From: an uncultured Nitrososphaeraceae archaeon
GTDB taxonomy: Archaea; Thermoproteota; Nitrososphaeria; Nitrososphaerales; Nitrososphaeraceae
Direction: 5' to 3'
DNA length: 64,000 bases
NCBI GenBank assembly: GCA_963825865.1
Contig: CAWGVG010000033.1
Coordinates: 66,540-130,539, forward strand
The position numbers and the translations under genes are program-made. This document shows, piece after piece, positions 1 to 64,000 of the stretch. Within the stretch, counting starts at the first letter, position 1; the number at the start of each line of letters is the position of its first letter. Below the pieces are notes generated by a model that did no database searches, had not been told where the DNA came from, and saw only the letters and a list, made by a program, of their open reading frames with translations.

Positions 1-1
1 T

Positions 2-76
2 CTTGGCAGGATTACGGTTATTCTTTCAGTAATAATACTGTTGCTTGCAGCATTACTTCACAACGGTGGCTTATAA
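2..76 (+). CDS. 3' end of a probable membrane protein (starts before the window)
   Basis: Frame from nt 2 reads LGRITVILSVIILLLAALLHNGGL then TAA; hydrophobic C-terminal helix. Confidence 0.5.
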   Translation, partial: LGRITVILSVIILLLAALLHNGGL

Positions 77-120
77 CTAACATAATTTTAAATATGGTTT
101 TTAACAGATTTCTGTACTAG

Positions 121-182
121 GTGATGAAACTAACCTGCGCCGATCGCTTATTCAGCGAGATGAGGATATGCACCTCGTCTGA
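121..182 (+). ncRNA. Archaeal C/D-box 2'-O-methylation guide sRNA
   Basis: Box C GTGATGA 121-127; 12-nt guide; D' CCGA 140-143; hairpin TCGCT/AGCGA; C' ATGAGGA 160-166; 12-nt guide; box D CTGA 179-182. Confidence 0.75.
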
Positions 183-188
183 AAGACA

Positions 189-273
189 TACATTCACACA
201 TACACACACATACATACAAATGTACAAATGTACAAATGTATACACATAATTCATTCAGCGTGTTGTGAATGTA
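189..273. repeat. Low-complexity CA/TACA tract with 3x TACAAATG, bounded by a 10-bp inverted repeat
   Basis: TACAAATG at 215, 223, 231; TACATTCACA 189-198 and TGTGAATGTA 264-273. Confidence 0.7.
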
Positions 274-293
274 CGTGCATACCAAAAAAGGCT

Positions 294-962
294 TCACTGC
301 TTCATTATAGACGATATGGCTTTAGAAATTTCAGAATTTCCCAGTAGTAACACTACAGAATGGTCTTTCGTTTTCCTAGACGGATTTAATGCAATAATAT
401 TTAGTTGACCGTCAATCAAAAATTCTAATTGTGTTGAATGCCTTGTAACATTTACATTTCTGATTCCAAATTTTTTTTTAATTAGACTTTCGGGATTTCT
501 TTGATCGAGCAGTGTTAGTTTATGCACTGCATCTATGAATGAATTGAGTAATATGAAGAGAGGCTCCGCATGTGGATATTTTTCTGTGACTACGCCCCAT
601 TTAACTCTATTTTCTGGTAATGAAGTCAAATTATCAAAACTTTTTACAAATTCTGCGAATACAGATTCAACAGTAACATCAATTGCATGCTCGTTGAATC
701 TAACAAATTGCGAGCTGACCTTTTGCTCTGTAAATTCTATTCCTCTGTATTTGATATACATCATAGGTTGGCCGTATTTTACAATATATACTTCACAACC
801 TGCTATTTGTTTAGCCAAACCTACAAAATAGTTTCTCGACAGTTTGCTCTTAAACGGAGAATTCATCTTTGAAATTATCATGAATTTGATTAAATCATGG
901 ATAAATTCGTCTGCATATTTACGAAATTCTTTGAAATCATAACGTATCTCTTCTATTACCAA
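294..962 (-). CDS. Hypothetical protein
   Basis: 222-aa ORF, no recognised motif. Confidence 0.7.
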   Translation of the reverse strand: MVIEEIRYDFKEFRKYADEFIHDLIKFMIISKMNSPFKSKLSRNYFVGLAKQIAGCEVYIVKYGQPMMYIKYRGIEFTEQKVSSQFVRFNEHAIDVTVESVFAEFVKSFDNLTSLPENRVKWGVVTEKYPHAEPLFILLNSFIDAVHKLTLLDQRNPESLIKKKFGIRNVNVTRHSTQLEFLIDGQLNIIALNPSRKTKDHSVVLLLGNSEISKAISSIMKQ

Positions 963-1359
963 ATGATTGTACTGTCCAATACATCCAACACATATATGAA
1001 AGACGTTCTATATTTTTGTCTGCTTAGTAAATATTAATTTAGCACAACGCATGGTTATTCGTTAAAAAGATAAACATCCTAGGTTTTCTGCCTATCGTCT
1101 TGAGATTTTACTAAATCTAATATACGATGTATGTCTTATATGAGCCTATCCTATCATCATTGAATGTTTTTCCTTCATTCCTTAGTTGAGGTTTTATTCC
1201 CTCAAAAGGCGTAAAGGAAAATGCAGTTTATTATAAATGAGAAGATATAAAAGTTCACTGAAAAGATGCGTGGCTGCAATTATTAATTTCGAACGTGAGG
1301 ATCATTAGTTAAAATGAGTCAAAAATAAAATTATGCGATAAGAACGAAAAATTAACGTT

Positions 1360-2157
1360 CTACTCCTTGATAAAATTTGTCACAGTTTTATTAAATAATA
1401 ACGGTTTACTGATAAAAGGCACATGGCCACAATTCTCAATTAGAATTATTCTACAGTTTTTCATCCTTACGAAGAGCCCGATGTATTTTACAGGAATAAT
1501 TTGATCATCCTTCCCCCAAATTAAGAGTGTATTTGCTTTGATTCTATCTAAACGCCTACTTAACCTTGGCGCATTAGCACTGCCTTTAAACGCAGAAATA
1601 AATGCCTCTTTGGCTCCAGGCATGGACAATCTATGATAAAATTCTTGTGCATAGGCATCTTTAACAATATTATTATTATCTATAGAAGAGAGGACCTTTT
1701 TCACCTCTTGTACAGATTTCGCTTTTATAATACCAATATATTTACGCAGATCATTTGTTCCTTTATATGATACAGACGGTGCACCTGCTGGGCTTATGAG
1801 AACAAGTTTAAAAACTAACACAGGATGGTTTATTGCAACTTCTGCTGCAATATGACCACCGAGAGAGCAGCCAACGATAGACAGCGAAGAACCTATTTTC
1901 AAACTCCTGATGAAATTTGCAATGAATTTTGTATAAAAATTGATAGTGTAATTTATTTTTGGCTTGTCGCTAAGACCAAAGCCAGGGAGGTCAACTACAA
2001 TTACTCTAAGTTCTTCAGCTGAAATTGCACTTATATTATTAATCCAGCTTTCTATCGAACCCCCTAAACCATGAAGTAACAATACAGGGCTGCCTTTGGA
2101 TTGAGTATCATGATAACGAACGCGAAGGTTATCTATATCCAAGTATTGGAAATCCAA
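1360..2157 (-). CDS. Alpha/beta fold hydrolase
   Basis: LLHGLGG, DLPGFG, nucleophile elbow GCSLGG, WGKDD acid and CGH catalytic His. Confidence 0.9.
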   Translation of the reverse strand: MDFQYLDIDNLRVRYHDTQSKGSPVLLLHGLGGSIESWINNISAISAEELRVIVVDLPGFGLSDKPKINYTINFYTKFIANFIRSLKIGSSLSIVGCSLGGHIAAEVAINHPVLVFKLVLISPAGAPSVSYKGTNDLRKYIGIIKAKSVQEVKKVLSSIDNNNIVKDAYAQEFYHRLSMPGAKEAFISAFKGSANAPRLSRRLDRIKANTLLIWGKDDQIIPVKYIGLFVRMKNCRIILIENCGHVPFISKPLLFNKTVTNFIKE

Positions 2158-2712
2158 TTTTGTTGTTTGACTTTAATATTTTTATGCATATAAAATAGTT
2201 TTCTCTTCTATAATAATTGGTCTTGGACATTTGTATTATTGTACGATATAACTAAGGTTTACTAGGAATAATCAGTCTGTATTTTTGATTGATATTAGAA
2301 TCTCTTCTGACGTTTAAAACACGCGAGCGATTGCTCCGTGCTGATGCTTCTGTTTATGGTTGTCATCTTAAGCTTATATCATAATGAAAACAACAAAAGA
2401 AATCTCTGCAATAGCAACCGAAACCACACTCTTGACATAAAGGTCACAACACTTTATATGCTCATATATTAATTTGAAAATTTTTTTTAAGAAATATGAT
2501 AACAGTAATTTGTTGTTAATCTGATATAGATTGTATTGAATAAAGGCAAAGCCATGTGATATCTATTTGTGGTTTTGGGGCGAAAGCTGATGAACTGGTA
2601 ATTCATTAATTAAAAATGATAGTCGAAAACCAATATCAACTTAGTAAAAGAATCAAATAGCCGAACAGGCGAAATCCTATTTATTTATTCTCATTGTTAA
2701 TTTTAGTATCTT

Positions 2713-3759
2713 TTATTTTCTTGCTTTCACAAGTACAAATACCGCTACTGCACCCATCATTCCGCCCAATACCAGTAACACTTGCAATGGAAATGATCCT
2801 GTTGCAGTGGCGGTTCCTTCAGGAGCCTGTGTAGAAACAAATGCAAGCTCGCTGTTACCGGATTTCTGTATCTTTGAGAATCCAGCAATTTGCAACTGGG
2901 CACTAGGTGGAGGAGTTGAAGAATGGACTTGAATTTGGGAATTATCTACTGTTGCTGTTGCATCTGATGTCTTTTCCGTAAAAGTGCCTTCCCTGAAACT
3001 GCTTTCCCCTATTGAATAAACGGAAACTGCCCTGGCTCCTCCTTGTTCTATATAGCCTGAACCTGCTGAACCAGCTACACTACCTGTTGGATCAAATAGG
3101 AAGTGCCACCTATCCATTGGTATTCCGATATCTTGGAAGTTAAATAATGGATCTTTCATTATTGCCGAAGCTTGAGAATTTAAAAATGCTTGCGCTAAAT
3201 CTGGATGTATAGATTGAATCAAGCCAATTGGGTAATTGACACTTATCTTGCCATACTTTGGCGCATCTACTACCAACGGATCATTAATCACTATACTCCT
3301 CCAATCTATATCTACAACTGTTAGACCTTGTTGCGCATTTTTCTGAAGTACAAACTTGGAAATCGTTGGCTTAAAATCTACTTTGTAAGAAAGTATAGCA
3401 TTATCTGGTTGGCCTAAGATATCAGCCGAGTATGATAAGCTTGCGTTATTAATTGGTCCTGGGCTTTGCTTTTGGGTCGCAATCGCTTTATTGAAAGCAG
3501 ATATGACCTCAGACATTCCCCCTGCTGTTCCATTCACGGTAAATGTCACATGTTCACTTTTCCCATTAAATAATTTAGATATTGGGCTTCCGGGATTGTA
3601 CTTTAATGAAATGAATCTGACACCACTAAACTCCGGTTGGGAAACATCAGCAGAAGGTATTAGAACTGCGGTCATTTGCACAGCAAAAGCCTGAGAAACA
3701 AAACTCGAAAATAAAATTATAGTTAGAATAGCAGAGAAAAGGGCTCTCCTAGCTTCCAC
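2713..3759 (-). CDS. Secreted, C-terminally membrane-anchored hypothetical protein
   Basis: N-terminal signal peptide ending AFA; C-terminal TM helix followed by KARK. Confidence 0.8.
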   Translation of the reverse strand: MEARRALFSAILTIILFSSFVSQAFAVQMTAVLIPSADVSQPEFSGVRFISLKYNPGSPISKLFNGKSEHVTFTVNGTAGGMSEVISAFNKAIATQKQSPGPINNASLSYSADILGQPDNAILSYKVDFKPTISKFVLQKNAQQGLTVVDIDWRSIVINDPLVVDAPKYGKISVNYPIGLIQSIHPDLAQAFLNSQASAIMKDPLFNFQDIGIPMDRWHFLFDPTGSVAGSAGSGYIEQGGARAVSVYSIGESSFREGTFTEKTSDATATVDNSQIQVHSSTPPPSAQLQIAGFSKIQKSGNSELAFVSTQAPEGTATATGSFPLQVLLVLGGMMGAVAVFVLVKARK

Positions 3760-4026
3760 ATAAAAGCTCTCCTATAACCTGTTTATAATCTTTTTTGAAT
3801 GAGCTCCCGACAAGTGTTAAGATTAGAGTTAATATAAATGACTTTCGACAGATTTTAGAATTTTCATTCATTTGTTTGTATCTTCTAGAGATTATGACGA
3901 ATCTCACACCCGCGATCAGAAAGCGATTTAGGAATCAAGTGAAAATGATGCAAAGATTGTTGGAACATTTATGTATACTATAATTCCGAAAATTATATAC
4001 ATTGTAGCACTGTATAAATTTTAACT

Positions 4027-4950
4027 TTGATTACGGTTTTAGCAGGTGGAACTGGTTCAGTAAAGTTAATTCGCGGGCTCGCGTCACAGAGTAGAGAGCT
4101 CACAGTTATTTCCAATATAGGTGATAATATCTGGCTTCATGGGTTGTATGTTTGTCCTGATATTGATACATTACTCTACGGTTTGGCGGACCTACTTGAC
4201 AACGTGCAGGGATGGGGTATTAAAAATGATTCATTTGGTTTCCTTCGTCAAATGGAGATGCTAGGAGAACAAACGTGGTTTAGGCTTGGTGACAGAGATT
4301 TAGCCACTCATTTATTGCGAACTAATATGCTAAAGAACGGTAAAAGTCTATCAGAAATTACCGAGTGGCTAAGAAATAAGTATACAATTTCAACAAAAGT
4401 CATACCTGCAACAGATAATGCTATTGAAACGAAAATCATAACAGATCAAGGAGAAATGCATATCCAAGAATTCTGGGTTAAACATAGGGGTGAACCTAAA
4501 GTTATGGATATCATTTACGATGGTGCAAACAGATCAAGGATTAACCCTGAAGCAATTCATGCTCTAAAACGTTCGAAGATAATTATAATCGCACCAGCAA
4601 ATCCAATTACTAGCATAGGTCCAATGCTTGCGATAAAAGGGTTTAAAAAAGACCTAATTACTGAAAGGAAAAAAATCGTTGCAATTTCCCCTCTAATCGG
4701 AGACAAGGCTGTAAGTGGACCAGCAGTCAAGTACATGCAGGCTTTGAAGATACAAAATTCTCCGCTTGGAGTTGCAGAATATTATTCTGACTTCATAAGT
4801 ACATTTGTTATATCAAGGAGTGACAGTAATTTATCATTAAAGATACAGGATATGGAAATTAAAGTATATGAAACTGATATCCTAATGAAAGACAGTGCAG
4901 ATGAAAACCGTTTGGCATCATATCTAATAAAGCAACTCAAAAGTTTCTGA
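4027..4950 (+). CDS. cofD: 2-phospho-L-lactate transferase (F420 biosynthesis)
   Basis: ITVLAGGTGSVKL, CPDIDTLLY, WFRLGDRDLATH, NPITSIGP motifs; adjacent to cofC. Confidence 0.93.
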   Translation: MITVLAGGTGSVKLIRGLASQSRELTVISNIGDNIWLHGLYVCPDIDTLLYGLADLLDNVQGWGIKNDSFGFLRQMEMLGEQTWFRLGDRDLATHLLRTNMLKNGKSLSEITEWLRNKYTISTKVIPATDNAIETKIITDQGEMHIQEFWVKHRGEPKVMDIIYDGANRSRINPEAIHALKRSKIIIIAPANPITSIGPMLAIKGFKKDLITERKKIVAISPLIGDKAVSGPAVKYMQALKIQNSPLGVAEYYSDFISTFVISRSDSNLSLKIQDMEIKVYETDILMKDSADENRLASYLIKQLKSF

Positions 4951-4952
4951 TA

Positions 4953-5609
4953 TTGGAAATATTTGCTATTGTACCTGTAAAACGGTTTGAAAACGGGAAA
5001 TCAAGGCTGGCAACATTACTAACTATAGCCGAACGCATTAAACTATGTGAATTATTACTTTGCGATACGCTAGGTACCTTGAAAAAAACATCCATGATAT
5101 CCGAAGTCATAGTAGTTTCAAGTGATATGCATGCCGAGAAAATTGCAGAAATGTATGACGCAAAATTTTTGAAACAGAATAAAGATAGCGGAGTTAATGA
5201 GGCAGTTGCTTTCGCTGATGATTACTGTTCTGAAGCTAGAGCAGCTGCTACAATTGTGATTCCACAGGATCTACCTCTGCTTCTACCTGAAGATATAGAT
5301 ATTATGTGTAGATCCTCAGAAGATTATAAAAAATGTCTGGTTATATGTCCATCACTCAGATATGATGGCTCCAATGCGCTATTACGAAAGCCCGCGCTAC
5401 TGCTGCAGACACAGTATGATAATAATAGCTATCAGACTCACCTCAAATTGGCTAATGAACTAGGAGTGAATGTTATGATAGTTCTGTCACAAAGAATAAT
5501 GATGGATCTCGACACGGCTGAAGATGTACAAAACTTGATAAAAGAATCAAGTACACACAAATCTGTTATGTATTTAAAGTCTAAGAGTACAATAGGCTGG
5601 TTTAACTAA
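4953..5609 (+). CDS. cofC: 2-phospho-L-lactate guanylyltransferase
   Basis: AIVPVKRFENGKSRL, PQDLPLL, DGSNAL, DLDTAEDV motifs; 2 bp after cofD. Confidence 0.9.
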   Translation: MEIFAIVPVKRFENGKSRLATLLTIAERIKLCELLLCDTLGTLKKTSMISEVIVVSSDMHAEKIAEMYDAKFLKQNKDSGVNEAVAFADDYCSEARAAATIVIPQDLPLLLPEDIDIMCRSSEDYKKCLVICPSLRYDGSNALLRKPALLLQTQYDNNSYQTHLKLANELGVNVMIVLSQRIMMDLDTAEDVQNLIKESSTHKSVMYLKSKSTIGWFN

Positions 5610-5689
5610 TATTGATAGACTGTTGATCTTGACTTAGGAGCAAGAGTTATATGAATTAATTAAAATATCAGAGAATTTCAGTTTCTTTA

Positions 5690-6331
5690 ATGCATGCTGA
5701 GCTGTTGGCAAGGGCTATATCAGGAATATCGCCAAATACTACGTTTGATGAATTCCGCTCCAGCTCGGGAATTGTTAGCGAGTCTGTTGCAAAGGATGTT
5801 CTACAATTTTTAAATATTCATAGTATAGGCTCAGTTTCGCCAAGTGTAATACTATTTTCAAAATCCGATCGGCTGAAAACAGCAATTGTAGCTTTGAGTA
5901 TGGGATATGACATAGAAAGAATATCAAAGAAATTAAACTGGAAAGATTTTGAAACATTGGCTTCAGACGTATTACATTTGCTAGGTTATGTAACTGAAAC
6001 TAATGTACGTTTCACAAAACCACGAACTGAAATTGATGTAATTGGAGTTAATTCAAAGTTTGCCATTGTAGCCGATTGTAAGCATTGGAAGAGAACTAAT
6101 ATATCATTGATGAGAAGCTATGTTAAAAAACAAGTGAAAAGAACAGAGCTGTTGCTCAATTATAGAAAAAATAATAATATAACTTCTGCAGTTCCTATTT
6201 TATTGACTCTACACTGCGAAAGAGTTCAAATGATAGACAAAACTCCTATTGTGCCGATCAGCAAGTTTAAATCTTTCGTACAGGACGTTCAAAATCATCT
6301 GCCAGACATTCATGTAATCCCAACTTTATAA
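5690..6331 (+). CDS. Mrr-like PD-(D/E)XK restriction endonuclease domain protein
   Basis: LNWKDFE...EIDVIG...ADCKHW motif. Confidence 0.8.
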   Translation: MHAELLARAISGISPNTTFDEFRSSSGIVSESVAKDVLQFLNIHSIGSVSPSVILFSKSDRLKTAIVALSMGYDIERISKKLNWKDFETLASDVLHLLGYVTETNVRFTKPRTEIDVIGVNSKFAIVADCKHWKRTNISLMRSYVKKQVKRTELLLNYRKNNNITSAVPILLTLHCERVQMIDKTPIVPISKFKSFVQDVQNHLPDIHVIPTL

Positions 6332-7274
6332 TCGAAAAAAGCGTTATGTGATTTTATGGTTAATTGAAAGGGGATGAATAGTTGACAATATGCTGATTAT
6401 TATGATGTTTTTCTAATACATGATTAAAATTTATAAAATCCAACTTTTGTAGCAAATAGATTGTACATGACAAAATTAAATTGTCATGTACATCAAGATT
6501 AAATGCTGCTCCGACGGCAAACAGCGTAAATAAGTAAAATAAGCTCAGGTACTATCTGCCTTCTTCGTTAATTAAAGTCACAATAAACATAATCATCCTT
6601 GGGAACATACATCATATTCCAACCGTATACGTAAATCTCTGTGTATTTCAATTACCAATAACGAAGAAATCTTTAGATCTAAAAGCAAGTCATTATTAGG
6701 TGGTTGTGGGCTATGATTGACTACACTTAACTATTATTCAAATATAACGTAAATGCGACTTACAATCACGCTGAAGATACTAAATATCATGAGAATTGAA
6801 AATGCTTCCATAATCATGCTTATGTGGGAAATTACTTCCAATCTGTAGTCAAATAGGCTTCGGTTAATATAACTGAATCACCAATCTATCATATCTTCGC
6901 TATATTTGATAAAACACTCTGTGTTATGGTTGAAGAAGCAAAGGAGAACAGAAAGATCCTATACAAAAAGTTGCTCTGATTTTTAAAAATTGAATTGGGT
7001 GATAACAATAATACTCGCTCAATCTGAAGGTTTGCGCACTAAATTCCGAAAAATATAAAGCCTGAAGGTATAGAGGATGCTTTACCTTCAACCGGAATCT
7101 CACTAGTATGTGCTTAGAAGTCAAAAGGGCCTGCTACAAAAAAGGATACGTGATACAATAATAACTCGTAAATTACAGCTCAAAGGTGCTTTGAGTATTA
7201 CTATTATTTGATCATTAACTTAAAAGAATTGTCTAGCCCTTTTATATCATAAATAAATATCAAAGCCAATACAA

Positions 7275-7628
7275 ATGCAAAAACAAAGACCTTTAGGCGT
7301 TACAATTATTGCAATACTCACCATAATTGGCGGAATTGGCTTTATTACTAGTGGAGTCGGAGCAATAACAATTGCACATCTTTTTGGAGCAGGTATCGGT
7401 GGGGCACTAGTAGCAATTGGGATAGCATATTTTGTTATGGCTTATGGTTTATGGAAGGGGAAAAGATGGGCCTGGACAATAACATTGATACTTTCAGCGA
7501 TAGGAATTATACTGGGTATCGGTTCAATTGCCAGCGGAAATGTCGGAGCAATATTTCATATAATTATAAACGCAATAGTTATCTATTACCTGTACAGGCC
7601 AAATGTTAAAGCATTCTTCGGTAGGTAA
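7275..7628 (+). CDS. Small integral membrane protein
   Basis: RPLGVTIIAIL start, about 4 TM helices, YLYRPNVKAFF end. Confidence 0.75.
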   Translation: MQKQRPLGVTIIAILTIIGGIGFITSGVGAITIAHLFGAGIGGALVAIGIAYFVMAYGLWKGKRWAWTITLILSAIGIILGIGSIASGNVGAIFHIIINAIVIYYLYRPNVKAFFGR

Positions 7629-8057
7629 AACCCTATATGTACGCACTTATGACTTGGCTTCATGATTTGATTCTATCGTCCAATATTGGAAACATCATAA
7701 AACAGTTACGGTATGAAATATGTGTACCAAAATCAAGTTAGATTTAGATTCTACAACAACTGGCTATTGCATGGCTTCTTAATTCGGATTCTAACACAAT
7801 AAAAGGTGATTAACATTTAGATTAAAAAATATAATACTGTTATAATCACATCAGATACATATACTTTCATTTCACTCTATTTTTCAATTTTTTCGTCAAC
7901 TGGACTGGACTGACGGTTGTATCAGCAGTCCAAATTAGTCAGTATTACGTGACGTTCTGGCTATCCATTATCACACATAGTATTTGAAATAACAAGGAAT
8001 ATAGAGAATTAAAGTTTTCTTTATAAATTATAAGGAGTATCTCCAGTAATATTCTCG

Positions 8058-9092
8058 TTGTCATTGTTAATGATTCGTAAGTCTTGGGTGGTTTTTGTTT
8101 ATGCTATTGCCATATCAATGGAATCTATCATTATTGAATATTTAACAACCTCCTCTGTTCACTTTTCTCCAATAATGCTTTCAGCCATAAGCATAACATC
8201 TGCGGGAATAATGTTGTTGCTTGTGGCTGCTTTTATCTTTAAAAAGAAGAAAGAAATACTAATCCTTTTCATTAAATCGTGGAAAATTCTCATTCTTGCA
8301 ACTTTGTCGCTTTCGTTAGGAGTATTTACATGGTATGATTCCATTAACAAAATAGGTGCATCAAAAGAGGTTCTTATTGCTGGACCGCTTGAAATAGTCT
8401 TCATAGTTGTTTTAGCACGAGTATTCTTGAACGAGAGATTGAATGGATTTCATTTTATTGGCATCACTATGGCGCTAATAGGATTCTTTATGGCTGTTGC
8501 AAGTGGTGCTAATATCGGTGATGTTGCTGATAATATTGGCACAATCAATACAAAATCAGCACCTTCGTTATCAGCAATAATTAGCTTTGGGGATATAGAG
8601 GCAATTCTTTCTGCGTCTGGTTTTGCAATTGGAGTCCTTTTTCTTAGTAAACTCGTCTTAAAGCATTCATCGATAGAGGTGGCAGGGGCATCTATGTTTA
8701 CTTCGGGTTTAATTCTGGTTGGTTTTATGATTCTTGGATTATTCTGTGGTTCCTTTCATGTAGGGTTATCTTCAAATGAAGAATCCTTATTGCGACAACC
8801 ATCAATAGTTACTGTTATTAGCATCTTGTTCTTGTTTTCATTAATTCCATTTATCGGCTCTTTGTCTTATTCTACTGGCTTAAGTAAAATCGGAGCATCC
8901 CTTACAGCAACCATAGGGTCTTCCAGTATTTTAATCACAATCACCATTCAAATAATTTTAAAAGAATTAGGATTTACCAGTCGATTACCTGAAAACATGT
9001 TTCTTGCGATTTTAGGAGGTATAGTAGGATTTTTTGGTATATATTTAATTCATATGCCTGGCTTTCTTATTCCTATAACTAAGAGAATATAG
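8058..9092 (+). CDS. DMT/EamA family transporter
   Basis: About 10 TM helices in two repeats; LARVFLNERL and KIGAS motifs. Confidence 0.8.
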   Translation: MSLLMIRKSWVVFVYAIAISMESIIIEYLTTSSVHFSPIMLSAISITSAGIMLLLVAAFIFKKKKEILILFIKSWKILILATLSLSLGVFTWYDSINKIGASKEVLIAGPLEIVFIVVLARVFLNERLNGFHFIGITMALIGFFMAVASGANIGDVADNIGTINTKSAPSLSAIISFGDIEAILSASGFAIGVLFLSKLVLKHSSIEVAGASMFTSGLILVGFMILGLFCGSFHVGLSSNEESLLRQPSIVTVISILFLFSLIPFIGSLSYSTGLSKIGASLTATIGSSSILITITIQIILKELGFTSRLPENMFLAILGGIVGFFGIYLIHMPGFLIPITKRI

Positions 9093-9466
9093 CTGACTTA
9101 AGAGACATCTTTATTTTTGTTTAGTTTACTGAATTAAATAAGGATCTCAAATTTGATTCACATCCTAAGAGAAGTTGTGTTATAATAGACTCTTCAGCAG
9201 CAAATAATATGCTGTTTATGGTATCGCTTACTGTACAAAAATACAGTGGAGAATTTGTAGCCAAATTTAGTCAGGAAAAGTTCGCTAGCTCTACTGAAAA
9301 AACAGTTTTAGAAATTATAGCTGAGATCTGGCAAAAAAATAAAAAATAACGAGCTGATAACTTAATTATTTGTTAGTAAGATGTTGATAATCAGCCATCT
9401 CATAATTACACGCATATATTGCATAGAGATGAAGTGACCATACTGTCTTGAGGCAGCATAGATTCT

Positions 9467-10847
9467 GTGGTTGACAATCATATGGACGATGTTATCATGG
9501 ATCTTCAAACCTTAATCAGACAGCCAAGCGTTTCTGCAAAACAGGAAGGTCTGTTTGACTGTGCTGAGCTTGTTTCACATATAATACAAAGAGCTGGAAT
9601 TAAGACAGAATTGCTTCATCTTACGGATCTTAAAGCTATGGATGTTCCTGTTCATATTGCCCCACCTATAGTTTATGGCGAAGTCAAATCCAAGTCAAAT
9701 CCAAATGCAAAGACCATATTATTTTATAATCATTACGATGTTCAACCAGTAGAGCCAATAGAATTATGGAACGTAGACCCTTTCAGTGGTAAAGTCGAAG
9801 GTAACCACATTTTTGGACGTGGAGCTGCAGATGATAAAGGCGAGTTAATTACTAGAGTTAAGGCAGTAGAATATTGTCTTAAGGAGTTTGGAGACGTGCC
9901 ATGTAACATTAAATTTATTGTAGAAGGTGAGGAAGAAATAGGAAGCACACACCTAATGGAATATCTCAATTTATATTCGAATAAATTCAAGTGCGATGGA
10001 ATCATATGGGAAAGCGGGTTTGTTGATACCAAAAATCGACCTATTATTTCTCTAGGTCAAAAAGGCATTCTATCTGTTGAGATTGGTGTAAATGGTCCAT
10101 GTAGAGATGCTCATTCTAGCTTGGCAGTTCTAATCGAAAATCCCGCTTGGAAGCTCGTCAGGGTATTGAATGGTTTAAGAGATAATAGTGGAAAAATCTC
10201 GATAAATGGATGGTATAAAGAAGTAAAGGATTTTACGGATGAAGAAGTTTCTCTGATGAATAAAGAATCATTTGATGAGGAAGCATTGAAGGAGGAATAT
10301 GGCATAACAAGTTTTATCAATGACGCTAAAGGTATAGATGTGAAGAAGGCTTTTGCTGGAAATCCAACATGCAATATTTCTGGATTACTATCAGGATATA
10401 TCGAAGGTTCAAAAACCGTTATTCCAGCAAAAGCTTTAGGAAAACTCGACTTTCGCCTTGTTCCTGACATGGTTCCTGAACTACAATTTAACCGTCTCAA
10501 AGAACATGGATTTGTGGAAAAGAAGGATGACAGTGATACTGATGATTGTAAGGTAGAAATAAGATTTCTAGAGGGAGAACCAGCATCTCGAACTCCAGTA
10601 ACTCATCCATTTGTAAATGTTGTTAGAGAGGCGAGCAATAAAAGTATACGGTGATGCAATTATTAATATATCATCAGCTGGTACAGGACCAATGTATTAT
10701 TTTGATAAAATGCTACATGTACCTTCTGTTTGTATAGGAGGCACAGATCTGTCTAATAGATCTCATTCACCAAATGAATATATGAGAATTGATAGGTTGA
10801 ATAAAACCATAAAATGTATTGCAGTTATTTTAGAAACCTTCGCATGA
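9467..10847 (+). pseudogene. M20 family metallopeptidase/deacylase, frameshifted near 10640
   Basis: HYDVQP, GRGAADDKG, EGEEEIGS; C-terminal HSPNE motif lies in a second frame (10617-10847). Confidence 0.85.
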
Positions 10848-11036
10848 TATACAATAAGATCTTAAAGCAACTGCAAATAAAGGAGAAGAATGATAGGCAA
10901 GTCGCAAGTATTTTTCCCTTAATCATACCTTTAAAGACAAGGGTTTCAGCATATCGCTTATCAATAGTATGTTAGTATCATCTTCACTAACATACAATAT
11001 GACGACAAGACACTGTTATTATATCTGGGTATATAC

Positions 11037-11375
11037 ATGGTCAGTAGAGTGATTGATTGTAGTTTCCCAACTAAAGAAGAACTTGATAGAATTGGGATGA
11101 AAAAAAGGTTGAATTTGTTTAGACGTTATTTTGCTGCCAGCCGTTACAATAGATTGTTAATCCAACTATGCTTGATTAGGTCTGCTTACGATGAATCAGT
11201 TATTTCTAGGGCGAAAGAGATTGAGAGGTTGCATAACCTAGATTTTATTAATAAGGTGAAAACTGTGAAGGAATATGGGTTTCTAGATGAATTTGTGGAT
11301 GGAGTAAAGGAAGAGGAACAGGCGTTACAAAAGATAATCGAAGCATATGACAAACGAATGGACCATTCTTCTTAA
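11037..11375 (+). CDS. Hypothetical protein
   Basis: 112-aa helical ORF with ATG start and AT-rich upstream region. Confidence 0.7.
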   Translation: MVSRVIDCSFPTKEELDRIGMKKRLNLFRRYFAASRYNRLLIQLCLIRSAYDESVISRAKEIERLHNLDFINKVKTVKEYGFLDEFVDGVKEEEQALQKIIEAYDKRMDHSS

Positions 11376-11612
11376 TCAAATTATTCGTTCTTCTTTCCCT
11401 GCTAATCGGTATGCTACTTCTGCATCATAAGTACTATATATTCAACTCCCATCACTCAAAGAAGGTTCTCATACAGCAACATTATAGTTTATGCTAATCT
11501 TCTCACATGTGAAATATACATAAAACAATTTGAACTTTCCATTTCGCAATAAACATTTTGCTGGAGCAAAAGAGATGAACATTTCATTCTATGAGGAAGA
11601 TACCCATCAGTC

Positions 11613-12131
11613 TTATCTTATCAAATTACAAATTATCGTACCCTTAAAACTACCCTTCTTGCCATCAAGAGCAGTAAATGATATTACTGTATCATTTGTA
11701 TTGCATTGTCCTGTTATGCTGATATAATTAACTTTTACAATACTACCGATTCTGTTTCCACTTTGACAAATGTTGTCTTGATTCTCTGAACCATCAATGG
11801 AGATGTCATTTAGCCTAGATGACAAATCGATGCCGTTAATAGAGCCGGAATTAGGATGTGCCATGTGCGGTTGCAGATTTAGCGCGCCAATACTCCAAAT
11901 ACCAGATGTTACTGTTTTTCCTGTCACCTCAAATTGAATTTGCTCATTATTGAAAGTCAAACCGTTAGGACAGGAAAGCGTGCCCATTCCAAATCCGCTA
12001 ACGACCTTGGTTGGAGCTTTAACTCCACTGAGGACGGTCGGAGAGAGCGTTAGAATTATAGCTAGTATGGCTATGCTTGCTAGACTGCTAAGTGCTTTAC
12101 TGATATTCTTCATACACACAAAGACTTGCAA
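11613..12131 (-). CDS. Secreted hypothetical protein
   Basis: Hydrophobic signal segment followed by a beta-rich domain with Cys residues. Confidence 0.7.
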   Translation of the reverse strand: MQVFVCMKNISKALSSLASIAILAIILTLSPTVLSGVKAPTKVVSGFGMGTLSCPNGLTFNNEQIQFEVTGKTVTSGIWSIGALNLQPHMAHPNSGSINGIDLSSRLNDISIDGSENQDNICQSGNRIGSIVKVNYISITGQCNTNDTVISFTALDGKKGSFKGTIICNLIR

Positions 12132-12563
12132 ACCGTGGCTTTTAATGCCCGTGGTTAATATCTATGAAATTTGTCTATAGGAAATATTTACTTGAAAAAA
12201 ATGGACTATTCTATTCAATATACCCATAAGCTTCGGCATTCCTTTTACCCACATATCCTTCTGCTATTTTAGTAGCCCTCTTTTTCATAATCATGTATTT
12301 TTGCAGTACCATATATTGTTACAAATGAAAATGGTGGTGTTTGTGTCGTATAAAATGAGACCAATTGTCATGGGTGTGCTTCTTCAAATACTATTCTGAA
12401 AGCTTTCTTGTACCTGCAAAAAATAGATTCTGAAGGCAGGTAAAAATACTTATACCTTAAGTATTTTTATTACATTCCAAAGCCTCGCAGCAGATTTCAT
12501 GGACATTCCTTGCAGCTACATTGTATCTCTGAACTTAAGTCGCGATATATATTAGTTAACTAG

Positions 12564-14228
12564 TCAATTAGATGGAAAAATGCGAAAGTTAAACCCAAAT
12601 TCAGTGCTGCCTCCACCTGTACGTGCTAATGCAGCAGCGTTTTTATTATCACTTTCTATAGGAAATAAAGCATCTATAGTTGTATTATTGCCCATCGTTA
12701 TTGTGGAGCTTTGCTGCATAGGACCATCAGATCCAGAACCTCCAATGTAGCTTCTGCTGGTAGGGCTTTGATATACACCTCTTGGAGATTTTGCCTTATG
12801 AGGATGGTTTGTGCTGATGCTACTGTCGTCTGATCCGGGACCCACATTGTCGCGACTGCTGCCGCTTTCTCTTCCACCTGTAGCCACAGGATTATAGTTA
12901 CTGCTGCCACTACTGTGACCGGGATAGCCCAGGTATTCCATACCTGATACCTTGCCAGTGCCGCTGTTCCCTAGACTAGTTACTTGATTGGCATTAGCTG
13001 CGTCAGGGTAGCCCAGGTATGAATCCTTACCTGATACCTTGCCAGTGCCGCTGTTCCCTAGACTAGTTACTTGATTGGCATTAGCTGCGTCAGGGTAGCC
13101 CAGGTATGAATCCTTACCTGATACCTTGCCAGTGCCGCCGTTCCCTAGACTAGTTACTTGATTGGCATTAGCTGCGTCAGGGTAGCCCAGGTATGAATCC
13201 TTACCTGATACCTTGCCAGTGCCGCCGTTCCCTAGACTAGTTACTTGATTGGCATTAGCTGCGTCAGGGTAGCCCAGGTATGAATCCTTACCTGATACCT
13301 TGCCAGTGCCGCCGTTCCCTAGACTAGTTACTTGATTGGCATTAGCTGCGTCAGGGTAGCCCAGGTATGAATCCTTACCTGATACCTTGCCAGTGCCGCC
13401 GTTCCCTAGACTAGTTACTTGATTGGCATTAGCTGCGTCAGGGTAGCCCAGGTATGAATCCTTACCTGATACCTTGCCAGTGCCGCCGTTCCCTAGAAAC
13501 GTGGTAGTAATTACTTGACTGGCATTAGCTGCGTCAGGGTAGCCCAGGTATTCCATACCTGATAGGTTGCCAGTGCCGCCGTTCCCTAGAAACTTTGTAC
13601 TAGTTACTTGACTGGCATTCTTGGAAATCAGGTACGGTAGTATTGCACTTCTGGTATTATTAGATACTACATGAGTGGTCTGCTGGATCGGAATGGTATT
13701 CTTATAAGTTGTATTTGATACATTTTGCTGCCCCTGTTGTTGTTTAGCAGTAGTCGCCACTCCAGTAATATTTACACTATTAAAAGATGTTAAACCAGGA
13801 TTATTACTGCATGTATATTTAGCTGTAATTTTATTATTTGGTCCTTGTTTTATTGTAGTGTAATTAGAACTAAGTACAAAATTCCATTTAGAAAAATCTG
13901 CTCCTCCGCCAGGGCCAATTCCAGTAGCCGGTTGATATGGTTTTACACCATTTGCAATAACAGATACTTGGCAATGAGTTGTTGTTATTGTTGCATTACC
14001 AGGAGTATAGACTCCAGACACTGTAAGTTCTTTATCTATTGGTAATTCTTGGCCTTTAGTAGGAGATGTTATTTTAATAGAATGTAATTTCGGGACTGAT
14101 GGTGATGGCGTCTGCTGTGTATTTATGGCTACCTTTTGGGCATAAATTACAGTGGTATTGGTCAAAACAGCAAAAATAAGTAAGCTGACCACCAACAATA
14201 CTGTGAAAACTCGAGTACCGTAATTCAT
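12564..14228 (-). CDS. Secreted protein with Ig-like N-terminal domain and 29-aa tandem repeats
   Basis: Signal peptide; IKITSP...CQVSVIANG...KITAKYTC domain; repeats SLGNGGTGKVSGKDSYLGYPDAANANQVT. Confidence 0.85.
   Translation of the reverse strand: MNYGTRVFTVLLVVSLLIFAVLTNTTVIYAQKVAINTQQTPSPSVPKLHSIKITSPTKGQELPIDKELTVSGVYTPGNATITTTHCQVSVIANGVKPYQPATGIGPGGGADFSKWNFVLSSNYTTIKQGPNNKITAKYTCSNNPGLTSFNSVNITGVATTAKQQQGQQNVSNTTYKNTIPIQQTTHVVSNNTRSAILPYLISKNASQVTSTKFLGNGGTGNLSGMEYLGYPDAANASQVITTTFLGNGGTGKVSGKDSYLGYPDAANANQVTSLGNGGTGKVSGKDSYLGYPDAANANQVTSLGNGGTGKVSGKDSYLGYPDAANANQVTSLGNGGTGKVSGKDSYLGYPDAANANQVTSLGNGGTGKVSGKDSYLGYPDAANANQVTSLGNSGTGKVSGKDSYLGYPDAANANQVTSLGNSGTGKVSGMEYLGYPGHSSGSSNYNPVATGGRESGSSRDNVGPGSDDSSISTNHPHKAKSPRGVYQSPTSRSYIGGSGSDGPMQQSSTITMGNNTTIDALFPIESDNKNAAALARTGGGSTEFGFNFRIFPSN
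12920..13620. repeat. 87-bp coding tandem repeat, about 8 units
   Basis: GCCAGTGCCG recurs at 12954, 13041, 13128, 13215, 13302, 13389, 13476 and, 93 bp later, 13569. Confidence 0.95.
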
Positions 14229-14472
14229 ATAATTATCAAATATTGTTAACGTACTTTATATGGAGATGGTTTCACAATAGTATAACCAAGCTTAAAGTGA
14301 TTCTAGACCTATTTTTTTATGAATGATTGTATTATTACATAGTGAGAGTGAGATGTCTCATGAGATGTATCACAAATGGTAACGATCCATTTGTTGATAG
14401 ATAATAGTTAGTAATAGATTATGCAAATAAAATAGCTATTGAATTGTTAACGTGTCTACAACCTTTGAATCG

Positions 14473-14712
14473 CTAACTTTTCCTTTTTCTAATTTTTGAT
14501 ATTGCATATTGAAGAAGATATTTTTGATCTTTCAATCCTGTAGATCTCCAATAGTATTTGTTAACAATGTAAGATATGACCCACCAAATAACACTATTCA
14601 CTACGATCGTAAATGGAAAACCATAATAATATGTCATTATTGTGCCAGTTATAGTACCGCCTATAAGAAATGGTATTTGGCGCTTCATTATTGACTTTAG
14701 AATTTTGTCCAC
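14473..14712 (-). CDS. Small membrane protein
   Basis: 79 aa, two hydrophobic segments, basic tail. Confidence 0.65.
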   Translation of the reverse strand: MDKILKSIMKRQIPFLIGGTITGTIMTYYYGFPFTIVVNSVIWWVISYIVNKYYWRSTGLKDQKYLLQYAISKIRKRKS

Positions 14713-15131
14713 GTCGACGTGTGCTCTCTATATCCCATATAGATCGCTTGGTTTATTAATATTATAAAAATAGGTATCAGTTTCAGTTGACTATACATGA
14801 TTTTCACTTCCTCCTCCCAAAATAATTTACGTATTTCTAATACTTGATTATACTCCTAACAATTGTGTAAATCGTCTGTTGTATACAATTATAATTATGC
14901 ATTTTGGAAACGGCTTATTATTATCTTTACCATTCACCAATCTTGGGTACATAGTTATAATACGTTAAGGCGATGACGCTGCATATTCCACACATAATAG
15001 TTCAAACATAATATGACAGAGAACGGGAAGGAAAATTTTACACTGAAAAAAGGTCACTTCAAAAAAGTCGTTCAGTACATCAGTAGTAGAAAGAAAAAGG
15101 TCTTTCTTTTGTTCCTTTTTTTACATTTAGT

Positions 15132-15557
15132 TCAAGCGGTTCCTTGCTCAGATTCGTCTTCGGTTTCGGTTTCGGTTGCACCCGCTGTTCCTTTTGTCAT
15201 TCCGCTTCTTCTAGCTCTTTCTGTCGCCTCTTGAGTGTTTTGTCCTGCTTGTCCTGGTTCTGTAATCACTTCACTCATTTCTCTCTTTACAGCCGTTGGT
15301 TCATGTTCCTTTATTTTTGCAGGTGTCATCGGCTCTTTCTCTTTGTACTGAGTTAGAGGATCTTCTTTTCCTCCGTATTCATGGTCTGTGCCTGATCCAC
15401 CTTCTTCAAATCGTCTGTCTTCAGCGTTACTAGTAGAACTACCTGTAGTGGAAGATATACCTTCTTTAGTTGTGTTAGTTGCCTTCTCTGTAACACCCTT
15501 TACTTTGTCTTTAGCATCCGTTACTTTTTCTTTAACCTTATCCTTAATCTTACTCAT
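15132..15557 (-). CDS. Hydrophilic, LEA/stress-like hypothetical protein
   Basis: K/E/T/G-rich; KDKVKEKVTDAKDKVK repeats. Confidence 0.75.
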   Translation of the reverse strand: MSKIKDKVKEKVTDAKDKVKGVTEKATNTTKEGISSTTGSSTSNAEDRRFEEGGSGTDHEYGGKEDPLTQYKEKEPMTPAKIKEHEPTAVKREMSEVITEPGQAGQNTQEATERARRSGMTKGTAGATETETEDESEQGTA

Positions 15558-16097
15558 TGTTATTGAACTATTCTACAATGTATTAATGAATCCTCTACAA
15601 TTATTATATAAGAAAAATTAGTACATTTATCTATAAATCCTATGCACTTTTTGGCATATTAGTTCTATGACAGTATAATATATTTGTTATTTGCAGATAA
15701 GTAAACAAAAATATTATATGTTGATGCAATCTATTATGAAAAAGTTAGCGCATACAGCCAATGATTCATTCCTGCTACTGAAACAAACATTCAGATGTCA
15801 ATCTCTTCCCCCGATAGGGGGCATGAATCTCTACCGTTTATCTTTGTCAGAGTAATGTGGTTACAAAATACCTTCCTTTGAAAAAGTTTTCTCTCTTCAA
15901 CTCTATCGAAGATTAACGTACTTTGGTTTAAGGCCAGCTTGTTTTCTGTTTCAGCAAACACTATCGGTTCATCATCTGTCTTAGTTATACAGATTTTAAT
16001 GTAGTGTGAACCTTCTCCATGCTGTCTGAAGCGGATTGTAAAACATGTTTAGCCGTTACAAAGTGCGCTGCATGAAGGTCAGATTGTGATTGAATGC

Positions 16098-16397
16098 CTA
16101 CAAAAAAACCTGTTCCGAGAGGGATAACTCCATTGATTTTTTCTTCAAAAATTCGTATTGTTCAATGTAAGCAAATGTAGCTTCTCGTACTTACAAACCA
16201 ATATGTGCAGATTCAAGAATCTTTTTTGGTTGACCTGTTTGAGGATCTATCACATACTGTCCTGTTCTTGGGTCTAAAAGATATTCCTGGCTTAACTCAA
16301 GTGCTTTTGCTTGAAGAAAATCATAAACTTCGTCATTAACTCTGAAACCAACTGGTGTCAGTTTGTTTTTCTTAGGCTTAGTGTTAGGTGTTGACAT
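16098..16397 (-). pseudogene. Ribbon-helix-helix-like DNA-binding protein with an in-frame TAA at 16191-16193
   Basis: Strand-helix KLTPVGFRVNDEVYDFLQAKA; reading through the stop gives IGL*VREATFAYIEQYEFLKKK, a typical second RHH helix; 3' coordinate approximate. Confidence 0.55.
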
Positions 16398-16419
16398 TTA
16401 TCACTTTATCACTTATCAC
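16398..16419. promoter_or_regulatory. Three adjacent TTATCAC heptamers abutting the start codon of the RHH-like gene (putative operator)
   Basis: TTATCAC at 16398, 16406, 16413; start codon (CAT on + strand) at 16395-16397. Confidence 0.65.
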
Positions 16420-16654
16420 GCAAGGTAAATCCGGATTCTTTTTAAGGCTGAGCATAAAATGCCCTAAAGTGCGAACCAAATGGACCTCAATCAGGTTTAA
16501 TTGGTTCTTACAACTTTTTTCTACAACAGAAATTATTCCAGCTAAGCCTTTATACACTATCATATAATTTTTGAATTTATAACAGTTAGCATAAAACTGG
16601 GGAAAACTGGCAAAAAACAAACTTTTTGTGATTGACTTTTTCCGGAAAATTTTG

Positions 16655-16862
16655 TTATCACTTTATAGAATGTTATCACTAACCAAGGTTCTTATCACAA
16701 ACACCGGGACTTATCACGCAAACCATGCCTTATCACGAAAACATGTCTTACCACCTAGGGTATGAGTTATCACTCTGAAAATTTTTATCACTCTTATCAC
16801 TCTTATCACGTCCGTTAACTTTATCACAGAAAAATCTTATGTGATAATGTAAATCTTATCAC
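16655..16862. repeat. Phased TTATCAC heptamer array (iteron/centromere-like)
   Basis: Copies at 16655, 16673, 16692, 16711, 16730, 16748 (TTACCAC), 16767, 16785, 16794, 16803, 16821, 16856; inverted copy at 16841. Confidence 0.9.
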
Positions 16863-16995
16863 GTATCTCATCTTTTTTTGTGATATAAGGCATAAGCAAT
16901 GATTCAAAGTGCGGTAAATGAGTATTGGAAACTAATAGCAATTGATTCACTTGAAAGTTCTATCAATGCAGAAAGACTGTCAGATGCAGAACAGC

Positions 16996-17283
16996 CTATA
17001 TTAGCATAGCTATGTAATGCTCAGTAAAGTAATCTTGTGATGATATGTACTTGTTGTTGTTGTCCTCCATACATAAATTATTGTCTATTAAAATACCATT
17101 TACAACAATATCAATATAGTCATTGGGAATATTAGTATAATTTTTGAGTTTACTGCGTAAATCACCTTCCCAATTCGTTGCAATAACATTTTGGTTAATT
17201 TGTGGCGCAATTATTCTAAATCCATTAAAGAAGGGAGACGTAAAAGTAACAAAGAAGCCGTATGTTAATGAAGTAATAGCCAT
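16996..17283 (-). CDS. Hypothetical protein, possibly a fragment
   Basis: 95-aa ORF with hydrophobic N-terminus. Confidence 0.4.
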   Translation of the reverse strand: MAITSLTYGFFVTFTSPFFNGFRIIAPQINQNVIATNWEGDLRSKLKNYTNIPNDYIDIVVNGILIDNNLCMEDNNNKYISSQDYFTEHYIAMLI

Positions 17284-17480
17284 AAAGAAGAAGCCAGTAA
17301 ATGAAGATGTAACAAGCCCCTTTTTTACTACCCTACGAAGTTCCTAATTCGTTTTTAAATTTGCAAAACATTATACGGTTTATGGTAATAGTGGCGCTAA
17401 TCAGGATTCGACTAAACAGGTCTTGCAGTAAGGTTATAGTTTATTACCTAGTTTAATAAAGATATTTTACTGTTTGTTGT

Positions 17481-17681
17481 ATGGCGTCTAGAGATGAACA
17501 TACTATCAAGTGTAGTATTTGTGGACGAATGTTGATAGTTAGTGATATCGTTAATAATGGAGTAGCTTTTCTAAGCCATTTGAAATTAGACCATGGTATT
17601 ACATATACTCCTCAACGTATGACTGAAGTACGGACCAAGAGTAAAAGTGTAGAAAATCAAACATACAAACTACTTGAATAA
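17481..17681 (+). CDS. Small C2H2-type zinc-finger protein
   Basis: CSICG...HLKLDH. Confidence 0.65.
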   Translation: MASRDEHTIKCSICGRMLIVSDIVNNGVAFLSHLKLDHGITYTPQRMTEVRTKSKSVENQTYKLLE

Positions 17682-17940
17682 GTATATAATTATAAGACTA
17701 AAACTCGTTGTTATCATATCTACCATTAGATCTTGAAGAAACAAGTATGTATTCCAACAACAAATAAAATCTTGGAAAGCATTTCTATATAATAATAGAG
17801 TGTAAAAATAACACCTTTTCTTAACACCTTAAGTAAGCTTCATAACACTAATCTCAAGAGCCCTCACTGGCAATACTATATCGTTAAATAATTTAGGGTA
17901 CTGCTGTTTGATCCTAAATGAATATGTTATCATCCGATTC

Positions 17941-18072
17941 CTAGTAATCATTATTAGAGGTGATCACCTTATCTACTGGATGAGGGATCTCGCCTTTTTC
18001 CGCATGCTCTGCCATATGTTTGGAAGCATTTTCATTATCTATGTTTTTGTTGCATATCCTACAGGAAACCAT
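17941..18072 (-). CDS. Unlisted 43-aa C2H2-type zinc-finger microprotein
   Basis: Manual translation MVSCRICNKNIDNENASKHMAEHAEKGEIPHPVDKVITSNNDY. Confidence 0.5.
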   Translation of the reverse strand: MVSCRICNKNIDNENASKHMAEHAEKGEIPHPVDKVITSNNDY

Positions 18073-18255
18073 AGAGGTTTTTGTTTACTCTATTTTTAAC
18101 TCTTCTGGTTATTGGCCACTATAAACGAAAGGGGTTAATATGAACATGTAACGGGTTCATTGTTTTATTGATCAACTCTTAGATTCAACCTACAATATCG
18201 TATGGCATTTTTGTATATTGGTTATTCCTTGGTTTAGCTATTTTTATCATTATTA

Positions 18256-19611
18256 TTATCGATGACCCCATGTAAAAAACATAATTACAACTGACGCACC
18301 CATTGCGAGAAATGTCGACCAGCCCACAATATTAGGCATTTTTCCATTAGTATTTTCTTTGAGGATTTTCTTATCATTTGATATCTTCATAATTGCAAAG
18401 AGAATGGGAACAGCGGTAATCCCGTTTATAATAGCTGTGTATAATAACGCTTTAATTGGGTCTATATTTACAAAATTCATTAGCAATCCTATTGATGTCG
18501 AAGCAGCTATTACTAAATAAAACGCCTTTGCCTGTCTGAATCTTTTATTCAGACCTTGTTTCCATCCAAATGTATCGGCTAATGCGTAGCCTGATGAACC
18601 AGCTAAAACGGGTACCGCCAATAGTCCAGTTCCAATTATACCAAATGCAAATATGGTTTTAGATATCTCACCTGAATGCGGAAATGACTTTACTAAAGGT
18701 TCTAACGCCTTTGCAGCTTGTTCTGCAGTTTTTATATCAGTTATGCCATGAGAGTGAAGACTTCCTGCCGTTGTTATCATTATAGTCCATGCAATTAATT
18801 CTGCAAATGCAATTCCTGCTGCAATATCTATTTTCATAAACTTTATTTCCTTTTTTGACACTCTAGGATTGCCTTTTCCAATTTCTTTTATCTTTTGTTT
18901 GGCAACATCTTCTTCAGCTTCTTCGGATGTTTGCCAGAAAAATAAGTAAGGCGATATTGAAGTACCAAATATAGCAACAAATATCATTGCAAATGCCGGT
19001 GTGAGCTCTATATGTGGAATTATGCTTGATACTAATATCTGGCTCCAGTTACCTCCAACAATAGTGGCAGTGATAACATACGCAAAAAGAGAGAGTGCAA
19101 TATATTTTAGAATCATTACATATTTTTTATACGGTATGATAATCTCAGAACCAATGATTAATAATGCAAAAGAAATTGTAGTCATAAAAACTGGTAGCTC
19201 AGGAACCAAAAGTCTTACAGATGCTCCCATCGCGGCAATATCAGCCCCTATGTTTATCGTATTTGCAATAATGAGCAGGCCTGCGAGTGGAAATACAACC
19301 TTCTTTGAGTACCTCTTCTTTATAACAGAAGATAACCCGTTACCTGTCACCAATCCTATCCTTGCGCAAATTTCCTGAATAACGGTCATCATGGGATATT
19401 GAAATAATGCCATCCATAACAATCCAAAGCCGAACTGTGCTCCTGCTTGGGAAAACGTTGCTATACCTGATGGGTCATCGTCAGATGCTCCTGTTATCAC
19501 CCCGGGACCAAAAGACTTGAGCGTTTGTTTGACAGAGGATAACTCGGTTGCTTCTTTTTTTCCTTTTTGGTGCTCTTCGTCTGCTATTTTTTCACCATCG
19601 TCATCTTCCAT
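18256..19611 (-). CDS. NRAMP-family divalent metal transporter
   Basis: GPGVITGASDDDPSGIATFSQAGAQFG, GTSISPYLFFWQ; about 11 TM helices. Confidence 0.92.
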   Translation of the reverse strand: MEDDDGEKIADEEHQKGKKEATELSSVKQTLKSFGPGVITGASDDDPSGIATFSQAGAQFGFGLLWMALFQYPMMTVIQEICARIGLVTGNGLSSVIKKRYSKKVVFPLAGLLIIANTINIGADIAAMGASVRLLVPELPVFMTTISFALLIIGSEIIIPYKKYVMILKYIALSLFAYVITATIVGGNWSQILVSSIIPHIELTPAFAMIFVAIFGTSISPYLFFWQTSEEAEEDVAKQKIKEIGKGNPRVSKKEIKFMKIDIAAGIAFAELIAWTIMITTAGSLHSHGITDIKTAEQAAKALEPLVKSFPHSGEISKTIFAFGIIGTGLLAVPVLAGSSGYALADTFGWKQGLNKRFRQAKAFYLVIAASTSIGLLMNFVNIDPIKALLYTAIINGITAVPILFAIMKISNDKKILKENTNGKMPNIVGWSTFLAMGASVVIMFFTWGHR

Positions 19612-20301
19612 CCAATGATTCCTCTAGCTTTTATTTTATATGGATATATATCAAACAACCAGGTTTTTCTTTTTATCCATTTGGATAATTATTAATTAGC
19701 AGCTTTAAAACATATAATGATGTTATCATATATACATTGTTCAGACGCAATAATACTGTCATGAATTACCTCGAATACTATCGTTTTTTTAATTTTCTTA
19801 TTAAATCCTGTCTATTTACAATCATGTGCTAGTACTTTTTGTACGACTTTCTTTAAGCAGTCATATTTATAAATTCTATCTCAGAAAGCGCGCTAATCGT
19901 TAATTACAATATTTGTACTTATTTCAAAACAAATTTAATCGATTATTACTTCATATGGCCTTGGCCGTTGTTCGCAGTTCGTCTTCGAAATAAAGTGACC
20001 TAACACACGATTGATTACATCATGCTTTAAAGTGCTTTGAATAATAGTTATAAACCTTTGAAGTTAAAGATCTTTAAGAATAGGAATAGAGAAAAAGGAT
20101 TGTATAACATTATTTTGTTAAAGTCAGTAGGTTTGGAATATCATTTACAATCGCTAACGTGTTGTTGTTTGAGAAAAAAAAGGAAGAAGATGGTATGAAC
20201 TGACAATAACGATACGAAAAAATCCAGAGTTCACTGACTTACTTCAGAAAAACCTCAAGTCCAGATACGAGGAAAAAAAAAGGCTAGACAATGTAGTACA
20301 T

Positions 20302-21024
20302 GTGTCTGATATTATTCCTAGCACTTGTATTAGGAAGCAATATTATTCTAGGAAGTTTCCCGAGATGGATCCTATCTCCAATAAATCAGTACACCATTTT
20401 GTTAGAGGTGAATCAAGCGAATTTGTTATCACACAGCTTGCCAAGATGGGAGTAGCACAAGTAGATATAGAAATGGACGGAATAGTCGCTCATCCAGACA
20501 TTATGACTAAAAATGGGGATGTAATAGTTGAATTAAAAGATACGGTTAGTGGCAAGCGTCTAGTATTTTCTGATAATATTTTTCGATCATATCTTAGACA
20601 GTTATTATATTATTTGGTTATGACTGGTATAGAAAAAGGAATTATTTCTATTAGATATAATATTAAAGAATTAAAGTGGATGAAAGGCGATTCACAAGGA
20701 AATAGTTATTTCTTAAGACCAGTAGATGCCAAAGACGTAGGTATAGAAAGTTGGGAAATATTTCTGCCATCAAGCGATGTCGCAAGAGAAATATTGAGGA
20801 ATGAAATGGTTAGGAGAAAGAATCTGTTTTTAAAAGCCTTACAAGAAAATGATGTGTCGGTATTACCAAGACTTCCAGAAAATACAAAAAAGAGTAAATG
20901 TCCTTATTGTCCATTTTACGACAAGTGTATGAATCATGATCAAGAGACAGGAGAGGCTAAAGAAATGGCAAATGAAATAGATTTGCTTGATATAAATGGT
21001 GTTGTGGATGTTAATCCTTTATAG
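20302..21024 (+). CDS. Solo Cas4-like PD-(D/E)XK nuclease with Fe-S Cys motif (frame stays open upstream to about 20200)
   Basis: HVSD..STCIRKQYY, HPD..VELK, RQLLYY, C-terminal CPYCPFYDKC. Confidence 0.8.
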   Translation: MSDIIPSTCIRKQYYSRKFPEMDPISNKSVHHFVRGESSEFVITQLAKMGVAQVDIEMDGIVAHPDIMTKNGDVIVELKDTVSGKRLVFSDNIFRSYLRQLLYYLVMTGIEKGIISIRYNIKELKWMKGDSQGNSYFLRPVDAKDVGIESWEIFLPSSDVAREILRNEMVRRKNLFLKALQENDVSVLPRLPENTKKSKCPYCPFYDKCMNHDQETGEAKEMANEIDLLDINGVVDVNPL

Positions 21025-21237
21025 ACTCTAGTTTCATTTAGAAGAAATAAATATATTTGCAACTTCTGAAATGCATTTTTCGACATTTAAGCAAACTTGT
21101 TGTTGTTGTTATACATTTTAATTTTGCTACATGCTCATATTAAAACATTCAAAGATGTGTTTAAAAAATAGGCTGTAATTAACTTGACTTCGTTGGTTTT
21201 ATGGAAGGACAGAAACTTGATAATGTCAAGCTATCCG

Positions 21238-21853
21238 CTAACCAATTGAATTAAATTTTGATATGAATTTCCACAAATACCATGTGGCTACACTTCTATA
21301 AGGTTTCCATGGTTGAGATATAGCTAGCATTGTAGATGAAGTAGGAAGTTCAGGAAGCGAATATACTTTCTGCATAGCCTTTCTGATTCCCAGATCTCCA
21401 ACAGGTAGAACATCAGGTCGTCCAAGGCAAAATATTAAGAACATCTCTGCTGTCCATCTTCCAATTCCCTTTACCTCAGTTAATTGGTCGATGATATCCT
21501 CATCTGTCATTGTAGGCAATACCTTCAAATCTAATCTATGGTCTGCAACTCGTGCAGACAGAATCCTTCAAGTACTGTATTTTTTTGCTTGATAATCCAA
21601 CCTTGCATTTTAGCATTGCATCAGGAGTTGACAAAATTTGTGAAGGTATAGGTACAGAATTGTTATAATATTTGATAAACCTTCCATAAATAATACTGGC
21701 AGCCGCTCCAGCAAGTTGTTGATAAATTATGGACTCAAGTAAGGATTGGAATGGATCGTGGCGAATTTTAATAGAATATTTTCCGACAGCATCAATTACT
21801 TTGTTAAGAACGGGATCTACTTCAGAAAGATACTTGACAGGATCTATGTTCAC
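21238..21853 (-). pseudogene. alkA: DNA-3-methyladenine glycosylase (AlkA, HhH-GPD), frameshifted
   Basis: SIIYQQLAG in one ORF; VKGIGRWTAEMFLIF and WKPYRSVATWYLW in the other. Confidence 0.85.
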
Positions 21854-22012
21854 AGGTTATTACTTGCACCTAAACTCTTAAAGTCCCCGATGGTAAGAGG
21901 GTTAGTACGTTACTATTATTATGAAATACTAACGTGTTGTGTTTGTGATGGTGCATGTCTGGTGTTCACCTGCACTTATGATACAAGTCGCAAATTGTGA
22001 ATTAAGTTCAGT

Positions 22013-22240
22013 TTGCGTGCAATCACCTGCGAAAGGCTAGTGGAGCATACATTCTCTAAAGAAGCAAACTTTACTCAGGCTACATTCTGCAATCAAGAAT
22101 ACTTTGGCGAGGCTACATTCTCCAATAAAGGAGTTAAACTCTCTGAAACAGCCAGCCCGGGAATCAGATCCGATTTAAAGGAGAGGTTGATACTGCCAAC
22201 AGCAGTACGAGGAACAAAGGAGGAACTCTGGCTGTGGTAG
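22013..22240 (+). pseudogene. Pentapeptide-repeat protein fragment
   Basis: TFSKEANFTQATFCNQEYFGEATFSNK. Confidence 0.4.
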
Positions 22241-22256
22241 TGACTCAATATAGGTT

Positions 22257-22463
22257 TTAATCTGTCGACCTCGTGTCAGACGGTTTTCGTAGGCCCTTAA
22301 AAACCCTGAAATTGCTGTCGGTGTTATCATTATTCAGATACCATTGTAAAAACCATAAACAGTAAAATTTATCGCCAACTAATGACAGAAAGCCGAAAAA
22401 AAGGTCGGTTGCAAAACCAAAAAAAGGATAACATCCACAATCAGCACATTTTATTTGAAACAT
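22257..22463 (-). pseudogene. Degenerate CxxC-x17-CxxC zinc-binding domain protein
   Basis: MFQIKCADCG...PF...GDKFYC; second CxxC not intact. Confidence 0.4.
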
Positions 22464-22523
22464 AGTTCATGGACTCACTAGGACAATAAATTTAAATAAA
22501 AAGATCATAAGTAAACTGGATAC

Positions 22524-22760
22524 ATGCCTAAATTCCTTGATGTTCATCCCTTGAAAGGATTGGACGAAGAAACGTTAAGAAAGTTACAACATTCGCCAGT
22601 TGATGAGTTCGGAATTAAACCTCTTAACTTAATGTATAACAAAGAGGAAGACAGATTTTACTGCCTTCTTGATGCACCAGATAAAAAAGCGGTGGAAAAT
22701 CATCATAATAAATATGGCTTCAAATGTGAATGGATTACAGAAGTAAAAACGACCGCTTAG
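22524..22760 (+). CDS. DUF4242 / SCO4226-like nickel-binding protein
   Basis: MPKFLDVH...FYCLLDAPDKKAVENHH...CEWITEV. Confidence 0.8.
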   Translation: MPKFLDVHPLKGLDEETLRKLQHSPVDEFGIKPLNLMYNKEEDRFYCLLDAPDKKAVENHHNKYGFKCEWITEVKTTA

Positions 22761-23495
22761 TTATAGAGACATATTTGTTTAATCGATTTCTTTCATTCAT
22801 TCATTCATTGATGCTACAGAAACTAAAATGAAAATTAGAAGCGCTTAAAAGATTAAGTCCCTGGAGCAAAGGTAAAAAAGTAGGAAATTCTGCTGCCTTC
22901 AAAGCATTGGAAACAAAGCGTAGGAAAAGATATAGCAATATGCTATATTACATGAGATATAGCAATAAGTTGTTAAAAAGGCACTTGTCAGTTTGTTATG
23001 CTACTATGAATTAGAGGAGCATTTCCTATTACAAATTTGGGTTCCTAACTTTTCTGAATAGTCCAAGAGGAATGGAGTAAATTAAGTCCACCATAAAGTT
23101 GCATTCCTTACACAGTCGTAATATATCCTAATGGAAAGGCTGTAAAAACAACTACAACAAAAAACATATGCTATTTTTCTAGCATGTTGAAACTATTTTG
23201 ACCGTCTAGTAGTTTTCTATTATTCAATACAATAATACTAAAAATTTTAGCATATGTCTATATATCAATAAGTTTTTCAAATATATGTTATTGTATATGT
23301 GATTTAACATACGATAACCTAATAGGCATAAACTGTATATATATATAATCGTACATCTCTGCGGTAATCTTCTGATGAAATGACATCAAAAACATTAAAA
23401 GTGAACGTCTGACACTTGACACAACTTGCAGTCAGAGGATTATACTACATAGGTGTACTAAAAGCAATAAACAAACAAAGAGAGAAATGAGAGAT

Positions 23496-23784
23496 ATGGT
23501 TTGCAAAGGTATATGCGTACAGTCACAAGGCACATAAGCCAGTCGGCGAAGGTCGTTATGCTACTGGACAGAAACGCTGTCAGGTATGTGAGATATTTGT
23601 TAATTGGAACGGATTATGGTGTCCGTGCTGCGGATATAGATTAAGATCAAAGCCCCGAAATTTAAAATTTAAGACAAAATTGCGCGAAAACAAGAACCCA
23701 GATGACGAAAGACAGGAGGAATCTCCAACAAAGGCACAGAGTCAACAACTGGCAGCTATTAGATTAACACATAAAAGACTATAA
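23496..23784 (+). pseudogene. Cys-rich zinc-binding small protein with one extra base near 23520 (not in ORF track)
   Basis: MVCKGICV then, in the next frame, HKAHKPVGEGRYATGQKRCQVCEIFVNWNGLWCPCCGYRLRSKPR. Confidence 0.7.
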
Positions 23785-24019
23785 TAAAACATCTAATAGA
23801 TTCTCTTGATACAATAAGATAAACAAGATAGAATTCTTTTTGAAAAGATGAAATAACTATGATTATTTTTATTTCTAGCTTATATTGCTTCTTTAGTTTA
23901 CATTCATAAATAATAATAGCGTCTTATCGTCCCTTGTTTATACTAATTTTGAAATAAGCGGGATGACTAATAACAAATCCTTTTTCTATTAGTTATTTAT
24001 TATTAATTGCGGGATACAA

Positions 24020-24160
24020 TTGGCCTTCAAATGCAAAATGTGCGGCCAACAATTTGAAGAGAAGAGGCGTTTAGAAATCCACAGGCAAGTACATGGTCGG
24101 AAATCTAAAGTAACAGAATATGGTAGTCCAGAATTTAGTCAAGATAGGTTAAGAGGCTAA
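24020..24160 (+). CDS. Unlisted 46-aa C2H2 zinc-finger microprotein
   Basis: TTG start; AFKCKMCGQQFEEKRRLEIHRQVHGRK, canonical F-x-C-x2-C-x3-F-x5-L-x2-H-x3-H. Confidence 0.75.
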   Translation: MAFKCKMCGQQFEEKRRLEIHRQVHGRKSKVTEYGSPEFSQDRLRG

Positions 24161-24310
24161 TCCTTTAAAATAACGATTAACAAAGACAATAAAACCCGCA
24201 ACGGAAGCATTACTAGATGAACACCATCTCGTAAAAGTAAACGAATCAACAGAAAAAGGTCAGGACTTAAGTTATATTAGATATAATATAGATTAATGGA
24301 ATAGCTAGTT

Positions 24311-26533
24311 TTGAGTTTAAGCAGAATTGCCAAACTAGAATATGTCCTAGTGATTTGTGAAAAACCTGATGCTGCGAGAAGGATAGCTCAAGCTCTGGGA
24401 ACCTCGAGTTTCGAAAATATATCAAGTTGGGATAGAAAAGGAAGAAGAGGACTGCTGCCACTGGTTTTTTCTGCAACTGCCCAAAATGGTCTACACTTTG
24501 TTGTATGTTCTGCAGTAGGTCATTTATACGAATTAGTCGATGTAAAAGGGAACCGAAGTAACTACCCAGTGTTTGATGTTAAATGGACGCCAATTTTAAG
24601 AAGGAGAAATTCGATAGGTCCAAAGACAGCTGCAAAATCAGAACAAATCATAAAGGCGATATCCTTGCTTTCGCAAAAAGCTACAAGCTTTGTTCATGCT
24701 TGTGATTATGATCAGGAAGGTGAAGTAATTGGTTACAATATTCTCGAATATGCCTGTAATAACAAATATGATAACTCACTAAGGGCTAAATTTTCAACTC
24801 TAACCGATGAGGAAATAAGAAATTCATTTGATAACCTGTTAAAACCTAGCAAAGGATTAGCTGAGGCAGGAAGATCCCGCCATGTGATTGATTTTATTTA
24901 TGGAGTTAACCTATCCAGAGCGCTTACACAATCTTTTAAGGCAAGTAACGACGGCAAAAGGTATTGTAACTTAACAATGGGCAGGGTACAAGGCCCAGCT
25001 CTTGCTTTTGTAGTGGACAAAGAGACAGATATCAGAAAACATATTCCAATGCCTTATTGGACCATAGCCGCGGAATTCGAGAAAAATGGAAATATAATTA
25101 ATGCACACTATTACCAGCAAAAAGTTACCACAATATCTAAAGCAACCTCAATTGTTGATGCTTGTACAAACAAAGATGGTAAGATTACTGGGATCAACCA
25201 TCAAAGGGTCACACTCACAGCTCCAAATCCTTTTAACCTAGGCGATCTGCAAAAGGAAGCATATAGAGTATTCAAATTTTCTCCAAGCTACACTCTAACC
25301 GTTGCTGAGAAACTGTATGTCAATGCACTAATATCTTATCCAAGGACCTCAAGCCAAAAGCTTCCAGCCTCAATAAACTACAAGAAAATTATTTCAGGCC
25401 TCTCCAAGATTGATTCTTCTGTTGTAGACAACAATGCTTGTGCTTATACAAAGCTGACTGTAATCCTGCTCTCTAAAGATTATCTTTCTCCAAATGAAGG
25501 AAGCAAAACTGATTCAGCGCATCCAGCAATTTACCCAACAGGAGAGAAGCCAAAAGGTAATCTTGAGAGTGCTGAACGCAAATTATTTGATCTGGTAATC
25601 AGAAGGTTTTTGGCAACTTTTGGTGAACCAGCGATAATTCAGCTCATAACAGTGACAATTCTAGTCAAGGACGACCACATTTTCAAGGTTGACGGAAAGA
25701 AAATGATAGATGAAGGATGGATGAATTTTTACAAACCATATACTAATAGAACCGGACTAGGAACTCAAGCTCATTTACCGAACATGAATAATGGTGACAT
25801 ATTGAAGAATGTTGTTATAACCATGGATGAGAAGTTCACTCAGCCTCCATTTCGATACAATCAAGCTAGCTTGTTAGAAAAAATGGAGAAAGAAAAGATC
25901 GGCACTAAAGCCACAAGATCAAATATTATCAGCACACTCTTTAAGAGAAATTATATCACTAGCACTACTATCTCTCGAAAAGAAAATAATATAGGAGGAT
26001 TGGGAGCAATTGAGGCTACAGATATTGGATTTGAAATAACACAATTAATGCGTAAGTACATACCAAACATAGTATCTACAAATCTAACTAGGACTATGGA
26101 AGAACAACTAGAAGAAATTGAATCATACAAAGCGAGAAGTGGATTGGTAATAGAATATGCAATAGGTAAATTAAAAGAAGCAATCGTTCCTTTCAAGGAA
26201 AACGAAATTGAGGTAGGTCATCAGATATCTGATGCAGCAATAATTACTAAGAATAAACAACAGATGGTACTAGGCGCTTGTCCTGTTTGTGGCAAGGGAG
26301 ATTTGAAAATTTTAAGATCAAATATAACAAAAAGAAGGTTTGTAGGATGTTCTAATTACGCATTCGGTACATGTAAGGCGGCTGCTCCACTACCACAGAA
26401 AGGACCAATAAAAACTACGGGTAAGACCTGTTCAGTATGCCGATGGCCTGTAATCAACGCTGTCTATAGCCGTGAAACAAAACGTCACTGGAAATTCTGT
26501 ATTAATGTGCAATGTCCGTCAAAAACGCAGTAG
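24311..26533 (+). CDS. topA: DNA topoisomerase IA
   Basis: Toprim ICEKP and DYDQEGE, GRVQGP, ISYPRT catalytic Tyr, AHPAIYPT, C-terminal Zn ribbons. Confidence 0.95.
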   Translation: MSLSRIAKLEYVLVICEKPDAARRIAQALGTSSFENISSWDRKGRRGLLPLVFSATAQNGLHFVVCSAVGHLYELVDVKGNRSNYPVFDVKWTPILRRRNSIGPKTAAKSEQIIKAISLLSQKATSFVHACDYDQEGEVIGYNILEYACNNKYDNSLRAKFSTLTDEEIRNSFDNLLKPSKGLAEAGRSRHVIDFIYGVNLSRALTQSFKASNDGKRYCNLTMGRVQGPALAFVVDKETDIRKHIPMPYWTIAAEFEKNGNIINAHYYQQKVTTISKATSIVDACTNKDGKITGINHQRVTLTAPNPFNLGDLQKEAYRVFKFSPSYTLTVAEKLYVNALISYPRTSSQKLPASINYKKIISGLSKIDSSVVDNNACAYTKLTVILLSKDYLSPNEGSKTDSAHPAIYPTGEKPKGNLESAERKLFDLVIRRFLATFGEPAIIQLITVTILVKDDHIFKVDGKKMIDEGWMNFYKPYTNRTGLGTQAHLPNMNNGDILKNVVITMDEKFTQPPFRYNQASLLEKMEKEKIGTKATRSNIISTLFKRNYITSTTISRKENNIGGLGAIEATDIGFEITQLMRKYIPNIVSTNLTRTMEEQLEEIESYKARSGLVIEYAIGKLKEAIVPFKENEIEVGHQISDAAIITKNKQQMVLGACPVCGKGDLKILRSNITKRRFVGCSNYAFGTCKAAAPLPQKGPIKTTGKTCSVCRWPVINAVYSRETKRHWKFCINVQCPSKTQ

Positions 26534-26609
26534 CAACCACTCCTGCAACGATAGTTTCTAGAATTGGAGATTTCAGCGTCTAGTATGATATATGTATTTC
26601 GTGCTGGTA

Positions 26610-28022
26610 CTATCTTCTTCTTTCTAATTTCATACGCATCCCATATTTAGGGCGTAATGTAATAAGCGGCTTCAATTCAACTTTATGATCTGGATCATGA
26701 TGCATCTTCCACTGATGGCATATTGTAGCTACTAACAGGATTCCTTCCATCCATGCAAATGGTTCGCCTAGACACCCTCTGATACCTCCTCCAAATGGGA
26801 AATAACTAAATCTGGGAAGTTGAGACTTCGCCTCCTTGGTCCAGCGATCTGGATAAAAAAGGTCAGGCTCAGGAAAGTAACGTGGATTTCGATGCATCAC
26901 ATATTGACTCATCAAAACAATAGAGCCGGCAGGTATTACATATTTGGCAATCTTGTAATCATTAATAGCTTGACGACCTGTCGTCCAAGCTGGCGGATAA
27001 AGCCGCATAGATTCTCGAAAGATCTTTTCAGTATATTCCAGTTTTGAAACGTCTTTAATGGTTGGAATTCTTTTTTTACTTCTAGTGCTGCCACTGGTAC
27101 TATCTTTACTATTATCAAGTACGGAACAAAGCTCCTCATACAGCTTAACCTCTACAGTTGGATTTTGTGATAATAGATAAAATGTCCATGTAAGTGCATT
27201 GGCTGTTGTTTCATGTCCTGCCAAAAAAATTGTCATTACTTCATCTCTTAATTGTGAGTCTGTCATTCGTCCAATTCCAGCTTCTGCATCTTGGGCTTGT
27301 AGCAGCGTATATAGCAAGTCTTCTTTAGGTTCACCTTTATTCTCGTTAGCTCTATGTTCTTTAATCATATTGTATACGATAGTGTCTAATTTCTTTTTTG
27401 CTTGTTGAAAGCCCTTATTAATAGGTAGTATTGGTATTTTTTCAATCAGCTCACCAAATGGCATTAGGAGACGGTTAAAGTATTCCGCACTAGTCAAGAG
27501 TGCATCCCCAACTTGGTCGCCTTCTTCTGATTTAATATCTGAACCCAAGACAGCCTTACTAATGATTGCCGATGTTACATGTATCATTTCGTTATGGATA
27601 TCTAACGTAATTCCATCCTGCCATCGCTGACTCATATTTGCAGCATAAGCAGTCATTACATCTCCGTATTTCTTTATAAGATTAGGATGAAATGCAGGTT
27701 GTATTATTCGTCTTTGGCGATCATGGTATTCTCCCTCACTGGTCACTAGTCCTTCTCCTAACAAGCGCTTGGAAACTTGTAGACCTCTACTTTTAATAAA
27801 ATTTTTATGGTTTCTAATTAATACATCCTCTATATAATGCGGATTATTAAGTAGGTAGACATGCTGTCTTCCAAACTTAAAATGAGCAATATCGCCATAG
27901 GTATGCGCAATATCCATCAAAGTTTTGATTGGATTGTGTATAAATTCACGTAATAATTTATTAGGTAAAATAGAGTGAGGTCCTGGCGGATATTCAATTG
28001 AAGAAGAGGAAGATGCTTTCAA
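26610..28022 (-). CDS. Cytochrome P450
   Basis: AGHETT (I helix), ESMR (ExxR), PDRW, FGGGIRGCLG heme-thiolate motif. Confidence 0.95.
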   Translation of the reverse strand: MKASSSSSIEYPPGPHSILPNKLLREFIHNPIKTLMDIAHTYGDIAHFKFGRQHVYLLNNPHYIEDVLIRNHKNFIKSRGLQVSKRLLGEGLVTSEGEYHDRQRRIIQPAFHPNLIKKYGDVMTAYAANMSQRWQDGITLDIHNEMIHVTSAIISKAVLGSDIKSEEGDQVGDALLTSAEYFNRLLMPFGELIEKIPILPINKGFQQAKKKLDTIVYNMIKEHRANENKGEPKEDLLYTLLQAQDAEAGIGRMTDSQLRDEVMTIFLAGHETTANALTWTFYLLSQNPTVEVKLYEELCSVLDNSKDSTSGSTRSKKRIPTIKDVSKLEYTEKIFRESMRLYPPAWTTGRQAINDYKIAKYVIPAGSIVLMSQYVMHRNPRYFPEPDLFYPDRWTKEAKSQLPRFSYFPFGGGIRGCLGEPFAWMEGILLVATICHQWKMHHDPDHKVELKPLITLRPKYGMRMKLERRR

Positions 28023-28309
28023 TTTTGTCTTTCAATGGTGGTACTTCGGTAATATATATATAAATAAGAGTTCGGATTAAGGTATTAAATTTGGTTAGGA
28101 TAAAAAATAACCTGTTGTATGCCAGAAGGATCACCGGGTAGGTACTCATTAGTAACAGGAATGGTGGGAGATAGAATGTCAAAACTAAAAGATATTGTAA
28201 AATAAAATTTATTGATTTGGAACGTACTAATAAAGAAAAAATCAATTTGGACAGGTTTGGACGCATCTGAGGATATAAAATTATAATCGTTTTATCATCG
28301 AATATTTTT

Positions 28310-28621
28310 ATGAATAAACTATATCAACTAAGCGATCTTCTTTCTGAACTCGAAGACCATGTCGGCTACTTCATAGATTTTATATCTACAAGTGGTATTC
28401 AGGCTGGCATCATACGATTACACCCTGGTGAGAATGATACACAGGATCCACATTCAGTAGACGAGGTTTACTATGTTATTGAAGGTACTGGCTTTATTAA
28501 ACTAAATAGCAAAAATCATGCTATCGAAAGAGGAACATTTATTTTTGTTCATGCGGGAACTGAGCACAAATTCCACGGCAATAATCAAGACCTTGTCATC
28601 TTTTATGCATTAGGTAGATAG
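28310..28621 (+). CDS. Cupin domain protein
   Basis: PHSVDEVYYVIEG...FVHAGTEHKF. Confidence 0.85.
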   Translation: MNKLYQLSDLLSELEDHVGYFIDFISTSGIQAGIIRLHPGENDTQDPHSVDEVYYVIEGTGFIKLNSKNHAIERGTFIFVHAGTEHKFHGNNQDLVIFYALGR

Positions 28622-28699
28622 ATAGACGTTAAAACAGTCATAGTGCTAAGGACGTGCCATATTGATAATATATATAAATCATAATCTTTCCCATAATTT

Positions 28700-28914
28700 A
28701 TGGTTTACAAATATATTGATATTGTAGGAACTTCAGATACAGACATTAGTGCTGCAGTGGATAATGCCTTTAAAGAGGCGTCGTCCATGTAAAGAATATA
28801 AAATGGGGAGAATTGGGCCGTGTGACATTTAGAGTTGAAGAAGGAAAAAAAATAGAATATCAAGCAGAGGTTAGAATTGGTTTTGAAGTTTTAAGAGTTA
28901 ATCAACATCAATGA
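28700..28914 (+). pseudogene. Dodecin family protein, frameshifted near 28790 (not in ORF track)
   Basis: MVYKYIDIVGTSDTDISAAVDNAFKEAS then VKNIKWGELGRVTFRVEEGKKIEYQAEVRIGF. Confidence 0.75.
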
Positions 28915-29470
28915 TCATAATATTAAGTAATGATTTATTTCCTCTAATCATGACTATTATATGATTTATTTTTTAGGACTTTTAATTTCTATCAGCACTG
29001 TGTACACATACTGTTTGTTCTGTATGAGGAGCTTTATTTTTTATTGCATCTGAACTGGTCTTATATATCTTCAAGGATGAACAAGTCTGCTGTAATGTCA
29101 TTGTTTGATCTTGTAAATACTAAGAATACTGACAATCCCTTTTCAACATAATGTCCAGATATGGGAGGGTTTTCCCGCCAATATAGCTACGTCAAATGGG
29201 TTATCCAAATTCTGTTTCATTGCCTTTTAAATCAACTTTAAGATTTTCAACATTTTCCCTCATCGACATATCTAACGCCTGCTTTTTGCTCCGGAGCAAC
29301 AGAACTGTAGAACTTGTTTTTTGTATCCTCCAAGAAGCAGAGAGAGGAACTCGCAAGTAAGAGGTTGACCAATATTAAAAATGATTATAAAATGCCTAAT
29401 ATATTATAGATATGCTTATGCCTAATCAAAAGAACAACAACAACAATGAAGCCATTGGTGAAACAACAAT

Positions 29471-30430
29471 TTGGCTGTAGAACAGAAGAAGACCATAATC
29501 AATTTATATAATTCTGGGATCACGCCAGATATAATAGCGCTTGAAATGGATATCAGCCAAGATGAAGTCATGCGTGTTATCAAAAATGATATTAGTGAAG
29601 AAGAAAGAAGAAAGATTAATGCAAAAAAGATATCTGATGCTCCATTATTGAGTCAGTTATATCTTGATGCAATTGTTAATGTAGATTCAGCTATTAAACA
29701 TGCACAATCTACAATGTGGAAGGCTCTGAAAGTGAAATCAGAGTTTAATATTTCTATGGAAGAGACACAAAAAATTCTAGAGGGTTATTCTGAATCCAAA
29801 GTTACTCTTGTAATTTTACATATTGATATTGTAGAATCAACTAGATTATCAATGATACTTCCTGTGGATAGGCTTGCAGCAATTATTAGAGCATTTGCTC
29901 AGGAAATGTCATTGTTAATAGCAGTATATGGTGGTTATGTTCTTAAGTATATAGGAGATGCAATTTTAGCATTTTTTGTTGTAAATTCTTCATCATCAGC
30001 TGGTGATGATCGGTATCTGCCATGTATGAATGCAGTAAGCTGTGCATGTTCTATGATCAAAGTAATACGAGAAGGCATCAACCCAATTTTATCCCAGTAT
30101 GACTATCCTGAGTTGAAAGTAAGAATTGGAATAGATGTTGGAGAGAATGCAATAGTTCAATATGGATGGGATACTCATAAACAAGATGGAAAAGTGATAT
30201 TGAAAAAGCCACATCTAGATATTTTGGGTTATACCATCAGCATTGCAGCGAAAATGACTGCAGTTGCAAAAGCCGATCAAATTGTTATTGGTCAGTTGGC
30301 ATATGACGTATTAGAAGATAAACAAAGACGTACGTTCAAACAGTTATCAATGAGTTCAGATATATGGGATTATGTTAGCAGTAATACAGGTAGAATCTAT
30401 AATCTGTATGGCAGCATAAAGGCAGGCTAA
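29471..30430 (+). CDS. Class III adenylate/guanylate cyclase domain protein
   Basis: HIDIVEST, VLKYIGDAILAFF, RIGIDVG, LDILGYTISIAAKM. Confidence 0.9.
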   Translation: MAVEQKKTIINLYNSGITPDIIALEMDISQDEVMRVIKNDISEEERRKINAKKISDAPLLSQLYLDAIVNVDSAIKHAQSTMWKALKVKSEFNISMEETQKILEGYSESKVTLVILHIDIVESTRLSMILPVDRLAAIIRAFAQEMSLLIAVYGGYVLKYIGDAILAFFVVNSSSSAGDDRYLPCMNAVSCACSMIKVIREGINPILSQYDYPELKVRIGIDVGENAIVQYGWDTHKQDGKVILKKPHLDILGYTISIAAKMTAVAKADQIVIGQLAYDVLEDKQRRTFKQLSMSSDIWDYVSSNTGRIYNLYGSIKAG

Positions 30431-30610
30431 TAATTGACTGACTATAATGAGTTCATAGAAAAATGTAAAATATATTCTAACTCTTTATAAGTACACTGAC
30501 AAGGAATTGCAAAAAAATTTCGTTGATTTGATCATGTCTCATGAAAATACAGCTAGCATTTATTTTCATGCTAATTATTATATTAGCATTTACTACAATA
30601 TTTAATAACC

Positions 30611-31410
30611 TTGGACAAATTCCAGGAATGGAACGCAGCAGGATATCATGACATCTCTACTGTACAAGAAAAGTGGGGTTTAAATGTCATCAGCCGCGAA
30701 AAATGGATCGGAAATGAAACTGTATTGGATGCTGGGTGCGGGACAGGAAGAGTTACTAGAATCTTAGCTGAGAAAGTCATGAAAGAAGGGAGAGTATATG
30801 CAGTGGATATTGATTCTAATATGGTTTCCCATGCCAAAAAGAATCTCCAAGACTTTGAAAACGTAATGGTAATTCAATCGGATTTAATGGACGTAGAACT
30901 CCCTAGAAAAGTAGATGTTATCTTTTCTAATGCAGTTATACATTGGATTCTTGACCATAAGACATGTTTAAACATTTTTGGGATTTGTTGTTACCGAAGA
31001 CTGATAATGATAAAGGAGGAAAAATATTAATCCAATGTGGCGGCTACGGTAACCTAACAAGAGTTAATAAATTGGTGAAGCAGATTAAAGAATCTAATGA
31101 ATTCAAAGGTTATTTTGTCAGTTGGAAGGAACCATGGTATTTTGCAAAACCTGATGATACAGAGAAGCTATTAAGAGAAATAGGATTTAATAACATTCAT
31201 GCATATCTTTCTAATGAAATCATTACCTTTTCAAATAGTAAAAGTTATTCTGAATTCGTAAAAACTATAGTGATGAAACCCTTTTTAGAATATCTGCCCG
31301 ATGATCAGACCAAGGATAGATATTTGAAATTATTTCTATACATAGCTGAAAAAAGTGGATTATTTTGGACTTTAGATTTTGTTAGGCTCAATATTTTAGC
31401 ACAGAAATAA
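30611..31410 (+). pseudogene. Class I SAM methyltransferase (trans-aconitate MTase-like), frameshifted near 30965
   Basis: VLDAGCGTG and FSNAVIHW; continuation QCGGYGN...LDFVRLNILA in a second frame. Confidence 0.85.
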
Positions 31411-31981
31411 GAAAATAGTATGTACATATCAAAGGGTTTAACACGACTTTTGACACAGTTTTATGTTCATTAGCCAGCGTATAAGTCAAATAATGAATCG
31501 TATTGTTTCACAATACTATTTTTTGATTAATGTAATACCGTGTATTATGTATTCAAAAATGGATTGGTAAATCTGAGATACTGGATTACGTATAACTAGG
31601 AATCACGAGAGAACTCGAGAAGACTATGCGCCTTTCTCCTCATATCCTGACCACTCTAATTCTTTCCAAATTTTATTTTAATTGTAAACCTTCCATAATT
31701 AATAGGGAAAGGAATCCTATGTTGAGAACTGAAAATTCATCCACTATCCTCATTACCTTGACAACGCAACGAAGTGGACATTGGTGTACCATAATCCAAT
31801 ACCAGATAGAACTTATTGAAGACATTAAAGTAATATATAATAACAAAAATGTTACTATATATGACTTGATTCTTGATTCGTGAAAATACTAAGTGACTCT
31901 ACTATTTCATTGGTGGTAACATTTCCAATATATTGGCTACCCATTCTCTAGTTGAGTAAAAGCTTCTAACGATATCATTTA

Positions 31982-33193
31982 CTACCATTCGAATTTGAAT
32001 GATTGGCCTTGGACAATATCTTTTTTTGTCCAACGTGCCAAATTACGGTTATTTTTATTTCCTTTTCTTTTTTGTATAACAGGTTGTATTTTATATCTCT
32101 TGACTTCATCAGTCTCTAGATTTACGTCATAGACTATTGGAGCAGTCATATCTTTCGGGTAATCTATTGTTACTATGAAACATTGGCAGTTAACCGCAAA
32201 ATAGTTTTCAAAGTATCGATCTAGTTCTTCTACATCATATTCTAGGACATAATAGCGTCCTTTCTCTGATTTTAATATGGGCTTATTAAAGAAAGTGGTA
32301 AACTCCTTCTGGTATGGCTTATCAATAGTTATGGTGGATATTTGCAATAGTTTATTATTTTCGTCATAGACTTTAATGTTAAGATCATCAAAAGTTTTTT
32401 CTACATCGGTTGCTATACCGTGTACAACTTCATATATTGGTTCATATGACATACTTTGAATTTCATATAGTCTTTTGTAGTGAACTAACATTGTTTTTGG
32501 ATCCTTAATGGTTATGTGTACCTCTATACGCGGATAAATGGTTGTTATTTTTTTCTCGGTCCCGATCTGTTTGTTAACCTTGCTCAGCTGGTGTGATGAT
32601 CCCTTAGTAGGCGGTCGAGGATTACCAAAACCTTTTCCATGCACTGTATAAAGCGATAATATCTTGCCATGTTTTATAGTGTGATCATGTAGGGGTTTGA
32701 TTATTTGTTTATACTGGTCTGATATTTCTCTAAGGTCTTCTGCTGTTCTGGCACTTAATAGTATATGGCCATCATCTCCGATATCCATGATTCTTCTTGC
32801 AATTATAATTCCAGGACCCCAGATGTTTTTATTATTAAAAATGTCATTAACTACAAAAACAGGACCACTATGTATTCCGATCCTTATTCTTACAGTTTCG
32901 GCTGGAATTTTGCCTTTGTTGTACTTGGCAACCTTTTCATGAAGTTCAATTGCCAGTTTAAGAGGGAGCTCGGGTCCTTGAAGGAATCCTATAGCCATTC
33001 CGTCTCCAGCTGGCAATACCAGCATTGTATCTTTAGAGGTTGATCTAAAAGTAGTGCAATTCATTATACTTTTATTTAAAGTCTTAATTTTTTTTATCTG
33101 AATCTTAGTTGACATAGAGGGATCTGAGAGGCCAACAATATCTATAAAGAAGAAATTCGCATGGATCAAGCTAGGGCCAGCTGCTAAACTCAT
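31982..33193 (-). CDS. Class III nucleotide cyclase domain fused to an uncharacterised beta-rich C-terminal domain
   Basis: FIDIVG, AGDGMAI, RIGIHSGPV, NIWGPGIIIARRIMD. Confidence 0.85.
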   Translation of the reverse strand: MSLAAGPSLIHANFFFIDIVGLSDPSMSTKIQIKKIKTLNKSIMNCTTFRSTSKDTMLVLPAGDGMAIGFLQGPELPLKLAIELHEKVAKYNKGKIPAETVRIRIGIHSGPVFVVNDIFNNKNIWGPGIIIARRIMDIGDDGHILLSARTAEDLREISDQYKQIIKPLHDHTIKHGKILSLYTVHGKGFGNPRPPTKGSSHQLSKVNKQIGTEKKITTIYPRIEVHITIKDPKTMLVHYKRLYEIQSMSYEPIYEVVHGIATDVEKTFDDLNIKVYDENNKLLQISTITIDKPYQKEFTTFFNKPILKSEKGRYYVLEYDVEELDRYFENYFAVNCQCFIVTIDYPKDMTAPIVYDVNLETDEVKRYKIQPVIQKRKGNKNNRNLARWTKKDIVQGQSFKFEW

Positions 33194-33313
33194 GACTAAG
33201 AAATTATCTGAACTATTACAAGTATTTTTCCAACATACATAAAATTGACAGCTTTAATTTGGTTTGAAAATTTCCCTTATTAATTAGTGCCATATTAAAT
33301 AACCAAAATTTTA

Positions 33314-34724
33314 TTATTGTGCTATTTCAATAGGTGGCGGTTTAACACCACCAACGGCGAATTTTGAAAAGTGTTCTGTTCGTAAGATATAAGCACATTC
33401 ATTATGAACATCTAACATTGCAGTATGTATCGGTTTAGCAACTTGCTCGCCAGTTGGCGTTAGGTTCACTAAATGAAAATAGTCTGACATCAGGACAGCC
33501 ATCTGCAAGCTTTGTTATATTAAGAGATTTGTTTACAAGTATGGTAATCTCTGGTGATGATACAAATAACCTCGGGTTTGAAAAGTTTACCACTTTTGCT
33601 TCTCCCACTCCACCTACATAGCCAATATTCATAAACAAAGCCACAATATCAATAGGGATTTTTGGTAATCCAAAGGCAGCAGGTATGGTATCTGAGATAC
33701 CAAAACTAAATCCGACATCGTTAGCATTCTGAGCAAATTTCATTCTAACATCTTCTACTTTAGCTAAACCAGACGCTACTTTGGAGCTATGATTAAGCAA
33801 AAGAGACATATCAGGAAATATCTTCGCGATAATTGGAGTCAGAGTAAAACTGTTGTTATCAGAATCCTGTTGCCTAATCACAAATACCGGTGAAATATAT
33901 GTTACATGAGGTGCTATATCTTTAACAGGAGCAGGGTATGTAGGTATTTTAAATGAATTATAAATTTGTGATGCTGAAGCGGTAGATGGTATTGGTGTTT
34001 TAAATGTAATTGTCTTTGTTGTTGTGTTACTAACAACAATACCAGCAAGGTGTTTTTCAGTAGATACAATAAAACCTGAAGGTAATTGATCCACTTTCTT
34101 CAGAGGTGCTGTCCCTCCTAAACTTGCACCATTAGCAATAAAAGTACAAAGTGAGCTGTCATTCAAAAACGGGGCAGTTACTGTAGCAACTCCAATGAAT
34201 GGTAAGTTTAACTGTCTATTTTCAATTACAACAGCCGGATTTGGATTTGTCTTATGAACTGTTATTCTGGTTTTTAGTAATACTGGTCCAAAACCAGCTG
34301 ATGATGTCTCATTTAATAGATACGGTGAGAATTTAACATTTTTTAATACTATAACCCCATTAGTATGATCTGAATCTATAGTTTCATTGTTGTCTTGTAT
34401 TATAAGTGAGCCTTTTAATGTAAATGGATTTGGCGTTATCCTAAACTTTGAATTTGATAGTAGTTTATCTGTATCTAAAATGACTTGCTTTACTGTTAAT
34501 GTTCCTGACTGTTGTATGGTTGATGAAGATAATTGTTGTTCGGGTTGTGGTGTAACAATACTATTATTGTCGGTTGGTAAGAAAGGGACAGCATTCTGTG
34601 CACTCACTCTTAAAGGCCATTCATACTGAAGTGATAAATAAAATATGCTAATAAGCACAGTATACGTAATAGCTAAACCGATGATGTGTTTATTTTTTAC
34701 TTGTGTACTACTATTATCAAACAT
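33314..34724 (-). pseudogene. Secreted surface protein, probably frameshifted near 33450
   Basis: N-terminal TM/signal and Ig-like strands; C-terminal TEHFSKFAVGG (PGF-pre-PGF-like) in the overlapping second ORF. Confidence 0.65.
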
Positions 34725-34957
34725 ATTGTATAGAGACCAAGGATCTTTTTTACCTTTACTAATGTTTTATTATTGTTGTATAAGGGGCAACATGAAGAAA
34801 ACCATCATCAGCGAATACATTTACCTTTTTATCATGCATTAAATAAACTAAATTATGAAAAGGCATAATACGAACAGCGGTGTTTAGAATAGGAACATCA
34901 ATAGCATACGAATTGTAAAGGGATAATTAACAGTAGAAAATTCTAAACAAGTTTGAA

Positions 34958-35788
34958 TCATAAAACAAAGGATAGCATAAGCAGATAAGTTTGTGTTTTA
35001 TCTTTTTGTAGGTTATGCATGGTTACTAGCAGGCTACACCAATCCTTTAAATATTTACTTGCCGATTGTGTGTCCTTAAATATCCGCTCTTCAGAGGAAT
35101 ATATCAAATCTTTAAAATCAGATATTGCAAGCGGAGAAGAGTTTAACGTAACAATACATGGAATATCTGCATCGTTAGCGGCTTTTACCCCAAGTGGCGC
35201 ATTCTCTACCACTATCGCATCACGAGGGTTGCCTACGTTTAGTCTTTGCAATGCTTCTTTAAATGGCGCAGGATCAGGCTTACCTTTTCCTTCAAATTGA
35301 TCACCATTTATTATTACATTAAATTTATCTTTTTCAAAGATTTGGTCAATGATCCTATCAACCTCTTGCTTTGCTGCACCACTTACAATAGCTTTTGAAC
35401 AATTTGATAATTCATTAACAATTAAGTCTCTTACACCATGAAATGGTTTTGGGATTACATTCATTTTTCGAAACAAGTCTTTTTTCCTTTCAGCTACATT
35501 TTCTGCAGTTTGAATATTCTGTTTATATGTGTTTTTGCTTACATCTGCATCATATCCTTTGAGTCTGAATATTTCTAATGTCATTTCTGCAACAGGCATC
35601 CCCTCAAGTAAATAAAATGTCCTTTTATCCAAATCAATATTAGTTAATTCTTTAAGTGCCTTCCTCATAGCTTCATAATGAAATGGCATTGCATCTACCA
35701 GCACACCATCCATGTCAAAGATTATGGCCTTCATGTATGTAAAACAATAATAATGACAATAATAATTAATTCTAACATTTGGGGTCAT
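34958..35788 (-). CDS. HAD-family phosphatase (beta-phosphoglucomutase-like); true start probably MKAIIFD
   Basis: IFDMDGVLVD, KGKPDP, VVENAPLG. Confidence 0.9.
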   Translation of the reverse strand: MTPNVRINYYCHYYCFTYMKAIIFDMDGVLVDAMPFHYEAMRKALKELTNIDLDKRTFYLLEGMPVAEMTLEIFRLKGYDADVSKNTYKQNIQTAENVAERKKDLFRKMNVIPKPFHGVRDLIVNELSNCSKAIVSGAAKQEVDRIIDQIFEKDKFNVIINGDQFEGKGKPDPAPFKEALQRLNVGNPRDAIVVENAPLGVKAANDADIPCIVTLNSSPLAISDFKDLIYSSEERIFKDTQSASKYLKDWCSLLVTMHNLQKDKTQTYLLMLSFVL

Positions 35789-36027
35789 AATTAAAATAGT
35801 TATACTTTTAACAAACTTTCACTTGACTCATTTCCAAAGTAATGATAATACACTTTATTCAGCCAAATTTTCCAACTATTCAAAAAAACCTTTGTGTCTT
35901 AGCCATTCACTTAACCATTCAAAAGACTTTGCTTCTTCTAACCATCTATCAAGCCATCCTAAATGCCTATCTTTCCAAAAAAGTAATTCATAATTCCCAT
36001 ACATTTATCAAAGAGAAAAGAATAGTA

Positions 36028-37074
36028 GATCTCTTGCGTAATTAGTAGATTATAGTCTAACACCCTACTTGTTTTAGCCGTCTTCTTAGATTGAAATGCT
36101 GTCAGACTGTATAACTCTGAAGTTCAGGAGACCGGATATTATATCAGATACGTTATTATACTTCCTTAATCTGTTTCTAAATTTAGTACCCATTATTCCA
36201 AACTTTTTGATCTTACATATGGTATGTTCTACTATGATCCTTAGCCTAGAATGATTCTTGTTGTAAGTTCTTTCATCACATGAAAGCAATGTGACCCTTT
36301 TTCTTTTTGATACGAAGTACAGACTTTACAGTGGGAAAGTCCTTTTCAATGCCAAGATAACCAAGATCAAACTATGTTTTCAACTTGTGATGGAGTTATA
36401 GAATGATTGTGTTTGTAAATGTCATAATCATGTTTTCTTCCACTTCTGTGACCTGTCTTATGCAGTATCAATCCTTCATGTTTTACCATCAATTGTGTCT
36501 TGACAGTATGTTTCTTCTTTCTACCTGAATAGTAACTCTTCCTTCTTCTTTTGTTCTTAGGTCTTGGAATTTCTTGTTCTGTAGAGTCTATGAAAGCCTT
36601 GAATCCAGGAAAGTACTCTTCTACTTCATCTATAGTTCTTAATCTCCTAGTACGTTTGTATATCTTCTTTGGCAATGGAATACACTCCTTGATAAGTGGT
36701 TCCATCATTGATATATCTCTACAAACATTGCTTTGATCAAGGTCAAACAGAAATCCTGATAATGTATATGTAATGTATAATCTGTAGTATACTAGAAGCA
36801 TAACGAATCTTTCTTTAACTTTAAGCTTAAATGGTCTACCAGCACCTATATCCCGTATTCTCGTCCTTGATAGAAGACGTCTTTTTTCGTGCTCTTCGTA
36901 GTTATGTTCAATTTCGTTACAAATGGATTCAAATTCAGATACAGTTACTCCGGTAAATGACCTGAATATCAAAGGTTTCTTACATAATTTGCTATAGGAC
37001 ATCAAAGAGTTTGTCAGATAGATATCCTATGTGAAGAGGAATATAGCTCTAAGCTTCTAATTACACAAGAGATT
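36028..37074 (-). mobile_element. IS5-family (ISL2-like, DDE_Tnp_4-type) insertion sequence, 1047 bp, frameshifted transposase
   Basis: Left end GATCTCTTGCGTAATTAG; reverse complement of right end AATCTCTTGTGTAATTAG; TA on both flanks; transposase FIDSTEQ...RIIVEHTI in 36086-37005. Confidence 0.85.
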
Positions 37075-37185
37075 TAGTGTTCAAAATCTATAATGGATTC
37101 ATCATTCTGCTTTAGACGCAAATTAAGACCAAGAAGTATGAAAATTATTCTTTCCATAGCACATCTATTACAAACGGGTGGGGGA

Positions 37186-37824
37186 TTATATTGTGTAGGA
37201 AACTCTGAAATATTCGCCGTTCCATCCACATGTAGTTATTAATGTCGAATTTAATGCATGGGCATATGCTTTGATAAAGTCTTGTGATATATTTGACATT
37301 CTATCATTATCAGCAACATCTATTTCAATGATTCTAGGGTTAACAATGCTATTAGACAATCCTGGTTGAGATAAAATGATAGATTTTACTTTTGCAGTCA
37401 CATTTTCTAAAGAATTAATAATTTCTTGATTTTTAAATCTGTATACACGATAGCCTGATTTTTCTGAGGCTCGTTGTCTTATCCTATCATTTTTTTGAAT
37501 TTGTGGTTCGTCATGAATTGAACCGTCAACTTCAATAATAATAAATTCATTGTTAAGAAGTATATCAGGTGTATAGAAATTGCAACTTGTATACCAAATT
37601 TCAGGCTCTAATGTAATATCGATACCCGTTGAATAAAGTGCTTTCGCTAGTTGTATTGTATATTTTGTAGGTTCAGACCTCTTTATCTTGGAATTGTTAT
37701 ATTGTCTGTCATAACTGATATCATAGTATCGATTATAGCTGGCACATTTTCTACAATGCCTTTGATAGGGTAAGATTTTGTTACCACATTTTTCACATAC
37801 TATCTGATGGTATCGTTCTATCAC
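37186..37824 (-). CDS. Zinc ribbon plus DUF559/Vsr-like endonuclease domain protein, likely 3'-disrupted
   Basis: CEKCG...CRKC; PDILL...IIEVDGSIH...DRIR...GYRVYRFKN. Confidence 0.8.
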   Translation of the reverse strand: MIERYHQIVCEKCGNKILPYQRHCRKCASYNRYYDISYDRQYNNSKIKRSEPTKYTIQLAKALYSTGIDITLEPEIWYTSCNFYTPDILLNNEFIIIEVDGSIHDEPQIQKNDRIRQRASEKSGYRVYRFKNQEIINSLENVTAKVKSIILSQPGLSNSIVNPRIIEIDVADNDRMSNISQDFIKAYAHALNSTLITTCGWNGEYFRVSYTI

Positions 37825-38168
37825 TGATTTATTCTATAATATTACAATTAAAGTAAAATATGTTTCAACATATCGAGAAACGATAGTCGACAGAATCACA
37901 TCTGGACATTTCTATAACATAATCTGCTGCAAGCATTGATGCTTCTGAACCATCTGCTGCACCGGCGCTTCTTTCCCTCTCTCTTATCATTCCTTCAGAC
38001 ATAGTAGTAGTCGAGGTGTACCAACTACAGTAGAAGCTCATTCTTTTGAGGAGTTCTTTACAGCAGGCTATTATGTTATTACAGTAGCTATCTTTTATAA
38101 AATAGTCTGTTCAATTCTCTTCGTGTTGGTACGCATTTTTATATAGTAATAAAAAATATCTCTATTGT

Positions 38169-39095
38169 GTGCAGTTATGTCTAGAAGTTTGGGGTACTGA
38201 TTATAACAAAATTAAAGACACATGTATACTTGCTGAAAAATTAGGATATTATGGATTTTATTATGGCGAATCATTAGCAGAGGTTGATCTTGATTGCTGG
38301 ACTGTAATATCAGCATTGATCTCTCAGACTAGCAGAATAAAAAGCTAGGTCCAGTAATAACATATGTGCTGCCTCAGTATAGAAGCATTGCATTATTAGC
38401 AAAGCAAGTAATAACTTTTCAAGAAGTATCTGGCGGTAGGCTAGAATTTAGAGCAGGAGCTGGAGCAACACTCCAATATGCAACTCAATGGTGGTATCCA
38501 TACGGAATAGAATATCCAAAAGAATCACAAAGGGTTTCAATATTGGATGAAGGTTTACAGCTTCTCCAAATGTTATGGAATAGTAGTCGCAAATCCTCGG
38601 TATATTTTAACGGGAAATATTTTAAAATAAATGGAGTGACTATGAAAAAGGCATCCAATAGCATTCCCATTACAGTAGCTGCCAAAGAAAAAAAGGATGA
38701 TGAAGATTGCTGTAAAGCATGCAGATGTATGGGAGTCATCTTATATTACACCATCACAATTTTCTTTTTTAAATGCTGAATTTGAAAATATTTTGAAAGG
38801 AATGAATAGAGATATTAACGACAAGAGCAGGAAAGACATTACAAAATCAATTGAATTGGATGTTATAATAGCAGAATCAGATTCAGAGTTGGAATATAAG
38901 AAGAGAATATTTGCAATGGAAAGAGGTCCAGGGGTATATACTCAGATTCTTAGACATGGTTTAGTAGGAAGACCAGATACGATCGCGCAAAGGATTAATG
39001 AATATACAGATGCTGGTATTGGCCAATTCTTTCTTGCGTTTCAAGATCCTTTTGATTCCAATGCTTTAAAACTGTTTATTAATGCAGTAAAGTAA
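38169..39095 (+). pseudogene. LLM-class (probably F420-dependent) oxidoreductase, two frameshifts
   Basis: AEKLGYYGFYYGES...DCWTVIS; LLAKQVITFQEVSGGRLEF; KIAVKHADVW...GRPDTIAQRINEYTDAG in three frames. Confidence 0.8.
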
Positions 39096-39529
39096 CAACG
39101 ATAAGTTCTTTCTACAGGTTAAATGACAAAAAATAGAAAGTAATTTAGTAACCACGAGACGAATTTTAATTTTCAAGTATGTTGTTATTAGATAAAGGAA
39201 ATTTATAACAGAAACTCGGAGATAATAGGATAAGTATAATCAAATATCATCTGTGTATGTGAGTCGAATACTTCAATGTGCAACCGTATAGGTTATCCTG
39301 AAAATTATGTAGTTACGACTTACAGAAATCAAAGCTTGCTAGTGTATTGCTATTAGCCTATTAACCTATATGTTATTGATGATATTCAGCTTTTTTCAAA
39401 AAGCAACCGCTTTTTTCTCGACTCTCTTATCTGCAATTCAATTTGTTTTATTGTTTGGGATTGTATGCCTATTAGAGTTCGTATTTGTTTTTGTAAAGAG
39501 TCAAGCATAAGCTTTATACCCTTATTTTA

Positions 39530-39982
39530 TCATATTTCCTTTGCTGTTGTTGAAATCCCATTTTCCTGGTTTGGAAAGGTTGTTTGTGTTGTTGTTTGTT
39601 TTTGATCTTCTGTTTTTCTCTTCTTGAGCCTGAACCACTCTCTAATATCTACATAGTCATCCTTAACAAGTCCAACTCCCATACCTGCCAGAATTGCTCC
39701 TGTTGCGGTTGGAATCGAAGTTCCTCTTAACAACAAAGACGCTAATGCCAACAATGCGCCTATTTCTCCGTGATGTATTCTTCTAATGAGGACATATACC
39801 TTTGGAGGTGGATTATACCTCGAATTCCAGTATGATGTTAAAATTTCAGCTGCTGTAATACCTAACAATACTCCTCCTCTAACACCTAAACTGCATAAAA
39901 GGCCACATAGAATCATTTTCTTATATCTGATAATGGGAGGAGGGCTATAATAAGTGTGATATATTTTATCTTGGGTTTTCAA
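39530..39982 (-). CDS. Hypothetical membrane protein
   Basis: RIHHGEIG motif between TM helices. Confidence 0.65.
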   Translation of the reverse strand: MKTQDKIYHTYYSPPPIIRYKKMILCGLLCSLGVRGGVLLGITAAEILTSYWNSRYNPPPKVYVLIRRIHHGEIGALLALASLLLRGTSIPTATGAILAGMGVGLVKDDYVDIREWFRLKKRKTEDQKQTTTQTTFPNQENGISTTAKEI

Positions 39983-40460
39983 TGCTGATGAGTTGTGAAC
40001 ATATCAGTCATAGTTATCATAGTTGTAGCAGTTTCTCCCACATTCGTACCAATTAATTGAATCTATGCAAATATGGATTTAAATCTATTAATCCGCTTTT
40101 ACACTGTTGTCATTTCATAGGCAGTAGTAATAGTAAGACTTTTTCCGGATCTTTCTCATGCTAAGGTCAAACGATGTTATCTGATCTAAATAGACATTGG
40201 TCCAGAGTCTAAGTTATTATTTATGGGTTCAAAGTTTTTTTATCTTGATCGTAAAGTCTTTCATTATAACCATTATCCGCTATGTCTAATATATTACATG
40301 ACATTATTCTTCTTGATTAAAGATTACATAAGCTTCTATTAATTATAAAATCATGGATATATTGTTATCCTACATGGTAATGATCTCTATCAAAATGGAT
40401 AAGTTCCTGCATACGACTTCATAAATATTCATCGTCTGAAATATCTATACCTTATACTTT

Positions 40461-40889
40461 ATGTTAGATTCAAAGATAATGGGCATATCATTCAAGAAAC
40501 CATCTTCAACACCAATTCATAGGACTGTATTAGTGCTTGATGACGAGTTGGAGATTGTCGCACTAATCAAACATCTACTACAAAGATATAGATACCGCAC
40601 ATTTGGTTTTACAAATCCTCTGCTGGCGCTTGAGCATTTCATGCTTAATTCTCAAAATTATTCCCTAATTATTTGCGATGTAAGGATGCCTGCAATGAAT
40701 GGATTTGAATTTGTAAAGAAGGTGAGAGAAATAGTTCCATCAGTTAAGGTAATACTCATGTCGGCATTTGACATCAATGACCCGGTCTATACGCGTTTAT
40801 CATCTTCTCTGAAAATTGATGGGTTTATTCAAAAGCCATTTTCTCTAAAGCAAGTGATACCTACTATTATGAAGCAACTTGACAAATGA
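40461..40889 (+). CDS. Stand-alone response regulator receiver
   Basis: VLDDE, CDVRMPAMNG, MSA, QKPF. Confidence 0.92.
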   Translation: MLDSKIMGISFKKPSSTPIHRTVLVLDDELEIVALIKHLLQRYRYRTFGFTNPLLALEHFMLNSQNYSLIICDVRMPAMNGFEFVKKVREIVPSVKVILMSAFDINDPVYTRLSSSLKIDGFIQKPFSLKQVIPTIMKQLDK

Positions 40890-41463
40890 GAAAGATCACT
40901 TTATGAAAATAAAAAAAGATTTTCTATTGTTGTTGCATACCCCATTTTTTTCAATAGCAACAATAAAACAGTACAATAAAATGCAATGCAGTTTAGGAGC
41001 CATTGTACAACAAAGACATGTCTTAAAACCGTCAATCCTTTTCATATCTTATCGTGCAATCCTGCGGTGAATTCAGTTTCTCTTTGTACTTTTCTTCCTG
41101 TTCATATATGTTTTCTAATTCAAAGTATTCTGAAGAAGGATATGTTGCAGCAGATTCAAGTTTGTTTCTGTGTTCCTTATCACTATAAAATTTTTCAAGG
41201 TTTTCAAAATCTTGCAATAGCTTCTTTAGCATATACTTTGGATCTGATGATCATCCTCATTTGACTTTACTTGCTTTCTCTAGCATTTTTGTTATACGTA
41301 TTCATTGATTTTGGTAACAGAGAAGCAATGTTCTTCAAACTTGAAATCATTTTTATGCACACCTTCATTCAAATTATGCATTATTTTCTTTGCGAATGAT
41401 AGCTTTATGCATTACAGTATACTGCCTTATAGTTTATTAGAAGGATGACATTTTTTAGTATAT

Positions 41464-41679
41464 TTGATGACGCGTATTGCAAAAGTAGTAGAGATAGTCG
41501 GCAGTTCTGATAAAGGTTGGCAAGACGCAGCACAAGCTGCATTAGATGAAGCTAAGAAGACAATACATGGAATAACTGGAGTAGAAGTAGGAGACATGAC
41601 TGCAAAGGTAGATCCAAATAGCGGAAATATTACCGAATATCATACAGCTGTCAAAATAGCATTTGGTGTAGACCGTTAA
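41464..41679 (+). CDS. Dodecin family protein
   Basis: KVVEIVGSSDKGWQDAAQAAL...EYHTAVKIAF. Confidence 0.9.
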   Translation: MMTRIAKVVEIVGSSDKGWQDAAQAALDEAKKTIHGITGVEVGDMTAKVDPNSGNITEYHTAVKIAFGVDR

Positions 41680-42046
41680 TTATTACTCTACTGCCTACTG
41701 CTAATATTGTTATTATTATTTTGTTATAGTTGGCGGTATTTATAAAAATAGTCGGAATTTAAGTAAGTGACCTGAAACAACTCACAGAAGTCACGCCATT
41801 TACTGGACAGAGCATCCAGAAGAGCACTTTTTACTAAAAGAATAGAGATCGGAAGAAATATACTTTGACATAAGATACTTCCTAATATGTTATTTCATAG
41901 TTGTGTGAATCTCCTTACACTTAATCTTATATGAACAGATATAAAGTCGGGCTTGTGTATAGGACCTGCATCCTAGGTTTTATATGGTATATAACACCAT
42001 TAAAAGCCATTAGTTTATATGTCTGTTTCCAATCTGTACTTATAAC

Positions 42047-42646
42047 ATGTCTACCAAAAAAGAACAACGAAAAGATGAAGAAACAATTACAGTAACATCA
42101 TCAACAACAGCAAGTACCACTACAGCATCGCAGGTGCATCAAGAACAACAACAATCTGTCGATAGAGCATTAGATGAGACCAAGAACAACATTAGAAGAG
42201 CAACAGATGAAGCGAGGAGAGATATTCCACGTTATACTCAAGCAGTTAATGAATATCATGAACAAACTATTCAGACAGCTCGAGAAATAGCAGATAACTT
42301 TCTAGACTCACAAAAAGAGATCATCAATTCATTTCGATCATCATGCCTACCTCAGATAGAGGCAGCAAACAAAGTATTTACATCAAGCTGGATTGTATCT
42401 CCAAGACATTTGGCTGACAACTATGCAAGGATAGTTAGCAGTTTTGCAGATAATACAATAGCAGCGACTAGGCTAGTAAACAACACTATATTTGCAAATC
42501 TAGAAGCATTCAAGACATCTGTTCAAAATGCAAGAGATAATGCAAAGGAATTTTCCAGAATAGGTGTTAATGCAGCGAAAGGGTTTGAGCAAGCATCTAG
42601 AGATAGTCACTACACGTTTCTCTTGCTAAAGATAGAAGTAAAATAA
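42047..42646 (+). CDS. Helical hypothetical protein (phasin-like composition)
   Basis: Amphipathic A/Q/N-rich helices. Confidence 0.75.
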   Translation: MSTKKEQRKDEETITVTSSTTASTTTASQVHQEQQQSVDRALDETKNNIRRATDEARRDIPRYTQAVNEYHEQTIQTAREIADNFLDSQKEIINSFRSSCLPQIEAANKVFTSSWIVSPRHLADNYARIVSSFADNTIAATRLVNNTIFANLEAFKTSVQNARDNAKEFSRIGVNAAKGFEQASRDSHYTFLLLKIEVK

Positions 42647-43108
42647 TAATAATACTCCAGCAAGCAAAAAAAGATAGACACCCTTCTGCTAATCAAACGA
42701 ATGCAGCAAAGCACCAGAAATATCTTTTTTATTTTCTTTGAATCCTAGTCCATTTCTGCTATTGTTCTCGATACACGCATAGTACCATTATCGTTAGCTA
42801 TATTCATTTCACCTAGTTATTTCTAACAAGTGCTGATTAGATTTTGCATGTATCGAATAATAACGGATACAGCTCCAAACCCCATATTACTATATTTTTT
42901 ATAAATGTGTATAAGAATTATTGATACTGACCTACTCATGTCAATTTGTATCTGAAATTTATTAATTTATTGTCTCTGTCAACTATAAACAAAGTAAATG
43001 TTTTGGTTAATCATGGATATTTCCTACCCTGGGGATAAGTAATTCCTCTGTAAATGTACTTTAGGTCCAATATGTTAGTGTTCAGCCAACTTTTATCAAA
43101 CTTAAAAT

Positions 43109-43161
43109 CAAATACTGTAATTGTTATGTAGAAGACAAATACTGTAATTGTTATGTAGAAG
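43109..43161. repeat. Tandem 26-bp duplication covering the FMN reductase stop codon
   Basis: CAAATACTGTAATTGTTATGTAGAAG at 43109 and 43136. Confidence 0.85.
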
Positions 43162-43561
43162 GCTCCACTTTCAATCTCTTAGTCCAGTTAACAAGATTCT
43201 GAAGCAGTTGTCCCAAGAATTTTCTTGTGTCCTGATCAACTAGATTGCCATTTACATCAAATTTTTGTTGTGCAAAATTGACTACAACATCTGGCCCGTT
43301 GACTGGATGCATATTCAGGTAAACAAACGACTGGCGAAGATGATACTGAGCTCTCACGCCACCCCGCATTCCAGGAGATGCGCTCATGATAGCAACAGGT
43401 TTGCCATCAAACGAATTATCACCATATGGCCTTGAAGCCCAATCAATGGCATTCTTTAGAACTCCTGGAACGGAATAGTTGTACTCGGGAGTTGCAATCA
43501 AAATAGCATCTCCTTCCCTTATTTTTGATTTAAATTCTTTTACTTTTTGTGGCATATCCAT
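43151..43561 (-). pseudogene. NADPH-dependent FMN reductase, 5'-truncated
   Basis: ATPEYNYSVPGVLKNAIDWASRP present; the N-terminal GSLR FMN-binding loop is absent. Confidence 0.8.
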
Positions 43562-43680
43562 TTCAATGTCAGGTTACTAGCGTTTCTCCATCAACTATGT
43601 CTACAGTGGCGGTTGCTATTGATGATGATTTAATATCTTTAGAATAATAATTATCACCGCTATTATTACCCATTATCATA

Positions 43681-44445
43681 TTAGCAATTGATTTGGTGAT
43701 GATCTGTTGCCTTCTCTTTCTCCTCTTCTTCAGGATAAACTAAATCAGATTTTGTTGTTGTAGTATCATGTTGATATTCTTCCTTAATCTCCTGATGGTT
43801 TTCTTCAGGATATGCCTGATCATTTATCTTATGAATAGGCTCTCCTGTTGGTAACGGTGCATTCCTATCTAGCTTGTGTTTACTTGCTAGTTCTGGAAAC
43901 TCCATATTCAGAATGACATTTCTTCCAACTTCTTTTATCTTTGATTTTGGAACATCAAATCTGTAGTTATAATCACCAAATATTACTATCTTGTCATCAG
44001 TTTCTTTCATTACATGGCCCACATGATCCTCATTTCATACTCTTACTCCTTTGTTAAATAATGACTTTGGGTATTTTCTTTCATAGGTTGCCAAATCTAT
44101 ATTTTCTCCCTGGTTCCAATATTCAAATGGCACAGTTGTAGGCAATGGTTCTTGACGATTTACTTTATACTTTTTTGCAATCTCGTATAAATTAAGACCT
44201 ATTAGCACATTTCTACCGGTTGTTTGAATTTCAGACTTTGGGATATCGTACCTATCATTTCCTTCACCGAATACAACTATCTTGTCATAAGTTTCTCTTA
44301 CTACGTGTCCAAGATACGGAGAGTCTAATGCCATTACTCCTCTATTAAAATACTTGCCCGTAGTCATGATTGTTATTATATATAGGATAAGATATAAGAA
44401 ATTTCCTAACAAGAAGAGCAATTTATATCCGAAACATTCCTGCAT
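43681..44445 (-). pseudogene. Hypothetical protein with a duplicated small beta domain, split into two ORFs
   Basis: GHVVRETYDKIVVFG...RYDIPKS...GRNV repeated as GHVMKETDDKIVIFG...RFDVPKS...GRNV. Confidence 0.7.
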
Positions 44446-45640
44446 TCTTTTTTTTGTTTTCTTCCTTTTTTACTATGCCTGTCTAGCTGAGTGCTTCTTT
44501 ACTCCTTGCGTGATAAATCTGAATCAGATTCTGTACTACTAATTACCTCGATGAGTTTGGACATACTTGTATCGATTAAACTATAGAACAATTTAAAAAA
44601 ATTTTGAATAACAACCCAAGGATTTTGTTGTAAGCATCCATCAATCCCAAACAGCAATTACTTATACGAATGGAACTAATTTACCTCCGATCTTGTAATT
44701 GGTTATGTCATTTACGAACATTTGGCGGTGACGATGATGCCACGTTATAAACCTGTATGCTGCTATTGTTTTGATCTACCACGTAGACCTTGCCACTAGA
44801 GTCTACCGCAACGCCAGTCGGAGCACTTACAGGCTACTTGGTAATGAAGTTTCCATTGCTGACAGTGATGCGCGATGTGAGAAATGAGCACGTAATCTGA
44901 TGACTACTAATTCAAAGAAAGCAACAACGACAACGGCTGCCATCTACAGCATAGTGGCCGCTGTAGATGTACTTGTGATTGGAGGTATCTTAATCCTGCG
45001 AGCATTTCTTATTGGTATCATGGCTATCGCATGTACAGGTCAAGTCATATTAGATATGAAACGTCATCCTGATCATCGTTTTTCAAAGTTTTAGTTACTG
45101 ACTATTTGTGTTTCGGCTACACAAACAAAAGAGCTATTTTAGCGATTGAGGACTGCTTTTGAAAATCTTACTCGTGTAGCAAAAACAAATTCACACAAAA
45201 ATGAGGCCTGTTCTTTGTGGACGCTGGTCACTATCCCGATGATATCCCAAATCTTTAAGTATATTTCAATAATCCTACGAAGAACTAATAATTGTGGATA
45301 GAAGTGACCTTCTTGAGGGAACTTAACTACTAAACGACTTCCTTCATAATATTCTAATCCCTTCACTGGTAAAATGTGAGAGCTGTGATTTTGAATTTCC
45401 TTCTCATGGTGTATCATTTGATGACAGACAATCATTTGAAATGGGCTAAGTCACTAACAACGTCATCGAAGAAATTTGTCTCCAATGTAACAAGACGATG
45501 GTTAGACGTGATAAGTAAGTCAGTCAGGGTATTTTGGAGAGATTGACATTTCTGAATATCAATCATCATCTAAGTTAACTAACCCATTCAGCTGCATCTT
45601 TAAATCCTAAGACTGGATCATAAGGATATGAGACGTAAAC

Positions 45641-46214
45641 ATGGGTAGAGGAAAATCAGAAAACTTAAAACTTACTATGCCTGTAAGTGAATCGAGGGAT
45701 CATATTCAAGGACCTTCAACTGCTCCTGTAACATTATTAGAGTATGGTGATTATGAATGTCCATATTGTGCCCAGGCCTATATTATCATAAAAGAAGCCC
45801 AAGAACGTTTAGGAAGTAAGTTACGTTTTGTATTCCGCAACTTCCCTGTTACCAAAGTTCGCCCGCACGCATATGAAACTGCATTAGCTGCGGAAACTGC
45901 TGCCTGCTCAAGGTAAGTTCTGGGAGATGTATGATTATCTGTTCAAACATGGTCAATGGGTTACTGATGATAATTTAAGACAGTCTGCTGCTAAGCTAGG
46001 ACTAGGCCTTGCTAGATTCGATCGTGATTTTCTTGACCGTAGGTATAGTAGTCATATAGAGGAGGATATACAAAGTGCCAAGAGCAGTGGGATCAAAAGC
46101 ACTCCTGCTTTCTTTATAAATGGAGATCGTTATGATGGTGCCTGGGATCTGGATAGCCTCCTTGGTGCACTTGACGAAGAAAGTGTATTCAGTTGGAGAC
46201 AAACAAACAAATAG
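45641..46214 (+). pseudogene. DsbA-family thiol-disulfide oxidoreductase, frameshifted near 45905
   Basis: EYGDYECPYC and FRNFP; cis-Pro TPAFFING in the second frame. Confidence 0.85.
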
Positions 46215-47236
46215 TTCAATATAGACTAAGATATCTTTGGCTGAACTGTCTAAACTTGCAGAGATTTTACATTCAAGTACTCTTGACAAGAGGTTAAAAT
46301 AAATCAAAAGGCTTGAAGAAAAATCTTCAATAGATGTAGCGATTGCATCAAACCTAATGTAGACAGAGGTAGCACAATATTACAAAGGGTACTATAAGTT
46401 AAAGCAGCTATACGATCTGAATCAGGTTTATGAAGAAATCGAACAGGATATTGGTTACAGTTGTGAACTTATACAAGTTCGCTAAGGCTGCAGGTACGAA
46501 TATACAGCAGATCATTTGACTTCTCACAATCTCTAATAATCATCTACCATCCGTGGAAAGTAGACGTGAAAATCTCAAAAGGGGTATATTCCATAGAAGG
46601 AGATAAGAGAAATTCAGTTATGATTTTAAAGCAATTATGCGACCAGGTATCAGATTTGCTTAATACATATGACTTTCTGTCATTTATCTGGTGAACAGGA
46701 AACAAGACACATGGCTGAGCTACGCCAAAAAGATCAAACTAGAAGCCTTTGTAAATGACTTTCGAGATAATAATGAATGATATATGAAAATCACCAAAAC
46801 CATAGAAGAAAAGGTGTTTTGTGTTTTGTAAAATTCAAAAGCATTCCTAAGATATGCTCTTTAATTGACTGCCATTGACATTGACTTGCAAAAGTGTTCT
46901 TCTTTAGTTGAATCAATAATAAATGACCCAGAGCAAATTGCCATTACCATCTTCATTACCATGTTGCCACCATCTATTGAAGACCAAAAGTCTTATGAAA
47001 TCAAGTCCAACAGCAGTTAATCAGACTCATATATTGAGAAGTAATTCATTAACCGGGTATTGTTAATGAATTTACAAGAGATAAATGTTCTAATGCTAGC
47101 AGAAATATCATACAAACAGTACATATTGGCGTTTTATTTCAACCAAAATAGTATATGACATACGAAAACAGATGATACCAGAGATAATGAAGCGGTGATA
47201 GTCATGATGGTATAAAATATAATTTGGGTTTACCGA

Positions 47237-47722
47237 TCATATATGAGCTTTTATTACATCCAAGTCTTCTCTCCCGATTAAATCACAAATCTTAATTTGT
47301 CTTCTGAATGATTCAATATCTGTATGTGAGCAGGTCAAAAAAGGATTAGGACCAGTAGCCCCAATGATTCTACTGTCATCTTTATTCACTCCATTTCTGT
47401 GAAGAGATAATAACGCTTGTCCTGATTTATGTCCTTTTACTTCCTTCCCACATACAACTATATAACGTAAATCTGGATACCATAGTGTAAACCGAATCAA
47501 TGTGGTAATTCCCTTATTTTCTGAAAGCAGTCTCCCAACAACCAAAATTCTACTCATTATATCCGTGCTCCGAGCTATAGTTTCAAGCAAATCCATACTT
47601 GCTAGTGTACAAACAGCCACGCTCTTTCCCTGTCCTATATGATATTCATGTTTGATGGGGATTAATTCTTCACATAATCTGCCAACTGCGCTCTCCAACT
47701 TCTCCCTGAGTGTACCAACCAT
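47237..47722 (-). CDS. MtrA-like (tetrahydromethanopterin S-methyltransferase subunit A homologue) protein
   Basis: VAVCTLAS, SENKGI, CGKEVKGHKSGQ, RIIGATGPNPFL. Confidence 0.85.
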   Translation of the reverse strand: MVGTLREKLESAVGRLCEELIPIKHEYHIGQGKSVAVCTLASMDLLETIARSTDIMSRILVVGRLLSENKGITTLIRFTLWYPDLRYIVVCGKEVKGHKSGQALLSLHRNGVNKDDSRIIGATGPNPFLTCSHTDIESFRRQIKICDLIGREDLDVIKAHI

Positions 47723-48247
47723 TTCATATCGTCACAGTCTGCAGATCACTCTGTTTGTATTTATTTATCTCGATAAAATTTTCTTGCTGTTCATGTAACG
47801 GTTTGTAAAATCAGCATTGGCCTCATATAAGAAACATATATTGTGACGTGATAAACCGAAATAAATCTTATATAATAGCGTTGAAAACAATAAGTCACGA
47901 CTGCAACAAGATTAACTAAATTATTCTATCCACGCTGTTCCATTCGGAAGTAGGAGAAGAATATCTAAACTTCCAATAATACAGAATCAGAGATTATGGT
48001 TAAAATATGACCCGAACCAGTCAAACAAATTAAGGGTCATTAATGACACGTTAAAATGGCGTTAAAAATTGACTAGGGAGGAGTATCATCCTCATATATT
48101 ATGATTGCAGGTTCAGATTAAAAAGACTTGGAGTATCATTGAGCAGTAGAACCATATACAAGACATTGAAAAAACATACTCTCAACGTTCTAAACTGTAA
48201 GGTAAAGAATAATAGAAAGTATAAGCGATTTGCAATGAAACATCCAA

Positions 48248-48810
48248 ATGACATGCTTCAAATGGATATACTTGGACCATTTTACTGTACGCTGTTCTAG
48301 CACAAGAAATTACATGATAAGCTGTATAGATGACTGTTCAAGAAAAGTTGCTAGCAAGTGGTCTGAAAGAAAGAGGAGCATTGATGTTTTGAATGTACTA
48401 GAGGAGTGGATTATGGATAACGGAAAGCCCAGGAAAGTTATGCATGACAACGGTAAGCAGTTTACATCTAAACTATTCAAACACTTTCTATATAAGAATA
48501 ACATAAAGGATAAACCAATTCCAAATTCATATCCACAGTTACAAGGAAAGATAGAAGCATATAACAAGATTGTAAAGAATGAGTTCTTGACAGTTGAAGA
48601 AATAACAAGTATTGATGATGGAAAACTAAGGTATGATATGTTTGTCAAAGCATATAATGAAACTAGGGAACATGGTGGAATAAATGGTCTTACTCCTTCT
48701 GAAAGGTTTGTACAAAGGTTAATTAAATCTAAGACATATACAAAAAGGAAGCAAGAAAGTGTAACCTATGTAGGTAATCAAAATTGTTACCCATCTGTGT
48801 AAGTACAACA
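48248..48810 (+). mobile_element. IS481-like (rve integrase core) transposase remnant, 5'-truncated
   Basis: IDDCSR, HDNGKQF, PQLQGKIEAYN, YNETREH; ends ...GTACAACA, matching a TGT-type terminus; left end not found. Confidence 0.75.
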
Positions 48811-48924
48811 ATTAGTCACCGCTGCCATCTTCTATTTTATAGATGTCATCAATTGCGTCAGACATCAGCCATCCCATATTTTGATATTGGTAAAAGTAAG
48901 GTTTACTGATCATAAACATATATA

Positions 48925-49446
48925 TTAATCGTAAACAGGAATGGACCTAGTCATGTTTTCATATTTATCAAATAATGCATAGGCAAATCGTTGGTTAAGA
49001 AATAAAATGAATAGTCCATCTCTCATAATATTTTCAATTGAAACACTAATTTCTTCATTTTTGATAAAATAAAAATAAGATAAGGAGTCTGTTACAAGCA
49101 TCACATTTGTGAGCTCATAATTATCCATGACATCAAATACAATTGATTCAACACTTCCAATAAAACTAAGATCATATTGTTTGATCCGGGATTGGAAAAT
49201 GCTTACAATCGTTTCATCTATTTCTTCGTCTTCGTATTTTGTTCTTTTAGATGCCACAATCGGAGATGAAAAAGTTCTCGTTCCCTGATCAAATACTTTA
49301 TTGTACTCTATATTGGAATAATCATTTAATCTGAAGAATTCTTCGGTACCTCTCAGTAATTGATCTTCAGTTAACCAATTATCACCTCTCCTTTCATTCA
49401 TCCTAGCGAAGTAAGATTTAGCACTCACCATTCGTATATTTGGCAA
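48925..49446 (-). CDS. Hypothetical protein
   Basis: 173-aa ORF. Confidence 0.7.
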   Translation of the reverse strand: MPNIRMVSAKSYFARMNERRGDNWLTEDQLLRGTEEFFRLNDYSNIEYNKVFDQGTRTFSSPIVASKRTKYEDEEIDETIVSIFQSRIKQYDLSFIGSVESIVFDVMDNYELTNVMLVTDSLSYFYFIKNEEISVSIENIMRDGLFILFLNQRFAYALFDKYENMTRSIPVYD

Positions 49447-49508
49447 CTAATAATTCTTAGTTGTTTCCTTATTTGTTCCTGTTAATAAATTCTTCAAGTT
49501 TTCTGCCT

Positions 49509-49680
49509 GTTAAAAGCAGAGCGAAGTCTGTTGTGATTTTAGAAGGTTAAAGAAAGGTGAAAGTTTTGCAAATCTCGCCAATCAATCATCTATTGATATG
49601 GGAAACGCAAAACGTCGTGGACGTCGTAAAAGGTCATGTCAATACAGAATTTGGATACAATATAATTAAGAGCAGAATAA
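49509..49680 (+). pseudogene. Degenerate, internally deleted copy of the parvulin gene at 56639-56920
   Basis: 44 bp identical (49543-49586 = 56707-56750) plus similar flanks and 3' end ACAGAATTTGGATAC.ATATAATTAAGAG. Confidence 0.85.
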
Positions 49681-49902
49681 ACAAGTGGAATATAAATTCT
49701 TGTTTTTAGTAATTTAAGAATGGAAATTTATAATATTCTTACATATTGGTACAGAATCCTAATGCTTCGCATCTTGAAACAAAGAAGAAGAAACCAGGAA
49801 AAGACATGGGTAGAGGGATATCCGCTCTTGTAGGAATAATATAAATGGAGATCAGAAGCATTATGGCGGTGTTTAGCTTAACGAGAGTGAGATAATAGAA
49901 AA

Positions 49903-50758
49903 ATGAATAGTAACAGAAATAAGAAGGTTGCAGTAGTTACTGGTAGTTCGTCTGGTATAGGATTTGAAACTTCCTTGTTATTAGCAAGAAATGGATTTTA
50001 CTACATATGTAACAATGCGTAATCTTGATAAATCTAAAGCAATTACTAATATAAAACAAAAAGAAAAATTATCGTTGGAAGTTTTAAGACTTGATGTAAC
50101 TGACCGATGAATCTGTTAAAGAAGCAATTCAAAAGATAACAAATGACCAAGGAAGAATAGATGTTTTAGTTAATAATGCAGGATATGCATTAGTAGGACC
50201 ATTTGAAGAGCTTGCTATTGAAGAATTTAAAGAACAATTTGAAACTAATGTATTTGGTGTTATAAGAGTTACACAAGCAGTATTACCAATAATGAGAAGA
50301 CAAAGAAGTGGTACAATAGTAAATATAAGTTCTATAGCTGGTAGAATAGGATTTCCTCTTACCTCTGCTTATGTAAGTTCAAAATTTGCTTTAGAAGGAT
50401 TATCTGAATCTATGGCTTATGAGATAGAACAATTTGGGATAAAGGTTATACTTATAGAACCTGGCGTAATTAAAACTAATTTTGAGAATAATTTAAAGAT
50501 AGGAAAAAGGGTAGTATTACGCCTAATTCACCATATGCAGAAATGACACAAAAGAGGATTTCAGGATTTAAACCTAGATTTGAAAGAGGTTCTCCTCCAA
50601 TCGAAGTAGCAAAAGTCATTTTAAAAGCAATTACATCAGAAAATCCTTCAGAATTAAGATATATAGTAGGCAACGATGCTTTTAAGTTAATGGAAATAAG
50701 AAACAATACATCCAATAAAGATTTTGGAAAATTAGTAATGAAAAGCGTTTTAAAGTAA
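49903..50758 (+). pseudogene. SDR family oxidoreductase with several frameshifts
   Basis: VAVVTGSSSGIG, LVNNAG, NISS, YVSSK, IEPG spread over several frames. Confidence 0.85.
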
Positions 50759-51727
50759 CAACACTAACAGTATCCTCCAGATCTTGAAGCTGGTCCTAAT
50801 TCATGCGAAGTTCAAACCTGATTTTCTTTTTTTAATATCCTATCGGTTTGTCATTACAAAAAGATATAGAATGCAGAAGAGAGATGGTGTTATTAGAAAG
50901 GACGATAACAGAGAAAAAAAGAGACAGAATATTTAGAATATTATATTGGTATATCAAGAAAGCAAACAGATAATGATGTTCCATTCCAGAAACAATATTT
51001 TATGCAAGATTAGCTCAAGTTTGTAGTTCAACTGAAAAAAGGAGGCTTCAATACTTGAACTCAAAGGAGAAATATAAAACTTGACTTTCAGGATAAAGCA
51101 AAAGAACAAGTTCGTATTTTTGGTATAGCATTAGAGGAAACTTTATCTGCTGAATATACAGAGACTTTAGAAAAAACCAAATTTTAAGATTTGAACCCTA
51201 CCTATATGCAATACAAAAAGGAAAAAGGCGTTTTATTTCTTACAATCAACTATTGTGCTTATGATAGCTGGTCCTAAGCCTCGAGTCACAGCATTCTATA
51301 AATTTAAGAAACGATACCACAATCCCGAGTGTTTTAAGCACAGTGTCAGAATAAGGTGTCAGAAGAGTGTCAGTGAGTCAAATGGGGTCACATGTTTCTT
51401 TTTTAGACATGGTGTATCTTAGGCATGAGCTTTATTACATGACCTTCCTATTTCGAAGCGTGGATAAAAATAATCTCTCAAAACAAGGTAGAGATAGACG
51501 CATATAGCGTAATACAACATATAAGATGTTGCCAGCAACTAAGAATAATGCCTTTAAATAATTCGATAGCGCTCTTCTATAGATCATGGTGTCGATAGAC
51601 ACAGGTTCTAAGTATATGCAAATAATATGCCAACCACACGATATATCTCATACTAGCATTACAAGTTATTTCTGATACAAATGAAAGAATTGATTGTTGT
51701 ATTGATTCTGAAGGATTATCTTTTATA

Positions 51728-52669
51728 ATGGAGAATGAATCGTTATATCGTGCACTAACCTCAGTTAGGAATACAGGAGGCATAAAATCAAGGTTAGTAA
51801 CGGAAATTACAAAAGAGAACACAAATTTTTGTAACCTAATGATGAAATATGGTGGCGATGTTTTTCACAATGATGGAGTTAGGGGCAACTTTGTAATAGT
51901 TGATGGAATAAAATACCTGTGCTATGTGTTTGACAATGATGAAGGCAGAGAACGAATAGTAACACAATTAGTCTATACTAAAGGTAAGTCATTTGTTGGT
52001 GCGCAGCAATATCTATTTGATAATCTGTGCTACAAGGCAGTCCATGCTAGAGAGAAAATTAGAGAACTCAATAAAGGAATTAGAAGTGATTTCAAAGATA
52101 ATATTGATGATCCTTCTGAAATACAGAAAGTCGCTATGGATCTTTTAAAATCTGCATCATATGAAATAGTTTTACTATTTTCGACGGTTAATTCCTTTTA
52201 CAGAGCAGAATATGCAGGAATGTTAAACTTGATGTATGAGGCGACAGAACGTGGTGTATCTATTAAAATACTAGTACAAGCAGACGACGATAGCGTAGCC
52301 GAAACAATACAAAATAAGATTAGGAAAACACGTCTACCAATCAATATCCAATATATCAGAAAACCATTACATGCTAAAATTACAATTTTGGTAATTGACG
52401 AATCTGTTTCTTTAGCAATAGAAGTTGCTGATGATACAAAAAAGACTTTTGAAGAAGCCATAGGCATTGCCATCTATTCAAATAACGAATCGACCGTTTC
52501 CTCTTCTCTTTCTATATTTGAAACTCTTTGGATACAGTCTGAATTTGATAAGCAAAATAAGATAAAACAAGCATATTTTCAAATGTTCAAGGGTTTAAAT
52601 CTTAAGAATGAATCCTATACTCGTCGTTGGTCATTTGAACGAGCAAAGACAGCAAAAGAGAAACACTGA
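51728..52669 (+). CDS. Hypothetical protein resembling the TrmB/PLD-like sensory region of Nitrososphaeraceae histidine kinases, without a kinase domain
   Basis: RLVTEITKEN...HNDGVRGNF; SASYEIVLLFST; YSNNESTVSS..SIFETLW; probable frameshifted 5' part from ATG 51586. Confidence 0.6.
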   Translation: MENESLYRALTSVRNTGGIKSRLVTEITKENTNFCNLMMKYGGDVFHNDGVRGNFVIVDGIKYLCYVFDNDEGRERIVTQLVYTKGKSFVGAQQYLFDNLCYKAVHAREKIRELNKGIRSDFKDNIDDPSEIQKVAMDLLKSASYEIVLLFSTVNSFYRAEYAGMLNLMYEATERGVSIKILVQADDDSVAETIQNKIRKTRLPINIQYIRKPLHAKITILVIDESVSLAIEVADDTKKTFEEAIGIAIYSNNESTVSSSLSIFETLWIQSEFDKQNKIKQAYFQMFKGLNLKNESYTRRWSFERAKTAKEKH

Positions 52670-52890
52670 TGAAGAAATGCCATAGAATGTATCTCCGACC
52701 TAATCTTTCCTTTATGAACCTAGAAATTTATTCAAATTTGATTCATCGTAAGTACGGCTCCCTCGTCATTTGGATTAGATTTCCGACTCTTTATTAACCT
52801 TCTATTAAAAATTAGCAAAAACTGCAATATACAACATATCTCAGACACGCTAAAGACTAACTTTAAATAATTCATAATCATTACATTTTT

Positions 52891-53520
52891 ATGGAGGATT
52901 CTGTTCCTACCACCGTCACTTCGTTTCTTTCTTCACCTGTAGGGGTTGTTCTAATGCCGGATGTACTTATCCTTGAAAGTGATGCAACTGTTGATGAAGC
53001 AACCAAACTAATGAAGGAGAAAAACTCTCGAAGTGTTCTTGCGTCAATACGAGGCGAGGTTGTCGGTATAGTAAGTAAGACTGATATACTTTTCAAAGTA
53101 ATTTCTCAAAATAGAAATACATCCAAGGTTAGACTTCGTGAAATTATGACATGCCCAGTACTTGCTGTTGGTCCTACTACCACTATTAAGGAAGCACTTT
53201 CTGTTATGGACAAGCATAATGTAAGGCAGGTAATGGTCCACGCTTACGCTGCAGTTGTAGGAATGGTGACCAGAGATAATATATTTCAAAAAATGGAAAC
53301 AATATCCAGCTCTGCAGAAGATACTATAGTTCAGGGAACACCTGTTTGTCTTATTGATTCTAAGTCTATAGCGTATGTTAAAGATATCAACAAAATCAGG
53401 TTGAAATGTCCATACTGTGAATCTCCTTTTGACACAAAAGAAGGTTTGTCAAAGCATATAGATAGACTTCATGGAGAATCTGGTGTGCTTGAAGGTGATG
53501 TAAGGCGTATGTATGAATAG
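52891..53520 (+). CDS. CBS-pair protein with C-terminal C2H2 zinc finger
   Basis: Two CBS repeats (VGIVSKTDI, VGMVTRDNI); CPYC...HIDRLH. Confidence 0.9.
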   Translation: MEDSVPTTVTSFLSSPVGVVLMPDVLILESDATVDEATKLMKEKNSRSVLASIRGEVVGIVSKTDILFKVISQNRNTSKVRLREIMTCPVLAVGPTTTIKEALSVMDKHNVRQVMVHAYAAVVGMVTRDNIFQKMETISSSAEDTIVQGTPVCLIDSKSIAYVKDINKIRLKCPYCESPFDTKEGLSKHIDRLHGESGVLEGDVRRMYE

Positions 53521-53611
53521 AATTTTTTCAGATATCGTTGTAAGTACCGCTGCTACATTCATTCTATTGAGGAAGTAAAATTTTATATCCTTTTAACGGT
53601 GGGAAAGATGA

Positions 53612-53803
53612 ATGCCCACCACAAACAACAATAATAAGGAGAACGCAATTACCATTCGCGCTGTCAACGCCAACGATAACGAGCTGTCTGAAAAGGTTAG
53701 TCGGTGGATAATTGAGCTAAATTCACTTGGAACTAAGAAAAGCACTAGTAATATTGAAATAAATGAATCAAATGGCAATCAAGAGCTTGATGATCTGAAA
53801 TAA
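53612..53803 (+). CDS. Small hypothetical protein
   Basis: 63-aa ORF after an AT-rich TATA-like TTTTATA. Confidence 0.4.
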   Translation: MPTTNNNNKENAITIRAVNANDNELSEKVSRWIIELNSLGTKKSTSNIEINESNGNQELDDLK

Positions 53804-54195
53804 AGTAGAGCTTCATCGAGGATTATAAAATCTGTTATGATGAATAGTTCATTCTTCCTATGCTTATTAATTTTGTACATCCTTTGCATGTTATGCTTTT
53901 CATCTTATACCTCCCTTTCTTGATTTGTCCTCCTTCATTTAGTAAAAGGACAACATTACTACATCTTAATAGGTGTATGTGACATGTGTTCAATACAGCC
54001 ATCCAAAGGATACACACAGCTGTGCTTCTATTAAATGCTTAGCTAAATGCGTTGCTCTGCTATGGCTCAATATGTATCACCTGGCGTGCTTATGGTCTAA
54101 TGTTTTTGGACTGAATTCTATTATAAGAGAACCGATTATAATTTTGAATTGAAAACTATAGAAAATGCTTACATACAGCAAATAACAGTAGGCTT

Positions 54196-54549
54196 TTATT
54201 TTTTAATACCAGCTACTTTGAATTTGTACTCATCTTTATAGATATCCTGGTAAAACCGAGCATAACTTTCTGCCGCATCATAGGTAGCAAAAATCATTCT
54301 CAGGCTTTCAATTTTAGTTTTATTTTCATATAAATCTACAACTTCTATAACATAATACTTTGGCAGTTTTTTTAGATATTTTATTGTTAGGTATACATTA
54401 AACAATAAAAATAATATTGCAGCGATGATGATTATCACAAGCTCAAATTCTTTTGCAAAGTTCAGAAGATAAGCTATAAAATGATGATTTAACCATTTGT
54501 ATATAATACCAAACACTTTGGAAAATATTATTATTAAATCAAAGGTCAT
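54196..54549 (-). CDS. Small membrane-anchored hypothetical protein
   Basis: TM helix followed by a soluble domain. Confidence 0.6.
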   Translation of the reverse strand: MTFDLIIIFSKVFGIIYKWLNHHFIAYLLNFAKEFELVIIIIAAILFLLFNVYLTIKYLKKLPKYYVIEVVDLYENKTKIESLRMIFATYDAAESYARFYQDIYKDEYKFKVAGIKK

Positions 54550-54725
54550 TTATACTCTTTTTTATGAAGGATGATCTATATAATTACTATAGGTATGATT
54601 TATTTATTTATTTATTAAGGATCATTTTATGACATAAAATAAAGCTGATAATAGGAGCAGATTCGGAATAGTGCAATGAATCCTATCTGATTAGCGGCTC
54701 ACACGCTCATGCTAGCTATCTAGCT

Positions 54726-55934
54726 GAGACATGGACATAATTCAATTCTACATTTTTCAGCTATCATTTAGTGATGCTTTAACTACATAACATGTGTTTG
54801 ATTGCTTTCGGATGTTCTTTGCGTGTCTTGCAATTGTAATAAACGATGATTTGATACAGTAGTACTGACAGAAGTACTATTCCAGCAGCCATCTGATATC
54901 CTCTTACCGGTAATGGGTCTATTCTAAAAACAGATTTAATATGCTCTATTAGTGGTTCTATTGATTTACTTCTCCAAGAGTATATAGCCTGTCCTAACTC
55001 AGATTCATAGAATTGGATTAGCTCCAGTCTGTCAGCAGGAGTATGTTCATACCTCTGTACTGGACATATCAGTTCAAATCCTCTGTTTATGCTAAGATCA
55101 TATAGTTTTTGATCATCATAACCAGAATCGCCTATCATGTAACATATTTTTTCTTCTGGTATAGTAGTAGTTGTAGTCATTGATGATGATGTCATTGGAT
55201 TGTACATCTGGTTATCCTGTATGTTGCCAGTTGTAAAATCAGACTGCTAATGGTAATATAGTCAAACCAGTACTTGATATCATATGTAGTTTGTAACCAA
55301 ATATCCATCCTTTAGTATGACTGAATCCCCACCTTGCATCAGTATCAATACCTGAACGTGGTACTATTCCATTCTCCATAGATGATTTGTGCCAGACAGA
55401 TCCTTTGGCCTTGAGTAAGGTGCTATCTATTGCAACAATGTATGGATCTATCATCTTTTCGCATACAAACAGGCAGGTCATGACAGAAATCCTTTCCTTG
55501 ATGTCTATGGATATGGTCTTAAGTCGTCTGTCAAATGTTCGTCTATATGGTATTTGGCTCAGACCACACCTTTTCATTATCTTCTTATTGTAAGGATAAT
55601 CCAATTCTAGGAATTTATGTAATGCATTGTTAGAATCCAGTCTAAACCATAGTCTTACTATGAAACATCTCAGAATTATGCTAGGTGAATAGACATACGG
55701 TCTGCCCCTTCTTCTCCTTCTTTTCATCTTTTTTTGTGATTCTGACCATGGTATCAATCCTATCAAATACAGAATACTAAAAAGGATAGATTCACATTTA
55801 CTACTACCATATACTATCCTTTGGGAATGTTTGATTATGTTTCATCACAAATTCAAACACTCAAAGGATAGCTTTATCCTAATTCATCAATAGACATTGC
55901 CAAAAATACGAATCTGGAATTATGTCCAAGCCTC
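54726..55934 (-). mobile_element. Complete IS (IS5/IS982-like DDE_Tnp_1-type transposase, frameshifted), 1209 bp, 8-bp target duplication
   Basis: Left end GAGACATGGACATAATTC; reverse complement of right end GAGGCTTGGACATAATTC; ATCTAGCT at 54718-54725 and 55935-55942; IDSTLL, GYKLH, GDSGYD, RSKSIEP motifs. Confidence 0.92.
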
Positions 55935-56294
55935 ATCTAGCTAGTGAATCTAATGTTAATGATGATAACGATTATGAAGATATGGCAAAACATTTCATGC
56001 ATACGATCCATTTCATACGTTTTGTAAATTGGATAATAAGTTAGGAAAAAATGTTGACTTCAGACATTAATCGTGTTAATTCAAAAAAAATATTAATAGA
56101 TAGTCGGATGCCCAAAGAAAATAAAAGCAGCATAGTTGTAACTCAAGCTGATTGGCTTGTTGCTAACCGGGGTTGGGTATTCAGTTTGGATTTACATTTG
56201 GAGGCGCGGCACCGCTGCTTTTGTTAGGGCATGCTTGAGTATTGCTGCTAACCAATGCGTATAAGTAGAAATATGTTATTGTTGTACCGAGGAT

Positions 56295-56504
56295 ATGGTA
56301 TCGATTGCTTTTCCATTAATCATTGGCATATTACTTTTGTCAGTTGTATTTTTTACATTCTACATATTTCCAGATGTAATTTGTGGCGGCTCTACAAAGA
56401 ATAGTACCAGCGGTATTTCCAATAACAGCATACAAAATGAAGACCCAAATTTCAGAGATCCAATCAATGGTATTTGTTCTATGCTAATAAACAAGCAGAA
56501 ATGA
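56295..56504 (+). CDS. Small membrane protein
   Basis: N-terminal TM helix, two Cys. Confidence 0.55.
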   Translation: MVSIAFPLIIGILLLSVVFFTFYIFPDVICGGSTKNSTSGISNNSIQNEDPNFRDPINGICSMLINKQK

Positions 56505-56638
56505 AGTAAAAAATATCAATTTCCCTTTCAGCCTATATGACATTGGTTATCTATTCTCAAGCATAAGAGCATATCACCAGACGCCTACATAGTAATATTT
56601 ATTCATAAGACCAATTTCTATTAAATGATAGAAGACTA

Positions 56639-56920
56639 TTGACCGACAAAATAAAATGTTCTCATATCCTCGTTAAAAAGCAAAGCGAAGCGATTGCTAT
56701 ATTAGAAAGGTTAAAGAAAGGTGAAAGTTTTGCAAATCTCGCCAATCAATTATCTATTGATAAGGGAAGCGCAAAACGAGGTGGTGATCTGGGTTCATTT
56801 GGTATAGGAATGATGGTAAAACCATTTGAAGAAGCAGCATTCAGGCTTAAGAAAGGAGAAACGTCATCACAGCCAGTCAAGACAGAATTTGGATACCATA
56901 TAATTAAGAGAGCAGGATAA
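56639..56920 (+). CDS. Parvulin-type peptidyl-prolyl cis-trans isomerase
   Basis: [34 protein letters not shown]. Confidence 0.95.
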
Positions 56921-57296
56921 CATCTTAAATATAAGTGATTGGCCAATCTTTAGAATATGTTTATTATATAAAAATAAGCCTACATCTGTTCAAACCTCAC
57001 GTAATTAGCTTTTTCTTTGGTTTAGACTAAGGTATTTTCATGGCTTTCCCTGGATGATAATACAAGGTTCGTTCGTTCCTATTGCTTCCGAAACTTTTTT
57101 TCATCTATCATTCCAATTCATATGGAACTCACGCAACAACAACAGCATGCTCCGCAAACCGAGAATATGCTGCTGCTTCCTAGCCTGTAATTGGTGCAAG
57201 GTCGGAAAAAATAATCATTTACGAAATAATCATCTATCTAACTATGATAGACATGATATATTTTTATAGTTTGCTTAAGGTTCCTATAGCTATACG

Positions 57297-57449
57297 TTGA
57301 CAAAAAATAACGATACGATAGATAATAATAACATAATCCATGGAAATAATAGTAAAAGAAGAATAACCAAGAAAGGGATATTGATAACAATATTAATTGC
57401 TGCCGGAATTATTGGAGCAAGCTTTTTAGTATATTTAATTCCTCAATAA
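57297..57449 (+). CDS. Unlisted 50-aa single-TM microprotein
   Basis: TTG start; ...SKRRITKKGILITILIAAGIIGASFLVYLIPQ. Confidence 0.55.
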   Translation: MTKNNDTIDNNNIIHGNNSKRRITKKGILITILIAAGIIGASFLVYLIPQ

Positions 57450-57776
57450 CATAATAACAATGTTCGTCATAGATGCAAATCTAAGGATATTACTTAGATT
57501 TTTTAATTTGTTGCATTTATCCAACCAATCCTTAATTACAGTGAGCCTCTTCCTGCGTTAGCTTTTTTACATTCAGCATCCAGATTTGACTGAAAATCAG
57601 GTATAGCAAAGACATATCTGATATATTCGAGCGGCTAATGAAGAGGATCTCATAATCTCAATCTGTGATATATCAAAACTTTAAGATATCAATTATTTTT
57701 TTATTATTTTTTATAGCATATCTTCTTTATAATAATAAAGATAATAAGTAACAAAAATTGTAGACTATTAGTTCTA

Positions 57777-59266
57777 ATGAAGGTTGAACCCAACCGTGTA
57801 GGCCAATTTCCTTTTCGTAAGTCAGATCCTGAAGAAAGAAAGAAGAATTTCTCAGAAGTGCAGCAACCATACACAGAAGAGGAGGTAATGAGAGAAGCAG
57901 AACGCTGCCTGCTATGCGGAACGCCTGTATGCATAGATGCTTGTCCTGTTCTGCTGGATGTTAGAGGTATGAATGAGGCTGTTGCAAGAGGCGATTTTAG
58001 CAAAGCACATGAACGTATAAGGGAGACAAATACACTTCTTGGTGTAACTGCCAGATGCTGTCCTCAGCTGCAGGGTCTGTGTGAGGATGCTTGTGTGTTG
58101 CGTTGGAGCGGTCAGCCGATTGGGATCGGCCTGATTCAGAGATACATAGCAGACTGGGAACGCAAACAGCAAAAGCAACCAGATCCATCGACTTCACCTG
58201 ATACAGGTAAAAATGTCGCTGTGATTGGTGCTGGCCCTGCTGGCCTAGCTGGCGCGGAACTTCTCAAGAGGTATGGTCATCATGTGACTATATATGAGGA
58301 ATTATCGAGGCCTGGTGGGACCGCGTGGTATGGAATTCCAGACTATCATCTTCCAAAGAATGTATTGGATTACGAAATTGAGAGAATCAAAGGTATGGGA
58401 GTTAATATAAAGACGGATATTAAAGTTGGCAAAGATATTACTATGTCTCAGCTGCAGGATGGAAATGATGCTATCTTGATTGCTACAGGCTCAAAGGATA
58501 CTCTCAAGCTGGATACTCCTGGAATTGACTTTGAGGGAATATACGATGGATACCAGTTCCTCGAAGGAGTATTCGTCAACGGCGTGGAAAAGTACAAGAA
58601 GAATAATCCCGACAAATATGAGTTGGGAAGTGATGTCATAGTAATTGGCGGAGGGGATACGGCACTTGACTGTGCCAGAACCGCGTTGAGGCTGACTAAA
58701 GGGAATGTCACTATAGTATATAGGAGAACTGAAAACGACATGCCAGCCGATCCGATAATGTTGGAAGAAGCAAAGGAAGAGGGAGTAAAGTTCAGATTCC
58801 TCGCGCAGCCAAAGTCATACGAAGGTGACAATGGCCATGTTGTAGGAGCAGTAATGTATCTGATGCACTTGGTAAACCGGATGAGTCAGGAAGAAGGGAG
58901 CCAGAACCTGTTCCTAATAAAGAGATCAAGATAGAATGCTCAAGTGTTCTGCTAGCCGTTGGAAGAGGGCCAAATTCGTTTCTCCAGAAAAAGGCATGTA
59001 TAAAGGCAGGTAAGAAGAACGCAGTAGCTGTGGATAGTCAATATAAGACATCGATGAAAGGAGTCTTTGCTGCAGGAGATGTGACAACTGGAGAGACCCT
59101 TGTTGTGAAGGCGATGGGTTCTGGAAGAGAAGCTGCGCAGAGAGTACATGAATACCTGATGAATCTGGAGCAAAACCATATGTCTTTTTACGAGAGATAC
59201 TATACACAAAATTACTACGATCGAATGTTGGAAGGTGGTGCTGATACTGGATCGCCTCCACAGTAG
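57777..59266 (+). pseudogene. GltD/SudA-like Fe-S flavoprotein (glutamate synthase small-chain homologue), frameshifted near 58870
   Basis: RCLLC..CIDACP, CEDAC, VIGAGPAG, VIGGGDTALD, YRR; GVFAAGD in the downstream frame. Confidence 0.88.
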
Positions 59267-59427
59267 GTTACTAGGAGAACCCTCATCTTTTTTATAATGG
59301 AGCCTAAATTTTGATTAATTTTCTTCTCCATTTTAAATGGGAACTAACCCAGTTTTATCATCAAACCCTATTAACACAACTATAAAGTTGCTTAAATAAA
59401 ACGCAGGCTTATCAAAAATCTGTATGT

Positions 59428-60678
59428 ATGGCAGAAGGAGTAGCAGGAATAGGAATAGGAGAACTAGTAGCATATGATAATTTTATCAATTCGATAAAAA
59501 GCCAAGTGACGAGGGACAGATATGTTTACTGTCTTAAAAGGTATGTAAAATATCTCAAAGAAGACGAACATCATTTACTACAACAAGACGCAAAAATTGT
59601 CGAGTCAAATATCATAAAGTATGTGGTATGGCTAAAAAAGGATCAAAAGTTATCTGCTATTACAATCAACCTATACCTTGCTGCAGTCCTACACTTTTAC
59701 GCAATGAATGATATTGTGTTGAACAGAAAAAAGATATCGATGTATGTAGGCGATTACATACGAACAAACAAAGATAGGGCTTATACCATAGAGGAGATTC
59801 ATCATCTGTTAGAGTTCTGCGATGAAAGGGCTAAGGCTTTGGTATTGCTGCTGGCTTCAACTGGCATTCGTATAGGCGCTATACCAGACTTGCAATTAAA
59901 ACATTTGAAAAAAATACCTGAATATAATTTATATCAAATCACAATCTACGAAGGCACTAAAGAAGAACACTTTACCTTTACAACTCCTGAAGCAGCATAA
60001 GCAATTGATGTATACCTAAACTATAGGACTAGATCTGGTGAGAAGTTAGATGACAATTCACCTTTATTCAGAAAACAGTTTGACACATTAGACGCCAGAC
60101 ATCCGAAGAATATGGGTGTTCCAGCACTATCAAAATTACTAGAAGATAGATTACACAAATCAGGTCTTATGATAGCAATTAAAGAAACAGAAAGCACAAA
60201 GCACGGTCAAAAGAGAAATCCAATAGCCAGAGCACATGGTTTTAGGAAATTCGTGACAACGAATATGGTCCGAGCAAAGGTAAGCGCTGAAGCAAGAGAA
60301 ATGTTGTTAGGCCATTCTATCGGGTTGAACAAAGCGTATTATAGACCTGGTGAAGATGAGATTTTACAAGAATACCTAAAAGCAGTTGACTTTTTAACAA
60401 TAAATGAAGAGAATCGGCTAAAGGTTAAGGTCAAATCATTAGAGTCTGAAACATCAAAAATTGACCAATTGCAAAGTCAGGTTGTTAGACTTGGAACAAT
60501 GGTGACAAAATTAATCTCAGGTGTTTCAAAAGCAGCGGGAGATAAACAGCAAATCGAAGACGTGTTAAATGAGTTATATCCACCTGAAAAATATGGATAC
60601 GCATGTCGTAGCATTAAGAAGTCTAATCAATCAGAAGAAGAGCAGTTATCATCAGATCCTTCTTTAATAGCAAAATAA
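59428..60678 (+). pseudogene. Tyrosine recombinase/integrase with in-frame TAA at 59998-60000
   Basis: LASTGIRIGA (R), HGFRK (HxxR), LLGH, YYRP (Y); same frame continues AIDVYLNYR after the stop. Confidence 0.88.
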
Positions 60679-61222
60679 ATTAAAATGTTCCTCATTTTGG
60701 TAACGATCCTATTTTCCTCAATGAGTTAGCAAATTGATTCCTTTGTTTTTGTTTTTGTTTTTTCTATGCCTTTCAAATAACTAAAGTTGCAGACTACCAG
60801 TATACGGATTACGCTACCAATTGACGAATCACACTACTATTATACATTATTTAAACAAAATCTTTGTAAATATTTTGTGTCTCACAAACATATAAGCATG
60901 AAAAGAACAATGTTGAACAATGTTGAACATATTCTCATCCGCCTGCTATCAGCCTAGAATCATCCTTGATTGAACACGAAATTCATAAAGTTCAAAGATG
61001 GCGATCACAGATTACTGCAAATCATACCAGAGAGAACCACAGAAGAGTTAATTACATATGAAAGCCAGACAAACCAGTCAACAGATTCAAGTTCTATGTG
61101 CATTATCTTAGTTCAGAATCTGCTGGAGAATTATTGGAGTGGACTACATCTGAAACAGAAGCAGCAGAAATTCAAAGATTAGCCTAGCAACTGAAGGTTT
61201 TACCACAAGCAAGTACTGCGAA

Positions 61223-61654
61223 TTGGTATTAAAAGACAGGAACAGGCTATCGAAGGAAAATGCCCTTACCGTTTGCAACTATATCATTGACATGAAAAGA
61301 GAGATTAACCCCAGGCTTAACACAATAAAGACTGCAATCCAATTCCTGTCTGAATTATCTAGATTTGTTGGGATTGCAAAGCAGTTTAAGGATATGGCTA
61401 GGGATGATCTTATATCATATTTGGATAGCAATCGTAAATTAGAAAACGACGATCCTCTACACAAGTGGATAGGCAGTTATAACTCAAAACGAATGACGCC
61501 TATTAGGTTCTTCAAATGGCTGTACGATCAAAATGTAGATAACTCTAAAATGAGAAGTGAATTATCTGCAGAAGAGAGAAAGCCAGAATGTATTATTGGT
61601 ATCCCTCAATTAAATAGAAAAGAAGTAAGTTGCTATAAACCATCAGGTTGCTAG
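61223..61654 (+). pseudogene. N-terminal fragment of a second integrase-like protein
   Basis: DDLISYLDS.RK..DDPLHKWIGSYN...RFFKWLY core-binding-domain style; ends before any catalytic domain. Confidence 0.65.
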
Positions 61655-61694
61655 CATTAAACACTAAAAATACAACTTATTCCTTCATATTATT

Positions 61695-62957
61695 TTAGCT
61701 ACTGCGATTGATAAAATAGCGTATGTTGCTTTTTATTTTATCAGATATATGACTTCTCTTAAATCCTATTTTTTGTAGTATTTCATAAGCAAATAAAAGT
61801 ATTTGTAATTGCTGATGGTGTTCGGACATGAAATTATTATAGTTGTTAATCACGCCAACATAACTTTTTATCATATTCTCAAATTGATAATATCTGTAAT
61901 CGAGCACAGTAACACCTGCTAAATTCTTGAGACTAATTGGACACCACCTTATTTTAGATTTTTTAGATGGGTCATAATGTTTGATAAAATAATAGTTGTA
62001 TCTATCAAACTCACCATTGTTCAAAATACGCTCATTGATATTAAAATTGTGTAAGGTTCCTTCTTTATCTGAGCTAGTATCGTGCTTAATAATTTCGGAA
62101 ATAAGGACCAATAATTCTGAATAGAAAGGAAAATAATCTCTAATGTCTTGTAATAGTTGCTTGGTCTTGCTTTGTTTATTGCGTATGTGTTTTACTGATA
62201 ATTTGACTTGAACTTTTGTTTTGGATTTGTTGTCTTCAGAATCCAGCACAACTGCGTTCAATGAACTTGCTGCATTATATCCATGCTTTTTTACGTCATC
62301 ATAAATTTTTATCCATTGAATCCAATCTCTACGTGATCTTTCGTCATAATAGAAAGAATTAGAGTAAAAATTAGTATATATTCCACGTATATATCCTGTG
62401 TGGCAGGAATAGGGCGAATCTTTAAAGAAATCAGATAATGTTTTGCATACTATTGCTGCATATAGAAAAGCTATGGACAATTTCGCAATAGATCCAGTGT
62501 TCCTAGGAAGTGGCATATGCATTGTCTCTTCGTAGGGATCTTTCCAACCGCTGTTCTTTTCTATATTTGCTTGTTCATTTTCTCGTATTCTACTATCTTC
62601 GTTAATCTGGTTATCTTTTTTCTTCACTTTGGTTATATTCTTTAGTTTTAATAATCTCTCATATTGGCGTGATTCAAATAGATTTATTTGGTCCATAGAA
62701 TGGAGATTACCGAGTAACTCTGCAAAGTGTTTGTAAACAGCAGTGGACAATTTATCGTCATCTTCTTGGTTATCAAGTGGAAACCTTATAATCGCCTTGT
62801 GCATTCTAAGACAGACCTTGGCCGCATAGTCCCAGGCTTCAGATACAGTCTTGATGTCCTTTAATTTAGGAAGATATACTGCTCTTTTGACTTGTCTTTT
62901 TGTAAGAGTTGCCGCCTGTGGACCTGCAAATAGGACACGATAGGTTACTTTTCGCAC
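61695..62957 (-). CDS. Hypothetical protein (probable mobile-element cargo)
   Basis: 420-aa ORF, K/Y/N-rich, no recognised motif. Confidence 0.7.
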   Translation of the reverse strand: MRKVTYRVLFAGPQAATLTKRQVKRAVYLPKLKDIKTVSEAWDYAAKVCLRMHKAIIRFPLDNQEDDDKLSTAVYKHFAELLGNLHSMDQINLFESRQYERLLKLKNITKVKKKDNQINEDSRIRENEQANIEKNSGWKDPYEETMHMPLPRNTGSIAKLSIAFLYAAIVCKTLSDFFKDSPYSCHTGYIRGIYTNFYSNSFYYDERSRRDWIQWIKIYDDVKKHGYNAASSLNAVVLDSEDNKSKTKVQVKLSVKHIRNKQSKTKQLLQDIRDYFPFYSELLVLISEIIKHDTSSDKEGTLHNFNINERILNNGEFDRYNYYFIKHYDPSKKSKIRWCPISLKNLAGVTVLDYRYYQFENMIKSYVGVINNYNNFMSEHHQQLQILLFAYEILQKIGFKRSHISDKIKSNIRYFINRSS

Positions 62958-63019
62958 GTGACATTGATAGGTATCAACCAGTTGGTTCTATCATTCTAGT
63001 TATATAATTTTCATAATTA

Positions 63020-63184
63020 ATGGAAAATACCATAGTAGAATATAGAAAAGTGCAAGGCATAGTCGGCGAAAGCTCTTTTTCTGTTATTTTGCCGAAATCG
63101 TATGCCATTAGACTAGGAATTGGAAAGGGTGATTTTGTTAAGATTCACGAACAAAATCAGAAAATTGTTATAGAAAAGGCTTAG
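63020..63184 (+). CDS. AbrB/MazE/SpoVT-family DNA-binding microprotein (not in ORF track)
   Basis: MENTIVEYRKVQGIVGESSFSVILPKSYAIRLGIGKGDFVKIHEQNQKIVIEKA. Confidence 0.8.
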   Translation: MENTIVEYRKVQGIVGESSFSVILPKSYAIRLGIGKGDFVKIHEQNQKIVIEKA

Positions 63185-63442
63185 AACAAAGGAGAAAAAA
63201 TGAAATGACTTGCACTCATGATTGTAGGGAATCTATCAATAAACCTTTCAGGATACACCCCAGACAGATTTTTAATTTCATTATTGGTAAAATTATAAGG
63301 ACTAGAAGATGGGCATTTTTTGATTACTATATTGCTCGGGAAATTACATTCTCCTTATGGATAATCTACTGTTATTCTTCCAGTAGGAGAAGTAGTTGCA
63401 ATTGCCAAAAGTTCGTAGCATAATAACAAGGAGATTAGAAAT

Positions 63443-64000
63443 ATGCAAAAATTTGCAGAGAATATACCAATACACTATTCCCAAAATATACCATTAGCTC
63501 AATTAGGACAATATGGCGATGGTGGCGGCTATAAGAAGAAACTTCGGCGCTACACCCGGGTTCAGGAGGTAGAGCAACTAGCTGTTAGAAAATATAAGAA
63601 CAATGGCAAAGGTATGACTTTTAATGATTTACTCTCAACTGGATTGGCTTCACATAAAGAACATGCCCAAATTACATTGAAACATTGTCTTGAAAAGCAA
63701 GTTCTATTCACTATATCAAATCATAAACCGCAACAATACTATCCTACATCTCTTAGAGCTGAAATCTTAAAGAATAAACTATCAAGGAATCTACCAGTAG
63801 GGGTCACGGAGGTAGGCTACTCTGAAGCATCTTTTTTATCAAATAATGCAAATAGCAAAAGTAACAATTTCTGCACTGATAGTATTGCCATCCCGTCCTT
63901 GGAAGGCTATGTTCTACCATTGCTACCTTCAGCCCCATTGTATATACATAAGATGCAATTCAAGCTAAATATTACACCAGAGTGCTATGCTGAACTTCAT
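63443..64000 (+). CDS. Hypothetical protein with possible winged-helix N-terminus, truncated by window end
   Basis: Open frame MQKFAENIP...GKGMTFNDLL...AQITLKHC...KPQQYYP...LYIHKMQFKL to the end of the sequence. Confidence 0.7.
   Translation, partial: MQKFAENIPIHYSQNIPLAQLGQYGDGGGYKKKLRRYTRVQEVEQLAVRKYKNNGKGMTFNDLLSTGLASHKEHAQITLKHCLEKQVLFTISNHKPQQYYPTSLRAEILKNKLSRNLPVGVTEVGYSEASFLSNNANSKSNNFCTDSIAIPSLEGYVLPLLPSAPLYIHKMQFKLNITPECYAELH

What the first reader, a model, noticed from the sequence alone, without database searches (positions are those of the whole stretch)
16398..16862. Phased TTATCAC heptamer array upstream of a small RHH-like gene: candidate archaeal iteron/centromere-operator system
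Seen: 12 direct copies in 208 bp with start-to-start spacings 18,19,19,19,18,19,18,9,9,18,35. Variable 11-12 nt spacers separate most copies, and one inverted copy (16841) sits in the last gap. Three more copies abut the start codon of ORF 16191-16397, which has an RHH-like strand-helix start. Established analogy: the RHH protein omega of plasmid pSM19035 binds WATCACW heptad arrays that act as both autoregulatory operator and partition centromere; several copies here read TATCACT or TATCACA. Inference: the RHH-like protein represses its own gene at the triplet and coats the long array as a partition site or origin of an integrated plasmid-like element. I know of no such module described in Nitrososphaeraceae. 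Alternative: the minus strand is transcribed as a GUGAUAA repeat-spacer RNA.
Basis: partly seen in the sequence, partly recalled or inferred. Interest (0 to 1): 0.85.

Follow-up and report, generated by a model that had tools for sequence, protein, structure and literature searches.

The report
Heptad-repeat operator of a small archaeal repressor
A small, previously unnamed DNA-binding gene of a soil ammonia-oxidising archaeon carries the same 7-base repeat both at its own start and in a long upstream array; this looks like self-regulation, not a plasmid centromere, and the gene copy here is broken.

Summary
The repeats are real. TTATCAC occurs 15 times in 16398-16862, where about 0.04 would be expected in the 208-bp array alone.

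They belong to a conserved module of about 0.9 kb:
- a distal heptad array
- a TTTTCCGGAAAA palindrome
- a conserved 235-bp spacer
- a TATA-like box
- 2-3 contiguous heptads
- the ATG of a small gene

Full-length relatives of that gene (96-105 aa) model as a ribbon-helix-helix (RHH) homodimer. All 9 metagenomic relatives with an intact 5' end keep the heptads at the start codon. The distal array is optional, with 0-13 copies.

Close heptad pairs are almost confined to copies of this module (13 of 14 in the genome). Heptads are conserved better than the spacers between them.

No ParA, Rep or integrase gene lies near any copy. The flanks are housekeeping genes.

The window's gene has a TAA at codon 69, which removes helix 2. 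Soil populations carry TTA there. The other copies in this genome are also broken.

Best reading: an omega-like RHH autorepressor with heptad operators and an accessory upstream array, dispersed and decaying in this genome. The centromere/origin and repeat-RNA readings are not supported. Binding has not been tested.

The parts
16655..16862 (-). Distal heptad array. It holds 11 exact copies and 1 variant copy of GTGATAA (read on the gene's strand) plus 1 inverted copy (16841-16847). Start-to-start spacing is 18-19 bp, with one run of three copies at 9 bp.
   Evidence: The same array lies on contig C62, with 0 of 91 heptad positions changed against 8 of 147 spacer positions. A 9-copy version lies on C14, with 11 of 91 against 50 of 144 changed, Fisher p=1.1e-4. 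Metagenome relatives have arrays of 4, 4 and 2 copies.
16638..16649 (.). Perfect palindrome TTTTCCGGAAAA, next to the array end that faces the gene.
   Evidence: (alignment A3): kept or nearly kept in 7 rows that reach it; all 4 occurrences of this 12-mer in the genome are in copies of this module.
16420..16654 (-). Conserved 235-bp non-coding spacer between the array and the operator. It includes a mid-spacer TATA-like box followed by ATGAT (about 16560-16583) and an ATTGAGGTC block.
   Evidence: 9-row alignment with invariant blocks and indels that are not multiples of three; only one 7-bp consensus helix and no covarying pair.
16424..16459 (-). Most conserved block, TTTTATGCTCAGCCTTAAAAAGAATCCGGATTTACC. 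It is the putative core promoter, with the TATA-like TTAAAAAG at 16438-16445 (48 nt before the ATG) and the palindrome AATCCGGATT at 16428-16437.
   Evidence: in 1019 long ORFs of this genome, TATA-like hexamers peak 35-26 nt before the ATG. The promoter assignment itself is an inference.
16398..16419 (-). Proximal operator: three contiguous GTGATAA heptads in a 7-8 bp register, ending one base before the ATG.
   Evidence: 2-3 heptads stand at the same place in 9 of 9 metagenome loci with an intact 5' end and in 4 copies in this genome.
16098..16397 (-). Gene of the RHH-type protein. The frame has 99 codons and is interrupted by TAA at codon 69 (16191-16193), so the annotated ORF 16191-16397 gives only 68 aa and lacks helix 2.
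   Evidence: read-through translation. (full-length relatives P0002, P0003, P0004, P0022); position 16192 reads A, giving TTA Leu, in contigs of soil runs X1, X2 and part of X6.
15801..17077 (.). Extent of the recent segmental duplicate shared with contig C62 (1278 bp, 96.2% identical).
16995..17077 (-). Fragment of the 5' end of an unrelated multi-copy small-gene family (MYGGQQQQ...YISSQDYFTEHY). It borders the module and is not part of it.

Best explanation
This is an autoregulatory module of a lineage-specific ribbon-helix-helix (RHH) repressor. A dimer of the protein would place its two-stranded beta-ribbon (residues 13-22, with the invariant PVGFRV) in the major groove at each GTGATAA heptad. 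Two or three contiguous heptads sit between the TATA-like box and the ATG. When occupied they would cover the transcription start and block RNA polymerase recruitment, giving negative autoregulation. The distal array, 235 bp upstream, would be an accessory high-capacity binding region for the same protein. It could work as a sink, a cooperative or looping partner, or a roadblock against read-through from the upstream gene. Its copy number drifts through tandem duplication and loss. Shown here: the anatomy, the co-conservation of gene and heptads, the restriction of heptad pairs to this module, and the RHH-type dimer model. Inferred: DNA binding, the promoter position, repression, and the role of the distal array. 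In this genome the module is dispersed and decaying. The window's gene has a nonsense codon that removes helix 2, and all other copies found are broken too.
For: Protein family:
- One search found 20 metagenomic homologues.
- The most conserved stretch is K9-Y25, which includes the strand TPVGFRV.
- Full-length members continue into 'HIGLLV[RK]EATFAY', including a member only 62% identical.

Fold:
- The homodimer model scored ipSAE 0.67 against a best control of 0.00. That mark was reached by 20 of 30 proteins solved as pairs of one chain and by 1 of 23 solved as single chains. The runs share at least 98% of contacts and partner pLDDT is at least 77.
- The contacts are 17-17', 19-15' and 18-16' (an antiparallel ribbon) and 70-70', 73-74' and 74-74' (helix 2 against helix 2'), which is the RHH arrangement.
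- A VIA-align search of 48,161 chains gave a list dominated by proteins I recall as RHH: MatP, KacA, MazE, ParD, TacA, the PutA RHH domain, pRN1 ORF56, TraM, pCXC100 ParB, FitA, Arc, NikR. Rows 11 and 15 name RHH in their titles.

Cis elements:
- 9 of 9 metagenome loci with an intact 5' end, and 4 copies in this genome, have 2-3 heptads abutting the ATG.
- Heptads are perfectly kept where overall DNA identity is 68-76%.
- Against the C14 copy, 11 of 91 heptad positions differ versus 50 of 144 spacer positions (p=1.1e-4). Against C62 it is 0 of 91 versus 8 of 147 (p=0.025).
- 13 of the 14 close heptad pairs in the 5-Mb genome are in module copies.
- The doublet occurs once in each of 9 of 237 other genomes of the family, against 4 hits for the reversed control. 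None of those has the module's promoter or ORF.

Position:
- TTAAAAAG starts 48 nt before the ATG. TATA-like hexamers peak 35-26 nt before the ATG in 1019 ORFs of this genome. This places the expected start of transcription within the first heptad.

Precedent:
- Omega of pSM19035 is an RHH dimer that binds one WATCACW heptad per dimer. It needs two contiguous heptads for high affinity and represses its own promoter (PMC9499535 and PMC4627068, passages read).
Against: - No binding or expression data exist. No RNA run was available.
- No Pfam, NCBIfam or PHROG family matches the protein. The RHH_1 and Omega_Repress profiles do not hit the locus at E<=10.
- Structural matches are weak: best Z is 4.8 and Foldseek found nothing at E<=0.001.
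- The dimer pass may partly reflect likeness to solved RHH dimers.
- Every copy found in this 82%-complete genome is defective, so the arrays here have no intact cis-encoded binder.
- The distal array is missing in 3 of 9 copies that have enough upstream sequence (L011, L016, C10).
- Its 18-19 bp spacing does not allow the contiguous dimer-dimer contacts seen with omega.
- Heptad conservation against C62 rests on few differences, and the alignments are anchored on the heptads themselves.
Confidence: 0.6

Rival explanations
1. One reading: the array is an omega-like centromere (parS) or an iteron origin of an integrated plasmid-like element, coated by the RHH protein.
For: An RHH-type protein paired with an array of heptads that share the ATCAC core of omega's WATCACW (PMC9499535 passages). 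Array sizes of 9-13 are in the range of parS sites. The module is multi-copy and rearranging. Segregation proteins without an NTPase partner encoded on the same plasmid exist (StbA of R388; abstract only).
Against: No ParA, Rep or integrase gene was seen around the window copy, the C62 and C14 copies or loci L010 and L013. The flanks are Nramp, topoisomerase I, P450, CCA-adding enzyme, RIO kinase, aconitase-type, ABC1 kinase, SAH hydrolase and cupin genes. The nearest ParA/MinD-type match is 23 kb from the C14 copy, and none is on the window's contig C33 or on C62. Omega needs at least 4 unspaced heptads to activate ParA, and gaps abolish this (PMC9499535). Here most heptads are 11-12 bp apart, and only 2-3 are contiguous. 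The array is present or absent at one orthologous locus. No homologue was found in 2.9 million viral contigs.
Confidence: 0.12
2. The arrays are non-functional tandem expansions inside a dispersed, decaying repeat family. Heptad conservation reflects recent common descent, slippage and gene conversion, not protein binding.
For: All gene copies in this genome are broken while the arrays persist. Copy number varies from 0 to 13. A run of three units 9 bp apart and 112-bp internal similarity show growth by duplication. Orphan arrays without a gene occur on C15, C33:28.9 kb, C30 and C42.
Against: Heptads stay exact while spacers diverge, at 82% identity (C14) and 68-72% identity (L007, L013). The proximal heptads are kept in 9 of 9 relatives at a fixed position beside the promoter. 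Intact alleles of the gene exist in soil populations.
Confidence: 0.13
3. The heptads are sites for a different host factor, for example one that also uses the two TCCGGA palindromes. The small gene is merely the regulated target.
For: Two conserved CCGG-centred palindromes and a very highly conserved 36-bp promoter block suggest further factors. The protein's DNA specificity is untested.
Against: Heptad pairs occur almost only in this module (13 of 14). A host regulator would therefore have no other targets. The gene and the heptads always travel together in the relatives found.
Confidence: 0.1
4. The array is transcribed as a repeat-containing RNA (GUGAUAA or UUAUCAC units) that is processed or that titrates an RNA-binding protein.
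For: A conserved TATA-like box lies in the spacer about 60 bp from the array. A T7 run follows the array on the + strand.
Against: No Rfam match at E<=1. There is no covarying pair. T5-T6 runs inside the array on both strands would terminate archaeal transcription (the rule is recalled). The 7-nt repeats with spacers shared between copies are unlike CRISPR. The same heptads at the ATG are better explained as DNA sites.
Confidence: 0.05

Closest known systems
Omega (ParB_pSM) of Streptococcus pyogenes plasmid pSM19035 and its WATCACW heptad operators/parS
   Same: A small RHH-type dimer. The recognition unit is a non-palindromic 7-bp repeat with the same ATCAC core (9 of 14 direct copies here fit WATCACW). 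There are at least 2 contiguous heptads in direct orientation on the protein's own promoter, and occasional inverted heptads.
   Different: No sequence relationship was detected (Omega_Repress profile: no hit). A roughly 28-residue beta-hairpin insert (YLLDPRTGQYVIDPQTGQP) separates helix 1 from helix 2. Only 2-3 heptads are unspaced; the long array has 11-12 bp gaps. There is no ParA (delta) partner and no plasmid context. The host is an archaeon, so the promoter logic is archaeal.
ParG/parH of TP228, ParB of pCXC100 and ParR/parC: RHH centromere-binding proteins on arrays of short direct repeats
   Same: An RHH protein combined with an array of short direct repeats separated by spacers, with dual operator and array use (abstracts of PMC3130281 and PMC3074162 seen). 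pCXC100 ParB appears in the structural list (Z 3.6).
   Different: Those arrays are centromeres next to a ParA/ParF/ParM gene on plasmids. Here there is no partner ATPase, the loci are chromosomal, and the array is dispensable in relatives.
CopG/ORF56-type plasmid copy-control and Arc/MetJ-type RHH autorepressors (e.g. ORF56 of Sulfolobus pRN1)
   Same: A small RHH gene that would repress its own promoter through sites overlapping the transcription start. ORF56 is in the structural list (Z 3.8).
   Different: Those proteins bind inverted or pseudo-symmetric sites and are co-transcribed with a replication gene. Here the sites are direct heptads, the gene stands alone, and a second distal array is present.
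RHH antitoxins of type II toxin-antitoxin pairs (ParD, MazE, TacA, KacA, FitA)
   Same: These are the best structural neighbours of the monomer model (Z 4.0-4.8). They are autoregulated small genes, often multi-copy and decaying.
   Different: There is no conserved downstream toxin gene. Homology among relatives ends just after the stop codon (16140-16213).

Membership tests
Ribbon-helix-helix (RHH, MetJ/Arc) superfamily | The N-terminal strands of two chains pair into an antiparallel ribbon across the dimer axis | tested here: met
   This rests on a model only. The homodimer of the full-length relative P0004 scored ipSAE 0.67 against a best control of 0.00. The mark was reached by 20 of 30 solved one-chain pairs and 1 of 23 single chains; contact agreement is at least 98% and pLDDT at least 77. 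Contacts are 17-17', 19-15', 18-16' and 20-16'.
Ribbon-helix-helix (RHH, MetJ/Arc) superfamily | Two helices follow the strand, and helix 2 packs on helix 2' in the dimer core | tested here: met
   Helices span 22-36 and 66-97. Contacts are 70-70', 73-74' and 74-74'. The window's own 68-aa product lacks helix 2.
Ribbon-helix-helix (RHH, MetJ/Arc) superfamily | Match to a curated RHH sequence profile | tested here: not met
   Pfam: no RHH family at E<=1 for the window ORF. At E<=10, NikA-like matched 1 of 15 members at E=0.096. The RHH_1 profile does not hit any module copy at E<=10. The 28-residue insert between the helices may explain this.
Ribbon-helix-helix (RHH, MetJ/Arc) superfamily | Structural similarity to solved RHH proteins | tested here: inconclusive
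   VIA-align: best Z 4.8 (rmsd 2.2-3.4, 54-63 residues aligned). This is below the level the tool calls reliable, although most top rows are RHH proteins. Foldseek: no match at E<=0.001.
Omega / type Ib ParB (Pfam Omega_Repress) with parS | Sequence membership in Omega_Repress | tested here: not met
   No hit.
Omega / type Ib ParB (Pfam Omega_Repress) with parS | Sites made of 6-10 unspaced WATCACW heptads | tested here: not met
   Only 2-3 heptads are unspaced at the promoter. The array heptads are 18-19 bp apart start to start, apart from three at 9 bp. The criterion is from PMC4627068 and PMC9499535 (passages).
Omega / type Ib ParB (Pfam Omega_Repress) with parS | Adjacent Walker-type ParA partner | tested here: not met
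   No such gene in the flanks. The nearest AAA_31/CbiA match is 23 kb from one copy.
Iteron-type replication origin | Rep/initiator gene next to the iterons | tested here: not met
   The flanking ORFs are housekeeping genes or have no match. Not every small ORF was scanned.
Type II toxin-antitoxin (RHH antitoxin) | Conserved co-oriented toxin gene directly downstream | tested here: not met
   Homology among 12 metagenome loci ends at window 16140-16213. The downstream ORFs differ between loci.
Repeat-spacer or structured RNA | Known RNA family match or covarying structure | tested here: not met
   Rfam: 0 matches at E<=1 in 14000-19000. RNAalifold on the gene-strand spacer: 7 pairs, 0 covarying. 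Only the spacer on the gene's strand was folded, not the array itself or the opposite strand.

The most novel reading that the evidence does not exclude
The module is a self-contained, roughly 0.9-kb 'RHH gene plus heptad array' cassette that spreads and is exchanged between chromosomal sites of soil ammonia-oxidising archaea. Its array would act as an omega-like, ParA-independent or trans-served centromere or anchoring site. That would be the first centromere-like protein-DNA system seen in this archaeal group, caught here as relics.
Probability: 0.1. Interest if true: 0.75.

Novelty: new variant of a known kind. Interest (0 to 1): 0.45.

Why it matters
Almost nothing is known about specific transcription factors and their operators in ammonia-oxidising archaea, which are hard to grow and have no genetic tools. 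This module gives a testable protein-DNA pair. The protein is about 100 residues and the site is an exact 7-bp unit, so a single gel-shift experiment could check the pairing. It may also be a case of convergence on the omega-type 'one RHH dimer per heptad' mode in another domain of life, with an unusual hairpin insert in the fold and a bipartite layout (operator plus distal array). The dispersed and rearranged copies bear on how small gene modules move within these genomes. They include a nonsense allele, a frameshift allele, a fusion into another gene, and array gain or loss at one locus. The direct significance is modest: it looks like a narrow-lineage regulator and, in this genome, a set of relics.

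Tried and rejected
- **RNA evidence.** The look-up of sequencing runs listed no RNA holder. The 20 rows are DNA or unclassified soil and rhizosphere runs from 10 studies, so expression could not be examined.
- **Complex prediction.** Used only for the homodimer. No protein-DNA model could be made.
- **Foldseek against the PDB.** Nothing at E<=0.001.
- **PDB sequence search with the family profile.** Only chance rows at E 0.83 and 1.3.
- **ESM Atlas.** Unnamed clusters at 0.91 and a MetJ cluster at 0.90, rank 27. This is a lead only.
- **PHROGs and NCBIfam.** Nothing meaningful.
- **Genome-contig scan.** 151 pattern matches, none a relative.
- **60 relatives searched with the protein.** One weak hit (G015, E 0.002, residues 35-68 only), which I read as the hairpin motif.
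- **Representative-library search.** Many of the 31 hits are long proteins, including giants of 2,000-5,000 aa, whose best matches fall mostly within residues ~23-68, the DPxTGQ hairpin region. They are not homologues of the whole protein.
- **Triplet pattern in viral contigs.** One hit (L026), in front of an unrelated ORF and without the module's promoter. Judged to be chance.
- **Heptad doublet in 238 genomes of the family.** The 9 outside hits lack the module.
- **Search for an empty site using the flanks of L013.** Only the cupin gene is conserved elsewhere, so no insertion boundaries could be defined.
- **A second gene variant on C14.** Rejected. That sequence belongs to an unrelated family whose intact members have a different N-terminus. 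The C14 copy is a fusion with a 41-bp junction duplication.
- **A coding spacer.** The 78-aa ORF 16384-16620(-) is not kept in relatives, because indels break the frame.
- **Similarity of TTATCACA to the bacterial DnaA box (recalled).** Dismissed, because the genome is archaeal (archaeal amoA present).
- **Paper supplements.** Closed. They do not bear on any claim made here.

Full report
**1. Observation**

- Exact TTATCAC copies start at 16398, 16406 and 16413. This triplet ends one base before the ATG of the minus-strand ORF 16191-16397.
- Further exact copies start at 16655, 16673, 16692, 16711, 16730, 16767, 16785, 16794, 16803, 16821 and 16856.
- There is a one-mismatch copy (TTACCAC) at 16748 and an inverted copy at 16841.
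- The window has 32 matches against 12.6 +/- 3.4 in shuffles, and 15 of them lie in this 465-bp stretch.
- In the whole 4.98-Mb assembly the heptamer is no commoner than permuted heptamers: 953 against a median of 993. About 0.04 copies are therefore expected in the 208-bp array.
- The genome is an ammonia-oxidising archaeon: an archaeal amoA is present at E 5e-115.

**2. The module**

The array is one part of a conserved module. Read on the gene's strand, the order is:
- an inverted heptad pair at the far end
- direct GTGATAA heptads
- the perfect palindrome TTTTCCGGAAAA (16638-16649)
- a conserved 235-bp spacer with a TATA-like box
- a 36-bp invariant block, TTTTATGCTCAGCCTTAAAAAGAATCCGGATTTACC (16424-16459)
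- three contiguous heptads
- the ATG

Twelve metagenome loci encode relatives.
- All 9 loci with an intact 5' end have 2-3 heptads abutting the start codon.
- Of those with at least 300 bp upstream, L007, L013 and L018 have distal arrays of 4, 4 and 2 heptads at the same distance. L011 and L016 have none.
- L013 and L016 share a left flank that is 123/124 identical. They differ by a 130-bp block holding the array, and the rest of the module is only about 85% identical. Module alleles have therefore been exchanged at one locus.

Within this genome the module is dispersed.
- A 1278-bp duplicate (96.2% identical) lies on C62, and a 514-bp copy (82.5%) on C14.
- Partial copies lie on C10, C15, C33:28.9 kb, C30 and C59, and there is an orphan array on C42.
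- The 12-mer palindrome occurs 4 times in the genome, always in module copies.
- 13 of the 14 close heptad pairs in the genome are in module copies.
- Heptads are conserved better than spacers: 0 of 91 against 8 of 147 positions changed versus C62 (p=0.025), and 11 of 91 against 50 of 144 versus C14 (p=1.1e-4). These alignments are anchored on the heptads, which biases the comparison.

**3. The gene**

The 68-aa ORF is a truncated allele.
- Relatives of 96-105 aa continue '...HIGLLVREATFAYIEQYEF...'. These are P0002, P0003, P0004 and the 62%-identical P0022.
- In the window the same frame has TAA at codon 69 and then reads VREATFAYIEQYEFLKKKSMELSLSEQVFL.
- In contigs of soil runs X1 and X2, and partly X6, position 16192 is A. 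This makes the codon TTA, Leu.
- The C62 copy has a 4-bp deletion as well as the same TAA.
- The C14 copy keeps the promoter and 23 codons. It is then fused, with a 41-bp junction duplication, into an unrelated gene family.
- The C10 and C59 copies are fragments.
- No intact copy was found in this 82%-complete assembly.

The family has no Pfam, NCBIfam or PHROG name. It was not found in 60 relatives, in 185,579 species genomes or in viral contigs.

**4. Fold**

- The AlphaFold monomer of P0004 has mean pLDDT 71.6. It shows an unstructured N-terminus, helix 22-36, a hairpin region 39-59 and helix 66-97.
- The homodimer test passed: ipSAE 0.67 against a best control of 0.00. The mark was reached by 20 of 30 solved one-chain pairs and 1 of 23 single chains. 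Contact agreement is at least 98% and pLDDT at least 77.
- The contacts form an antiparallel ribbon around G17, with helix 2 packed on helix 2'. This is the RHH arrangement. Because RHH dimers have been solved, the pass shows likeness and is not proof.
- A Foldseek-independent search gave only Z<=4.8, but its list is dominated by RHH proteins.
- The roughly 28-residue insert YLLDPRTGQYVIDPQTGQP between the helices probably hides the family from the RHH profiles.
- The strand PVGFRV, with an invariant R19, is the best-conserved part of the protein. This matches the invariance of the heptad.

**5. Mechanism**

- In 1019 long ORFs of this genome, TATA-like hexamers peak 35-26 nt before the ATG.
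- The module's TTAAAAAG starts at -48. The expected transcription start therefore falls in the first heptad, and the three heptads fill the short leader.
- A repressor bound there would block polymerase recruitment. This is the usual archaeal mode (recalled, not tested here).
- The closest functional parallel is omega of pSM19035. One RHH dimer binds each WATCACW heptad, two contiguous heptads give high affinity, and the heptads overlap the protein's own promoter (PMC9499535 and PMC4627068, passages read).
- I therefore read the proximal heptads as an autoregulatory operator, with confidence about 0.6.
- The distal array is most simply a second, dispensable binding region for the same protein: a sink, a looping partner or a roadblock.
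- It faces no divergent gene. Upstream neighbours run in the same direction.

**6. What is not supported**

*Centromere or origin.*
- No ParA, Rep or integrase gene was seen near the window copy, the C62 and C14 copies, or L010 and L013.
- The nearest ParA/MinD-type match is 23 kb from one copy.
- The flanks are housekeeping genes.
- Omega-type activation of ParA needs at least 4 unspaced heptads (PMC9499535). Here only 2-3 are contiguous.

*Repeat RNA.*
- No Rfam match and no covariation in the spacer.
- T-runs lie inside the array.
- No RNA data exist, so this reading is unlikely but not excluded.

**7. Unexplained**

- Two CCGG-centred palindromes sharing TCCGGA lie 211 bp apart, about 20 helical turns. 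One sits beside each heptad cluster.
- The extreme conservation of the 36-bp promoter block is unexplained.
- So is the conserved mid-spacer TATA-like box followed by ATGAT.
- How the module disperses is unknown.

**8. Verdict**

This is a new, unnamed RHH-type family with omega-like heptad operators and an accessory array. It is confined to one lineage of soil ammonia oxidisers, and in this genome only defective copies were found.

The tallies include six genomes flagged as unpublished (G197, G246, G196, G245, G034, G171). Only 'not found' statements rest on them.

Noticed in passing
window 12564-14228 (-), repeats at 12922-13619: A 554-aa secreted-looking protein contains about 8 tandem 87-bp (29-aa) repeats, '...NQVTSLGNGGTGKVSGKDSYLGYPDAANA...', that are 80-95% identical to each other. 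It has no Pfam family.
   Followed up: no
window 16995-17077; also G000 contigs C7, C60, C12, C13 (x2), C37, C54, C48: An 80-bp repeat is the 5' end of a multi-copy small-gene family that starts MYGGQQQQ..YISSQDYFTEHY..AML on the minus strand. Here and on C62 it is a frameshifted fragment abutting the module.
   Followed up: partly
window 16864-17051: Contigs of two soil runs (X1, X4) join 16863 directly to 17052, skipping 188 bp. This puts the last array heptad next to the start of the MYGGQQQQ gene fragment.
   Followed up: no
residues 35-68 of the protein (window 16194-16295, -): The hairpin insert YLLDPRTGQYVIDPQTGQP matches repeated stretches of long metagenomic proteins (many of 2,000-5,000 aa) and short proteins built of DPxTGxP repeats (P0023, P0027, P0043, P0044). 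It appears to be a widespread small beta-hairpin repeat motif.
   Followed up: no
G000 contig C42:5326-5437 (L022): An orphan array of five GTGATAA heptads (spacings 43, 31, 19, 18) has flanks unrelated to the module and no nearby ORF of 60 aa or more.
   Followed up: partly
G000 contig C14:32013-32460 (L025 10014-10462): The module's promoter and first 23 codons are fused into the middle of an unrelated gene family (relatives P0050, P0053: '...SEAYDYVKKFVWLMIHTWNEDDG...'). The junction has a 41-bp tandem duplication at a short shared E(V/A)YD(F/Y) stretch.
   Followed up: yes
window 16428-16437 and 16638-16649: Two conserved palindromes share TCCGGA (AATCCGGATT and TTTTCCGGAAAA) and lie 211 bp apart. 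One sits beside the operator and one beside the array. Both are mutated at the centre in the C14 copy.
   Followed up: partly
window 21938-22125 and 23474-23696: Two further short sequences are repeated on several other contigs at 73-82% identity (C14, C15, C62; C3, C8, C23, C28, C51). Their nature is unknown.
   Followed up: no
whole assembly G000: The assembly is 4.98 Mb at 82% estimated completeness, at the upper end of the 0.8-6.3 Mb range for this family. It also holds many dispersed repeats and pseudogene copies. It could be a large repeat-rich genome or a mixture of strains.
   Followed up: no
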